The notes below the pieces were generated by a model. That model searched no databases and was not told the origin of the DNA. It saw only the letters and a program-made list of their open reading frames with translations. From assembly GCA_964016885.1 (NCBI GenBank), contig OZ024741.1, positions 144,646,001-144,710,000 on the forward strand: a stretch of 64,000 nucleotides of DNA. The letters are read 5' to 3'. The stretch comes from Eledone cirrhosa. Its lineage: Eukaryota. A program made the position numbers and the translations under genes. Below, piece by piece: positions 1 through 64,000 of the stretch (position 1 is the stretch's first letter; each line of letters begins with the position of its first letter).

Positions 1-166
1 TATAGAATTCACTTTCTACACTTGACCGGCTCCATCCACTCCCTTATTGTTCTACAGGCAAGTTCAGCCCCCCCCCCCCTACACACCGCCATGAAAGATT
101 TAATTGTGTTTACAAGAAATTTTGACCAATCCTTTTGACAACTACAATCTTCCTATATAAGGAATT

Positions 167-260
167 ACCCCTTGAAAAGTTTGGCTATCTATTACCATGC
201 TACAAATCTAATTTAGTCCAGAAATAGCCGTCAAAATGGCTTGAGATCTGCCGTCGGGGT
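167..260 (+). ncRNA. Degenerate type-I hammerhead ribozyme motif (PLE-type, full stem III)
   Basis: Stem I acccc/ggggt; core decayed to TTGAAAA and AAAA; stem II ggctat/atagcc; stem III tggc-loop-gccg; then TC. Homologous to 44667-44718 and 57650-57755. Confidence 0.55.
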
Positions 261-352
261 CTTGAACATTTTCCTATATATATATAAAGATACACATATA
301 TATATATATACAATATATTAATAAATGGAAACTATATCTATAAAACCATATT

Positions 353-418
353 TATTTTATTATACATATTTCAAGGGCAACCAAGGCAAATTATGGTGCA
401 CTTTCATCAGATAAAATA
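353..418 (-). ncRNA. Minimal type-I hammerhead ribozyme in a PLE-derived repeat (element about 311-492)
   Basis: Minus strand reads tattttat CTGATGA aagtgcacca..tggttgccctt GAAA tatgta TA ataaaata. Homologous to the 43666-43728 copy. Confidence 0.75.
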
Positions 419-1042
419 CAGATTTGTTTTATAAATAAATATTTACATACCCGGAAAAAAGACAACCTTAACGGTTGGAGCTTCCTGGATATATATATAT
501 ATATAGATATATACATATTTATATATATATATATATATACATATATATATACATACATATATATGTACATATATATACATACATATATATATGTATATAT
601 ACACATACATATATATATATATATAGTAATATTTATATCTATATTTATATATGTTTGATATAACTATAAATATGTAGGGTAATACTAAGTACTAGCCGGT
701 TACCGGTATGACAAAAGGCTCAATGCAAATTTTCAAGTCTTTTACAGAGCCAAGATACAAAGTGTTAAAACGATCAAATTTTAGTTTAGAACATTTATTA
801 GCTGGCAATTGTTTCTTCCAGAGGGAAGTCTGGAATCATCGGATGTACATTGCATGTATATATATGTGTGTATATGTATGTGTATATATATATATATATG
901 TTTGTATATATATATATATATGTATATATATATGTGTGTGTGTATGTGTATATATGTGTGTATATATATATATATATATGTATATGTGGGTGTGTGTGTA
1001 TATGTGTGTATAAGTGTGGGTGCAGATATGTGCGTGTGTGTG

Positions 1043-2800
1043 TCATCATCATCATCATCATCATCATCAGGTTTAGCGTCCGTGTTCCACGCTTGCATGG
1101 GTTTGGACGGGGGTTTTCCCACTTGAGGCAAGAGTGGTTGTCTTGCTCGCATAGGACTGTCTGGCGGGTTTTCTACAGTTGGATGCCCTTCCTAACACCA
1201 ACCACATTTTCAGTGTGGGGCTGGGAGGTTTTTACCGTGTTGCCTACACGGCCACATTACAGCGTGGACTGTCTGGCGGGTTTTCTACAGCTGGATGCCA
1301 TTCCTAACACCAACCACATTTACAGTGTGGGGCTGGGAGGTTTTTACCGTGTTGCCTACACGGCCACATTTACAGCGTGGACTGTGTGTTTTTTGTCGTG
1401 ACACCTACACGATCTCATTTGTTTCGGCCTGGATGTTGTGGGACCAACATAACTTTACATTGAAAGGGGCGGTGTGGGTGGGGTGGAGGTGGTGGGACGG
1501 GGGTGTGTTTTGATAGAGGTGCCTACTGACTGTAGTAGGTTTTTACTTTGTATTTAGGTAAGGCGGGTCTTCTCTATTACTGAGTACCGCCAAAGGTCTC
1601 GGTCCAGTGACATTGTCTTGGAGAGGTGTAAGCGTGTGAGGTCGGAATTTATCAGCTCGTCCCATGTTTTTCTGGGTCTGCCTACTCCGTGGCTACCGTC
1701 TATCTTTATTGCCCTGCACTTTGTTATACAGCTGTCGTCTTTCATGCGCATCACGTGTCCATACCAACGTAGCCTTCTCTCGAGTAAACAACATCTGATC
1801 CCTCTTATTTCTAATTTTTTCCTTAGTTCGTTTATGCTTTGCCGTTCACGTATATTACTATTGCACATCCAGCGGAGCATGCAAGCTTCGTTCCTCTCTA
1901 GTCTGCGTATATCCTCTGCACACAATGCCCAGGTCTCACTGCCATGCAGCATTGCTGTTCGTATGCAGGCATCGTATAACCTGCCTTTCATTTTTAGGGA
2001 GAACCCTCTAGCGGCTAATAGTGGTATAAGCTCTCTGAACTTTTTCCATCCAGTTCTGACTCTAGCTACAGTACTTTCAGAGCACCCTCCCCCACTGCTG
2101 ATTTTGTCACCCAGATAACGGAAGCTGTCCACTATTTCTATAGAACCCTCTGCGCAGTTGAAGGAGCTAGTATTTTGTGGGCACTTGCTGCTACTTATTG
2201 CACCAGAGCACCGGCCACATGTAAAATCTATGTTCTTAGTTAGCTTACCTGTGATCCCACTACATCTTTTATGCACCCATACTTTGCATTTGGGACATAA
2301 AATGGAGTTTCTACCTACGCCTTTCCTACACACTGAGCATGGCCATTTCCCCGATGGGACCGCCGCCTTATTTTCTTTCCTACAAACTAGAACTTTAGTC
2401 TTAGCCAGGTTAATTTTAAGGCCTTTTGATTCTAGGCCGTGCTTCCACGTTTGGAATTTCTTCTCTAGTTCGGTCATTGATTCAGCTATGAGCGTTAGAT
2501 CATCTGCGTATAGGAGTTCCCATGGGCAGCCGGTCTTGAACTCCTCTGTTATAGCCTGAAGGGCAATAATAAATAGTAGGGGGCTAAGTACAGAGCCCTG
2601 ATGGACACCAACTTTTACGCTAAACTCTTCACTATATTCGTTGTTAATTCTAACCTTACTGACTGTTTCTTTATACATGGCTTGTATAGCTCTCACAAGC
2701 CATTCGTCAACACCTAGTTTTCTAAGAGACCACCAGATAATGGAACGGGGGACTCTGTCGAAGGCTTTCTCCAAGTCGACAAAAGCTAAGTATAGGGGTG
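1043..2800 (-). mobile_element. RTE-clade LINE, family A, 5'-truncated; open RT C-terminal ORF 1554-2800
   Basis: FVDLEKAFDRV, GVHQGSVLSPLLF and LLYADDL RT motifs, an internal PHD-like Cys/His finger, RRLRWYGHVMR and GRPRKTW. 3'UTR ends in (GAT)n and carries a roughly 110-bp tandem duplication (about 1155-1385). Confidence 0.95.
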
Positions 2801-3587
2801 TCACACATATGTATATGCCTTATATTATGCATGCATAAAGTAACTATGTAAAAACTATCTAATTATAATAAACTAAATAAAAAAAACGTTTTAGGAATTT
2901 ACATTTAACAAACAAACATCTATTGACTCTAAACGACTCAAAATAATCCCATGGTTAATAGCTGTGAGTAACAAACAACTCATGCACATAAATACGAACT
3001 ACAACACAAAAACACTTAAATGAGAATCATATAATGAACTCTATCTAGTGATTTTACATAAAAAATACCTACATCATCACCACACGCCTCTCAAACAAAT
3101 TGCACACTATCTTAAATGTTTATAACAAATATAACATGCTTTAACACCCCACACAAAATATGTTTATTTCAACTGCATTATAACTCTTTCCTCATACATG
3201 CATTATTGACTGTATTGACTCCTGCATTGTACACCAATCGTCCTTGCTTATAACTTCTTTCCCTATGTTTTTTTTTCTTGTGTTTTTTTTCTTTGCTTGT
3301 GATTTTTTTGCTTGTGTTTTTTTACTTTTACTTATACCTATTACACTTCCAACCAGTGCTGCCTGTAATTGTGTTATTTCAAACGGAACATCTTTGTAAC
3401 TCCTGAATCTCCACATGATGCCTTTGACACTAATAACAACTATGTACCCTAAATGTTCTAAATGACTAGGATTATAGTTACACGTTTTCGACATTCCTTA
3501 TGTTCCGATGATACCATACTTCCCTCTGGAAGAAACAATTGTCAGCTAATAAATGTTCTAAACTAAAATTTGATCGTTTTAACACTT

Positions 3588-3633
<46 letters not shown>

Positions 3634-3690
3634 CATATATATATATAAAAATATATACACACATACACACATATATATATATATACACAT

Positions 3691-3739
<49 letters not shown>

Positions 3740-3808
3740 TATATATATATATACACGTACATATATATATATACACGTACATATATATATATACACATAT
3801 ATACACAT

Positions 3809-3839
<31 letters not shown>

Positions 3840-3858
3840 CACATACATATATATATAT

Positions 3859-3901
<43 letters not shown>

Positions 3902-4000
3902 TACACATACACACATATATATATATATATACACATATATATATATATCCACATATATATATATATACATATATACATGCATATATATACATATATATAT

Positions 4001-5243
4001 ACATGGAAGCATGGCCTAGAATCAAAAGGCCTTAAAGTTAACTTGTCTAAGACTAAAGTTCTAGTTTGTAGGAAGGAAAATAGGGCACCGGTCCCATCGG
4101 GGAAATGGCCATGCTCAGTGTGTAGGAAAGGAGTAGGCAGAAACTCCATTTTATGTCCCAAATGCAAAGTATGGGTGCATAAAAGATGTAGTGGGATCAC
4201 AGGTAAGCTAACTAAGAATATAGATTTTATATGTGGCCGGTGCTCTGGTGCAATAAGTAGCAGCAAGTGCCCACAGAATATTAGCTCATTCCATTGCACA
4301 GATGGTTCTATAGAAATAGTGGACACCTTCCGTTACCTGGGTGACAAAATCAGCAGTGGGGGAGGGTGCTCTGAAAGTACAGTAGCTAGAGTCAGAACGG
4401 GATGGAAAAAGTTCAGAGAGCTTATACCACTATTGGCCGCTAAAGGGTTCTCTCTAAAAATGAAAGGCAGGCTGTATGATGCCTGCATATGAACAGCAAT
4501 GTTACATGGCAGTGAGACCTGGGCATTGTGTGCAGAGGATATATGCAGACTGGAGAGAAACGAAGCATGCATGCTCCACTGGATGTGTAATACGTGAACG
4601 GCAAAGCATAAACGAACTAAGTGAGAAATTAGGAATAAGAGGGATCAGATGTTGTTTACTCGAGAGAAGACTACGTTGGTACGGTCACGTGATGCGCATG
4701 AAAGACGACAGCTGTATAAAAAAGTGCAGGGTGATAAAAATAGACGGTAGCCACTGAGTAGGCAAACCCAGAAAAACCTGGGACGACTTGATAAATTCCG
4801 ACCTCACACACTTACACCTCTCCAAGTCAATGTCATTGGACCAAAATCTTTGGCGCTACACAGTCATACAGAAGACCTGCCTTGCCTAAGTACAAAGCGA
4901 AACCTACAGTCAGTAGGCACCTCTAACAAAATACCCCCCCCCCCCTAAATGTGAAGTTATGTTGGTACCACAACATCCAGTCCGAAACAAATGAGGTCGT
5001 GTAGGTGTCACGACAAAAAAACACACAGTCCACGCTGTAATGTGGGAGTGTAGGTAACACGGTAAAAACCTCCCAGTCCACACTGTAAACGTGGTTGGTG
5101 TTAGGAAGGGCATCCAGCCGTAGAAAACCCGCCAGACAGTCCTATACAAGCACGACAACAAATCTTGCTTCAAGTGGGAAAACTCCCGTCCAAACCCATG
5201 CAAGCATGGAAGATGGACGTTAAACGATGATGATGATGATGAT
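4001..5243 (+). mobile_element. RTE LINE family A fragment, inverted relative to 1043-2800
   Basis: [14 protein letters not shown]...GRLYDACI followed by stops and frameshifts; same 3'UTR and (GAT)n tail. Confidence 0.93.
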
Positions 5244-5303
5244 ACATACATATATATATACACACACATATATATACATATATATACATACATATATATA
5301 TAT

Positions 5304-5344
<41 letters not shown>

Positions 5345-5466
5345 TACATATATATACATACATATATATATACATATATATACATACATATATATATACA
5401 TATCATCATCGATGATGATGATATACATACATATATATATACATATATACATACATATATATATAT

Positions 5467-6073
5467 GGTGGCTGCCAACTCGTTTTCGAGTACGGCCACT
5501 ACTTTATATCCATGTAGAACCCCTACCAATGCGCTGAACGAATGTGACTTTTTAGTCCAGCCAGCGACTTGAAAACTCTGGTACAAACACTACACCTGTG
5601 ACAATTATTGACACATAGTGCTGGGCCCATGATACCATGTGACGACAAGTGCAGAGAGATCTCCAGATATAAAGCAATGCCTGTGCCGTGAAGCTTTTAT
5701 AGTGAGCAAAGGCACTGCACAAAGCCAGTCCCACTCTCTTAACCAAGATGATATTTACCAAAAAGAAGAACAAGTCAACATCATTGGATACCATCAGGGT
5801 TGCAGGTGTTATATCAGAGTTTTCCTTCTCCTAGAATTCTGCCTTGACAAAGGCTAAGGGGTCATCTCTCCCGGTGATTTTGGATGGCTATTGACTCTTA
5901 AGAGCCCCTTTGCCTTTTGACAGGTTTTGTTTTTAGTCCTGCAGGATGTCCAAAGTCACCCTCCTCACCAAGAAACCTTGGTGGGGTTGTCAGTTTAGTC
6001 GCCAACGACCCGACCATGAGACAGGTTGTACTGGGATACATGTTACCAGTAGCACCAACTGGTGACCTGACAC
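5467..6073 (-). mobile_element. Probable 5'UTR fragment of an RTE-type retrotransposon
   Basis: Minus strand contains 'ctaggagaaggaaaactctga', which I recognise from RTE/BovB-like 5'UTRs. GC-richer block bounded on both sides by (TA)n. Confidence 0.5.
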
Positions 6074-6123
6074 AATATATATATATACATATATACATAC
6101 ATATATATATATACATATATCAA

Positions 6124-7508
6124 CATCATCATCATCATCATCACCGTTTTACGTCCGTTCTTCCATGCTAGCATGGGTTAGACGGGTTGTCCTGTTGTGG
6201 GCAGTGTCTGGTCGGCTGACCATGCCTTGTTCATACAGGAACTGATTTTGGCTTGATTTCTACAGCTGGATGCCCTTCCTAACACCAACCTCATTTACAG
6301 TGAGTGCTGTGTGCTTTTTCCGTGGCGCCTACACGTCCACTTTACAGTGTGGGCTTGGTGCTTTTTTGCCGTGGCACCTTCACGACCACCTTGCAGTGGG
6401 AGGGTGTGGGGGCATATTGTCTATATGCTTCAGCTTGTACCCATGGGAGGTCGGGTACTCTGTATTACTGCGTGACGCCAGAGGTCACGGTCGTGTGTCA
6501 TCGCCTTTGAGAGGTGTAATTGGGTAAGGTCGGCTTTTATCACCTCATCCAAGGTCTTCTTGGGTCTCCCCACTCCGCGGTTTCCATTGACTTCTAGTGC
6601 TCTGCACCTTTTTATGCAGCTGTCATCCTTCATACGCATCACACGTCCATACCAACGCAACCGCCTCTCCTGCACACAGTATTTGATTCCTCTTATGCTC
6701 AGTCTCTCTCTCAATTCCTTTATGCTTTGTCGTTCACGTATATTACTATTACACATCCATTGGAGCATGCAGGCTTCGTTTCTCTCTAATCTACGTAAGT
6801 CTTCCACAGACAGCGCCCAGGTCTCACTACCATGTAACATTGCTGTTCAGATACACGCATCATACAGTCTGCCTTTCATTTTGAGGGAGAAGCCTTTTGC
6901 AGCTAGCAGTGGCAGTAGTTCCCTGAACTTCTTCCATCCCGTTCTTACCCTAGTTATTGTACTTTCTGAACACCCACCTCCGCTGCTAATTCGGTCACCT
7001 AGGTAGCAGAAGCTGCCTACAGTTTCTACAGGGCCCTCCCAGAGATTGGTTATACTTGTTTCCTGTGGTTGTTTGCTGCTTGCTGTCCCAGCACAGCTGC
7101 TACATGTGAAGCCTACATTCTTAATTAAGCTTCCTGAGATCCCGCTACATCTCTTGTGTACATTTGGGGCAGAGAATGGAGTTCCTACCTACACCTTTCC
7201 TACATACTGAGCAAGGCCATTTCCCTGAGGGGATCTGGGTTCTGTTTTCTCGTCTACTTACAAGGACCTTAGTCTTTGTCATGTTGACTTTGAGACCCTT
7301 TCTTTCTAGTCCCTGCTTCCAAGTTTGGAATTTCTTCTCTAGTTCTACCATAGATTCAGCTATAAGTGCGAGGTCATCAGCATACAGGAGTTCCCATGGG
7401 CATCTGGTCTTAAACTCCTCTGTTAATGCCTGCAGGACTATGATGAACAGGAGGGGGCTAAGAACAGGGCCCTGGTGGACACCAACCTGTACGCTAAATT
7501 CCTCGCTA
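6124..7508 (-). mobile_element. RTE LINE family B, 5'-truncated, with internal deletion/frameshift
   Basis: ORFs 7145-7723 and 6430-6840 carry GVHQG.VLSPLLF, YADDL and RRLRWYG. 3'UTR is distinct from family A; (GAT)n tail at 6124. Confidence 0.93.
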
Positions 7509-9188
7509 TGTATATATATACATATATATATACATACATACATACATATATATATACATACATACATATACATACATATATATACATACATACACATACA
7601 TATAGATATATATATATATACATACACATACATATATATATATATATACATACATACACATATATATATACATACATACACATATGTATATACATACACA
7701 CATATATATATATACATACACACATATATATATACATATATATCATTTTATTCATCATTTCATCATTTCATTTTACGCCCGCTTTTCCCTGCTTGCAAGG
7801 GTGGGACGGGAACTGATTCTGGCTTGATTTCTACAGCTGGATGCCCTTCCTAACACCAACCTCATTTACAATGAGTGGTGGGTGCTTTTCTTCCGTGGCG
7901 CCTACACGTCCACTTTACAGTGTGGCTGGGTCCTTTTTTGCCGTGGCACCTCTACGACCACTTTGCAACTGTTTATTTTAGCTATAATGCCATCACACAA
8001 AGATTAACTATTGACATCCTGTACCATATGAAGCCCCATTAGCAAGACATTCTTAAAAAATATAAAAAAACAGCATTATAACTGCATCTCAATAATTTAA
8101 GTCTTCAGTTAATAGCAACTTTTCACAATGATCTGTCAACAAGTAAAGATACTATAATCATTTGGTGGCAACAGTATGGCTGAATGGTTAAGAAATTTGC
8201 TTCACAATCATTAAGTGCTAGGTTTGATCCCATAGTGTGTCATCCAGGCCAAGGGTCATTTACCATAGCCTCAGGTTGACCCATGCTTTGTCAATGAAAT
8301 TGGGTAGGCTGAAACTGTTTGGAAGCCTGTTGGAGGACTGTACCTGCAATTCAAAGAACTAGACTTGTTACACACACTGTATCAAGTTGAATTTTTCTGA
8401 GAATTACATTAAACCTTTGGCATTTACATTACTCTATATATATTATTGTATTTTTGTGGTAAAGGCTTTATCTTAAATAATTATCTCACATAATATCGAA
8501 TCTATGAGATTTTGATGTTATTTATTTTGAAAACAACAATTTAATATCAGTATGAGCAGTCATTTACAGTCAGTTTGAACATAATGAGGTGAGAGAATTC
8601 TGGTCAGATACAGCCGGTTTAAATGCCAAAGGGTTAAGGGCATATGTGTTTCTACAATTCTCAGACATGTACATGTTAAGCAGGCTGTTTTGTTGTTCGA
8701 ACAACTGGAACACTTATCATTGACACCAATGGAGGTCCATCCCACAAACATTTGAACTAACAAACCCATTTTTAGTTATTTTCTGCTAAATCATTACAGG
8801 ATGTTAACATTTAAGAGTTGACATGAAAATGTTCACTAAACTATGTGAAGAATCACATTTTGGAAAAAGATTTTTCTCAAATTTGCTGTAAATATTTATG
8901 AATAGCAAATTGTTTTATCGCTCTTTTCCTTTCCTTTCTTTATATCAATCAGTTATTTCTCCTCCCTTTCCTTTTTCTTCCTATTATTGATTTATCCTTC
9001 TTCTCTTGCTTTTATATTCTCTTTCATACTTTCTCTCCTTCTGGTTGTATATATCTATGTGTGTATGTATACATGTATGGCTATTGTAGGTGTATGAATG
9101 TTTGTATATAAAAATGTGTATATGTATGTAGACATGTACTAATCATGTGTGTATAAATATCTGTCTATATAAGCATATGTATATATAT

Positions 9189-9353
9189 ATATGTGTACAT
9201 ATATTTATTGTTCTAATTGTGTGTGCATGAATATATCTCTCTCAATAAATCTATACATGTGTATATGTGTATATATGTGTACATATATTTATTGTTCTAA
9301 TTGTGTGTGCATGAATATATCTCTCTCAATAAATCTATACATGTGTATATGTG
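9189..9353. repeat. Near-perfect tandem duplication, about 83 bp x2
   Basis: atatgtgtacatatatttattgttctaattgtg...atctatacatgtgtatatgtgt occurs twice. Confidence 0.85.
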
Positions 9354-10980
9354 TATGAATGTCTGTATTCAAAAATGTGTAAGTACACTGATGCTCTCTC
9401 TCTCTCTCTCTCTCTCTCTGTATATGAGTCAGAATGTGTTCAAATATAAATGTGAAGATTTTGCTGAATAGACATATGAAAGTGTATATGTCTTGCTTAA
9501 TAGACAGTACACAAATCTGTTCTTTAATTTATTGATAAATCTGATCGATTTATTATTGTTATCATTATTATCACTATTACCATCATCATCATCACCATTA
9601 TTATTATTATTATTGTTATTATTTATTATTATCATTATTTTTATCATCATTGTCACCATTATTAAAATCTTTATTAATATAACTATAATTATAGTGGTTG
9701 TGTTGTTTTATTTGTGAGGCGTTGGGTGGGGTGTATGGTTGAGTGTTCATTATAGTTGCTGTAGTTTTAGATTGTTGGTAACATTTCGTTAAGTGGAAAG
9801 AAGACAGAGAAGATGTGGGGAGAAATAGATTGAAGACCTAGAGGAAGGGAATGAGAGAAGGGGAGACTGGAGAAAAACTGAAGAAATCCTGGACATAAGA
9901 AGGAAACCTACAGCCTAAAAGACACCTGCTTGACAAGAGAACATATGAATGTCTGGATTTACAGAGCATAGGGTGTGAAATAGTAAAAAACAAAAGTATT
10001 GATTTCTTCTGTAGGAATGGAAAAATAAGTTGTTTTGGTGTCCATAGATTTCTTAAGAGTATTAGTAGTAGAGGTGGTGATAGTAGTAGTAGTAGTGGTT
10101 GTGGTGGTAGTAATAGTAGTAGTGGTGGTATTAGTATGAGCAAATTAAAAGTTTGAACCCTGTTCAAGACAGAAATATTACACTAAAGACAAGACGATCA
10201 TGGCTAGAATGCTTCTAATCAGAGTGATGCATGTTCAGGGCATACTTGGACTAAACAACAATAACAGCAAAACAAATTTAGTGCCCATGGCTCCTAAATA
10301 CTTTCTCTAAACATATGCCCATTATTTGTCCATTGGATGATCTGTTTACAGCTCCATGCACTCTGTGTTTAAATACTGTCTAGGTTCACTTTTCCTTTCA
10401 TTCTTTCGAGATTGATTAGAAAGTTCTCTTTTCCTTCCAGAGGTTACATATTGAATGTTTCTCTGGATCAAAGGTGTCTTATTTGCTTGCAACTATATGG
10501 GCACGTAAAACCCTTATAGAAAACATGCTATATTGAAATTGCAAGTGACAGCCATAATTGTTTTACTTTTTTAGTTTTACCTGCGTCTGTGTACCTATAA
10601 GTTTAACTGAAGCCAGCTGAGCTGTATGTCTCACTACTACTACTACTACTACTACTGGACACTAACCCCTCTTGCCATGTTTCATACAAACCCATAGGAA
10701 GGTGAGGTATTGACAAAGCGAAAAGAGGTGGAATTTGAACTCAGAATGCCCAGAACTTTATCATATATTGCCAAACATCTCATCTGATTCTTAACAGCTA
10801 TCCCAATTCACCAATTCTGAATTGACACTTAATTTATCAACTCTGAATGGATGAAAGGTAAAGTTGACCTCAGCAGTAATTGAACTCAGTGTGCAGTGAG
10901 TTGGAACAAATATCAAGGTGTTTGATCTGTTGCCAAATCACCACCTAACAACTCTAACCTCACTTCATTAATCTAATACT

Positions 10981-11157
10981 GTGAATTGGCAGTATTGGTA
11001 GAGGGTCAGACATGCTTTCCAGCGTAGTTACGTCCCTTTACGATCTGAGTTCAAATCCAGCCGAGGTTAACTTTGACTTTCATCCTTACAGGGTCGATAA
11101 AATAAAGTACCAGTAATACACTGGGTAATTGCTGGCCTTGTGCCAAAAGTAGAAACA
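10981..11157 (+). mobile_element. SINE family 1 (tRNA-like head, central 'ctttcatccttac.gggtcgataaaataaagtaccag' domain) with TSD
   Basis: B-box-like gagttcaaatcc; 14-bp TSD attaatctaatact (10967-10980 / 11158-11171). The central domain resembles the Meta-SINE domain (from memory). Confidence 0.85.
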
Positions 11158-11225
11158 ATTAATCTAATACTCAATTTAGAAGAGATTAAAAGTATTATAG
11201 TCACTTGTTCTTCCTCCTCCTCACA

Positions 11226-11440
11226 TTAACTCTTAACATCCTATATCATATGAAACTGCATCAGCAACACATTCTTTAAAAAGTACAAAACAGCACTATG
11301 ACAGCAGCACATTAAAAATGAATGACTTTAGTTTACTGTGAATGTTTACAGTGATCTGTCTACTAGTAATGATACTATAAACATTTAAAGTAACAAACAT
11401 GATTTTATTTTCTGCTAAATCATTACAAGATGTTGAAAGT
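11226..11440. mobile_element. Second old MITE-like family (also about 7995-8165 with 8770-8820, 28555-28725 with 30043-30075, and inverted at about 15685-15870)
   Basis: Shared blocks ttaactcttaacatcct, tgatctgtc..tagtaa.gatactataa.cattt and ttctgctaaatcattaca.gatgtt. Two copies are split by later SINE or RTE insertions. Confidence 0.55.
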
Positions 11441-11997
11441 GAGGAAGAAATAATTGCCAGGAATATATTTTATTGATTCACTCTGAAAACCATGTAAATG
11501 TTATGAGTTTTCCCTGTCATTGAATCTGTAGCATTGGAGATTTCTGGCATTCTTGGTCCTCTCCCTATTCATTGCTATCATCTAGAGTTGGCCACATATG
11601 AGTTAGAATGGGTATTTCAACATGTCTTCTTTACTATCCTTCAGGGTAACACTTTCCCCATTCTATCACCTGAAACCATGAGGGTGGGGGACTTGTGTAC
11701 ACTAGAGAGCATCCTCCTACACTCTCCAGGCTCATATCATTGGGATGGCAGACTGAGTGTACATCCATTAAGTTATGTTCTAATCACTATGATCAAAGAT
11801 TAACACTATCTGTGTTAATCTTTGATGAAAATGTTAGTGGGGTTAGCGTTTATCTCACTCTCTCTATAACAGGATATATATGGGAGTTGAGTAAATGTTA
11901 CAAATTTACTTGTAACAAGATGAATTAGAGGTAAGTAAATGTTATAAGTTTAACTATAGCAGAATAAAATGGAGTTAAGTTAATATTACAAGTTTAC

Positions 11998-12178
11998 CTG
12001 TAGCAGGATATAATGGAGTTAAGTAGTCCCCATCACCACCCACTGTTCCTCTCTGTACACCTTCTGGGGGTAACCACCATGTCTGTGGGTATGTTTCATT
12101 ATTCTCATCGATGTTGAAGTCTGCTGGGTCTGTGTACAAGATCATTCCACTTGCATTGTATTTGGCTGCTATTTTTAG
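11998..12178 (-). CDS. GCPII/NAALADase-like exon D (not in ORF track)
   Basis: Manual translation LKIAAKYNASGMILYTDPADFNIDENNETYPQTWWLPPEGVQRGTVGGDGDYLTPLYPAT matches 'GVILYSDPADY..SYP.GWNLP..GVQRG...GDPLTPGYPA'. Acceptor cttaaaag|, donor ACAG|gtaaac, 181 nt, phase 0/1. Confidence 0.93.
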
Positions 12179-12371
12179 CTTTTAAGATATAAAACAGTGA
12201 AAAACAATAGGTAAATGCAAAGAAAAGGAAAGACTCTTTCTGGAAGAGTTAAAACAAATAAACAAAATGTTAAACAAGAGTTCTCACATCAACACTATCA
12301 CCACCATTCAGCTGCAATCATCATCATCATCATCATCACTTTTTAACGTCCATTTCTCCATGCTTGCATCC

Positions 12372-12430
<59 letters not shown>

Positions 12431-12745
12431 GAAACAAAGTTTAATGGTTAGAGAGTTGGATTCACAATCATGAGGTTGTGAGTTTCATTCTCAGACCAGG
12501 CAATGGGTTGTGTCCTTGAGCAAGACACTTTATTTCACATTGCTCCAGTTCATTACACCATCACTGGTGCCAAACTGCATCCACCTTTGCCTTTCTCTTG
12601 GACATCAGTGGTGTAGAGAGGGGAAACTGGTATGTATGGGCAACAGCTGGTGTTCCACAAAAACACCATGCCCAGTTTTGAGTCATGGAAGGGAACTTTC
12701 TAAGAGCAAAACCCATGGTTATTTGTGAAATAAATATGTGAATGT

Positions 12746-13397
12746 ATCATCATCATCATCATCAACGTTTAACATCCGTGTTCCACGCTTGCATGGGTTT
12801 GGACGGGGGTTGTCCCACTTGAGGCAAGAGTGATTGTCTTGCTCGCATAGGACTGTCTGGCAGGTTTTCTACAGTTGGATGCCCTTCCTAACACCAACCA
12901 CAGTTACAGTGTGGGTCTGGAAGGTTTTTACCGTGTTGCCTACACGGCCACATTACAGCATGGACTGTGTGTTTTTTGTTGTGACACCTACACAATCTCA
13001 TTTGTTTCGGCCTGGATGGTGTGGCACCAACATAACTTTACATAGAAGGGGGCGGTGTGGATGGGGTGGGGGTGGTGGGATGGGGGTGTATTTTGTTAGA
13101 GATGCCTATTGACTGTAGTAGGTTTTACTATGTATTTAGGTAAGGCGGGTCTTCTCTATTACTGAGTACCGCCAAAGGTCTCGGTCCAGTGACATTGTCT
13201 TGGAGAGGTGTAAGTGTGTGAGGTCAGAGTTTATCAGCTCGTCCCAGGTTTTTCTAGGTCTGCCTATTCCGTGGCTACCGTCTATCTTTATTGCCCTGCA
13301 CTTTGTTATACAGCTATCGACTTTCATGCGCATCACGTGTCCATACCAACGTAGCCTTTTCTCGAGTAAACAACATCTGATCCCTCTTATTTCTAAT
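12746..13397 (-). mobile_element. RTE family A 3' fragment
   Basis: Near-identical to 1043-1815 (MKVDSCITKCRAIKIDGSHGIGRPRKTW plus 3'UTR and tail). Confidence 0.92.
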
Positions 13398-15149
13398 GTA
13401 TATATATATATATATATATGTATATATCATCATTGTTTTACATACACACACACATACATATGCAGTAGACTTCTGCACAATATCTGTTTACAAGAATTCC
13501 ACTCACAATAGTTTTGGTCAAGCTGATGTTGAGGTAAAATACACTTGTCCAAAGTGTGACACAGTGAGACCAAACCACAAAACAATCTGGTTAGGAGCAC
13601 AAACTTCTAAATCCAACAGCCTTGTCTCTGTGCACACTTTTGATTATAAGTCTCTTTGGTTGGGACATTTGTGGGGAAAAACAACAACAATAACAAAAGA
13701 AACAAATCTGCTGCCTTGTGCTACTGTTTGAAATCATTATACTGGCACAAAAATTATCCAATCCAATCTGTCAGTTGGTTGTTTTGGTGTCAAGATTAAA
13801 AGCACCTATTCCATGCTGTAAATATGGTTGGCATTAGGAAGGGCATCTAACTGTAGAAACCAAGCCATAAATAGTTCTGTATGAGCAAGATACAGTCACC
13901 TGATCTGATTTGTCTCCCAACAGGATGACCCACCTAACCCATCCTAGCATGTAAAATAGATGTTAAACAGTGATGATGATCGAATTCTGCACTACCTCCA
14001 CTTCAAACAAAATAGGGGAAAAAAGAATGAAGTTCCCCCTTCCTGATTTTGGTATGGCTCACATTCTATGATGGCATTTCATAATCCTACAATGTAATAA
14101 TTTTTACAGATTCAGACTCAGAATGTAAAGAGTGGGCTCACACTTGTGCAGGTTTGGCAGGCCTTTTAAAGGGTTGCATCTTATAAAAACGTTTCTTAGG
14201 TGTTTTAATGACACAAGCTCCCCAGGTTTAACATGTCCCTTTTTGTCAGTGATAGAAAGCAGGAATTAAGTTCAGAATTCAAAGAGTTGTACAAAAAGTA
14301 GATATCTGACAAAGAAATAATTGTTTCTAAAGAAATAATGTCCAAATGTTGTTTTTCTTAACCTTTTTGATAGAAAACCACCTGAAACTGCACCTAGTTC
14401 TATAATACTAAGCTGTTTGCTTTAAAGAGTTTATATTTATCTAAAACCCTAACATCATAATTTTACATAAGAACTTTTTTTTTATGTTTCAAACACCAAA
14501 AACATATATATTACTAAATTTTTTTAAATTCTTGATTGTCTAAAAAGTTATTTGAAAATCATAGGCAGTATCTTTCATTAGAGATATGGTTACACAAGTG
14601 TTAAAGTGTCTATATTTATTTAAAACCCTTCCATCATAATTTTCTGTAACAACCTTTGTTATGTTACAAACAACTGCTTATTAATGACAAAGCTAGCTGT
14701 TATATTATGAAATACCTCCAAATTCTTGATTATTTTGAAAATTATTTGAAAACCACAGGCAGTATCTTTCATTAGAAATACAGTAAAATAATAAAATTTA
14801 ACACTAAGTTACTTTATAAAACATCAATACTGCATATTGACACATACCAAGATGAAAGTGGGAGAAGGAGGTGAAGTGGATGCAGAGTAAAAAGGTTTTG
14901 TATGTTTGGTGTTTCATTTCTTTCATAAAGCTATCAATAATGTCCATCAAGTGTACCTTGTTTCATTCCCTCCCCTGCTCATTCCAGTCTACACACTCAG
15001 TATCACCCCTCTCCATCTATCTACAACTTCCTTCTTGCTCTTATATTGAACTTTGATGAGATAAAACACATGTTGCAGTTAATGTGGTGGTGTTAGTCGT
15101 TGTTACTGCTGTTGTTCATTTGGCTTTTGTCTGCTGCATACAATACTGC

Positions 15150-15390
15150 TTTAATGGCTTTTTGCTGCTGCTGCTGCTACTACTACAGCTGCCACCACCA
15201 CCACCATTACTCTTACCACTGTTACCGCTGCCGCCACCATTACTCTTGCCACTATTACCACCATCACCACTGCCGCTGCCACCACCATTACTCTTGCCAC
15301 AGCTGCCGCCGCCACCATCATCACAAATACCACCACCACCAATACTCCTGCCACTATTACAACCCATCATCACCACCACCACCACAGAAC
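15150..15390. repeat. GC-rich compound triplet minisatellite (CCA/CTG-based, unit roughly 30-45 bp)
   Basis: ccaccaccattactcttgccac.gctgccg repeated; open in several frames. Confidence 0.8.
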
Positions 15391-15578
15391 ATAGCAGGAA
15401 CACTGTATTATTGATGTGTTTCCCCCAGGTCTACTTACTTGCCCTAGATACACAACATGAAATGTGGAGTACCAATGACACAATGTGTTACAATGCACAA
15501 AATATTCCAGGGTCAGTTTGATTGGTTATGGCTCTAACTGCAGCAGAAATTGTGTTATATCAAGTTACATAAAACATA

Positions 15579-15657
15579 CAAGGCGTCCCCCCAAAAATGT
15601 ATACATACTTCAACATCATTCTAATCAAAGTGTGTATACATTTTTTGGGACACCCTG
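15579..15657. mobile_element. Tc1/mariner-type micro-MITE
   Basis: TA|caaggcgtccccccaaaaatgtataca ... tgtatacattttttgggacaccctg|TA: imperfect TIRs with a TA duplication. Confidence 0.7.
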
Positions 15658-16789
15658 TATTTGCTTTGATTACAACATTAGATACATTAACTCTTAATAT
15701 CTTGTTATCATTTAGCAGAAAATATTTAAAAGCTGGTTTGTTAATTCATATATTTAGCTGGTTTGTTAATTCATATATTTATAGTATCTTTACTAGTGGA
15801 CAGATCATTGTGAAATTTTGCCATATTAGGATAAAGGCTTTACCTTTTTATGTAATGCAGTAATAATGTTGTGTCATGCATTAAGAACTGCAACAATAAA
15901 AGTAAATGTGGTGATAGACAAATGACTACAAAGTTTGCCAACATATTCATAGTATTGCAGCAGGTGATAGCCTGGAATAACCAAACACCCTCACAAGAAT
16001 CTTATCAGCTTATAGCTCATATATACATGGGTAGTACATTTCTGTGTTTGCATGAATTTTTCCACGTTTTGTGGATCTAGATCACCAAAAATTATGATCA
16101 GATAAGTATCTCAAATATTAGATTCTGAAGAGAGTAAATAGGGTGGTAATTACAGTAATTTGAATGCAACATGGTTAACAAGTTCACCTTGTTATCATTA
16201 GGTCCCGGGGTCGATTCCACCACAAAGCATCTTGGACGATTGTCATTTACCTTAGCCTTGGATTGACACATGCCTAGTTAGTGAAACCGGATAGACAGAT
16301 ACTGTTTGGATCCCTGTCAGATGGACAATAGCTGTAATTTAAAGGCCCAACCTTGTCACTGTCACACTGAATCTTCCTGAGAATAACGTTAGGAGTACAC
16401 ATCCTGTAGAATGCTCAGTCACTTACAATTTAATTTCATAAGTGAATAGTTCTGTTGAGCAAACAACAAGTGGCGAAGGGTGACTTGTAAAGGAGAGTAT
16501 ACAGTCCATGATGCAGGCCATGGTAGAGTGTGGGGCAGTGCCCAGAAAATTATTCACCCTTCTCATCTGTAAATGTGATATGAACTAATTTTAATCTGAG
16601 AAAATGCACTTCTACAAACAGACCACTCTTAAGGCTTGATACCCCTCTCCACTGCACTGGAGGTTCCCCCCTCATTAGTAACACCCTGGCAACAGGCCTG
16701 CCATGATGACCATTATCGGTTATGAAAGAAATCTGAGAAAATAAAACCTACAAATAATGAGATATTTAAAATCTATTTGTAAATCAGTT

Positions 16790-17040
16790 AATTTCTTTTT
16801 GGCAAATTCATCGATCACTTTGCTATAAACTGTATCAGCGCCACGCTCTACCTTCATCTTCATGGAAATGAAGACCAAATTACTCAATATCCTTTCATTT
16901 TGAGAACACCTCATATAATTATTTAATTGCTTTAATGAAGAAACAATCTCTCACAGGAAGAAGATGCGGCAGATTTAGTCAGAATCATTGTCAGCCAAAT
17001 GTTTTCAGAGTAATTATGGAATTTAGATAGTTCTGAGATT
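16790..17040 (-). pseudogene. hAT transposase C-terminal dimerisation domain remnant
   Basis: AASSSCER, then after a frameshift MRCSQNERILSNLVFISM..YSKVIDEFAKKK; resembles the hAT motif 'SCERSFS.L..IK.YLR....RL.NL..ISIE....VIDEFA'. Confidence 0.65.
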
Positions 17041-17944
17041 TTTGTGTCTTGCCAAAGCTGTAATCAAATTGTTCAAATCACAGTAGCTGGTAGTTGTTCA
17101 TGTGTTCTTATGTTGACAAAATAACAGACATGGGCAATAGAACATTCTGTTCATTATTTGGGACATTCTGTCATCCACTAATACTGTTCATCCCACTTTA
17201 GTTTTGATTTTCAGTTCAAGCTTTGAACAACCAAAAACCTTAGGAGCATCCCACTGGATAACTGACATACATACATTTGATCTCAGCCACACAGAGCAAT
17301 AAAAACATCAGGGCTTTAGGAGAAAATATGTTGAGAGCAAGCCTGCTGGCTTGATACAGTTGGAAAGCATGCAACAAAAATTCTTCTTTTCTCTCTTCTC
17401 AATAGGTGAAAACCTAAGACCACTGCTTTTTCTTACTATGACAAGAAGGGAAGTAGAGACAATTTTGATTTTCTCTCTTTAACCTCACTCCTACTTTATT
17501 TTTTTTTTCATTCATAGAAAATGAAAGCAACTAATTCACTGCTTTTTATTCTTTTTTTGCTAAGCAAACGGGAGCTTTCCCTACTTAAATAATATTGCTT
17601 GTTTACAATTTATCGTAAGAAATTAAGGAATGAGAAATACAAAAAAGAAAAGGAAAAAAACTCCCCAAACAAAACAAAACAAATATCACGAATACAATGA
17701 GAATAGTGAAAATTATCAATAATTAATTTTATATTGCACGAAAATTATTTATTCTGGAAGAAGTAGGCCTGCAGTGCATGTATTGCATTCATAAACCCTT
17801 TGTCCCTGCAAACAACTGAAACACTCACTGTCAAAACTGACAGAGGTCCACAAAAGAATTACTCTAGAGTTTCTCATTTGAGAGTAAAAAGGAATCTGAT
17901 CTGAGAAGTGATGATGAATGTTAAAATGATAGACAGGTGTCCTT

Positions 17945-18250
17945 ATGGTATATAGCTGTGTACAGGGGGTGGCCTCAGGATACTTAGTTGTTTTGAGATG
18001 ATGTACGGTGGGAGGAGGGGAGCTCAAGGTACACAGCTGTGTAGTGAGATATAGGGGGTGAAATCAGGGTACATAACTGTGTAATGAAAGGTACTGGGGG
18101 TACCCTCAGTATACATAGCTATGTAGTGAGGCATACAGGGGTGGCCTAAGGGTACATAGCTGTGTAGTGAGATGATGTACAGGGGATGGCCTCTGGGTAC
18201 ATAGAAGTGTGGTCAGTACTGTTGAGTGTGATGATGTATATGGTATCCCA
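17945..18250. repeat. Minisatellite, unit about 42-45 bp
   Basis: ggtacatagctgtgtagtgagatgatgtacagggggtggcctca repeated about seven times, degenerate. Confidence 0.8.
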
Positions 18251-19405
18251 ATATATGCTCCAGAACTTTCTGTTCAGGAGTTCAGCTGGCAAAAGGTGAA
18301 ACATAGGACATGATAAAATACTATAAGACCTGAGCATCAATCACAAAGAAGCAGAGGTAGCCAGAAATAATCCATTGCATTTGTATGTTTATATAGTTGA
18401 CAGAGATAACTGTGTTCTCAATTAGCAAACTGTAACACCTCCCAATGTTCCAGGAGGTGGAGATGCATTAACACACCTTTGGCTTGCTCATATCCTCACT
18501 GCTCCTTCCTCAAACATACCTCATATTCTTACAGTTCTCTCAAGGCACACATGCACGCACACACACACACACACTTAATATCTATGAAAACATTAACCAA
18601 GTTGAACTTACAGATGCATTTTTCTCTCTCACTTCACACTCACTCCTGGTTTATTGATACCCTTTAGATTTCACATTACTTTCTATCATGTAACTTGTCA
18701 GAGGGTAAGAGCAGATACTGTTACTTAATACTACAAATGCTTGAATTGATATGAATTATACACATATACATACACACAAGTGCACGCATACAAACACAAA
18801 TGTACACACATACACATGGGTAAACATAACAGTGTGCAAACACACATGTACACACAAAACTCAAATACACACTCACACAAACACATAAGTACACACAAAT
18901 ACACACATGCACACATGCAGTACAGAACTCATATATAAACACATTCATGCATGCATGCATGCACATACACAATTTGCATATCAGTTCTTTGATAAGTATG
19001 ATTTATGGCAAGTTTCAACCAAAAGCTACAGTAGGCTGCATTGGATTGTTTATTTACAATAGCAATATAATCTTGACATGTGTAGTCCATCTCACAAGCA
19101 GGCCAGCTGCCAATACCAACACTGATGGTTAAACAGTAAACAGAAATTCATGGTGTTAAACATAGTTGAGGCATTTTACTAACAGTTTCTAGATTATCTA
19201 ACATCAATTCTCTCTCTCTCTTCTCTCTCCTCCCCTTGATATCTTCTTTATAGAAGAGGCCCTAATACATTCCTCTACTTCCTCCTCCTGTGTAGAAAAG
19301 ACATTAACACTCCCCTCTTCCTCCTCTTCTTTGCTCTCTTCTATAAAATAGAAGAATCTTTCAGTTTCCCCCACTTGCTTAAGTGGTAGGAAAAATGGTA
19401 AAAAT

Positions 19406-19584
19406 AATTGTTTCTACTTTAGGCACAAGGCCAGCAATTATCCAGTGCATTACTGGTACTTTATTTTATCGACCCCGTAAGGATGAAAGGCAAAGTCAAC
19501 CTTGGCGGGATTTGAACTCAGATCGTAAAGGGACGTAACTATGCTGGAAAGCATGGCATCCGACCCTCTACCGATACTGCCAAA
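19406..19584 (-). mobile_element. SINE family 1
   Basis: Reverse complement of the 10981 copy. Confidence 0.85.
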
Positions 19585-20404
19585 TGAGATGTAATTATAA
19601 TTTTTTCTAAGCTGCTGAAACCCTAATGGATGAGATACTTGGCACTCTCAGTTCCAGCACTTTGCACACTGAGTTCAAATTCAACCTAGGAACACCTATC
19701 CCACCACTGGGAAAGACTAATTAATCACTTGACCAGGGGATCACAACTGGTATCAGTTTTTTTTTCTATGAGAAGAAGTTGCTAACTCCTTTCTCAAATA
19801 TTCTTCATTTCTGGAGAAAGGGAAATTCTGAGGGGTCTCCCACAATCCTTCTTATGATGCTATATAGCTGATTTAGAGAGATATAGGGGTAGAGAATATC
19901 TGTTTGACTCACTGACATTTCTGCCAAATGACCTTTTTTTTAGAGAGGTCACGTTATAATATAGGAGCATTTACTACTATGGTATACTGTTTTGTAGACT
20001 CTTCATGGCAGAGCCAACAGCATGCATTACTGAATTAACACTGCAGATGAATGGATTCCAGTTCATTGAATAACAGCTTGCTAAGTGCACTCATGACTTG
20101 GATATGTATTTTGCAACTCATGATGTACTTTTCCTGGACTTCCAGAAACTGATCAAACCGTACATTGATTCAAAACAGTCAAGGTTAGTCTTCTACTTGT
20201 TTGTATTTGTGGTTGTTTTTGCTATATGCTATGGCCACATGCACCTAATCAATGTATTCATGGTACCACACTTATATAACTTTGAGCAAGAAATTTATTA
20301 ATTTTTCATACCACTGAGTACTTGGTGACTGCCTCAAATGATTCAGTTGGTATCTGCCCTATTGCAGCTACATTTTTCGATTTATACCAAATATATTATA
20401 TATA

Positions 20405-20598
20405 CAAACCTGCCAACCTCTAAAAATCCAAACAGCGAGTACCATGAAAAAAAATGTCCCAAAACGAGGAGGAATGAGGCAATATGGGGACATTTTACAT
20501 AATGAAAGCAAAACCCATTTTGACAAGAGAGACATCTCTCATCCATCCCAAAGTAGGTGGGAGATCTCCCCAACGAACGGGGAGAGTTGACAGGTCTG
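20405..20598. mobile_element. Short MITE
   Basis: Termini caaacctgccaac / gttgacaggtctg (11 of 13 complementary); attatatata on both flanks. Confidence 0.55.
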
Positions 20599-20724
20599 AT
20601 TATATATATATAGAGAGAGAGAGAAAAGGTGAAGTTGGAAATAGCACAGAAAATATATTTTCTGTGCTATTTCCAACTTCACTTTTTCTCTATATCCACT
20701 GTTTTGTATAGAACCTTACTTCTC

Positions 20725-20759
<35 letters not shown>

Positions 20760-21301
20760 TACTCTTTTACCTGTTCCAGCAAATTGGCTGAGGCAATGCT
20801 GGGGCATGGCCATTAAAACATTATTGGTTTTTTTCTTTTTTTACACTCATCTATCTTTCTATATCTTCTCTCTGTCATTCTATCTTCCAATGAAGGACTA
20901 ATGAATGTCTGGAATAGTAAGACTGTTTTTCTATTATATCAAGTATAAATCTAATGTATATCATCATTGTCTAGTATATTTCTCCTGGGCTATTTTTCTT
21001 TGCTGACTTTTCTCATCTCTCTCTCTCTCTTTCATATATATATATGGGTGGGTGGAGGGTATGTGTGTGGGTGTATGTGTGTGTGTGTATTGATTTGAGT
21101 CCATACCACTATGAGCAGATGAAGACTGGAGTCAAGTTTATCACATGGATAAAGACCTCAAAACCAATCATCTGTGAAATCTATGTAATGTTTGAAATAC
21201 AATAAAAACATTTTAATGTGAAACTTAGTTATCTCATACATAATGTATATATATGTTCATGTGTATATATTTATGTATACACACACACACGCACATATAT
21301 G

Positions 21302-21899
21302 TCTATATATATAAAGTTGTAGTTCCTGTCTGTTTGTTTGTTCACAAACTCCTCCTATGGTTTTGGAGATAGACCCGCCATAACCATATATATTCTGAAA
21401 CTACATTGCCCAGGGTACTTGGATAATTATATTTCATTTTAATCAAAGGGTTCCCTGGGGGCACAAACCCTCGCTGAAAATGTTTTCCCTTCAATTTATA
21501 TGAAATTTAAACCAGAGGTAAATGACAAGATATGATGCCTATTCACAACATTTCAATAATATTAAGACACCCTAATGGGGGTTAAACCCCCTATAGTGAA
21601 AATCTCAGAAGCCCATAACTTGAGTATTGGAACCTCTATTATCACGGGGTTTTTCTATTAATTAAACGTAAATCAACAAAAAAAGCACCTCTCTTTTATA
21701 GTAAAATTTGGCTAATTTAGACATTTTATCTATGGCAAAACATCACTAGAATTATGACAACAAAAATTATTAGTTAATGCCTCTACTTTTTTAACATTTT
21801 CCCTTTATTTTTTCTCCATAAATTATATCACTGATTTAAAATCAATCATCATTTTCTTACAAAAAATGTGTGAAATGCAGCAAGGCGTGGGTAATTCAG

Positions 21900-21903
<4 letters not shown>
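21302..21903 (+). mobile_element. Non-autonomous Helitron-like element
   Basis: 5' TCTATATATATAAAG..gtctgtttgtttg; 3' gcaaggcgtgggtaattcagCTAAt (CTAG-like end). An inverted copy of the 3' end with intact CTAG lies at 21941-21982. Confidence 0.6.
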
Positions 21904-21942
<39 letters not shown>

Positions 21943-22288
21943 TAGCCAAATTACCCGCGCCTTGCTGCATTTCACACATTTTATATATATATATATATGT
22001 ATATACACACACACACATATACAGAATGAAAGAGAAGAAATGGCATCAGTATTTGACTGGCACATTTTTTATAAGTCTTGAAAGGATGAAAGGCAAAATT
22101 GATTTCAGCAGAATTTGAACTGAGGGTGCAGAGAACTAGAATATGTACTACATGTCATTCTGGCTGACACTTAATGGTTCTGCCACTCCATTGCCTTTGC
22201 ACCCACACACAAAAAAAAAACATTCAGATAAATAGGTAGGCATATATATATATACACAGGCAGACTCCCCTCTTCATATACATACATG

Positions 22289-22326
<38 letters not shown>

Positions 22327-22949
22327 CATTAAGATAGATATACAGAGACAGATATATAGATACACACACACACACAAATATATATATATATAAACATTTA
22401 ATATAAAACGAAAAATCAGTGATGCATCTGAACTCAATTTATTGTGTGTTACAATTGTTTCGCCGGCGGACAGCTCGAGACGCGATCATTGTGTGGATCT
22501 TCTGTCTGCGGGTCCAGAATCAGACAGAAGATCCACACAATGATCGTGTCTCGAGCTGGCGAAACAATTGTAACACACAATAAATTGAGTTCAGATGCAT
22601 CACTGATTTTTCGTTTTATATTATATCATACTCTGCCTATGGAAGCATCTTAGCTACCATCCGACACATATATATAAATATTTAGATAGATAGATATATA
22701 GATATTGTATCTGTGAATACACACCAATACACACACACAGACATAACTATTCAGATAAATACTTAGATATGCATAGAGTCTGATAGATAAATACAAAAAT
22801 ACACACACAAACATAAGTAAACATTCAGATATATAGACAGATAATAGAGAGACAAACAGACAGAGATAGATAAAGAGACAGAAGAACTTAAAAAAGGAAT
22901 TGACAGCATGGCACATGCTGTATTTGGAAATGTTAAAGAAACTCCTTAC

Positions 22950-23075
22950 CTTATCACCTCTAAAAATCTTTCCATAGCGTGCAATGACTATGGTGCCATT
23001 GAAGTTTATGGAATGATTATCATGGAGGTACCGAAAGTCATCAATTCTGCCATAATTAACATATACTAATTGACC
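22950..23075 (-). CDS. GCPII/NAALADase-like exon C (protease-associated PA domain)
   Basis: [42 protein letters not shown] is the signature PA-domain segment of the GCPII/TfR family. Acceptor ttgcag|, donor AAG|gtaagg, 126 nt, phase 0/0. Confidence 0.95.
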
Positions 23076-25844
23076 CTGCAATCAGAAAACAACATAAAAT
23101 AATTAATGTATATATTCGTAAAATTTGAAATTTTTAAACAAACTTTTATGCTAAATTTTAGTGGTTGATTAGAAAAACAAGCATGTTAAGGCCTATTTAT
23201 TCTGGTCCTCTTCGCAATAGTCATTACTGGCTCTAATACCCTTCATCCTCTGTAATTCATTGTTAGTCTTCTCTCTCTGAGAGATACTATTGTTGAGGGG
23301 CAAACATTTCATGGTACAATCCAAAGTACTCTATCAGTAGCAGAGTCCTAAATGACTTTTTAATGAATAAAATAAGAGATGGGGTTACACAATGAATTAT
23401 AGTGAACTAAATTGATGAATACATGTGGGCTAGCTTAAAACTTGGGTAGAAGTGATGAACGAAGACTTCAAACTACTGAACTTCACAGGAGATGACAAAA
23501 GAAAACAATAGAAAGTAGCTGAGTTGGAAATGATCTGTCCTACCCATTTGCAAGAATGGAGAAACAGACATAAAAAAGATGATGATTTTGTGATGTATTT
23601 TCTATCACACTGCAGTAATTGCAGTGTTTTTTTCAATAATAAACTTGAGAAATCTGTAGGCTAATGTGAATTATATATCAAAAACATAACAAAGATGATG
23701 TGGAGGAAATCATTTCTTTACCAGAACATTTATATGATATGGAGCTTTAAATAATGATTATCGTTAACTGTTTTATTCATATAACACACATAGCATTAAA
23801 AATATATTTGAAAAAACTCATTTACAATATTTAGCCCTTTTATTACCATATTTTTAATAAAATACACTGTATTTGAACTAATTAATGAAGATGTTGAGGG
23901 AATTACTAAAATTATTAATTATTTCACCATTAAGATAGAATTTGTAACATAAAAGGTTTTTATATAAAATTATGCAGGGAGAGACTAATTCAAATAGGAA
24001 CCTACTAAAATGGATGGTTTTGCTTCATAGAACCTGAGCTGGTTTGGTCATGAATAAATATTTTTTCAAGAATTTGGTTGTTTATTCTCCCACTATAATT
24101 TATATATATATATATCATCATCATCACCACACTAACATGCCAGGTCAGGTGACCATGTCTTGCTCATATATATATATATATATACATTTTTTCATTTATA
24201 CTGTTAATATTATGATTTTAAACCCTTTTAATAGCAAACCAGCTTAAACCACCCAACCGCTTCTACAATACAATACAAAATCATTTGTTTTAATGTATTT
24301 ATATTAATCTAAATATCGCTTATCATAATTTTATGCAAGAATATTTGATAAGTTATGTTCCAAAGACCAGCTTAATAGTTAGTTATAAAAATATAGGCAA
24401 TGTTTTTTTTATTTGAAATATGGTTAAATATTTTTGAAAAGGATAATATAAGAACCCAATTGCTGGTTCATGGTCCAGGCCAACAGAATTGTAAACTTTT
24501 TACTCTGGTAGATAGTGATGCAGATGCACAGAATAATCCCTCAACCAACAAATATTGATCTATTACCTGTGAAAAACTACAGTTCACTCTTACACAGGAT
24601 ACATAGTCAATTCTAGATCCCCCCCCATCCCAAGAATTGGTGGAAGTTGATTTTTATTTGAGTATTCACAGTTGAAAACATTCTTAGTTAAGTTGATTAT
24701 CAAAAGGAGAAACATAAATGGTAAAAATAAAGGCAAATGATTTATATTTATGCAACCTTTTTGGTGGTGGTGATGATGGTGGGTCTACAGCCCATAAATT
24801 TTAAGTTCCTTGCATAAAAGTGCATTCATGCTTTTCTTATGTGAACAATATATATATTTCTCACTGCTATTTTTACTCTTTCACAAGCATGTGTGGGTAC
24901 ACACACGTGCATGCACACACAGACATACTCATACATGCATACATAATCTAAATGACAGGCCTGGAAAGATTGGAAGAAAGAGTGCAGTAAAGTATAATAT
25001 CAAGTAGCTAGAAGAGAAGCTAGGTGTCAGGTTTACAGTAGCATGGAGGGAAGCTGAAAGCAGGAGGTTTGCCAATATTCTGCGATGAAATGAGAGGATC
25101 AGAGGTGTAAGGTGATTTCGGATTGCAAAGCAGTATGTCAGGGTAAATCAAGCTGTTGTTGGGGAAACGTAAGTTTGGAATGACAGCTACATATTTACCT
25201 TTACTAATACAATCTACCTACCTACCAACTTACTGATCTACCTACCAACTTATCTATCTATCTATCTATTTATCTATCAACCTATCTACATTTCCCTGCA
25301 AATCTGGATGATCTAGAGGTCATACATATATTATATTTTGTATAGTAGAGTATATTCAACAAAATATCCCAAGAACTTTGTTTGTTCATATAAAAAAAAG
25401 AAAAAAAGTTGATGAAGTGGCAAAACTAAGTCCCAAAAGAATTAAAAGTCATATTTAAAAAATACATATGTAAATTACATGCAAATTAAAGAAGCACCAG
25501 CCAGCCAGCCTAACAAGTAAGTTGAATTGATAAAAGAGAAAGTAAACTGTAGTCATGTAGTGAATTATATGCAGTAGTAATATGAAATGTACTAAATCAC
25601 AAATATCTTAAAGAAATAATTTGGGTATAAGGCCAATAATATGTGAGGTGAGGAAGTTGGTCACATCGACTCCAGTATGTGACTGGTACTTTATTTTATC
25701 ACTCTGAAAGGATGAAGGGCAAAGTTGATCTCAGTGGGATTTTAACTCAAAACATAAAGGGACATAACTAAATGCTGCAAAACATCTTGTTCAACACTTT
25801 AACGTCTCTGCCAGTTTACCACTCTCATAATATTGAGAAATAAT

Positions 25845-25976
25845 TGTTTCAACTTTAGGCACAAGGCCAGCAATTACCCAGTGCATTACTGGTACTTTAT
25901 TTTATCGACTCCGTAAGGATGAAAGGCAAAGTCAACCTCGGCGGGATTTGAACTCAGATCGTAAAGGGACGTAACT
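25845..25976 (-). mobile_element. SINE family 1, 5'-truncated, with TSD
   Basis: Flanked by the direct repeat ataatattgagaaataat; an older related copy lies at about 25630-25820. Confidence 0.8.
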
Positions 25977-27719
25977 ATAATATTGAGAAATAATGAACTG
26001 TCAGTTATCAAGTGAAACGTTATTGCCAAAGGCATTGTTGTAATTATAAAGACGTGCAGTTGCTTAATTAGTGTAGGCTAATAGTAAAGGTTGGTGTTAA
26101 GATATTATCTTGATTATTGGAACACATGCAAACTAATTGTGCATGCACTTAAAATTTGTCACACGCCGTTTAGTTTGGGTTTGATAATACAGATCGTGGT
26201 GTATGTGATAAGGAGAAATACTCCGCTTATCTTCTCATCAATTGATTAACATTCAATTGATTAGAAGAATATCACAAACTATCTCTGGTGTAAGATTTCA
26301 AGTTAAGCATTAGAGTACTGTAAACTGAAGTGAAATGAGCCTCGATCAGTTTTCATGAGGAGTATTCCAGTTGTTTGATCAATGAGAGAAACAGCTCATG
26401 AAATTAATAGCAAGTGGCTGAGCAGGGGGCTAAAAGTCTAGAATTTACAATCAGTAGAATAGAATGGACTACCATTAGTTTCCATGGTGAATGTTCTACT
26501 GTTTAATTAATGGAACAGCCTACTCTTGGAATTAATATGTAAGTGGCTGGGCACTTCACAGAGACATATATCTTTAATGTAGTTCTCAAAGCAATTCAGC
26601 ACGACACATTGTGTATCAAAGCTAGACTCTTGAATTATATTCCATCTCATGGACTTCCATGCAGTTTTTGTTTATCCAATTTCCCCCACAAGGTTTGGGT
26701 AGATCCAAGTCTCTGGTAAAATACTCTTGTCGAAGATGCCATGCAGTGAGATTGAAACTGTGACCTTATGATTGCAAAGCAAACTCTATTCAGCCATGCT
26801 GTGTTAGATCATCCTTGACTCATAAAGGTGTGGTAAATATTGGGATCCTTGCTAAAATGTTTAATATTCAGCCTTAATCAGATGATAGAATTCTTAAGGC
26901 AATGGATAGCATATCTTGTGGTATTTGTTCCAGTGTTCTGCACTCTCAGTGCAAATTCAACAAAGTGTGTGATGAGAAATTCTGCATAGCACCTTGGATA
27001 AGTATCTTCTATTTTAGTCACAAGCACAACAATATCTCATGAGTGAATTTGGTAGGCAGAAACTGTAAAGAAGACTGTTCAAATCTTGCTGAAGTCAACT
27101 TTGGTTTCCATGCATTGTGTGTTGATAAAATAAAGTACTAATCCAGGGCAGTGGATTTAGAGAATTGTTAGAGAGTCAGAGAAGATGCCTTGCAGAATCT
27201 GATTCAGACTTTTCATTCTGAGTCAAAATTCTGTCCAAGGATCAAAATGTCACCAATGACTAGAGTTAACTAACTGACAACAAGACCATAACTGATTATA
27301 TAAGCTGAAATGGGTGGAGAAGGAATGTGGTCAGCTACTACTGCAGTCAAATTATGCTGATAATATTTAGGAAATATGTATGAAAGATTTTATTTAATAC
27401 CTTACCAAAATTTGAGCATACAAGCAAGATATAGTCCCCTGACCAGTCTAGTCTCAATACATTACAGTCCATTGAATGCATGCAATCATGGAAACAAGAC
27501 ATTAAATAATGATGATGATAATATATATATATATATATAAATGATGAAAGATAAGCAACACTAGCAGAAATGCAATCTCTAAGACCTATGCTAGAGTCGG
27601 CTTTGAAACCTTAGGTAGCATGCAGCTGTGTTGAGATTTGAGATTGTATGTATAATAATATACTTTAACTCTAATACATAGCGCTACTTTTCCTTTATCT
27701 AGTCTACATAAACTCTCAA

Positions 27720-27769
<50 letters not shown>

Positions 27770-28849
27770 CTTGGATCAGCTAGGTTATTTCCCAATCTGT
27801 TGCCTGGGCCTCTGCTGCATAGGAGTTCTCTCTCCTGATCCTATTGGCTCTTGCCTGATTACCAGAAACTAGTTACTTAATATAATCTTTATAAGCGAAA
27901 ATAAAACAACTGAAGAACAGAAGGAAATAAGAGTATTTTCATTATGATATTATTTTTAACTAACACCCACATCTGAAAAATACTTTTACATTCAACTTTA
28001 TATCAAACAATGGTAATCTATTTGATCACAGAGCTGTTTTATATGAACATAGTCAACAGTCTAGTGTTTTTCTATTCAATGTTGTTTAATTTCACGCTAT
28101 TTTAAATACTCTGCTGCATATTTAGGACTGTCTATTTATATATGATGTATTTCCAATAAAATATCTACACAAAAAAGAACAATAACTGGAACAAAAAAAA
28201 ATCACAAGTTCCAAAAGAATAAAAAGAGTTAACAAAACATTACATGTGCAAGGAGGGGAGGAGAGAACAAAAAATTACTTTGATATGAATATTTGATAAA
28301 TGGCAGAAATAAGCCTCCACAACAATTTACAACAACAAAAAATAATAATAAATAATAATAATATAATAAAAATTGATCTGTGAAGGAAATATTTTATTGA
28401 GTATTGGTTCAGAAGTTTTGGCACCACCAATTTGACAACTATATGGACAAGTATGACAGACACACTGAAGTAACTTCTACTAAGTGAGATATGTTTTGCC
28501 TTGTATTAACTTTGTTGAAATAACAGGAACCTGCATTTTTGGATTTATTTCTGCAGCATCATTAATGCTTAACATACTGTAATGCATGAAACCACATTAG
28601 CAAGATATTCTTAAAAACTATAAAACAGCATTCTGATTGCATTTCATAAAAATAAACCATTTATCCTAATACTGCACATTTTGACAATGATCAGTCCAAT
28701 AGCAAATATACTATAAACATTTGAATTTATAATGTTTGATAGTTTACTTGTTAGAAAATGGAATAGCCAATTGGTTATGAATACGAAGACATACCTAGAG
28801 AATAATGCATTACACAATATAAGTTAGTTATTAATGACTTTAGAATAAG

Positions 28850-30032
28850 CACAAGATGGAACAAGAATGCAGGAAACGCTGGAGGAGGAGAGAGTATGGA
28901 GTCTGAAGGACCTCCATTTAATTATAAGTTCAGAAAATCCTGATGTGATACATAGGGGAAAAGGGAGGAAGAGTTAGGCTACATATGACATAGAAGGCAA
29001 TTGGAAGTCCCTACAAGACAACATGCTACTGATGAGACCTGTGGCTGTAGCAAGGCACTAACAAGAGAAAAGGGAACCTGGTGGTGAAACAGCACTATGG
29101 ATAGAGCTGTTAAAGCCAAGAGATCGACCTGGAAAGACTGGAAAAACGAAGGTATCAAAAATCAGTATCTGGTAACTAAAAGAGAATCTAGATGACAAGT
29201 ATACTTAGCATGCAAAGAAGCTGAAAGCAGGCAGTTTGCCAGTTTTGCGACGTGAGCTATTCCACATCACAAAGCAGTGTGTCAGAGAAAACTAGAATGT
29301 TGTTGGAGAAACGTGTATCCAAAATGTCACTGGTGCACTTAGCATCATTGACATTCAAAAGTAGCCTTGGTCAATATGTAGTAAAGGAGTAGGTAGAAAC
29401 TCTATACAATGTATGCAATGCAAATATTGGGTATATAAGAAGTGTAGTGAGATAGCAGGCAGACTAACAGAAAACATAAATCTTTTTATTTAGTAGATGT
29501 ACAAGGGTAGTTAGTTGTAAGAGCATCAGTGATGCAAACTTTTTCCAATCCCAGAAAGGATCCATAGAAGTGGTTGATAGCATCTGCTGTCTAAGTGATC
29601 TAATTTGCAGTGGAGGAGGCTGCACTGAGAGAATAGTATTTAGAATTGGAACAGGATGAAAAAAGTTCAGGAAGTTACTACCTCTATTGATAATATAAGG
29701 TTTTTCTCTATGAACGAAAGACTGGCTATATGATCCTTATGTGCAAATCACAATGTTGCATGGTAGTGAGACATTTGCAGTGACTGCAGAGGATATGAAA
29801 AGGCTGAAAAGAAATGAAGTGAGCATGTTTTGATGGATGTACAATGTGAATGCATGTGAATGACAAAATATGGATGAACTGAGATATAAGAGGGATCAGA
29901 TGTTGTGTGCACGAGAGAAGACTCTGCTAGTATGGACATGTGATGCATATGGATGATGACCATTGGGTTAAGAAGTGCCATCAAATCCCAGTGCAAGCAT
30001 GGAAAAGCCTATGTAAAATAATGATGATGATG
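28850..30032 (+). mobile_element. Old, degraded RTE LINE
   Basis: Recognisable remnants tgtagtaaaggagtaggtagaaactct (PHD finger), atgttgcatggtagtgagac and agaagactc..tatggacatgtgatg; (GAT)n end. Confidence 0.8.
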
Positions 30033-31496
30033 GCTTTATATATATTCTGCTAAATCAATACAGGATATTAAAAGCTAATAATATCTGTTAATTTCTTCTT
30101 AACCACAAAGTCACACATGCATCAATATATATATATGTAGCTATGTGAATGGCTATGTGGTTAAGGAGCTTATTTTACAACCACATGGTTCTGGGTTCAG
30201 ACTCTCTGTATGGCACTTTGGGCAAGTGTATTATACTATGGCTTTGGGCTGACTAATACTTTATGAGTGACATTTGGGAGACAGAAACTGCAGAAAGCAA
30301 TTGTGCGTGTGCATATGTATACATAAAAACACACACACACACAGACACATATATATACATATAGTCAGCCGTTTTTTGAACCTCAAAATTGCTGACTGAA
30401 TACACACGTTTTTCTGGAAAATTATTTTTCCCTTCCTTCCACTTTTCACTCTCCATCTTTTATTTCTCATTTCATCTTCTATCCATCTGTGTCTCACCAA
30501 ATATATACAAAAACAGGTTTTGGCAATACAGATGCAGTAAATCTTTGAATTGCCAAGGCCTACTTTATAAGGCAATTCAACTAAACTTTCCAGCAGTTAG
30601 AGCTCAGAGTGAAAAGAGAACTATTTTTGCAAGAATAAGGAGATATTATCAGTTATGGCTGTGTTCAATGTGTTGAGTAACAAAACTAGATGTTCTATGG
30701 GAAAATTTATCCCATAGTACTCAACTGATTATGCTAACTTACTGACTTACCCAAAATTAGAAAAAGGACAGTTAGCTTTTAATATAGGCATAAGGAAATG
30801 TATGTTTTGATGGGGAGGTTGTATAGATAATTAAACTGATCCCATTTCTTCTCTGGCACCTATTTTACTAAGGCTTGGAGGATATAAGACAAGATTGCTC
30901 CTGGTAGTAAAATTTGAAATGAGAACACAAAGTGGTGTAAATAATTACTGTGTGGCTTTTTGTCAGCCACTCGTATGATTCTGTCAATTATCCACCCCCA
31001 TTTGAATTAATAATATTGATTTCTAGTAGGAAAAAAGAAAAAAAACATTTTAGAGGATTAGAATTCAATTCATTGTAGTGACTGCAGTACTTGACTAGCA
31101 CCTCTAGACTAAGGAAGGCAATGTTGGCCTTGGCCAGATTCCAATTCTAAATATAAAGGGATGGAAATAAATAGCACTTAGAATTCTGTTCAACATTCTA
31201 CCTATACTGCCAATTTACTCTAAATTCTATGTCTGTTTTTCCATAATGGCATGGGTTGAACAGATCGTTACAGAACAAGTCAATACTAAATCGAAGCTAC
31301 TGTCATCCTAGATGAGTCAGAGAACCATGTCTTGCTCATTTTGTTTTAGCATTGTTTCTACAGTTGGATATCATTCTTAGTGTCAACCATTTTATATGAA
31401 AGTAGGATTATTTAAGTATCTTTCATTAAGAATTCTTTGCTCTCAGCTGGTTTAATATCATGGATCACACTATTGTTACCCATGAGTAACTACATG

Positions 31497-32030
31497 CAGT
31501 GGCAGACTGGCCAGGCTGTCAGGTTCCCTGATAGAAAGTGGGCCCCTGGAGGCCCATTGTAGTACTTTAGGAGCCCATGCAAAAACTTTGCTTTCAAAAA
31601 AAATATTTAAAACCTTTGAGAAAGAATAAAAATTAAAAAAACAAACAAATAAAACGATTAAACAAAGCAGTTGGTCAAACAATTCCCTAGGGAATTAATA
31701 AAAATCCAAATATATGATTTTGGAGATAGCCAGAGTCAGTGGTTACACACACGTATATACACATACATATTCACACACACTCATACATATACACACATAC
31801 AGATGTACGCATAAATACACACTACACACACATATATATATATACACATGTGTGTGTATTGTGTATCCTGGGTTCAATCAGGGGGTAACCACAGTATGAT
31901 TTCCATCGAATGAAACAGTTCTAGTCCCGTAGAAGCCATTTCTATATTAAATATATATATATATCTTCTTCCTTTTCTTGCTCATACTTGCCAAGGCCAG
32001 GGTCTCCTAAGTCAGTGATCCAAAAAGCAT

Positions 32031-32100
<70 letters not shown>

Positions 32101-33704
32101 TAATATATACTCCCGTAAGGTTGAGTAAAACTTTAGGCAGTATTCGGCTGCGCTTTCTAGCAACCAGCCTACTCGCCGACAGGCACCAATCTCAAATTTT
32201 CTGCCTTGACCGCTAGCCACGTGATAGTTCTTAGCCATTTTGAATTCATTTCTCGTGGGGATCATGGTGGAAAAAACTTAGTCCAGTCTGAGGTATCTCC
32301 TGAAGAGTTCCAAGCCTCGTGGATAGATCCAAGATCAGGTATATCCAAAAAGCGGAACGAAACTGCCGGTTGGTCGGGACTAGAGGAATTTTGGTAAAGT
32401 TTATGTGCATTTTTTCTTCAAACTTCTATTTTGTACCTAACTCTGTGTAGTTGATTATTTGTCTAGTCAATTTCTACAGGCTAAAAGAAATAATTAGATA
32501 AATGTCATATGACTGTACATTGCGGAAGATAGTCTGTATCATTTGTCTATTATTTCTTCATAATTACATTTTAAACTTATAGCCTCGTTTAATTGATTTT
32601 TTATGTGGTTAATTTATGTGGACTAGGTGAGGAAATACTGTATATATTTTATCTAATAGTTCTTCAGTCTTGCAATTTTATATATATATATATATACACA
32701 CACACATATAAATGTATATAAACACTTGTACATGCACCCACATATATATATATATTGAGTGAGTGTGAAAAGCTGAAACTTGTTACTACTATTCTGTGGA
32801 TGTGTATATATGGTCTTTATTGGAGAAGGTAAGAAATTCTTAATATTTTCAATTCCTCTGATCCTCTCTTTGATTTTAGAGTAAATGTGTTTAACCTTGC
32901 AATGAATTGCATTGTCCAGTCACATGAATCACACTTTGTGCAACACACACAGTTGTATAAAGATTTATCCATAAAACTGGTAAGAGCAGAGATAAAAGAA
33001 TAATAGAAGAAGTAGAATATTAAAAGTAGAAGAAATCAAAACCGTGTAAATTTATTCTATATTTTTAGATGGGCTGGAGTAATCGAATTCGTGGTGATAG
33101 AATTCTTTGCAAATGTATGTTTAATAAAACAAAACAAAACAAACAATATGATATGTACAAGTTGTTTGAAAGAAATCTCCTTTGTAAAGAGCAAACAGAC
33201 ACATGATATATATGTATGAAGATGTGGTATTAAATGCAATGCCATGATTTTCATAACTATCACTTTGACAGTAAAAAGTCTTCATTAAAAATATTGAAAT
33301 TGATTTTTTAGAATTTTGGACTATATTTTCATTTTGGTAAACAATTTTCAAAGCAACAGTATACTTCCAAAATAACAGTATGCTATTCATTCACAAAAAT
33401 ATTTATTTAAAAATTCAAATATAACATTCTGTATTTACATTTGGTATTACTGTATACTGCCAGTAATATGTACAGACTGTACATATTACTGGCAATATGT
33501 ACTGTACAGTATATATAGACATTTTTTTTTCACGGAAATTTTAATAGCATGTTTTTGTTTTCACTTATGTACTTTTTGAAAAAGTACATAAGAGGAAACA
33601 AAAACATGCAATTAAAATTTTATTTATTCATTATAAAAATTAAATGAATGCTTTGTAGTTGTGAGTGGGACACCTTTGTGTCATGGCAACCCAGTCTGCC
33701 ACTG
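31497..33704. mobile_element. Non-autonomous hAT-type DNA transposon
   Basis: Perfect 14-bp TIR CAGTGGCAGACTGG / CCAGTCTGCCACTG and perfect 8-bp TSD ACTACATG (31489-31496, 33705-33712). Confidence 0.9.
32296..32379 (+). ncRNA. Type-I hammerhead ribozyme motif
   Basis: tctc CTGAAGA gttcc..(long loop)..ggaac GAAA ctgccggttgg TC ggga; GUC cleavage triplet. Confidence 0.7.
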
Positions 33705-35151
33705 ACTACATGTGTGTACATGGTGGAGCTCTCATCTTTTCCATGAGAGATGATATACATTGGTGAGATTTGAACTCAGAATATAGCAAAGCATCCTCAT
33801 TAGCACTTAAATGAGCCTGTTAGTTCACTCTTTAACCTTTTTGATACCAACTCAGCCAAAACTGGCTCAAACTATATGAAACAAAACCACCCATTTAAAA
33901 GGGTTCCTATTTATATTAAAATATGCCAGCATAATTTTATATAAAAACCATATGTTTAGTAATGTAATTATAAATTTTGTAAATCCTTCAAAATTCTCCA
34001 TTAATTAATTGAAATAGAGTGTATTTCTGCAGAAATATGGTTATGAAAGGGCTAAACTAGAACTTTACCAACCTCAAAATGATGAAAGGCAAAATTGACA
34101 ATGGCAGGATTTGAGCTCAGAATGCAGAGAGCTTGAATAAATACTACAAGCCATTTCATTCTCCACTGCAATAGTTCCACAAAAATCAAAAGTAACATTT
34201 GACCCGACATTAAGGAAAAAGTTCATGAATATAAACAGAAAAAAATTTCTATTTACATTAAAGCAGTGCCCAAACAAGGTCACAGCCAACTGGTGAAACT
34301 ACATAAGAGAGTTTATAAATGTGGTCAGTGTTTGAATCTATTTTGTTCTATCTCTGACATCAATATTGGAAAGAAATTCTGATGCTATGTATTTCAATGT
34401 CTAAGCATATTTCTATAAGCTTATTTTTTCGAGGAATGATTTCATTTTTCATATCAACATATATTTATTGCAATTCAATTTCCTTGTCTATGATTTAGTC
34501 TTTCATATTATCTATAGTTCACCCAGTGTACCAAATGACTTGCTAAAAAATAAGAAACAATATTTTATTGGGCTCAGTAAGTATTCTATATATATATATT
34601 TTTTAATTTAACTGTTTTCTATTTTTTTGTTAGCAAGTTATTTGTTGACTTTCTAGCTTTATTAGACTCTGAGATAGTCAAAGGGTTAATGGAAAAAATA
34701 AACAAAATGAACACAGTGGCAACTAGTGAAAACTCAAATGTTAACTATGGCAATATTATGATTTACAGCTGCTGTAGGTCTCAGATCATAGATGTGCACC
34801 TGGAAAGTTACTCTTCAAGGTGCAGAACACTGATGTTGAAACCACGTGATCTGGGTACATATAACAATATTTTAAACATTTTTTAATTAATTGTTCATTA
34901 TTTGGTTGATATTAATTTTATTAATTTTGTTGATAACCTCAATGGCTTTCTTCAATTATTGCCATCCCACTACTAAATCTGAATGAGTATGCTCTGGTTC
35001 AGAAATATATTTCAGTTATCATTGAGCAAATTAGTGGGTTGCATGGTTTTTCACTGCCTCAGATGCCCAAAGCATCGAGTGATAGTGTGATTTAATAAAA
35101 TATATTGGTATATATATATATAAATACACACACACACACACATTATATATA

Positions 35152-35305
35152 GGGCGGTTGATTGGCAGTATCGGTAGAGGGTCGGACGCCATGCTTTGCA
35201 ACATAGAGTTACGGCCCTTTATGATCTGAGTTCAAATCCCGCCGAGGTTAACTTTGCCTTTCATCCTTACGGGGTCGATAAAATGAAGTACCAGTAGAAA
35301 CAATT
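35152..35305 (+). mobile_element. SINE family 1
   Basis: ggcagtatcggtagagggtcggacgcc...ggggtcgataaaatgaagtaccag. Confidence 0.85.
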
Positions 35306-35678
35306 ATATATATATATATCTATCTAATCTAATCTAAGGCGGGTAAAATTCCTAATATTCATAAGTTCAGCAGCAAACCTCCTCTTTCTATGCCACCAAT
35401 ATTGTCTGAATGAAAGACAAGTGCCAATATAGCTTGGAACCAGTGATGCTGTGAGAGAACTCAGTATGTAATGTGTTAAAAGAGACCTCACAAAGCATCA
35501 CATCAGATGCTCTAGTAATCCTGCCAATTTACTGTCCTCATTGAAAACAAGAAGTATATTTACATAGCAATAGGACTAGATGTTGATATACCTTATTGAA
35601 ACAACAACAATAAGTATATTTACCTCAACAATACCAGTAAGTGTTGATATACCATATTGAAAAATGAAGTATATTTAC

Positions 35679-35807
35679 CTCAACAATGCCACTGGGTGCA
35701 AAGGAATTGTATGGTGGTACAAGTTTGGATGAATCATCTTCTGCTCTGAGTGATTTTTCAAAGGAACGTGATGTAAACAATGTTTCATTATTGAAGAGGA
35801 GTTGAAT
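35679..35807 (-). CDS. GCPII/NAALADase-like exon B (not in ORF track)
   Basis: Manual translation IQLLFNNETLFTSRSFEKSLRAEDDSSKLVPPYNSFAPSGIVE matches GCPII 'IVPPFSAFSPQG.PE'. Acceptor ccccttag|, donor GAG|gtaaat, 129 nt, phase 0/0. Confidence 0.9.
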
Positions 35808-37108
35808 CTAAGGGGAACAGAAAAATACAACAAAATCATAAAAATATGCAAACAATAATAACAAGAAGTGTTTTAATCCTTTTGATAACAAACCACCTGA
35901 AATTGTGCATGATTTTGTCATTAAAATTGCTTATTTAATGACAAAATTTATCTAAAAACCATCCATCATAATATTTTGTAAGAATCTTTGTTAAATTATA
36001 ATCCAAACAGCTTAATAACAAGAATGTTAGTATTTTATTAAATATTTCCAGATTTTTGTTTATTTTCAATATTAACTGCAAATCATGGCAATGTGTTTCA
36101 ATAGATAAATATGGTAACAGTGTTAAACCCATGTTTCCTCCCCTCTGCTAAAACAGTCCTGTGATAGGATTTATACTAATTATGGGGTCCTTTTTGAGGC
36201 AACATTTTATGGCCAGATGCCCTTCTTATTGCCAACCTTAGTTGCTTCTTAGGATTCCCAGGTATATAATGTGCCTTTTCTAAACTGAATAACTACAGAA
36301 AAATGAAATAAAACAAAATACAAAAGCTCCTCATCATAGTGGTGATAGTGATTGTCATAGCTGTGGTGCATATCATTATGGTGGTCATTGTTATTGTGGT
36401 CAACACAACTACTACCACTGCTACTAACTCATTATCATCATCATCATCATCATCATAATGACATACAAATCACTGATGGAGCCTCAGTATGCTTGCCCTA
36501 CTTGCTAGAAATAGTAAGCAAATCCCCTTCAAATCACCTCTTCCATCTAAAGAAAAGAAAGGATATATTAAATAATGAGGTAGGGTATACTAGGTCTGAA
36601 AAGAAACAAATACAAACAAAATATGGCATGAAAATACTTGGATTACTTTGATCATTGGTCTGCTGAGCCAGATCCAGCCTAGGGCTAAAAAACAACAGCA
36701 ACAATAATAATCATAATAAATATTATGGAAAATTATGAACAGAATCATATAGGTTGAAAGAAGGAGGAGGAGGGCAAAAATATAAGGTTTTTGTACAAAT
36801 AACACTGCCTTTTGGCAATTAGGGTTACTCCCAACCTGGCCACCGAGGAGGATATCTTGGTATTAATAAAAAGATAGAATAACGATTAGCATTAGAAAAG
36901 GGTTCGGGCTGTAAGACTAATGATGATGATGATATACATACACACACACACAGACACACACACAAACACATATATATATATATATTGTTATAATTTGGGA
37001 GGGTCATGCTGCCAATAAAAACACATGCACCTGTTGGTTTTCACTTCAATTTATTATAAATTTATGGTTGGTTTGTTGGTTTGATAACTGGATGGTTCTT
37101 TATATATT

Positions 37109-37151
37109 GTCAAAGCTCTTTCATCACACATTCTGTGACCTCCTCAGTGAC
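37109..37151 (-). ncRNA. Minimal hammerhead ribozyme motif inside an inverted-repeat element (about 36985-37320)
   Basis: Minus strand reads gtca CTGAGGA ggtcac agaatgt gtgat GAAA gagc TT tgac. Confidence 0.7.
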
Positions 37152-37381
37152 TAGGTTTTTATTTTGTGTCTCTCCTTTGTTCTGTCCTACACCATCTTGT
37201 TTTTGTGTATTGTGTGATTAGTTTTCAAACCAACCAACAAGAAATGTATAATAAATTGAAGTGAAAACCAACGGGTCCATGTGTTTTTATTTGCGGCATC
37301 ACCCTCCCAAAGTATAACAGTATCTGTTGCAACACACGTTTTCAGATAAGAAATCTTTTAAAACAAATGCAAAAACAGAAT

Positions 37382-37444
<63 letters not shown>

Positions 37445-37482
37445 AGCAGGGAAAAGCAGGCATAAAATGATGATGATGATGA

Positions 37483-37557
<75 letters not shown>

Positions 37558-37840
37558 CATATATACATATACATATAAATATAAATCAATATATATGATG
37601 AAACACAGATACCAACATATCTTTGTTTATATTGCAAAAGGAATAAAGTTAGCTAGAATGAAATATACTAATAACAATACACTTAATAAAATTGCTCCTT
37701 AGGTTGAGCTGATAGTAGCCCCATATATACGGCTGTTATTTCTAGCAGTACGCGTATGAGGCTAGCTAGAAACTGTAAAACCATGTGCGTTAAACAGTCT
37801 TTTAAAATATTTGGAAGTGAAGCATATCAATTTGTTCTGG

Positions 37841-37905
37841 GTGTTTACTGAAGAGAGCGGGACATGATATCCTTACACTTATTTATCTCGAAACATATTT
37901 GGATT
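37841..37905 (+). ncRNA. Hammerhead core with weak stem I, inside a foldback element (about 37574-38139)
   Basis: CTGAAGA gag...ctc GAAA catat. Flanked by a roughly 95-bp inverted repeat (37574-37670 / 38044-38139). Confidence 0.55.
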
Positions 37906-38223
37906 TTAGAGTTTAAACTTATCTACGGAACAGGTTTGATTTTGAAATTTAAATTTGTCTAAACACCATGGCCATTTGCCAATACTGTTTGTTTGTGTTG
38001 ATTTATTATTTTAAATCGATGTAGGCAGGCTGTAATATTATAATTAGTATATTTCATTCTAGCTAACTTTATTCCTTTTGCAATATAAACAAAGATATGT
38101 TGGTATCTGTGTTTCATCATATATATTGATTTATATTTATTACATGGTTCAGAAATATTCTTTTCTTGGAGCTATTTTCATTGTAAAGGAATGCTTGAGA
38201 TTTGAACTCAATACACTTAATAC

Positions 38224-38269
<46 letters not shown>

Positions 38270-38280
38270 ATATACATATA

Positions 38281-38661
38281 CATGGCTTAGTGGTTAGAGC
38301 ATTGGCCTTGCAATCTAAAGGTTGTGAGTTCAATTCTCAGACCTGGTGATGTGTTGTTTCCTTGAGCAAGACACTTTATTTCACGTTGCTCCAGTTTACT
38401 CAGCTGTAGAAATGAGATGATAGGGACTGGGGTCCCTATCATTCCACTGCAAAGTGGTCGTGGAGGTGCCACAGCAAAAAAAGCACCCAGCCCACACTGT
38501 AAAGTGGACGTGTAGGCGCCACGGCAAAAAAGCACCCAGCACTCATTGTAAATGAGGTTGGTGTTAGGAAGGGCATCCAGCTGTAGAAATCAAGCCAGAA
38601 TCAGTTCCTGTCCCACCCTTGCAAGCAAGGAAAAGTGGACATAAAATGATGATGATGATGA
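38281..38661 (+). mobile_element. SINE family 2 (tRNA head, CORE-like middle, RTE family B-derived tail)
   Basis: A-box tggcttagtgg, B-box gagttcaattc, ccttgagcaagacacttta, then the RTE 3'UTR sequence and (GAT)n. Confidence 0.85.
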
Positions 38662-39189
38662 TATATATATAATAGTCTTTCTATTTCCATGATGGCTACC
38701 TCTCTACTCATTGTTTATCAAGTCTTCTCTGCATTTTATTTAAGGAGTTTTCCTGTCCTATATCAGTATGTATATTTTCCATCTTCTTTCCTAGTTCAAT
38801 TGATTGAAAACACCTTAACCTATACCATTGTAATCTTGTGTCATATCCATTGAATGTTTATCCTGAACAGCTCACTTTCTTTTTTGGCTATCATATTGTT
38901 GCACTTCTCTGTATTCTTCAAGTTTTCTGTGTCGAATATGATAGTCGAATATGTTAATTTCTGATTATATATATATATACACACACACTTACAGTACATG
39001 AGAAGAAAAACATATATTCACACATATACGTAAATACATAGCATACATATAGATGTCTATAAAGTTGTTAATAAATTAGACGTTGTGTTTAAAACCTCAT
39101 AAACAAATCTCTTTCTCTCTCTGTATATATATTTAGAGATATCGACACATACAGTAATAAATTGATAAAGAAATCAGAAAGAAACACAA

Positions 39190-39248
<59 letters not shown>

Positions 39249-40170
39249 CATCATATATATATATATATATATACACACACATATATATATATACACATAC
39301 ATATAGAGGATTATCTAACAGTTCAACTTCTTAGAGTGTAGCTTATTATTTAATTGAATTAGTTGGCAGCGAAAACACTGATATTATTGAAACTGGAGTT
39401 TCTAATTCAGTAATACTACCATGTTTGGTGGCGGTGAAGGAAGCTTATAAAGCCATAAGTTGTGTATTTTTCTGTGAGTAGAGAAGGGTGTATGTAGTCT
39501 CTGATGAGGGCAGAATAAGAGTCAAAACTTAAGAATGTTTACTTTTTTTCATTTCACAGAGAAATACATAAGCCAAAACACGTGTTTATATGCTAGTATA
39601 TTCACCTAGACATTACGCAGCATCTGGTAGCATATTTGTCTCATTACAAAGAAGTCTGTATTGATCGATACAGGGGCAGAAACAGAAACCATCCGTGTCT
39701 TAATTTTTATTTCATTTGTAAAAACATAACAATAAAAATGTAAATTCTGTCTGAACTCTTGATTGAGTTACTATTAATTATTATATCTCTGTAACCTTAC
39801 ATCTGTCAATAGTTTTTTAATTACTTTTACACTTGGATTACACCTTGGATGAAGCACTTCATTCTATCTTTGAATTGTAGAAACACACTGAGCATTAGAC
39901 CTTCTTGGTATATCTCAATCAAGTTTGATCTGTGAACTTATTACTCTTATTTATATGTTTATAAAAACGCCAGCACCAACAAGTTTGCAGGAGATGTCAA
40001 CATGAATGGACCTGTTATTTATCTAAAGACTTTTTTCAAATTCCAACCCGCCCATCCTCTCAATCTATCTTATTTCTCATTCTTTCTTTGTCTGAAATGT
40101 TAAGACCCTCTTCCTGCTATATCAATATATCCCTTCTATATACTGTACCTATTGTGTTGTTATTTCTGTT

Positions 40171-41447
40171 TCATCATCATCATCATCATCATCACCATTT
40201 TACGTCCGTTATTCCACGCTAGCATGGGTTAGACGGGTTGTCCTGTTGTGGGCAGTGTCTGGTCGGCTGACCATGCCTTGCTCATACAGGAACTGATTTG
40301 GCTTGATTTCTACAGCTGGATGCCCTTCCTAACACCAACCTCATTTACAGTGAGTGCTGGGTGCTTTTTCCTGGCACCTACACGTCCACCTTGCAGTGGG
40401 AGGGTGTAGGGGCATATTGTCTATATGCTTCAGCTTGTACCCATGGGAGGTCGGGTACTCTGTATTACTGCATGATGCCAGAGGTCACGGTCATGTGTCA
40501 TCGCCTTTGAGGTGTAATTGGGTAAGGTCGGCTTTTATCACCTCATCCCTGGTCTTCTTGGGTCCCCCCACTCCGTGGTTTCCATCGACTTCTAGTGCTC
40601 TGCACCTTTTTATGCAGCTGTCATCCTTCATACGCATCACATGTCCATACCAACGCAACCGCCTCTCCTGCACACAGCATTTGATTCCTCTTATGCTCAG
40701 TCTCTCTCTCAATTAATTTATGCTTTGTCGTTCACGTATATTACTATTACACATCCATCAGAGCATGCAGGCTTCGTTTCTCTCTAATCTACGTAAGTCT
40801 TCCACCTTCAACACCCAGGTCTCACTACCATGTAACATTGCTGTTCGGATACACGCATCATACAGTCTGCCTTTTGCAGCTAGCAGTGGTAGTAGTTCCC
40901 TAGACTTCTTCCATCCCGTTCTTACCCTAGTTATTGTACTTTCTGAACACCCACCTCGGCTGCTAATTCGGTCACTAGGTAGCAGAAGCTGTCTACTGTC
41001 TCTACAGAGCCCTCCCAGAGATTGGTGGTACTTGTTTCCTGTGGCTGTTTGCTGCTTGCTGTTTCAGCACAGCTGCTGCATGTGAAGCCTACATTCTTAA
41101 TTAAGCTTCCTGAGATCCCGTTACATCTCATGTGTACCCATTGTTTGCATTTGGAGCAGAGAATGGAGTTCCTACCTACACCTTTCCTACATACTGAGCA
41201 AGGCCATTTCCCTGAGGGGATCTGGGTTCTATTTTCTCGTCTACTTACAAGGACCTTAGTCTTTGTCATGTTGACTTTGAGACCCTTTCTTTCTAGTCCC
41301 TGCTTCCACGTTTGGAATTTCTTCTCTAGTTCTACCATAGATTCAGCTATAAGTGCGAGGTCATCAGCATACAGGAGTTCCCATGGGCATCCGGTCTTAA
41401 ACTCCTCCGTTATTGCCTGCAGGACTATGATGAACAGGAGAGGGCTT
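40171..41447 (-). mobile_element. RTE family B fragment
   Basis: [33 protein letters not shown] finger and RRLRWYGHVMR; near-identical to 6124-7460. Confidence 0.93.
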
Positions 41448-42465
41448 TTACATATACATACATATATACAATTAATATGAAGCATTGTGAGATATGTAAT
41501 AAATGACTGATAAGTTTTAAAAAGTTGGTAAAGGACAAAGGAGATATATCTATATATAGTTTCATGTATTTGATTGATAAAGTGTTAGTCATTTTTTGTT
41601 TATAAATGCTAGTTGAGAACTTTTATTTGAGAATATGAAAATCTCTTTCTTCACACTCTGAATTTACCCACCAACTTGACGTTCCTCATTTGAAGAAAGT
41701 CACTTGACACAGCTAAATTTACTACTACAGTAGAATGCCTCAATGCCTCCAGACCAACACAAGTGACAAGCAAGAACCCAAGTGACCAACCACATGAAAT
41801 AAACATAAACAAAAAGCATTTTTTGGAAGACTGTAACACAGTTTGAAAAGGCTGCAAACACAGCTGAAACTGGTAAAAGTAAACAAAAATAAATAATCAT
41901 GAAATTACTTGGCTCATGAATACAGAAACCTTCTAAATAACCAAAAGGTCAGTTATTGCATTTTCCAAACCCTATTTTCCCTATAGCATGTGATCTGTAA
42001 AGAAACCCTGAATGTCTTCTGTGGATCATTATAGTTTCAAATGCATTAAAGACAGGACTATTCTCCACAGTACATCAATAACTATTCTCAGATAGCTATT
42101 CAGTAAGAAAACAATGGATGTTGGACAAAGAAAAACAAAAAACAACAAAGAAATATCAGCATACTGATATGGGATGGGAAAAGTTACAATCAAAAGTAGC
42201 ACACATAAGTAACCTTAAGAAGAAATGGAAAAATTAATACAAGTTGGTGGATCATGTCCTGGAACAAGTATTAACAAACAAAAGATTGTCTGAACTGATA
42301 CTTAGTCAGATCACTAAAGGAGGAAACAAAGGCTAGAACAGAAGTGTTGGGTAGGGCAGTATGAACAGAAGTGGTGGGCAGAGCAGTAAAAAAACTGAGA
42401 GAGAAGGAGAAGAAAAGGTAGATGAAAGGATATAGAAGGAGGATTAGAGATAGATAGATAGATAG

Positions 42466-42518
<53 letters not shown>

Positions 42519-42606
42519 CTCACAGCAGTAGTAAACAAAGTTGATTTTAAAATAGGGCTGTGTGGTTACTAGGAAATATTATAAAGAAATGTAATCACGC
42601 ATACGT

Positions 42607-42653
<47 letters not shown>

Positions 42654-42793
42654 TATATATATACATATGGTCAGCCATAACTTGATGCACGGTCAGCCAT
42701 AACTCGATCGGTATGCAAATGAGGCTACCCAGCTGATGTGTACTTAAGCAAATACTATATATTTTCAACCGGTCAACAGACTGGCAGAGGTAT

Positions 42794-42836
42794 ACAGTCT
42801 TGATGAAGGGTAATGGCCCAGAAACATGTTGATTGT
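42794..42836 (+). ncRNA. Minimal hammerhead motif (C3U variant)
   Basis: acagtc TTGATGA aggg taatgg ccca GAAA catg TT gattgt; palindromic stem III ACATGT. Confidence 0.65.
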
Positions 42837-43502
42837 TCCTCTATGACTGTTGAACTAACGGATGATGATTTGTCATTGGCACGGCACAGCTTTAATCGGG
42901 CCATTTGTTTATAAATGAATCGAACATTATTATTAATATTCGATATAACCCATACATACATTATGTATATGTATATATATGTGCATAAATACATATGTAT
43001 GTGTATATATGTATACATAATTACATTTATGTATCAGACGTGTTAGGGTGAGAAATAAAATTCTAATTTTATTATAAAGAAACATGTGGAAAAAGGGAAC
43101 AGAAAACATGGAAGACACAAACACAAAGACGATTCCTGGTGATTGGCTGTCTTCTGTGGATTATTATAGTTTTGAATGCATTAAAGACAGGACTATTCAC
43201 CGCAGTGCATCAATAACTATTTTTGTATATGTTGGTGACATGACAAAAATAACCAAATCCACACTGTAAAGTGGTTGTGTTTGTGACATAAAAAAAAGCA
43301 ATCAGCCCACACTGTGGAGTAGTCATTTCAGTACCGGAATAAAAAGCATCCAGGCCACACTGTAATGAGGGTGCTGTTAAAAACCAAACCAAAATACAGA
43401 TCTATATGAGCAAGACATGGTTTCAGGACCTGACTTGTCTCATAAAGTGACAACCAGTTTAACTTAAGCAAGTGTGGAAAATGGGCGTTAAACAATAATG
43501 AT

Positions 43503-43562
<60 letters not shown>

Positions 43563-43665
43563 TAGAAGGGGTATTTAATTTGTTGGAAATCCGTCTATCC
43601 AGAGAATATCCAACTGATAAGGTATGATTTTCCTGGGTATGTCTCTATTTATAAAACAAACTTTG

Positions 43666-43728
43666 TATTTTATCTGAAGAAAGCGTACCAAAGTCTTTTG
43701 GTACACTTGAAATATATATAATAAAATA
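43666..43728 (+). ncRNA. Minimal type-I hammerhead ribozyme
   Basis: tattttat CTGAAGA aagcgtaccaaa gtct tttggtacactt GAAA tatata TA ataaaata; 8-bp stem I and palindromic stem III. Confidence 0.8.
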
Positions 43729-44084
43729 AATATGGTTTTATAAATATAGTTTCCATTTATTTAATATCACTGTATATATATATATATATATATATATATG
43801 ATAGATAAGTGTGTAACTATAGTTACAGGCAGTTCACCGTTCTAAGCACTCAAGGCTGTTACAAGGTCAGTCTTGTGTTGGGTTCCATTCCAAAGTTAAG
43901 GCTGTAGTGTGCAGTCTTTCATAATCATCATCATCATCGTTTAATGCCCACCTTCCACGCTAGCAAGGAAGTATCAGGCCCTGGTCATTACAACTGAGCT
44001 GATTGATATTGAAACGATTGTAATATGCCAATAAAGATTATATATATGCTTCAACAGTGACTTTGATCCTACATACTTTTATTT

Positions 44085-44126
<42 letters not shown>

Positions 44127-44442
44127 AGTATGTAGGATCGAAGTCACTGTTGAAGCATATATATAATCTGTGTGTATATATATATGAAAAGGAAGTTGAA
44201 AATGCAATTCAAGACTGAATTTTCAAATTCTTTTTCCTATATTTTTACCTATGACCCATGTGGGTAAAAATATATGAAAAAGAATTTGAAAATTCAGTCT
44301 TGAATGTGTGGCTATGATGGCCACACATTTCTGCATCTTTCTTGACTTTTGAAAATTACAAAACTTGTGAAACTGCTAAATAAACCTTCTTAAAGACTCC
44401 AATTGCATTTTCAACTTCCTTTTCATATAAATATATATATAT

Positions 44443-44473
<31 letters not shown>

Positions 44474-44890
44474 CATACACATATATATATACATACACAC
44501 ATATATATATATACATATATATATACATAACAAAGGAATTGTGGTAAGGAACCAGATGGACCATAACACACCAAAGTACTCAATACTTAGGGTAGTAGAG
44601 TGGGTAATAGGAACAAGTATGACCCCGACGGCAGAGCTCAAGCCGTTTCGACGGCTATATCCAGAAATAGCCGTCGAAACGGCTTGAGCTCTGCCGTCGG
44701 GGTCATACTTGTTCCTATATATATACATATATATATACACACACATATATATTTGTGTGTATGTGTGTATATGTATGTATACATTTATATATATACATAC
44801 TGTATATATATATATATATATATACATGCCTGTAGACACAAATATAGATTTATATATTCAAATATATATTTTAATAAAAAAGATGTCTCT

Positions 44891-44944
<54 letters not shown>

Positions 44945-47024
44945 CTTTGCAACTGAGCAAGTATAAAGAAAGTCATATTTGATATATTAAAATATAATTT
45001 TCTGCTCTCCAATTTCAGAAAGTGCCCGAGGCATGCCAAGAATTTCTTTTCACTTGAATAATACGAGAAATATATGATATTACAGTTGAATAGACGTTGT
45101 TGTTGTTAGTGGTGATGGTCAATAGCTGTAATCATCACTGTGATGTATCAGATATCAGGAAACACATTTTTAATTCTTTTACTGGATTTAGTCATTAGAT
45201 TGTGGCCATGCTGGTGCACTGGCTTAAAAATCAGTCATATCAACCCTAATTAATTATTCTTTTTTCCAAGTCTGATGCTCTCATTATTTGCCCATATACT
45301 GCCATGCAACTGATATATTATTTTATTAAATCCAAAAGAATAACAATCACATTTAACCTCTGTGTGTGATTTGAAAAGCTACCTTATAGTTTCTGTCTGC
45401 CAAATTCATTCAGAAGGTATTGGTGAGCCTGTGGCAAAATAGAAGATACTTGACCCCCACCCCACCCCCACCCCCACCACACACACATATACATACATAC
45501 ATATATACACATATATATTTTACAGGTTGCATTCATTGGACTGTAGCAATGATGGTGCACCATCTCGAATGCATTTAGTCAATCTTATCAACCAAAGATT
45601 TATTTTTTTCAAATCTTTTACTTATTTTATTGACCTCTTCTTGTCGAACTGTCATATTACAGAATATAAACAAACAGTAAATGTGAAGATAAACATAGAG
45701 ACACATATAAACATATACAAAAGTTACTGTCTCCCAAATTTTGCTCACATATTGATGAATCTAAGACTATAGTAAAAGATACTAGCCAAAGATGCCATAC
45801 AGTAATACTGAATCTGAAACTACTTAGCTGCAAACCTAGCTCCTTAACCACACACCATATCTGCATCTGTCATGATAAAATGCACCCAGTACATATTGCA
45901 AAGTGGTTGTGCCAGTGCCATGATAAGATGCATCCAGTACATAATGTATGGTGTTTAAGCATAATGAAAGACATCCTGCTGTAGAAATCATGCAAAAAAA
46001 ATGGAATGTATTAACAAGACATAGTCCTCCGGACCATGTGCTTTCTCGGACTGTGATATCCTGTCTAACCCATGCCAGCATGAGATAGAATATTGCAGCA
46101 TCACTCTTAAGGTCACCTTTCCCTCTCTTTCCACACTCTTGGCAAACAACATGCAGCCTCCACACAGCCCCTATTATTGCCTCCTTAGCCTGCCCAAGGA
46201 CACAATATGCACCCAGATGCTGAAAATGGTAATGCTGGTGCCACAATAAAATACATTCAGCCCACACTGTAAAGAGGCAGTGCTAGTTCCATGATAAATG
46301 TACCTAAACCACACTGTAAAGTGGTAATGCTGGTGCCACAGAATAAAGCACCCTGTCCATCCTGTTAGGTGATAATGGTGGTTCAACAATAAAATGGACC
46401 TGGTATATGTCATAAAGTGGCTGTCATTAGGAAGGGCATCCAGCTAGAGAAACCATGCCAAAATGTAACATATAAGCTGCCACTCAAACCTTAGAACATG
46501 ACAACCTGTTTAAGCCACATAAGCTTGAAAAATAGATATAAAACAGTGATGCTGTTGATGATGGCGATGTTGACATAGCCACCATAGCTAACTATATTAT
46601 TTCTCTTTATTACACATAATATTGAGTTATCATGACGCAATGGAGGCTCATTACTACTCTTCTATTGATCTCTTCAAACACATATGTAGAAGGTTTCTTC
46701 GCATAGTGCTTTCCTTCATAGACATTATTGTTTTATGGTGCCTATTATTGGAATAAGTCTATATGGCTGGAATAAATGCAAATGAAATTAAGCCATCATG
46801 AGTGAGTAACTGATATAATCTAACTTAATGAGTTGTCTCATTGTTTTAGTTTTTAGAGCAAAGGAATGGTAATGTCTATTAACTTACTACTGAGTCAAGA
46901 ATATTTTAACAGTATTCTGCTGTTTTGCTGTTTTATAAGTATCTGGTTTTTTAAAAACAAATTTCCATATTATGTGCAGCAGCATCATTATCATCATTCT
47001 CCTCCTCATCTTCACCATCCTGCT

Positions 47025-47576
47025 GTGTGCAGGAGAGGAGGTTGCGTTGGTATGGACATGTGATGCGTATGAAGGATGACAGCTGCATAAAAAGGTGCAG
47101 AGCACTAGAAATCGATGGAAGCCGTGGAGTGAGGAGACCCAAGAAGACCTGGGATGAGGTGATAAAAACCGACCTTACCCAATTACACCTCTCAAAGGCG
47201 ATGACACATGACCGCGACCTCTGGCATCACGCGGTAACACAGAAGACCCCCCCCCACGGGTACAAGCCGAAGCTGAAGCATATAGATAATATGACCCCAC
47301 ACCCTCCCACTGCAAAGTGGTCGTGGAGGTGCCACGGCAAAAAAGCACCCAGCCCACACTGTAAAGTGGATGTGTAGGCGCCATGGAAATAAAGCACCCA
47401 GCACTCAATGTAAATGAGGTTGGTGTTAGGAAGGGCATCCAGCTGTAGAAATCATGCCAGAATCAGTTCCCATATGAACAAGACATGGTCAGTTGAACGG
47501 CTACTACTCACAACAAGACAACCTGTCTAACCCATGCTAGCATGGAAGAACGGACGTAAAACGGTGATGATGATGA
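47025..47576 (+). mobile_element. RTE family B 3' fragment
   Basis: QERRLRWYGHVMRMKDDSCIKRCRALE plus family B 3'UTR and (GAT)n tail. Confidence 0.92.
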
Positions 47577-47700
47577 TATATATACATATATATATACATA
47601 TATACATACATATATATACAAATATATATATATATACATATATACATATATATATACATATATACATACATATATATACAAATATATATATATATACATA

Positions 47701-47925
47701 TCATCATCATCATCATCATCAGGTTTAGCGTCCGTGTTCCATGCTTGCATGGGTTTGGACGGGGGTTTTCCCACTTGAGGCAAGAGTGGTTGTCTTGCTT
47801 GCATAGGACTGTCTGGCGGGTTTTCTACAGTTGGATGCCCTTCCTAACACCAACCACATTTACAGTGTGGGGCTGGGAGGTTTTTACCGTGTTGCCTACA
47901 CGGCCACATTTACAGCGTGGACTGT
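47701..47925 (-). mobile_element. RTE family A 3'UTR fragment, tail-to-tail with the family B copy
   Basis: Near-identical to 1043-1270. Confidence 0.9.
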
Positions 47926-47927
47926 AT

Positions 47928-48066
<139 letters not shown>

Positions 48067-48073
48067 CATATAC

Positions 48074-48118
<45 letters not shown>

Positions 48119-48297
48119 GGTGCATGGCTAAGCGGTTAGAGCATTGGGCTTGCAATCAAAAGGTTGTGAGTTCAATTCTTGGACCGGGTGATGTGTTGTT
48201 TCCTTGAGCAAGACACTTTATTTCACATTGCTCCAGTTTACTCAGCTGTAGAAATGAGATGATAGGACTATCATCCCACTATATATATATATATATA

Positions 48298-48740
48298 AAT
48301 GTACATGAGCTACTGTGAGAGGCTAAAAAACTGAAACTCTACTCATTGGAACGAAGATGGGAGAGATACACAGTAATATACATATGGCAAACCCTGGAGG
48401 GACTAGCACCAAGCTTTGGCATTGGAAGCTGGACCAACCCCCGAACAGGACGACACGGTATGATACCAAAGGTCCCGTCTTTAACATATAGAATAAGGTG
48501 CAGATATTGCAATAGCCTGGGTTCAAAGGCCCCCAACTCTTCAACAACCTGCCAAGAAATTTGAGAGATCTGCATGGTGTGTACGTGGATGTTTTTAAGA
48601 AACATTTCGACACCCTGCTATCCAGGATCCCAGTAGGCCTAAGGGCAGTAGCAACAAACTCCCAAACACAGGCTGGAGATAGAATGTGTAGCAACAAGAG
48701 CATGGTCTCAGCCAGATGGCTGGAACAGGTAAAAGAGTAT
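48298..48740 (+). mobile_element. CR1/L2-type LINE 3' fragment
   Basis: SYCERLKKLKLYSLERRWERYTVIYIW...LFNNLPRNLRDL...FKKHFDTLL is a typical CR1-like ORF2 C-terminus. Its tail (...gaacaggtaaaagagta) also occurs inverted at about 20760 and 58978. Confidence 0.8.
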
Positions 48741-48841
48741 GTATACGGACGTACAGTAGTATGTATATACATACATGCACACACATATATATATGTACGT
48801 ATTTAATCGATTGAATGTTCAATCGATTGACAGGAAGTTAT

Positions 48842-48884
48842 ACGGTGCTGATGACAGCTAACAAGCTAGAAACTAGTTCATCGT
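48842..48884 (+). ncRNA. Minimal type-I hammerhead ribozyme
   Basis: acggtg CTGATGA cagct aaca agcta GAAA ctag TT catcgt; palindromic stem III ACTAGT; same family as 42794. Confidence 0.75.
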
Positions 48885-49231
48885 TCCTTTGTCAGTGTTG
48901 AACAAAAGGGCAACAATGGTTGCCGAACACTGTACGGCTTAATTCGGGCTGTTTATTTACAAACAAACTGAACATTATAATAAATGTTCGGTAAATCTAT
49001 ACGTACATATATATATATATGTGTGCATGTATGTATGTATATACATACTACCGTACGGCTGTATACATATATGTATGAATGTATACATACTTATATTCAA
49101 GTATGAGCCGTACTAAGAGTGAGAAATGAAATTTCATTTTTTCCAGTATATATATATATATACACATATAAGTGTGTGTGTGTGTGTATATATATATATA
49201 TGAATGTATATTATCTATATATCTATATAAT

Positions 49232-49576
49232 GGAGGCACATGGCTTAGTGGTTAGAGGATTGGCCTTGCAATCGAAAGGTTGTGAGTTCAATTCTCAGAC
49301 CGGGTGATGTGTTGTTTCCTTGAGCAAGACACTTTATTTCACATTGCTCCAGTTTACTCAGCTGTAGAAATGAGATGTTAGGGACTGGGGTCCATATCAT
49401 TCCACTGCAGAGTGGTTGTGGAGGTGCCACGGCAAAAAAAAAAGCACCCAGCACTTACTGTAAATGAGGTTGGTGTTAGGAAGGGCATCCAGCTGTAGAA
49501 ATCAAGCCAGAATAAGTTCCCGTCCCACCCTTGCAAGCAGGGAAAAGTGGACGTAAAATGATGATGATGATGATGA
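49232..49576 (+). mobile_element. SINE family 2
   Basis: Near-identical to 38281-38661. Partial copies at 48117-48281 (+), 62402-62627 (-) and 7768-7967 (-). Confidence 0.85.
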
Positions 49577-49810
49577 TATATATGTATGTAAGCAGCATGG
49601 CACATAATGATATGTGTTAAAAAATAAACACCAGCACAAATGTAACTTTGGAAATGAAATTCTGAAAAGCAAACCATATCTGAAACCAGTTAATTAAAAA
49701 ACAAATGAGATAACCATAATTCTTTCAACAAACACTCAAGAATGTCTTTTGGTAATGTAGTTTTATGTGGTACATGACATAAGAAGTTAAAGAAAAATGA
49801 GGTTATTTAC

Positions 49811-49967
49811 CTGATTTGGTTGAGATGTGTTTGGATATGACATAAGAATATTATATGGAGTGATAGTAACATTTGTCAAGCCATTCTGCTGCCATGTTTT
49901 GAAGATTTTATTTACAATTTCTTCTTCTCCAGGCGTTCCTGTTAAGCGAGGTTTTTCTGTATACTCT
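49811..49967 (-). CDS. Glutamate carboxypeptidase II / NAALADase-like (M28B) gene, internal exon A (most 5' exon found)
   Basis: Translates (R)EYTEKPRLTGTPGEEEIVNKIFKTWQQNGLTNVTITPYNILMSYPNTSQPNQ, matching the GCPII 'PHLAGT...W..FGL..V....Y.VLLSYP' region. Acceptor ttcatccag| (phase 2), donor CAG|gtaaat (phase 0), 157 nt. Confidence 0.9.
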
Positions 49968-50049
49968 CTGGATGAACAGAAAAAAAAAGAAAATAAATAT
50001 GAAATAAAAATAAAAATGTTATATATCAAAGTCAAAACACTATTATTGT

Positions 50050-50985
50050 AACATAGAGTTACGGCTCTTTATGATCTGAGTTCAAATCCCACCGAAGTTA
50101 GCTTTGCCTTTCATCCTTACAGGGTCGATAAAATAAAGTATCTGTCACGCACTGGGGTTGATTTAATCGACTTTTCCCTCCCCTAAAATTGCTGGCCTTG
50201 TGCTTATATAAGAAACCATTATCAGTAGAGGGTCGGATGCCATGCTTTGATGCATAGAGTTACAGCCCTTGCCATTTTGAGTTCAAATCCCGCCGAGGTT
50301 AACTTTGTTTTCATCCTTACGGGGTCGATAAAATAAAGTACCAGTAATGCACTGAGTAATTGCTGGCCTTGTGCCAAAAGTAGAAACAATTATCATTATT
50401 ATGAGAGCTTCAGACAAAATGCTTTGCAGTCTTTAGTTATGGCTCTTCTAGTTCTGAGTTCAAATCCTGCTGAGGTAAATTGTGCCTTTCATCCTTCTGG
50501 GGTTGATAAAATAAAGTACCAGTCAAGTACTGGGGTTGATGTAATTGACTTACTTCAACCCAACAAAACCGTAGGCCTTGTGCCTAATTCAGAAATCATT
50601 ATTATTTTTTCTTTTAATGCAAATGAAATTTCCAGAGAAAAAGAAATTATGTTATGAATCAGTTAAGATTGAGCAAATAAGAATATACTTGTATATATTG
50701 TGAAGGTTTAGTGGTGAGAGAGTTAGGGTTATAGTCATCTGGTCATGGATTCAATTCCCAGCTCAGGTGACACACTGTGTCATTGAGAAGGCACTTTATT
50801 TCACTGGCAGTATCGGTAGAGGGTCGGACGCCATGCTTTGATGCATAGAGTTACTGCCCTTGCCATTCTGAGTTCAAATCCCGCCGAGGTTAACTTTGCC
50901 TTTCATCCTTACGGGGTCGATAAAATAAAGTACCAGTAATGCACTGGGTAATTGCTGGCCTTGTGCCAAAAGTAGAAACAATTAT
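50050..50985 (+). mobile_element. Cluster of four SINE family 1 copies; the last (50806-50981) is nested in an older SINE
   Basis: Copies at about 50050-50220, 50221-50392, 50400-50600 and 50806-50981; the last has TSD ttatttcac. Confidence 0.85.
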
Positions 50986-52363
50986 TTCACATTGCTCTAT
51001 TTCATCATTGTTGTCACATGCACTTTCTACACTGGCATCGATGGGTTGTCACATGTCATTCATGTGTTTCATAATTGGCATGATTTCTAAGGCTGGAAAC
51101 CCTTCTTAACACCAAAGACCCTGCTCATGAAATTAATCTGCAAGAGACTGAGCAGTCCATAAGCATGTTTACATTAATGTGATTCTAGGAAGGTTCAGCA
51201 TGATGGGGTGTGACAAGCCTAGCCCTTTGAACGACAGATACAGTTCATCCAATGGGCTTCCTAACAGTTTCTGCCCACACAATTTCATTCACAAGATTTG
51301 GGAGAACCTGGGGCTGTGGTAAATGACATTTACCCAAGATGCCACACAGTGGAATTGAATCCAGGACTTTATGAAGTGAAGTGAATTTCTTAACCATTTG
51401 GCCATGTTGTGTTCATATATCCTATTCATCATCATCATTGTTTAAAGTTCATTTTCCATACTACCATGGGTTAGACGGATTGTCCCATTTGAGGCAAGTT
51501 GGGTCAAGTGACCATGTCTTATGCATTTAGAACTGTTTCTGGCTACGTTTCTACAGCTGGATGCCCTTCATAATACCAACCACATTATTATGGATTATAA
51601 TTCTTTCTTACATTGGCACAAGGCCGACACTTTGGGGGAAGAAGTAAGTTGATTATATCAACTGCAATTCTTAACAGAAAGATGAAAGGTAAGGTTGACT
51701 TCAGCATAATTTAAACTTAGAATGTAGAAAATCCTAACTAAATACTGTGAAGCAGTTTGCTCAATCCTCTAGCAATACAGCCAATCCTCAAAACAAGATC
51801 ATTGTTTACAATTTAAAAATGAGTCAACTTAATCAAGTGTATCTGAGATCATTGAACAAAAGATACATTCAGTCACAAGGCATCAACTTTCATATATTTC
51901 AATAAACAGTCTTATGCTATGTTGTTGGGAAAATGTGTCAAGTGACTTCTCATGACATGTTAATTAAGAATGAAACTGTTAAGCATGGTCCTTTTCAAGC
52001 AGCCAAAATGATCTGAGTGGGCACAAATTTCCCTACATGATTAAATACATATGAATATGACTCAGTAATACATAGAATCTGATCAAGCCTTTTAAGGCTA
52101 TAAGCACTCAAAAGATTAAGGTGCTCCCTTTATATATAATATTTTTCGTAATAACAAACAAAGTCTCTCTTCAACTGATGCCCTAAGCATATGTTTATTG
52201 TACTTAATAGTTAATCCAGTCTACCACTCAATACTATACACCACACATAGAAAAAAGAGAAAAGGTTTTAAAAATTATACACTTTTCAAATCATATTAAA
52301 ACAAAAACAATAAAGTTTTTCAATGCATTTTCTCTACATACACATATATATATATATATATGT

Positions 52364-52572
52364 ATATGGTGTGTGTGTGTGTGTGTATACACTCATACAC
52401 ACAAATATATGCATATATATATATAATAGATTGTGTAGTTTTTCTGTAGTGCATACACATGGTGTGTGTGTGTGTGTATACACTCATACACACAAATATA
52501 TGCATATATATATATATATAATAGATTGTGTAGTTTTTCTGTAGTGCATACAGTTCTGTAGTGCATACAGTT
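52364..52572. repeat. Tandem duplication, about 95 bp x2, plus a short re-duplication
   Basis: atggtgtgtg..tacactcatacacacaaata..agattgtgtagtttttctgtagtgcataca occurs twice. Confidence 0.85.
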
Positions 52573-52843
52573 CAAGGTAAGAAGCGTAAGCTATAAGTGA
52601 AGAGGGAAAAGCTAGAATTTAATAAAAAACAATAAATGAGATAAAACTTGTTTAAAACAGTATACATTTTGTGTTTTATTGTCCATTTAGGTGAAAGTAG
52701 AGGTGTAAAAAGATGAGTGTTTGAGATCTAAAATTAGAATAGGGCTAGGGTTAGAATTAGTGTTAGTATTATTGTTAGAATAGTTTCCATGAACGGTTAC
52801 ATAGCTACAGTCAACTAGCCTTGTTGCTGGGTTAGTTCACTTG

Positions 52844-53690
52844 ATAGTGAGTGGTTTGGGATTTTATAATCCTTCTTCAGACAATGTTAATCTAGTTCCA
52901 AATCTGTTGTTACCTATTGGAGTACGTTTATATGTCCAAGTTACTCTGATGGTTTAGAGTAGGCAACCACTTCCTAATAAAATGGGCCTTTGCTATTCTT
53001 AGGTTGACCGTATCTTTTAGCTATGCAAGTATTTTTGGAGTTATTCTTCCTTCACATATTTCTTTGTGTTGAAATACTGCACTCAGAAGTGTTGCTTTTT
53101 CAAAATGCTCAGGTATTTGGTTATGAAGATTGTGTTTTGTGGAACCGATGTAGTTGGCTCGACAAGTGCAATTCAACACATACACTACATGAATTTTTAG
53201 GCATATCAGTTTTGTATTGCTGCCGTTGTCAATTCCTGTGTATTCCCTGACAGAGCAGCTCTGAAGGCAGCAAGCATCTTCTTCAATGCTCTGTGTTGGT
53301 GTTGCCTCAATGTTCTTCCATGCTTTGTTATTTGCACTGGGAGGCCTGAACTTCTGATACAGTTTCTAAGACGATTTGATGAATGTAGACCCAGGTTTTA
53401 TCTTTGTTCTCTCATTTCTTTTTCTCCTTTTCTTTCTTCTTCTTGGTGTTTTGTCTTTCTTTATTGTTGTTGGTCTGTGATTGGTACGGTGTGATGTGTC
53501 ATTCAGAGTGTAGTGCTCTTCTTTCCAGGCTATCCATTGTTGTTAGGGTTACCAGAGTTCTGCTGAGTCAGGATCCCATTGGAAGGCCACTAGCTTACTT
53601 GTAGATATTGTTTTATACCCAAAGAATATGTTGATGGTAGAGAATTCCAGGAACAAGCTGAAGCCTGCTAATGGAAAGTCTGCCAAATTA
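52844..53690 (-). mobile_element. Degraded Penelope-like element: RT fragment, GIY-YIG endonuclease and 3' hammerhead remnant
   Basis: Manual translation gives IYK*ASGLPMGS*LS...MDSLE (PLE RT motif) near 53520-53610 and VVYVLNCTCRANYIGSTKHNLHNQIPEH (GIY-YIG) near 53105-53190. Downstream: attgt CTGAAGA aggat..atcc cAAA ccac TC actat at 52844-52885. Confidence 0.8.
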
Positions 53691-53945
53691 TATATATATA
53701 TATATATATATGCAATTATGTACAAACTCATACATCTGCATATGTGTGTGTCATATCACTTTTGCCACAGACTAATTCATAAGTGGGTTCAAATTAGACT
53801 TCAGGTCTCCGGATTCAAAGTCAGGCATCTAAGTTTTAAATTGTTATTGTAGTTTTTTTCACAGATTCTCTAACAAGTCTGTAGTTGATCACATGCCTGT
53901 TTCTATGGATCTTAAGTTGTGTAGGATACTTTCTATCAATATGTT

Positions 53946-54194
53946 TTAATCCTCTTGATACCAAACCACTTGAAACTGCCCCACATTTTAGTTTACAAGG
54001 TTATTATTTTAAAATGTTTATATTTCCCTAAAAACTTTTATCATATTTTGTAAAAAGTTTCACTATGGTATGTTTTAAACGCCAACTTAATAAGAGAGTG
54101 AGTTATTTCCCTTGAAATTCATTATGGTTTTCAAAATCATTTGAAAATGATAGACAGGTGTTGCTCATTAGAAATATGGTAATGAAAGGGTTAA
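53946..54194. mobile_element. piggyBac-like MITE family with TTAA termini (also about 14358-14604, 33832-34055, 35873-36126, 24219-24430)
   Basis: ttaatcctcttgatacc ... ggtaatgaaagggttaa; related internal sequence in five places. Confidence 0.65.
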
Positions 54195-56082
54195 AGTGAA
54201 TTCTTCTTATTTGTCATCATACACATTATCATCATCACCAATTTTATATAAACCTTTTCCGTGCTTGCATAGATTGGATGGGTCTTCTTGAGGCAATTGC
54301 TTTTTATACATTTAGATACCCTTTCTGATGCCAACCCATACTTTATTTTTATATATGGTATACACTGGTAACACGTGTTGAACCTCTACTCTGAGTGACA
54401 TATTGTTTATGGCAGACATAACCTACCACTTTCTTTTGAAAACATTTGTAATAGTTGACATTCAAATATATTCACACAAATACACACACATCTAACAAAC
54501 TTCCAGCTTAATTTACAAGGAGATATTTGTCCAAGATGCCATGCAGTGTGACCAAAATTGAAACCACATTGTTCTGAAGTGAACTTAATCACACAGTCAT
54601 GCCTGTATCTTTAATACAAAGTATATAGATTAACAATGAAGTTGGATTTCAGTTTTAGGAAGCTCATTGTTTTTTTTTTCCTTTTCTTTTAGGAAAGGTT
54701 GTTAAACCCATTGCCTTTCCAGGCCTTCTCAGATGGTTCATCATTACCATGTCTGTTTTCCTGGCATGCATGGATTAGATGAGCTGCCATGTTCTTAAAC
54801 TATGACAGGTTAGATAACTCTGTCTTGTTCATATATTTCATTTTGGTGTGGTTTCTATAGCTGGATGCAATTCTTAATGTAAACCACTTTATAGCATGTA
54901 CTGAGTTGCCCCAGCACTAGTAATTTACAGATTGTACTGGATACATTTTATCATGATATCAGCATTACCACTTTACAGAGTGTACTGAGAGCATTTTATC
55001 GTAGCACCAAAGTGCACTTAGTGCATTTTATTGTGGTATCACACTACCACTCTACAGAGTGCACTGGGTGGATTTTATAGTGACACCAGCACTACCATCT
55101 TATAGAGTGAACTATATTATAGAGTGAACTGGGTGCATTTTATTGTGGCACCGGCATGACCATATTACGGGATGATCTGGGTTCATTTTATCATGGTACT
55201 AATGCTTGTAAGGTAAATGGGAGAGGAATGATAAATAAAATATTCTGAAATGATTTGTTGAGATGAGTATTGTCACCCCAAGGAAGCAGAAGCCGTTGTT
55301 GTTTAGGAATAAAGAGACAGGCAGAAGAGGAAAGACAGAGCATGGTATTGGGATCAGAGACTGCATCAGTTAGGTTGGTGTCCACATGTTTCCTAATAAA
55401 TAGAATAGCTTTTATTGGCTCACTCTTTCTTTGTCAGTGTGTGTGTGAATGTGTATGTGTGTCTGTGTAGCAGCAGCAGCAGCAGCAGCAACTACAATGT
55501 TCTGGATATGCAAACCTGGTCATGAAATAAACATTTAGAATGTAATATCATTATGATGTGCAAAGATGGACAAAGTGGCAACCAGATTGGTTGAATGTGA
55601 CATTCAAATAAGCCAATATAATTTTAACAGTTTAAAAAGTCTTTGTTTGTTGATATGTGGGCTTAAATGTTCAATTGGGATTGCTCACTAATACATAAAT
55701 TCCTGCTATTTCTAATAAAAACCTTAACCTCTGTTACACACACATCACACTGTTTACATTCAAAGCTTCATTTTAACATGTTCATTTCATAATCAGAGTT
55801 TAAGAAAGTCAAACAATTGAATAAACTAAATGTTCTCATTGTGATGGAATTCATTGTTCTTTGTTGCCAACATTTTAACAAGGCTTCAAGTAAACTACAA
55901 TATCTGCCAGAATATATAACGGTGTTGGGAGACGTGCTTGGTTAAGTCAATAGAATGTTGATTTATTGGAGAAGCTGTTGTATGTTCATCTATTGATGAT
56001 CAATGATAACCATGACTTTGATTATATGATTAATTATGCGTTTGTAGATGGCTGGTGAGAACCACAGTGATATGGAAATAAT

Positions 56083-56271
56083 TGTTTCTACTTTTGGCAC
56101 AAGGCCAGCAATTATCCCAGTGCATTACTGGTACTTTATTTTATCGACCCTGTAAGGATGAAAGGCAAAGTTAACCTCGGCGGTATTTGAACTCAGATCG
56201 TAAAGGCCCGTAATTCCATGCTTTGCAGCATGGTGTCCAACCCTCTACCAATACTGCCAATCCACCGCCCT
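56083..56271 (-). mobile_element. Full-length SINE family 1 with 16-bp TSD
   Basis: TSD gtgatatggaaataat at 56067-56082 and 56272-56287. Confidence 0.9.
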
Positions 56272-56994
56272 GTGATATGGAAATAATGGCCACAAGTAAG
56301 GCACATATTGTCAGTGTCTTCATTTGAGCGACTTAAAAGTGGAAGAAAGGGAAAAAGAAGCTTAAAAGAGTGAAAAAAGAAAAGAAAATGTAAAAGGTTC
56401 CAATCACATTAGCCCAAGGAAGAGGTAGATGGTACAGAGCTTGGGCTTTTCAGTTAGAAAGAAAGTACTTCCTGATACGAGGGCAACTTATCCCCTACTT
56501 ATTGCATATGTGCACAACCATCCTCTATTGTGACACTATCTTTTAATTTAACTAATTTTCCAGTTTGATTATTAGATCTGAATTTAAAATTGCACTATGT
56601 GTGTGTTTAGCACATACACAGCCACAGGCAAACACTTACACACTGATAGTCTAATTCTACAATTTTACTATGTATATATTGAATTTACATCTCTTAAACA
56701 TCAAAGGAAAAGAGTTTAAACAATGACTGACAGAGTTATTGCCTCTATACCAAACTATTTTCATTTCAATCAGATCAGATGCAAATCTCACCATTTGACA
56801 TTATGCTATTGAAATTCAATGAACTGCCATACTAGACAATGGGCTTGTAAGGTGATGTAATTTAGGTCTCTAGTGTGATTTGAATATCAGATAATGCCTA
56901 CTTCATATGTGAAACTTGTGGTTGCCCACATATCTCTATGTGTGTATTTATAATATAACTAGAGCATTCAGAGTAAAGGTAAAATATATTCTTT

Positions 56995-57619
56995 TGAACC
57001 TTCAGAAAGCTACATGGATGTGGTTGATAGCTTCTGTTACCAAGGTGACCAAACTCACAGCACAGTAGCCAGAATATGCTGAAAAAGATTTAAGGAGCTA
57101 TTATCTCTGCCGGGAACAAAAGCATTCACTCCTCAAAAAAAAAAGAAAAAATAAGATTGTATGCTGCTAGTGTGTGAAGTGCAATATATCATGGTAGTAA
57201 GGCATAGTGCTGCACAGAATGTGTGAGAAATGGAAATAAATTTAAAAAAAAACCATATTTTACTAAATGTACAAAAATAGCATGCAAGAAAGATGACACA
57301 GATAAGTTGGGAGAAAAAGTGGGTATAAGAGAAAACATAGTATGCAAGAGAGAAGACTGCATTGGTGTGGATATGTAATATGTAGGGATGATGAGAGATG
57401 TATAATAAAGTGCCAGTTGATCCAAGTAGAAGGTAGATGTGGAAGGAAAAGCCCCAAATTGACATGGGCAAAAGTGGTTAAAGTTGGTCCCAGGATGCTG
57501 AACTGCACAAAAAAAAAAAAATGTTGAAGGAATGTGAAGTGGTGAGCTGCTGTCATGAGGGAGATTTATCCAGCAAATACAAGCATGGAAAAATTGACAA
57601 AAAATGATGATGATTATGA
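56995..57619 (+). mobile_element. Old, degraded RTE 3' fragment
   Basis: QERRLHWCGYVICRDDERCIIKC...GRKSPKLTW, then agcatggaaaa..(GAT)n. Confidence 0.75.
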
Positions 57620-57763
57620 TTTACAAACATATATATTCTATGTATTATGAAAAGATTCAGGACTGCGATGGCTGAGCTCCGGCCATTTCGACAACTAGAT
57701 CTGAACTAAGTCACCAGTATTAGAACGGCAGGAATCTAGCTGAACTTATCAACTTATTCTATG

Positions 57764-57798
<35 letters not shown>

Positions 57799-58486
57799 AC
57801 CACTTAATCACAGTTGTTGCAAACCTAGGGGACAATTGAGTTTGGAGGATATAGCTGATACTACAACTATAACAACTAACTAGCAGGGAGGACGGGGAAC
57901 AGGTTACTTGCAGAATTTGTTACTACAATGATGACTTTTACTTTCAACATTCGGCATTAGTGATGTGGTACTGAGATTGACCACAGGGGCCAGCTGGCAA
58001 AGAAACAACATCAACACATTCTGCTGTTCCCTGTATCATGAAAAAAGAAATATTTTGTGGAAGTTTAAAACATTTTTTTGAAGAAGTTTTTAATATTTTC
58101 AAATTTTTTTTTCAAAGGTTTTTATGCTGTCTAAAGAACTTAGGCTATCAAAATTGGTAATCCTCAGCAAAATATGTATCACAGAGATTTGAATAACCCA
58201 AAATCAACTGCTTACGGCCTCTGATCTTTTTAATACTATCTCATCATCATCATTTAAAATCCATCTTCCTTGCTAGCATGGGTAAGACAAGCCATCCCTC
58301 TGTCAGGGACCAGGTCGGGGGACCATGGTTCTCTCACACAGAACTGATTTGGCTTGGTTTCTACGGATGGATGCCCTACCTAACACCAACCACATTTACA
58401 GTGTGCGCTGGGTGCTTTTTGCTATGGCACCTGCATCATTCATACAATATATATATATTTATGTAATAAACAACATAAGATAATTA

Positions 58487-58546
58487 TTTCATTTACCAGT
58501 GCTTTCTTGAAAGCAAACAAATCTGCTTTCAGTCATCAGAATGAAA
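58487..58546 (-). ncRNA. Type-I hammerhead ribozyme
   Basis: Minus strand reads tttcatt CTGATGA ctgaaagca gatttgtt tgctttcaa GAAA gcactgg TA aatgaaa. Confidence 0.8.
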
Positions 58547-60718
58547 AATTCCTGGTGTTTTTATTGAATGTGGATTTGAAAACCTGTGATTTGTTTGCTT
58601 TCAAGAAACCACTGGTAAATGAAATAATTATCTTATGTTGTTTATTACATAACTATTAAGCTCTGTAACCTACATAGAGCACTCTTTTTTCCTGGACCTT
58701 TCCGACGGAATTACTTCATTTACACACATATATATATATATGTGTGTGTGTGTGTGCATATATATATATATGTGTGTGTGTATATACATACATACATATA
58801 GATGTGTAACACATGTGCTTGATCTCCAAAATATTTTTTCCGTTTCTTTCTTTTCTTACTCTTATCTATTCTTTTATTTCTCATTCTGATATATATATAT
58901 TTTCATTGTACTACATCATTTTCCTGTGTTGTTTATCCATATATTTTTCACACACACACATGTATATAAACATGATATTACTCTATTACATGTTCCAGTC
59001 GACAGGCTGAGGCCATGTTGGGCCACCGGAAGTGTTGAAGGTGTAAAAAATGTTCCTAAAGTTGTAGGAATCTCAAATGTGGAAATAGCTGTAAAAAACC
59101 AGCTGCTATGATGAATAGCAAAGAGTCAGAGAGAGAATGAAAGGAATAGAGTGCAAAGCATGAGATGGGAGAGGTACAGAGAAAGAGAGCATAAAAGAAG
59201 GAATGATAGTGATAGAGCATAAAAGTATTAAGAATGATAAAACAGTGGAGAAAAGTGGAAGAACATAAAATAAATAATGAACTATAGCGTCGTAATCACC
59301 TCTCCAGCTTCCTTCTAGCTATCATGCACCCCCCCCCCCCCCCACACTCTATCGACCCCATAATTTCATGCCTGTCCGCCAATGAGCAATTTTTCCATGA
59401 ACATGTGCTTCATTACAGCTTGACACTAAAAGAAAAGCAGATTCCAAGAATGACTAACCTACTACTGAAGCCCCAACTGAGGATCTAGCAAGTTTAATAC
59501 TCATTTATTGTGCATACCAACATCGGCATATACACCCCTAGATACACACAGTACATATGCACACCAGCATATGCAACCATAGGTTCACACAGTAAATATG
59601 CTGACACGAGCATAACTCTTCCTAAAATCCACCAACCAATAGATTCCACACCTAGATAGACACCAGCACAAGTGCATACAGAAGCACCTGTGCATATGGG
59701 ACCATGTAAACACACACACACCATCACATCACATCATAGAAATACATGTACCTTTGCCTGCACTTCCAACACTTAAGCTATACAGGATAAATCTCAAATA
59801 GGCCAGCACCTATGACACCAATCCAATTCTTACACAAAAACAACAACACTCATACATGCACTCCAATACAAAAGTTACAATAACTAATTGAATGCAGACA
59901 GCCCTCTTGCACACACACAGGCACACCAGCGACAACTTTAGGCCTATTATATTGCATAAGAGATAAATACAAAACATCGACACCACCTCTCTCTTTAACA
60001 ACAAATACAAAATATCAACACCACTTCTCCTTTCACAAACACCCACCCATACATACACACTTGTGTGTATGTGTGGGTGACAAACCCACATACATACAAG
60101 CATATTAAGTGCCACATATGCACCTACAATGTTTCCACACACATTCCAACTCTCAAGCACTAGAACACTTCTAAATTAAAATATAAAAATATACACATAT
60201 GCATGTAAAATTGGTTAAAAATAAGTTTTAGCACAATCTGTAACAAATACAAAAACCATAATTCCAGCTAAAACACACACAGTCATAATACTGACCAGCT
60301 GATCTGTAATCTTTTGAAAAGACTAAAAAATAGGTTCTTTTGTTGATGGACACATAAAAACATGTATGCACATGACCATGCAGTTTTTTTTGTGTGGGAG
60401 TGATAATGATTTTTTGTGGTGTCAATGCTGGTTCCTCTGACCCCTCCGACCACAGAAATGGCAAACGCCACACATACATGCACACCTACATACACACCCC
60501 AATAAATCAAGATGATGACTATTTTCCATTTCCCCTTCAATTCAGCCAAAATTCTTCCCTTACCACAGTATCACATTTTTTCTTACCTATTCCCACATAA
60601 GTAGTGAAACATGCAGACATACATACACACACTTGTGTAGTCACAAACCCACACACACACAGCCACATACAGAAAATATACAGAAATATATGTAAATATA
60701 TATATAAAAATATAATTA

Positions 60719-61012
60719 ACTAGCTGAAGTACCCGGCTTCGCCCGGGAGAACAGAGAAAATGACTGTATTGGATGTGTTATCTGGTATGAGGTGAGATCG
60801 TAATGTGTGTGAGAAAGACAAAAAAAAAAACAATAAAAAAACTTTCTTATTAGGCTGAGGGAGTAAACTGCCGATTAAATGGTAGTATTGGTCTTGGATT
60901 TTAAATGTTGTGAAATAACCATAGTCAGTATGAGCGTTTTCAGCTCCAAAGGACATCATCTGCAATGCAGCAATTATACTGCATAACATTGCTTCTGAAG
61001 TGTTGCTTTGTT
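60719..61012 (-). mobile_element. Internally deleted Helitron with Rep-domain fragment and intact 3' end
   Basis: HFRSNVMQYN, then after a frameshift AALQMMSFGA..TFKIQDQYYHLIGSLLP, matching Helitron Rep 'YNSAFQMTSFG..TFKIQGQ.YH.IGSLLP'. The 3' end cccgggcgaagccgggtacttcagCTAG is a hairpin plus CTAG. Confidence 0.85.
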
Positions 61013-61115
61013 AGTACAGTCATTCTACTGACATGGCTATACAATTGAGGCTTGTTTGCATAATTGCAAACGAATCGAATGTTATTAATATTCGAAAAAC
61101 TCAGATTACATTTAT

Positions 61116-61166
<51 letters not shown>

Positions 61167-61640
61167 TAAATGTAATCTGTTTTTCGAATATTAATAATAA
61201 CATTCGATTCGTTTGCAATTATGCAAACAAGCCTCAATTTTATAGCCATATCAGTAGAATGAACACTTCATTCTTGCTCTTGTGTTGGCATGCGAACAGA
61301 ACTGCAGACACTAATATTTCTGGGTATCACCCTTCATCAGCACAACTTACTATTCACCTGCCAAACTGTCAGAGCTAGTGAAAATATATGCTATTTCCAA
61401 AAATACACAGTGACTGATCGGCCTGATTTGCATGTTAGCAGACTGGCTGATCAGTCAGATCTGCATATTAGCAGATCCACTGATCAGCCAGATTTGCATA
61501 TCAGTAGACTGGCTAGTCAGTTTCCTGTATACGAGCGATAAATGGCTGGCTTTGCCAAATCGAATGTTATTATTAATATTTGAAAAACTCAGATTACATT
61601 TATTGTATTCAGCCATGTAGAACAAAATTTTCTTTTTTAT

Positions 61641-61711
<71 letters not shown>

Positions 61712-61920
61712 TATATATATATACATATATATATACATATATATGCATATATATACATATATATGCATTCTGAGTATATGTTGGTTGTTTACCGACACCT
61801 CAGTATGCAGATTGGAACACTCGATAAAGTATGAAGGTTGGTTTGTTTACTCCGGAGTAATGTAAAATAATTATGTCAAATATGTAAAATTTGGCTTCGT
61901 TTATTATAAATTATAGATAT

Positions 61921-61975
61921 ACTGCTATATGTATTTCGGTGACAGCCATCATTGGCTGTGACCTCTTCAGGCAGT
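61921..61975 (-). ncRNA. Minimal hammerhead ribozyme (left arm of foldback)
   Basis: Minus strand reads actgc CTGAAGA ggtcacagcc aatgat ggctgtcacc GAAA tacata TA gcagt. Confidence 0.8.
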
Positions 61976-62195
61976 CCAAATTGGTGTGGGAAAGACAGGT
62001 ACTCTGTCAATACATCGATATGTCCAGCTCCTGTTTGTGTTGTTATTTCTCTGATATGATTCCAGTTCCTCAGAGAAATTTGTAACATTGACTCAGAGAA
62101 ATAACAACACAACCAGGAGCTGGATATACCGATGTATTGACGGAGTAAAACACACTTCAACAACATGTGTACCTGTGTTTCCCACACCAATACGG

Positions 62196-62250
62196 ACTGC
62201 CTGAAGAGGTCACAGCCAATGATGGCCGTCACCGAAATATATATAGCAGT
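62196..62250 (+). ncRNA. Minimal hammerhead ribozyme (right arm of foldback)
   Basis: actgc CTGAAGA ggtcacagcc aatgat ggccgtcacc GAAA tatata TA gcagt. Confidence 0.8.
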
Positions 62251-62624
62251 ATATCTATAATTTATAATAAACGAAGCCAAATTTTACATATACATATATA
62301 TACCTATATATATATATATAAAAAAAATATATACATATACATATATATATATACATATATATATATACCTATATATATACCTATATATACCTATATATAT
62401 AGGTGCTTTTTTGCCGTGGCACCTCCACGACCACTTTGCAGTGGAATGATAGAAATAAGATGATAGGGACTGGGGTCCCTATCATCTTATTTCTACAGCT
62501 GAGTAAACTGGAGCAATGTGAAATAAAGTGTCTTGCTCAAGGAAACAACACATCACTCGGTCTGAGAATTGAACTCACAACCTTTCGATTGCAAGGCCAA
62601 TGCTCTAACCACTAAGCCATGTGC

Positions 62625-63092
<468 letters not shown>

Positions 63093-63623
63093 TGAGTTCT
63101 AGCACGTGGCTTGAATTCCTTTTAGAATTCATTGTCCTGCGCATGTATTGTTTTTTGGCGGTAATTCTCCTTCCTCTTTTTTTGAGACAGTATGAGAATT
63201 TCTTTAGAACTGCTGGGCTAGCAACCTAACAGCTACCTCAAGCACTGATGGGATTATCGCTAAATATTGATGTTGATTTGACTATCAATATTAATGTTAT
63301 TGGGCACCCACTGAAGAATTATAAGAGCCCACTTGAATAAGTATCTGTTGATCTTATACAAGCTTCTACATAAATTGGTATAATTTCCCCTAACTTGTAG
63401 GAATCTTATAATGAAACGAGACGTCCATCTGGGAAGAGATATATTTGATATATCTCATATGAAATAATATAGCCAATTTTCCACACAATACAATTAGTTA
63501 GCACCCCGAACGTTTAATTAGGAATATACTCACTTATTTCCTAATGTTTGTTGAATGAGTTGGGATTTGGCCGGAGTATCGCTATTAGCTTTCTCCGATA
63601 ATGTATTTATATACATATATATT

Positions 63624-63667
<44 letters not shown>

Positions 63668-63672
<5 letters not shown>

Positions 63673-63978
63673 ACGAGCTTTAAAGACCGTTGGTATAACC
63701 ATCGCCATTCCTTCAATAAGGAGGCCAAAAGGAAAAGTACGGCTCTCTCCGACCTGATCTGGAAGCTTAAGCTGGACAGGACCCCGTACTCTCTGGCCTG
63801 GTCCATAATCAGGAAAGTACCACCTGATAAAGGGGGATCTGGCATATGCAAGCTATGTCTGAATGAGACCCTCGAGATACTAAGAGGTGGAAGCCGCATG
63901 ATAAACCTCAGAACCGACTTCTTCGGGACATGCAGACACCTAAGGGCTGGGATCTTCCTCAAGATATATGGGCAGTAA
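63668..63978 (+). mobile_element. PLE GIY-YIG endonuclease C-terminal fragment
   Basis: STSFKDRWYNHRHSF..KSTALSDLIWKLK..WSII..CKLCLNE..INLRTDFFGTCRH matches the PLE endonuclease C-terminus (Naiad-like pattern from memory). Its 5' end abuts (TA)n. Confidence 0.85.
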
Positions 63979-64000
63979 CAACACCATAGGTTGGGAACTC

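What the first reader, a model, noticed from the sequence alone, without database searches (positions are those of the whole stretch)
44607..44718. Perfect 52-bp hairpin whose apex is the stem-II loop of a hammerhead: ribozyme-templated snap-back
The right arm, atagccgtc GAAA cggc ttgagctct gccg TC ggggt, is stem II 3' strand, GAAA, full stem III, GUC site and stem I. The homolog at 167-260 shows the parental layout (acccc-core-..ggctat-long loop ending tccagaa-atagccgtc). Here everything 5' of the stem-II loop is replaced by an exact mirror of the 3' side. The same geometry occurs at 22399-22623 and 58460-58651 in unrelated families. Inference: during PLE-type reverse transcription the cDNA folds back on the ribozyme's own stem II and self-primes second-strand synthesis. 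That would convert ribozymes into long perfect hairpins, a route to new dsRNA or pre-miRNA-like loci that I do not know to be described.
Basis: partly seen in the sequence, partly recalled or inferred. Interest (0 to 1): 0.8.

Follow-up and report, generated by a model that had tools for sequence, protein, structure and literature searches.

The report
Abortive Penelope retroelement double insertion
This hairpin is one of thousands of tiny head-to-head double copies of the front end of a Penelope-like jumping gene, likely made when both cut ends of the target DNA each copied the gene's RNA back to its likely start site, so the pattern is a known one and the ribozyme probably does not fold it.

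Summary
The 52-bp perfect hairpin is real, and its right arm is the 3' half of a type I hammerhead. The parent is a Hydra-type Penelope-like element (784-codon RT + GIY-YIG frame, 3,531-bp unit) that inserts in (TA)n. Stem-II snap-back fails its tests. Its predicted junction occurs once genome-wide. In 46 of 92 sampled hairpins the tail-less arm reaches further 5' than the tailed arm, and in 9 the arms do not overlap. A second family without a detectable hammerhead makes the same structures. Arms instead stop at a sharp wall (126 of 184 within nine bases), at TT/TC-AGT with TATTTA near -31 and CCAAT near -92: likely the transcription start, which lies inside stem II. Best model: two cDNAs, primed from the two target ends at the element's two start sites, run to the RNA 5' end and are joined. 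Unexpectedly, 37 of 38 ORF-bearing copies run through that wall, which suggests a second kind of template. No RNA data were obtained.

The parts
44528..44658 (-). Long (tailed) arm: element positions +10 to +140, where +1 is the A of AGTCCAGAA
   Evidence: 96% to natural copy L051 over 131 nt; 5 mismatches
44528..44607 (-). 80-nt tail (+61..+140): the sequence that follows the pLTR and leads into the ORF; on this arm only
44659..44659 (.). One untemplated base at the head-to-head joint
   Evidence: Parse of the junction
44660..44717 (+). Short arm: +3 to +60, ending at TTCCTA on the (TA)n target
   Evidence: 98% to L051; 10,697 exact short ends on TATATA in the genome
44665..44703 (+). 3' half of a type I hammerhead: stem II 3' strand 44665-44675, GAAA 44676-44679, stem III 44680-44696, cleavage triplet ending 44698, stem I 3' strand 44699-44703; no core, so predicted inactive here
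   Evidence: Fold of parental copies; sequence
44431..44527 (.). Left (TA)n/(CA)n target microsatellite
   Evidence: Sequence
44718..44826 (.). Right (TA)n-rich target microsatellite
   Evidence: Sequence
9..275 (+). Decayed longer copy of the same family: 3' UTR, stem I ACCCC 167-171, core TTGAAAA 172-178, +1 at 215, GAAA mutated, short end
   Evidence: 85% to L051 over window 9-261; sequence
22399..22668 (+). Family 2: head-to-head arms with a one-sided tail; no hammerhead found
   Evidence: 1,014 exact anchor matches
58460..58720 (+). Family 3: head-to-head arms with a one-sided tail; minimal CUGAUGA hammerhead core kept in the left arm
   Evidence: 2,526 exact anchor matches; in L242 the tail runs into an ORF related to the family 1 ORF

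Best explanation
The hairpin is a minimal insertion of a Penelope-like retroelement into a (TA)n tract, likely made when the two cut target ends each primed a cDNA, one at element position +140 and one at +60, and both likely ran to a fixed RNA 5' end at +1 before being joined head to head. Shown: the parent element, the two 3' ends, the pile-up of 5' ends at +1, and that neither arm is a full copy of the other. Inferred: +1 is the Pol II start site in the pLTR, which happens to lie inside hammerhead stem II; the two cDNA ends are joined by end-joining with small trims, microhomology and short re-copied inserts (a brief fold-back of a few bases may help make the joint). The ribozyme would not template the second arm, and these copies would be dead-end products, like strong-stop cDNA.
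For: Parent: 784-codon open frame with RWR, DKT, YRDD, CxCx5C, a GIY-YIG-type motif, CxxC and CxH, in tandem units 3,531 bp apart. Two 3' ends: 63 of 90 tail-anchored loci and 34 of 50 short-end loci have an inverted partner; the partner nearly always ends at the other site (44 of 63 at +61, 29 of 34 at +140). Wall: 126 of 184 arm 5' ends lie at -2..+7, 53 at +1 or +2, and 10 lie 5' of -2. Arms with no partner also start there: 7 of 27 and 3 of 16 at -4..+7. Genome-wide, 8,147 matches reach +1 (a count that also demands a non-C base at -12) against 1,897 that keep six more bases. Independence of the arms: tailed arm reaches further 5' in 39, the tail-less arm in 46, equal in 7 of 92; 9 pairs do not overlap. 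In the commonest joint the arm that starts at +7 carries the tail in 13 of 16 loci. Promoter-like spacing: TATTTA at -31..-28 in 32 of 39 parental copies, CCAAT in 27, TTAGT or TCAGT in 36. Family 2, with no hammerhead hit, has its own wall at C-AGTGAG (17 of 47 arms within 11 nt, none in the next 22 nt upstream). In vitro, an anole PLE protein cuts and extends both target strands and starts at two internal RNA sites that define the tail; ribozyme cleavage was not needed (PMC11167929).
Against: No RNA reads were seen, so the start site is unproven. The cap signature is inconclusive: an untemplated G precedes +1 in 13 of 22 non-T cases, but also in 13 of 31 control starts (Fisher p 0.27). 37 of 38 ORF-bearing copies that reach +1 carry on upstream, which a simple mRNA starting at +1 does not predict. 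+1 also lies in a small apical stem of stem II, so a structural stop is not excluded. The two arms share subfamily variants (position +10: 7 T/T, 50 A/A, 0 mixed; +54: 11 G/G, 59 T/T, 1 mixed), so they come from one template or one source copy, which snap-back also predicts. Family 3 shows no sharp wall.
Confidence: 0.62

Rival explanations
1. Two cDNAs as above, but +1 is a structural stop, not the RNA end: the protein-bound apical stem of hammerhead stem II acts as a template boundary, as in telomerase (the analogy is recalled).
For: +1 lies in the 3' strand of an apical stem (GGCTAAA/TTTAGTC), and other subfamilies can form a stem there with changed sequence (read by eye). It would explain why long cDNAs pass +1 (37 of 38). 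The anole PLE ribozyme cleaved only with protein present (PMC11167929).
Against: The mode is mid-stem, after two stronger stems have been copied; only 16 of 184 ends lie at +8..+17. Family 2 has a wall without a detectable hammerhead. TATA-, CCAAT- and Inr-like words sit at textbook spacing.
Confidence: 0.2
2. One cDNA runs to the RNA 5' end, folds back on itself without the ribozyme and copies itself; later deletions at the palindrome centre make the asymmetry.
For: Arms agree at subfamily variants. Short re-copied inserts such as GAAATAGCC follow +1 in some joints. Self-priming was proposed for PLE palindromes (PMC3846280).
Against: A tail-less cDNA cannot template the tail, and a tailed cDNA cannot give a second arm that starts further 5' than itself, as seen in 46 of 92 pairs; 9 pairs have no overlap. 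16 of 50 short arms have no partner, so +60 is a priming site of its own.
Confidence: 0.1
3. One reading: the cDNA folds on the ribozyme's own stem II and self-primes the second strand.
For: The apex lies in the stem II region. 4 of 184 ends lie at -34..-24. In family 3, 5 of 69 arms start at the stem II loop.
Against: 1 genome-wide match to the predicted junction pattern (the pattern covers the main subfamily's loop start only). The parental loop is lost at this locus. Family 2 lacks a detectable ribozyme; in family 3, 56 of 69 arms keep the whole core.
Confidence: 0.04
4. A ready-made hairpin element spreads as a unit (MITE-like, or copied from a hairpin transcript).
For: One joint (+1/+7) recurs 1,829 times.
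Against: 83 distinct joint geometries in 92 pairs; the recurring joint occurs in several subfamilies and with the tail on either side.
Confidence: 0.04

Closest known systems
Insertion unit of EN+ Penelope-like elements: inverted 5'-truncated pLTR with a one-sided 30-40 bp tail (PMC3846280; PMC8557442)
   Same: Head-to-head inverted ends, tail on one side, tail equal to the sequence after the pLTR, microsatellite target.
   Different: Here most insertions are only the two ends, with no body; the tail is 80 nt; 5' ends stop at one site; at least thousands of copies.
Hydra clade of C-terminal-EN PLEs (PMC8557442, section 11)
   Same: RWR (paper: RWK), DKT, CxCX5C linker, CxxC and CxH around the conserved E and N, (TA)n target, hammerhead in the pLTR.
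   Different: Unit 3.5 kb against 'generally <3 kb'; U3-A8 core; no tree was built, so placement rests on motifs.
Anole Poseidon PAc in vitro (PMC11167929)
   Same: Both target strands extended; two internal start sites bound the tail; ribozyme cleavage not needed.
   Different: The parts I read do not map genomic 5' ends or tie inverted ends to the two primed strands.
PLE minimal hammerheads, including the U3-A8 variant of Schistosoma Cercyon (PMC4209133)
   Same: Type I order, U3-A8 core, G10.1-C11.1 pair, long stem II, palindromic loop 3; pairs of motifs on opposite strands noted there.
   Different: Stem III has 4 further pairs; mini copies hold only the 3' half.
L1 twin priming and retroviral minus-strand strong-stop DNA (both recalled, not read)
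   Same: Two primers from one target site; a short cDNA that ends at the RNA 5' end.
   Different: In L1 the two pieces do not duplicate each other; here they overlap in most copies and form a hairpin.

Membership tests
EN+ Penelope-like element | Single ORF with PLE-type RT and GIY-YIG endonuclease | tested here: met
   784-codon frame with YRDD and VIY-x-YIG motif. Pfam was weak: GIY-YIG E 0.069, below cut-off, and no RT hit for a broken copy. Atlas neighbours at 0.96 carry HTH_animal and, in a minority, RVT_1.
EN+ Penelope-like element | Tandem or partial-tandem units forming pLTRs | tested here: met
   Units 3,531 bp apart in L345; 37 of 44 ORF starts keep same-strand upstream sequence
EN+ Penelope-like element | Inverted 5'-truncated copy and one-sided tail | tested here: met
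   92 long-plus-short pairs among 136 distinct loci
EN+ Penelope-like element | Target-site duplication | tested here: inconclusive
   Flanks are (TA)n, so a duplication cannot be read
Hydra clade | RWK-like, DKT, CxCX5C, CxxC and CxH motifs | tested here: met
   RWR 104, DKT 184, CNCPDRSIC 639, CNLC 737, CKH 765
Hydra clade | Absence of the CCHH motif in the endonuclease | tested here: inconclusive
   By eye only one Cys lies inside the GIY-YIG stretch and one after it; no alignment to reference PLEs
Hydra clade | Phylogenetic placement | not tested
   No reference PLE set was fetched
Type I hammerhead (parental pLTR) | Core YUGANRA, GAAA, NUH and three stems | tested here: met
   Fold. In 46 distinct copies A8 46, U3 44, U4 46, G5 44, A6 46, A9 44, and position 7 takes all four bases
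Type I hammerhead (parental pLTR) | Self-cleavage at GUC | not testable with these tools
   Only 3 of 184 arm ends fall at +41/+42: no genomic trace of cleavage
Type I hammerhead (this locus) | Core strand present | tested here: not met
   No core on either strand of 44500-44740
Stem-II snap-back product | Parental stem II loop kept between mirrored arms | tested here: not met
Non-LTR retrozyme | Head-to-tail tandem of complete hammerheads | tested here: not met
   Head-to-head halves; definition from 10.64898/2026.07.22.740005
pre-miRNA or siRNA locus | Transcription and processing into small RNAs | not tested
   No reads were obtained; Rfam mir-127 match is below its cut-off

The most novel reading that the evidence does not exclude
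The element starts transcription inside its own ribozyme. Linear transcripts then carry the substrate half at the 5' end and the core half at the 3' end. Priming near the 5' end leaves paired strong-stop cDNAs, the hairpins, while the two halves can meet across the 3.5-kb RNA (they fold into the hammerhead as two pieces), cut out a unit-length RNA and give a circle with no 5' end. Circles would be the template of the long, partial-tandem copies that run through +1 (37 of 38). The genome would thus record two template classes, and explain both the inverted pLTR and the partial tandem of Penelope elements.
Probability: 0.2. Interest if true: 0.75.

Novelty: new member of a known kind. Interest (0 to 1): 0.42.

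Why it matters
How Penelope-like elements make their inverted ends and tails is still open (PMC8557442, PMC11167929). This genome holds thousands of minimal products whose ends can be mapped to the base. They argue against whole-arm self-priming and for priming from both target ends, and they show a 5' wall that short copies respect and long copies ignore. That gives direct tests with an intact 784-codon element at hand. The locus itself is an ordinary dead insertion. Thousands of young 50-60-bp perfect hairpins could feed dsRNA pathways, but no expression was shown.

Tried and rejected
Rfam scan: no hammerhead among the matches shown; the miRNA hits are below cut-off and mostly microsatellites. 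Cap-G test: inconclusive against its control. Ribozyme cleavage as the source of 5' ends: 3 of 184 at +41/+42. A perfect parental mini-hairpin (-7..-1 with +7..+13) as the cause of the +1/+7 joint: the AATT-subfamily parents seen lack it (L074, L089; L345), and 6 of the 100 rows listed have the base that parental read-through would give. Splice acceptor at TTTAG: arms keep the AG and share no upstream exon. GTCCAGAA as a motif shared between families: it occurs in family 2, but that family's wall is about 50 nt further 5'. First-pass values of -7 and -62 were alignment artefacts and were re-scored. Family 2 could not be tied to an RT frame. Literature searches that found no description of a fixed 5' wall or of two-cDNA joining in PLEs; the library lacks most subscription papers, and supplements were not read.

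Full report
Observation. The arms 44607-44658 and 44667-44718 are 52 of 52 complementary around ATCCAGAA, far beyond chance. Both sides run into (TA)n-rich microsatellite. The left arm does not stop at 44607: it continues for 80 nt as element sequence to 44528. A 22-mer of the right arm has 17,510 exact matches in the 3.0-Gb own genome, control 0; 26 of the first 100 listed matches form head-to-head pairs within 60 bp.

Parent element. Positions are given with +1 at the A of AGTCCAGAA in natural copy L051. [quoted passage not shown] A search with the ORF start returned 150 scored matches, many with open frames of 784 codons and some in tandem. The unit in L345 is 3,531 bp. Its frame has RWR, DKT, YRDD, CxCx5C, CxxC and CxH, the motifs given for the Hydra clade, which inserts in (TA)n (PMC8557442). 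Pfam support was weak and no tree was built. The tail is the sequence that follows the pLTR into the ORF.

The ribozyme. Parental copies fold as a type I hammerhead: stem I ACCCC/GGGGU, core UUGANAA, long stem II with an apical stem, GAAA, stem III with a palindromic loop, GUC (18 of 30 loci had the core, the rest being truncated or altered). In 46 distinct copies position 8 is always A, position 3 is U in 44, and position 7 takes all four bases. U3-A8 is a known PLE variant (PMC4209133). This locus has only the 3' half. Cleavage was not tested.

Breakpoint map. I took the first 90 listed of 3,420 tail matches (one fetched stretch held two) and 50 of 10,697 short-end matches. All are on contig C1 and are exact matches, so the sample leans young. 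Of 140 loci 136 were distinct, and 92 were a tailed arm joined head to head to a tail-less arm. Of 184 arm 5' ends, 126 lie at -2..+7, 53 at +1 or +2, 16 at +8..+17, 4 at -34..-24 and 3 at the cleavage site. Arms with no partner also start at the wall. Genome-wide counts agree: 8,147 against 1,897. There are 83 distinct joint geometries in 92 pairs, so joints form anew; 10 of 53 well-overlapping pairs are perfect, mean mismatch 5.2%, so this locus is among the younger ones.

Test of snap-back. Folding on stem II would keep the parental loop between the mirrored arms. A pattern for that junction has 1 match; it covers only the main subfamily's loop start. Any self-copying predicts that the tailed arm reaches furthest 5'. 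It does so in 39 pairs, the tail-less arm in 46, equal in 7; 23 pairs have the tailed arm shorter by 15 nt or more, and 9 do not overlap. The commonest joint (+1/+7, 1,829 matches) has the tail on the arm that starts at +7 in 13 of 16 loci. At this locus the short arm starts at +3 and the long arm at +10. Against my reading, the arms agree at subfamily variants, so they share one RNA or one source copy. Short re-copied inserts suggest that a few bases of fold-back may help the joint.

Other families. Family 2 (22399) has the same arms-plus-tail layout. A type I descriptor found no hammerhead in 30 of 30 loci scanned (20 later loci were not scanned). Its arms stop at their own wall: 17 of 47 within 11 nt of C-AGTGAG, 10 far upstream, none between (4 reference arms left out). 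Its link to an RT was not shown. Family 3 (58460) is a related element (L242) with a CUGAUGA hammerhead (16 of 30 loci); 56 of 69 arms keep the whole core, 5 start at the stem II loop, and no sharp wall shows (6 reference arms left out; subfamily divergence blurs the ends). The apex therefore has no fixed place in the ribozyme.

What +1 is. TATTTA lies at -31..-28 in 32 of 39 parental copies, CCAAT upstream in 27, and TTAGT or TCAGT spans +1 in 36; the promoter meaning of these words is recalled. PLE start sites lie in the pLTR (PMC8557442). A cap trace was not shown (13 of 22 against 13 of 31, p 0.27). No RNA reads were seen. +1 also sits in the apical stem, so a structural stop remains the main rival.

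Unexplained. Of 44 ORF starts in 40 loci, 37 keep same-strand upstream sequence, 1 starts at +2 and 6 start downstream of +45. Among tail-anchored arms that reach +7, 46 of 62 stop at the wall (Fisher p 1e-13; some ORF starts share an array). Long cDNAs must come from RNA without that end (circle or long read-through), jump at it, or meet no bound protein there. The two ribozyme halves fold together as separate pieces, which fits a circle but is no test of it.

Comparison. Head-to-head inverted pLTRs with a tail are described, and self-priming on an antisense template was proposed (PMC3846280; parts 1-4 of 5 read). PMC11167929 (parts 1-2 of 4) shows both strands extended and two start sites. 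Also seen: PMC8557442 (passages and section 11), PMC4209133 (parts 1-2 of 4), 10.64898/2026.07.22.740005 (part 1 of 5), PMC12029980 (abstract and section 2.1; not decisive). Supplements were not read; those of PMC11167929 may bear on 5' ends. Four earlier scan notes file similar hairpins in other genomes as known PLE units; they are unchecked and not counted as support.

Verdict. A real, young, dead insertion of a known kind. The ribozyme snap-back is not supported. The value lies in the 5' wall and the evidence for two cDNAs. Interest 0.42.

Noticed in passing
L345 (G000:C1:437195500-437205400) and other rows: Many near-identical copies with an open 784-codon frame, some in tandem arrays of three or four units: the family looks recently active.
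   Followed up: partly
L083, L115, L162: Tail-only pieces that start at +59: the long cDNA seems to stop at the second priming site, as twin priming on one RNA would give.
   Followed up: partly
L073, L074, L293: A few arms start at -30, about 32 nt after a TATAAG at -62: a possible minor start site, also the edge of stem II.
   Followed up: partly
L026/L226, L194, L214, L238: Different families sit side by side in one (TA)n tract: shared target, nested insertions.
   Followed up: no
family 2 parents, e.g. L207, L198: TGACGT and CCAAT words upstream of the wall; GTCCAGAA occurs about 50 nt downstream of it, with 4 of 47 arms starting near it.
   Followed up: partly
family 3 parents, e.g. L227: Pyrimidine tract ending in CAG about 70 nt 5' of the core, like a 3' splice site; an intron end abuts the ribozyme in D. 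virilis Penelope (PMC4209133).
   Followed up: no
window 63679-63939: Fragment related to the family's endonuclease (37%, E 1e-14).
   Followed up: no
window 21879-21966, 44035-44169, 44207-44305, 20629-20682, 33537-33619, 61880-62291, 62450-62495: Further hairpins; some have (TA)n at the centre, the opposite geometry.
   Followed up: no
window 1859-2450 and 4001-4592: 592-nt inverted arms, 93% complementary, around a microsatellite-rich spacer.
   Followed up: no
L032, about 4500-7000: 2.5-kb tandem array with units of about 25-28 bp.
   Followed up: no
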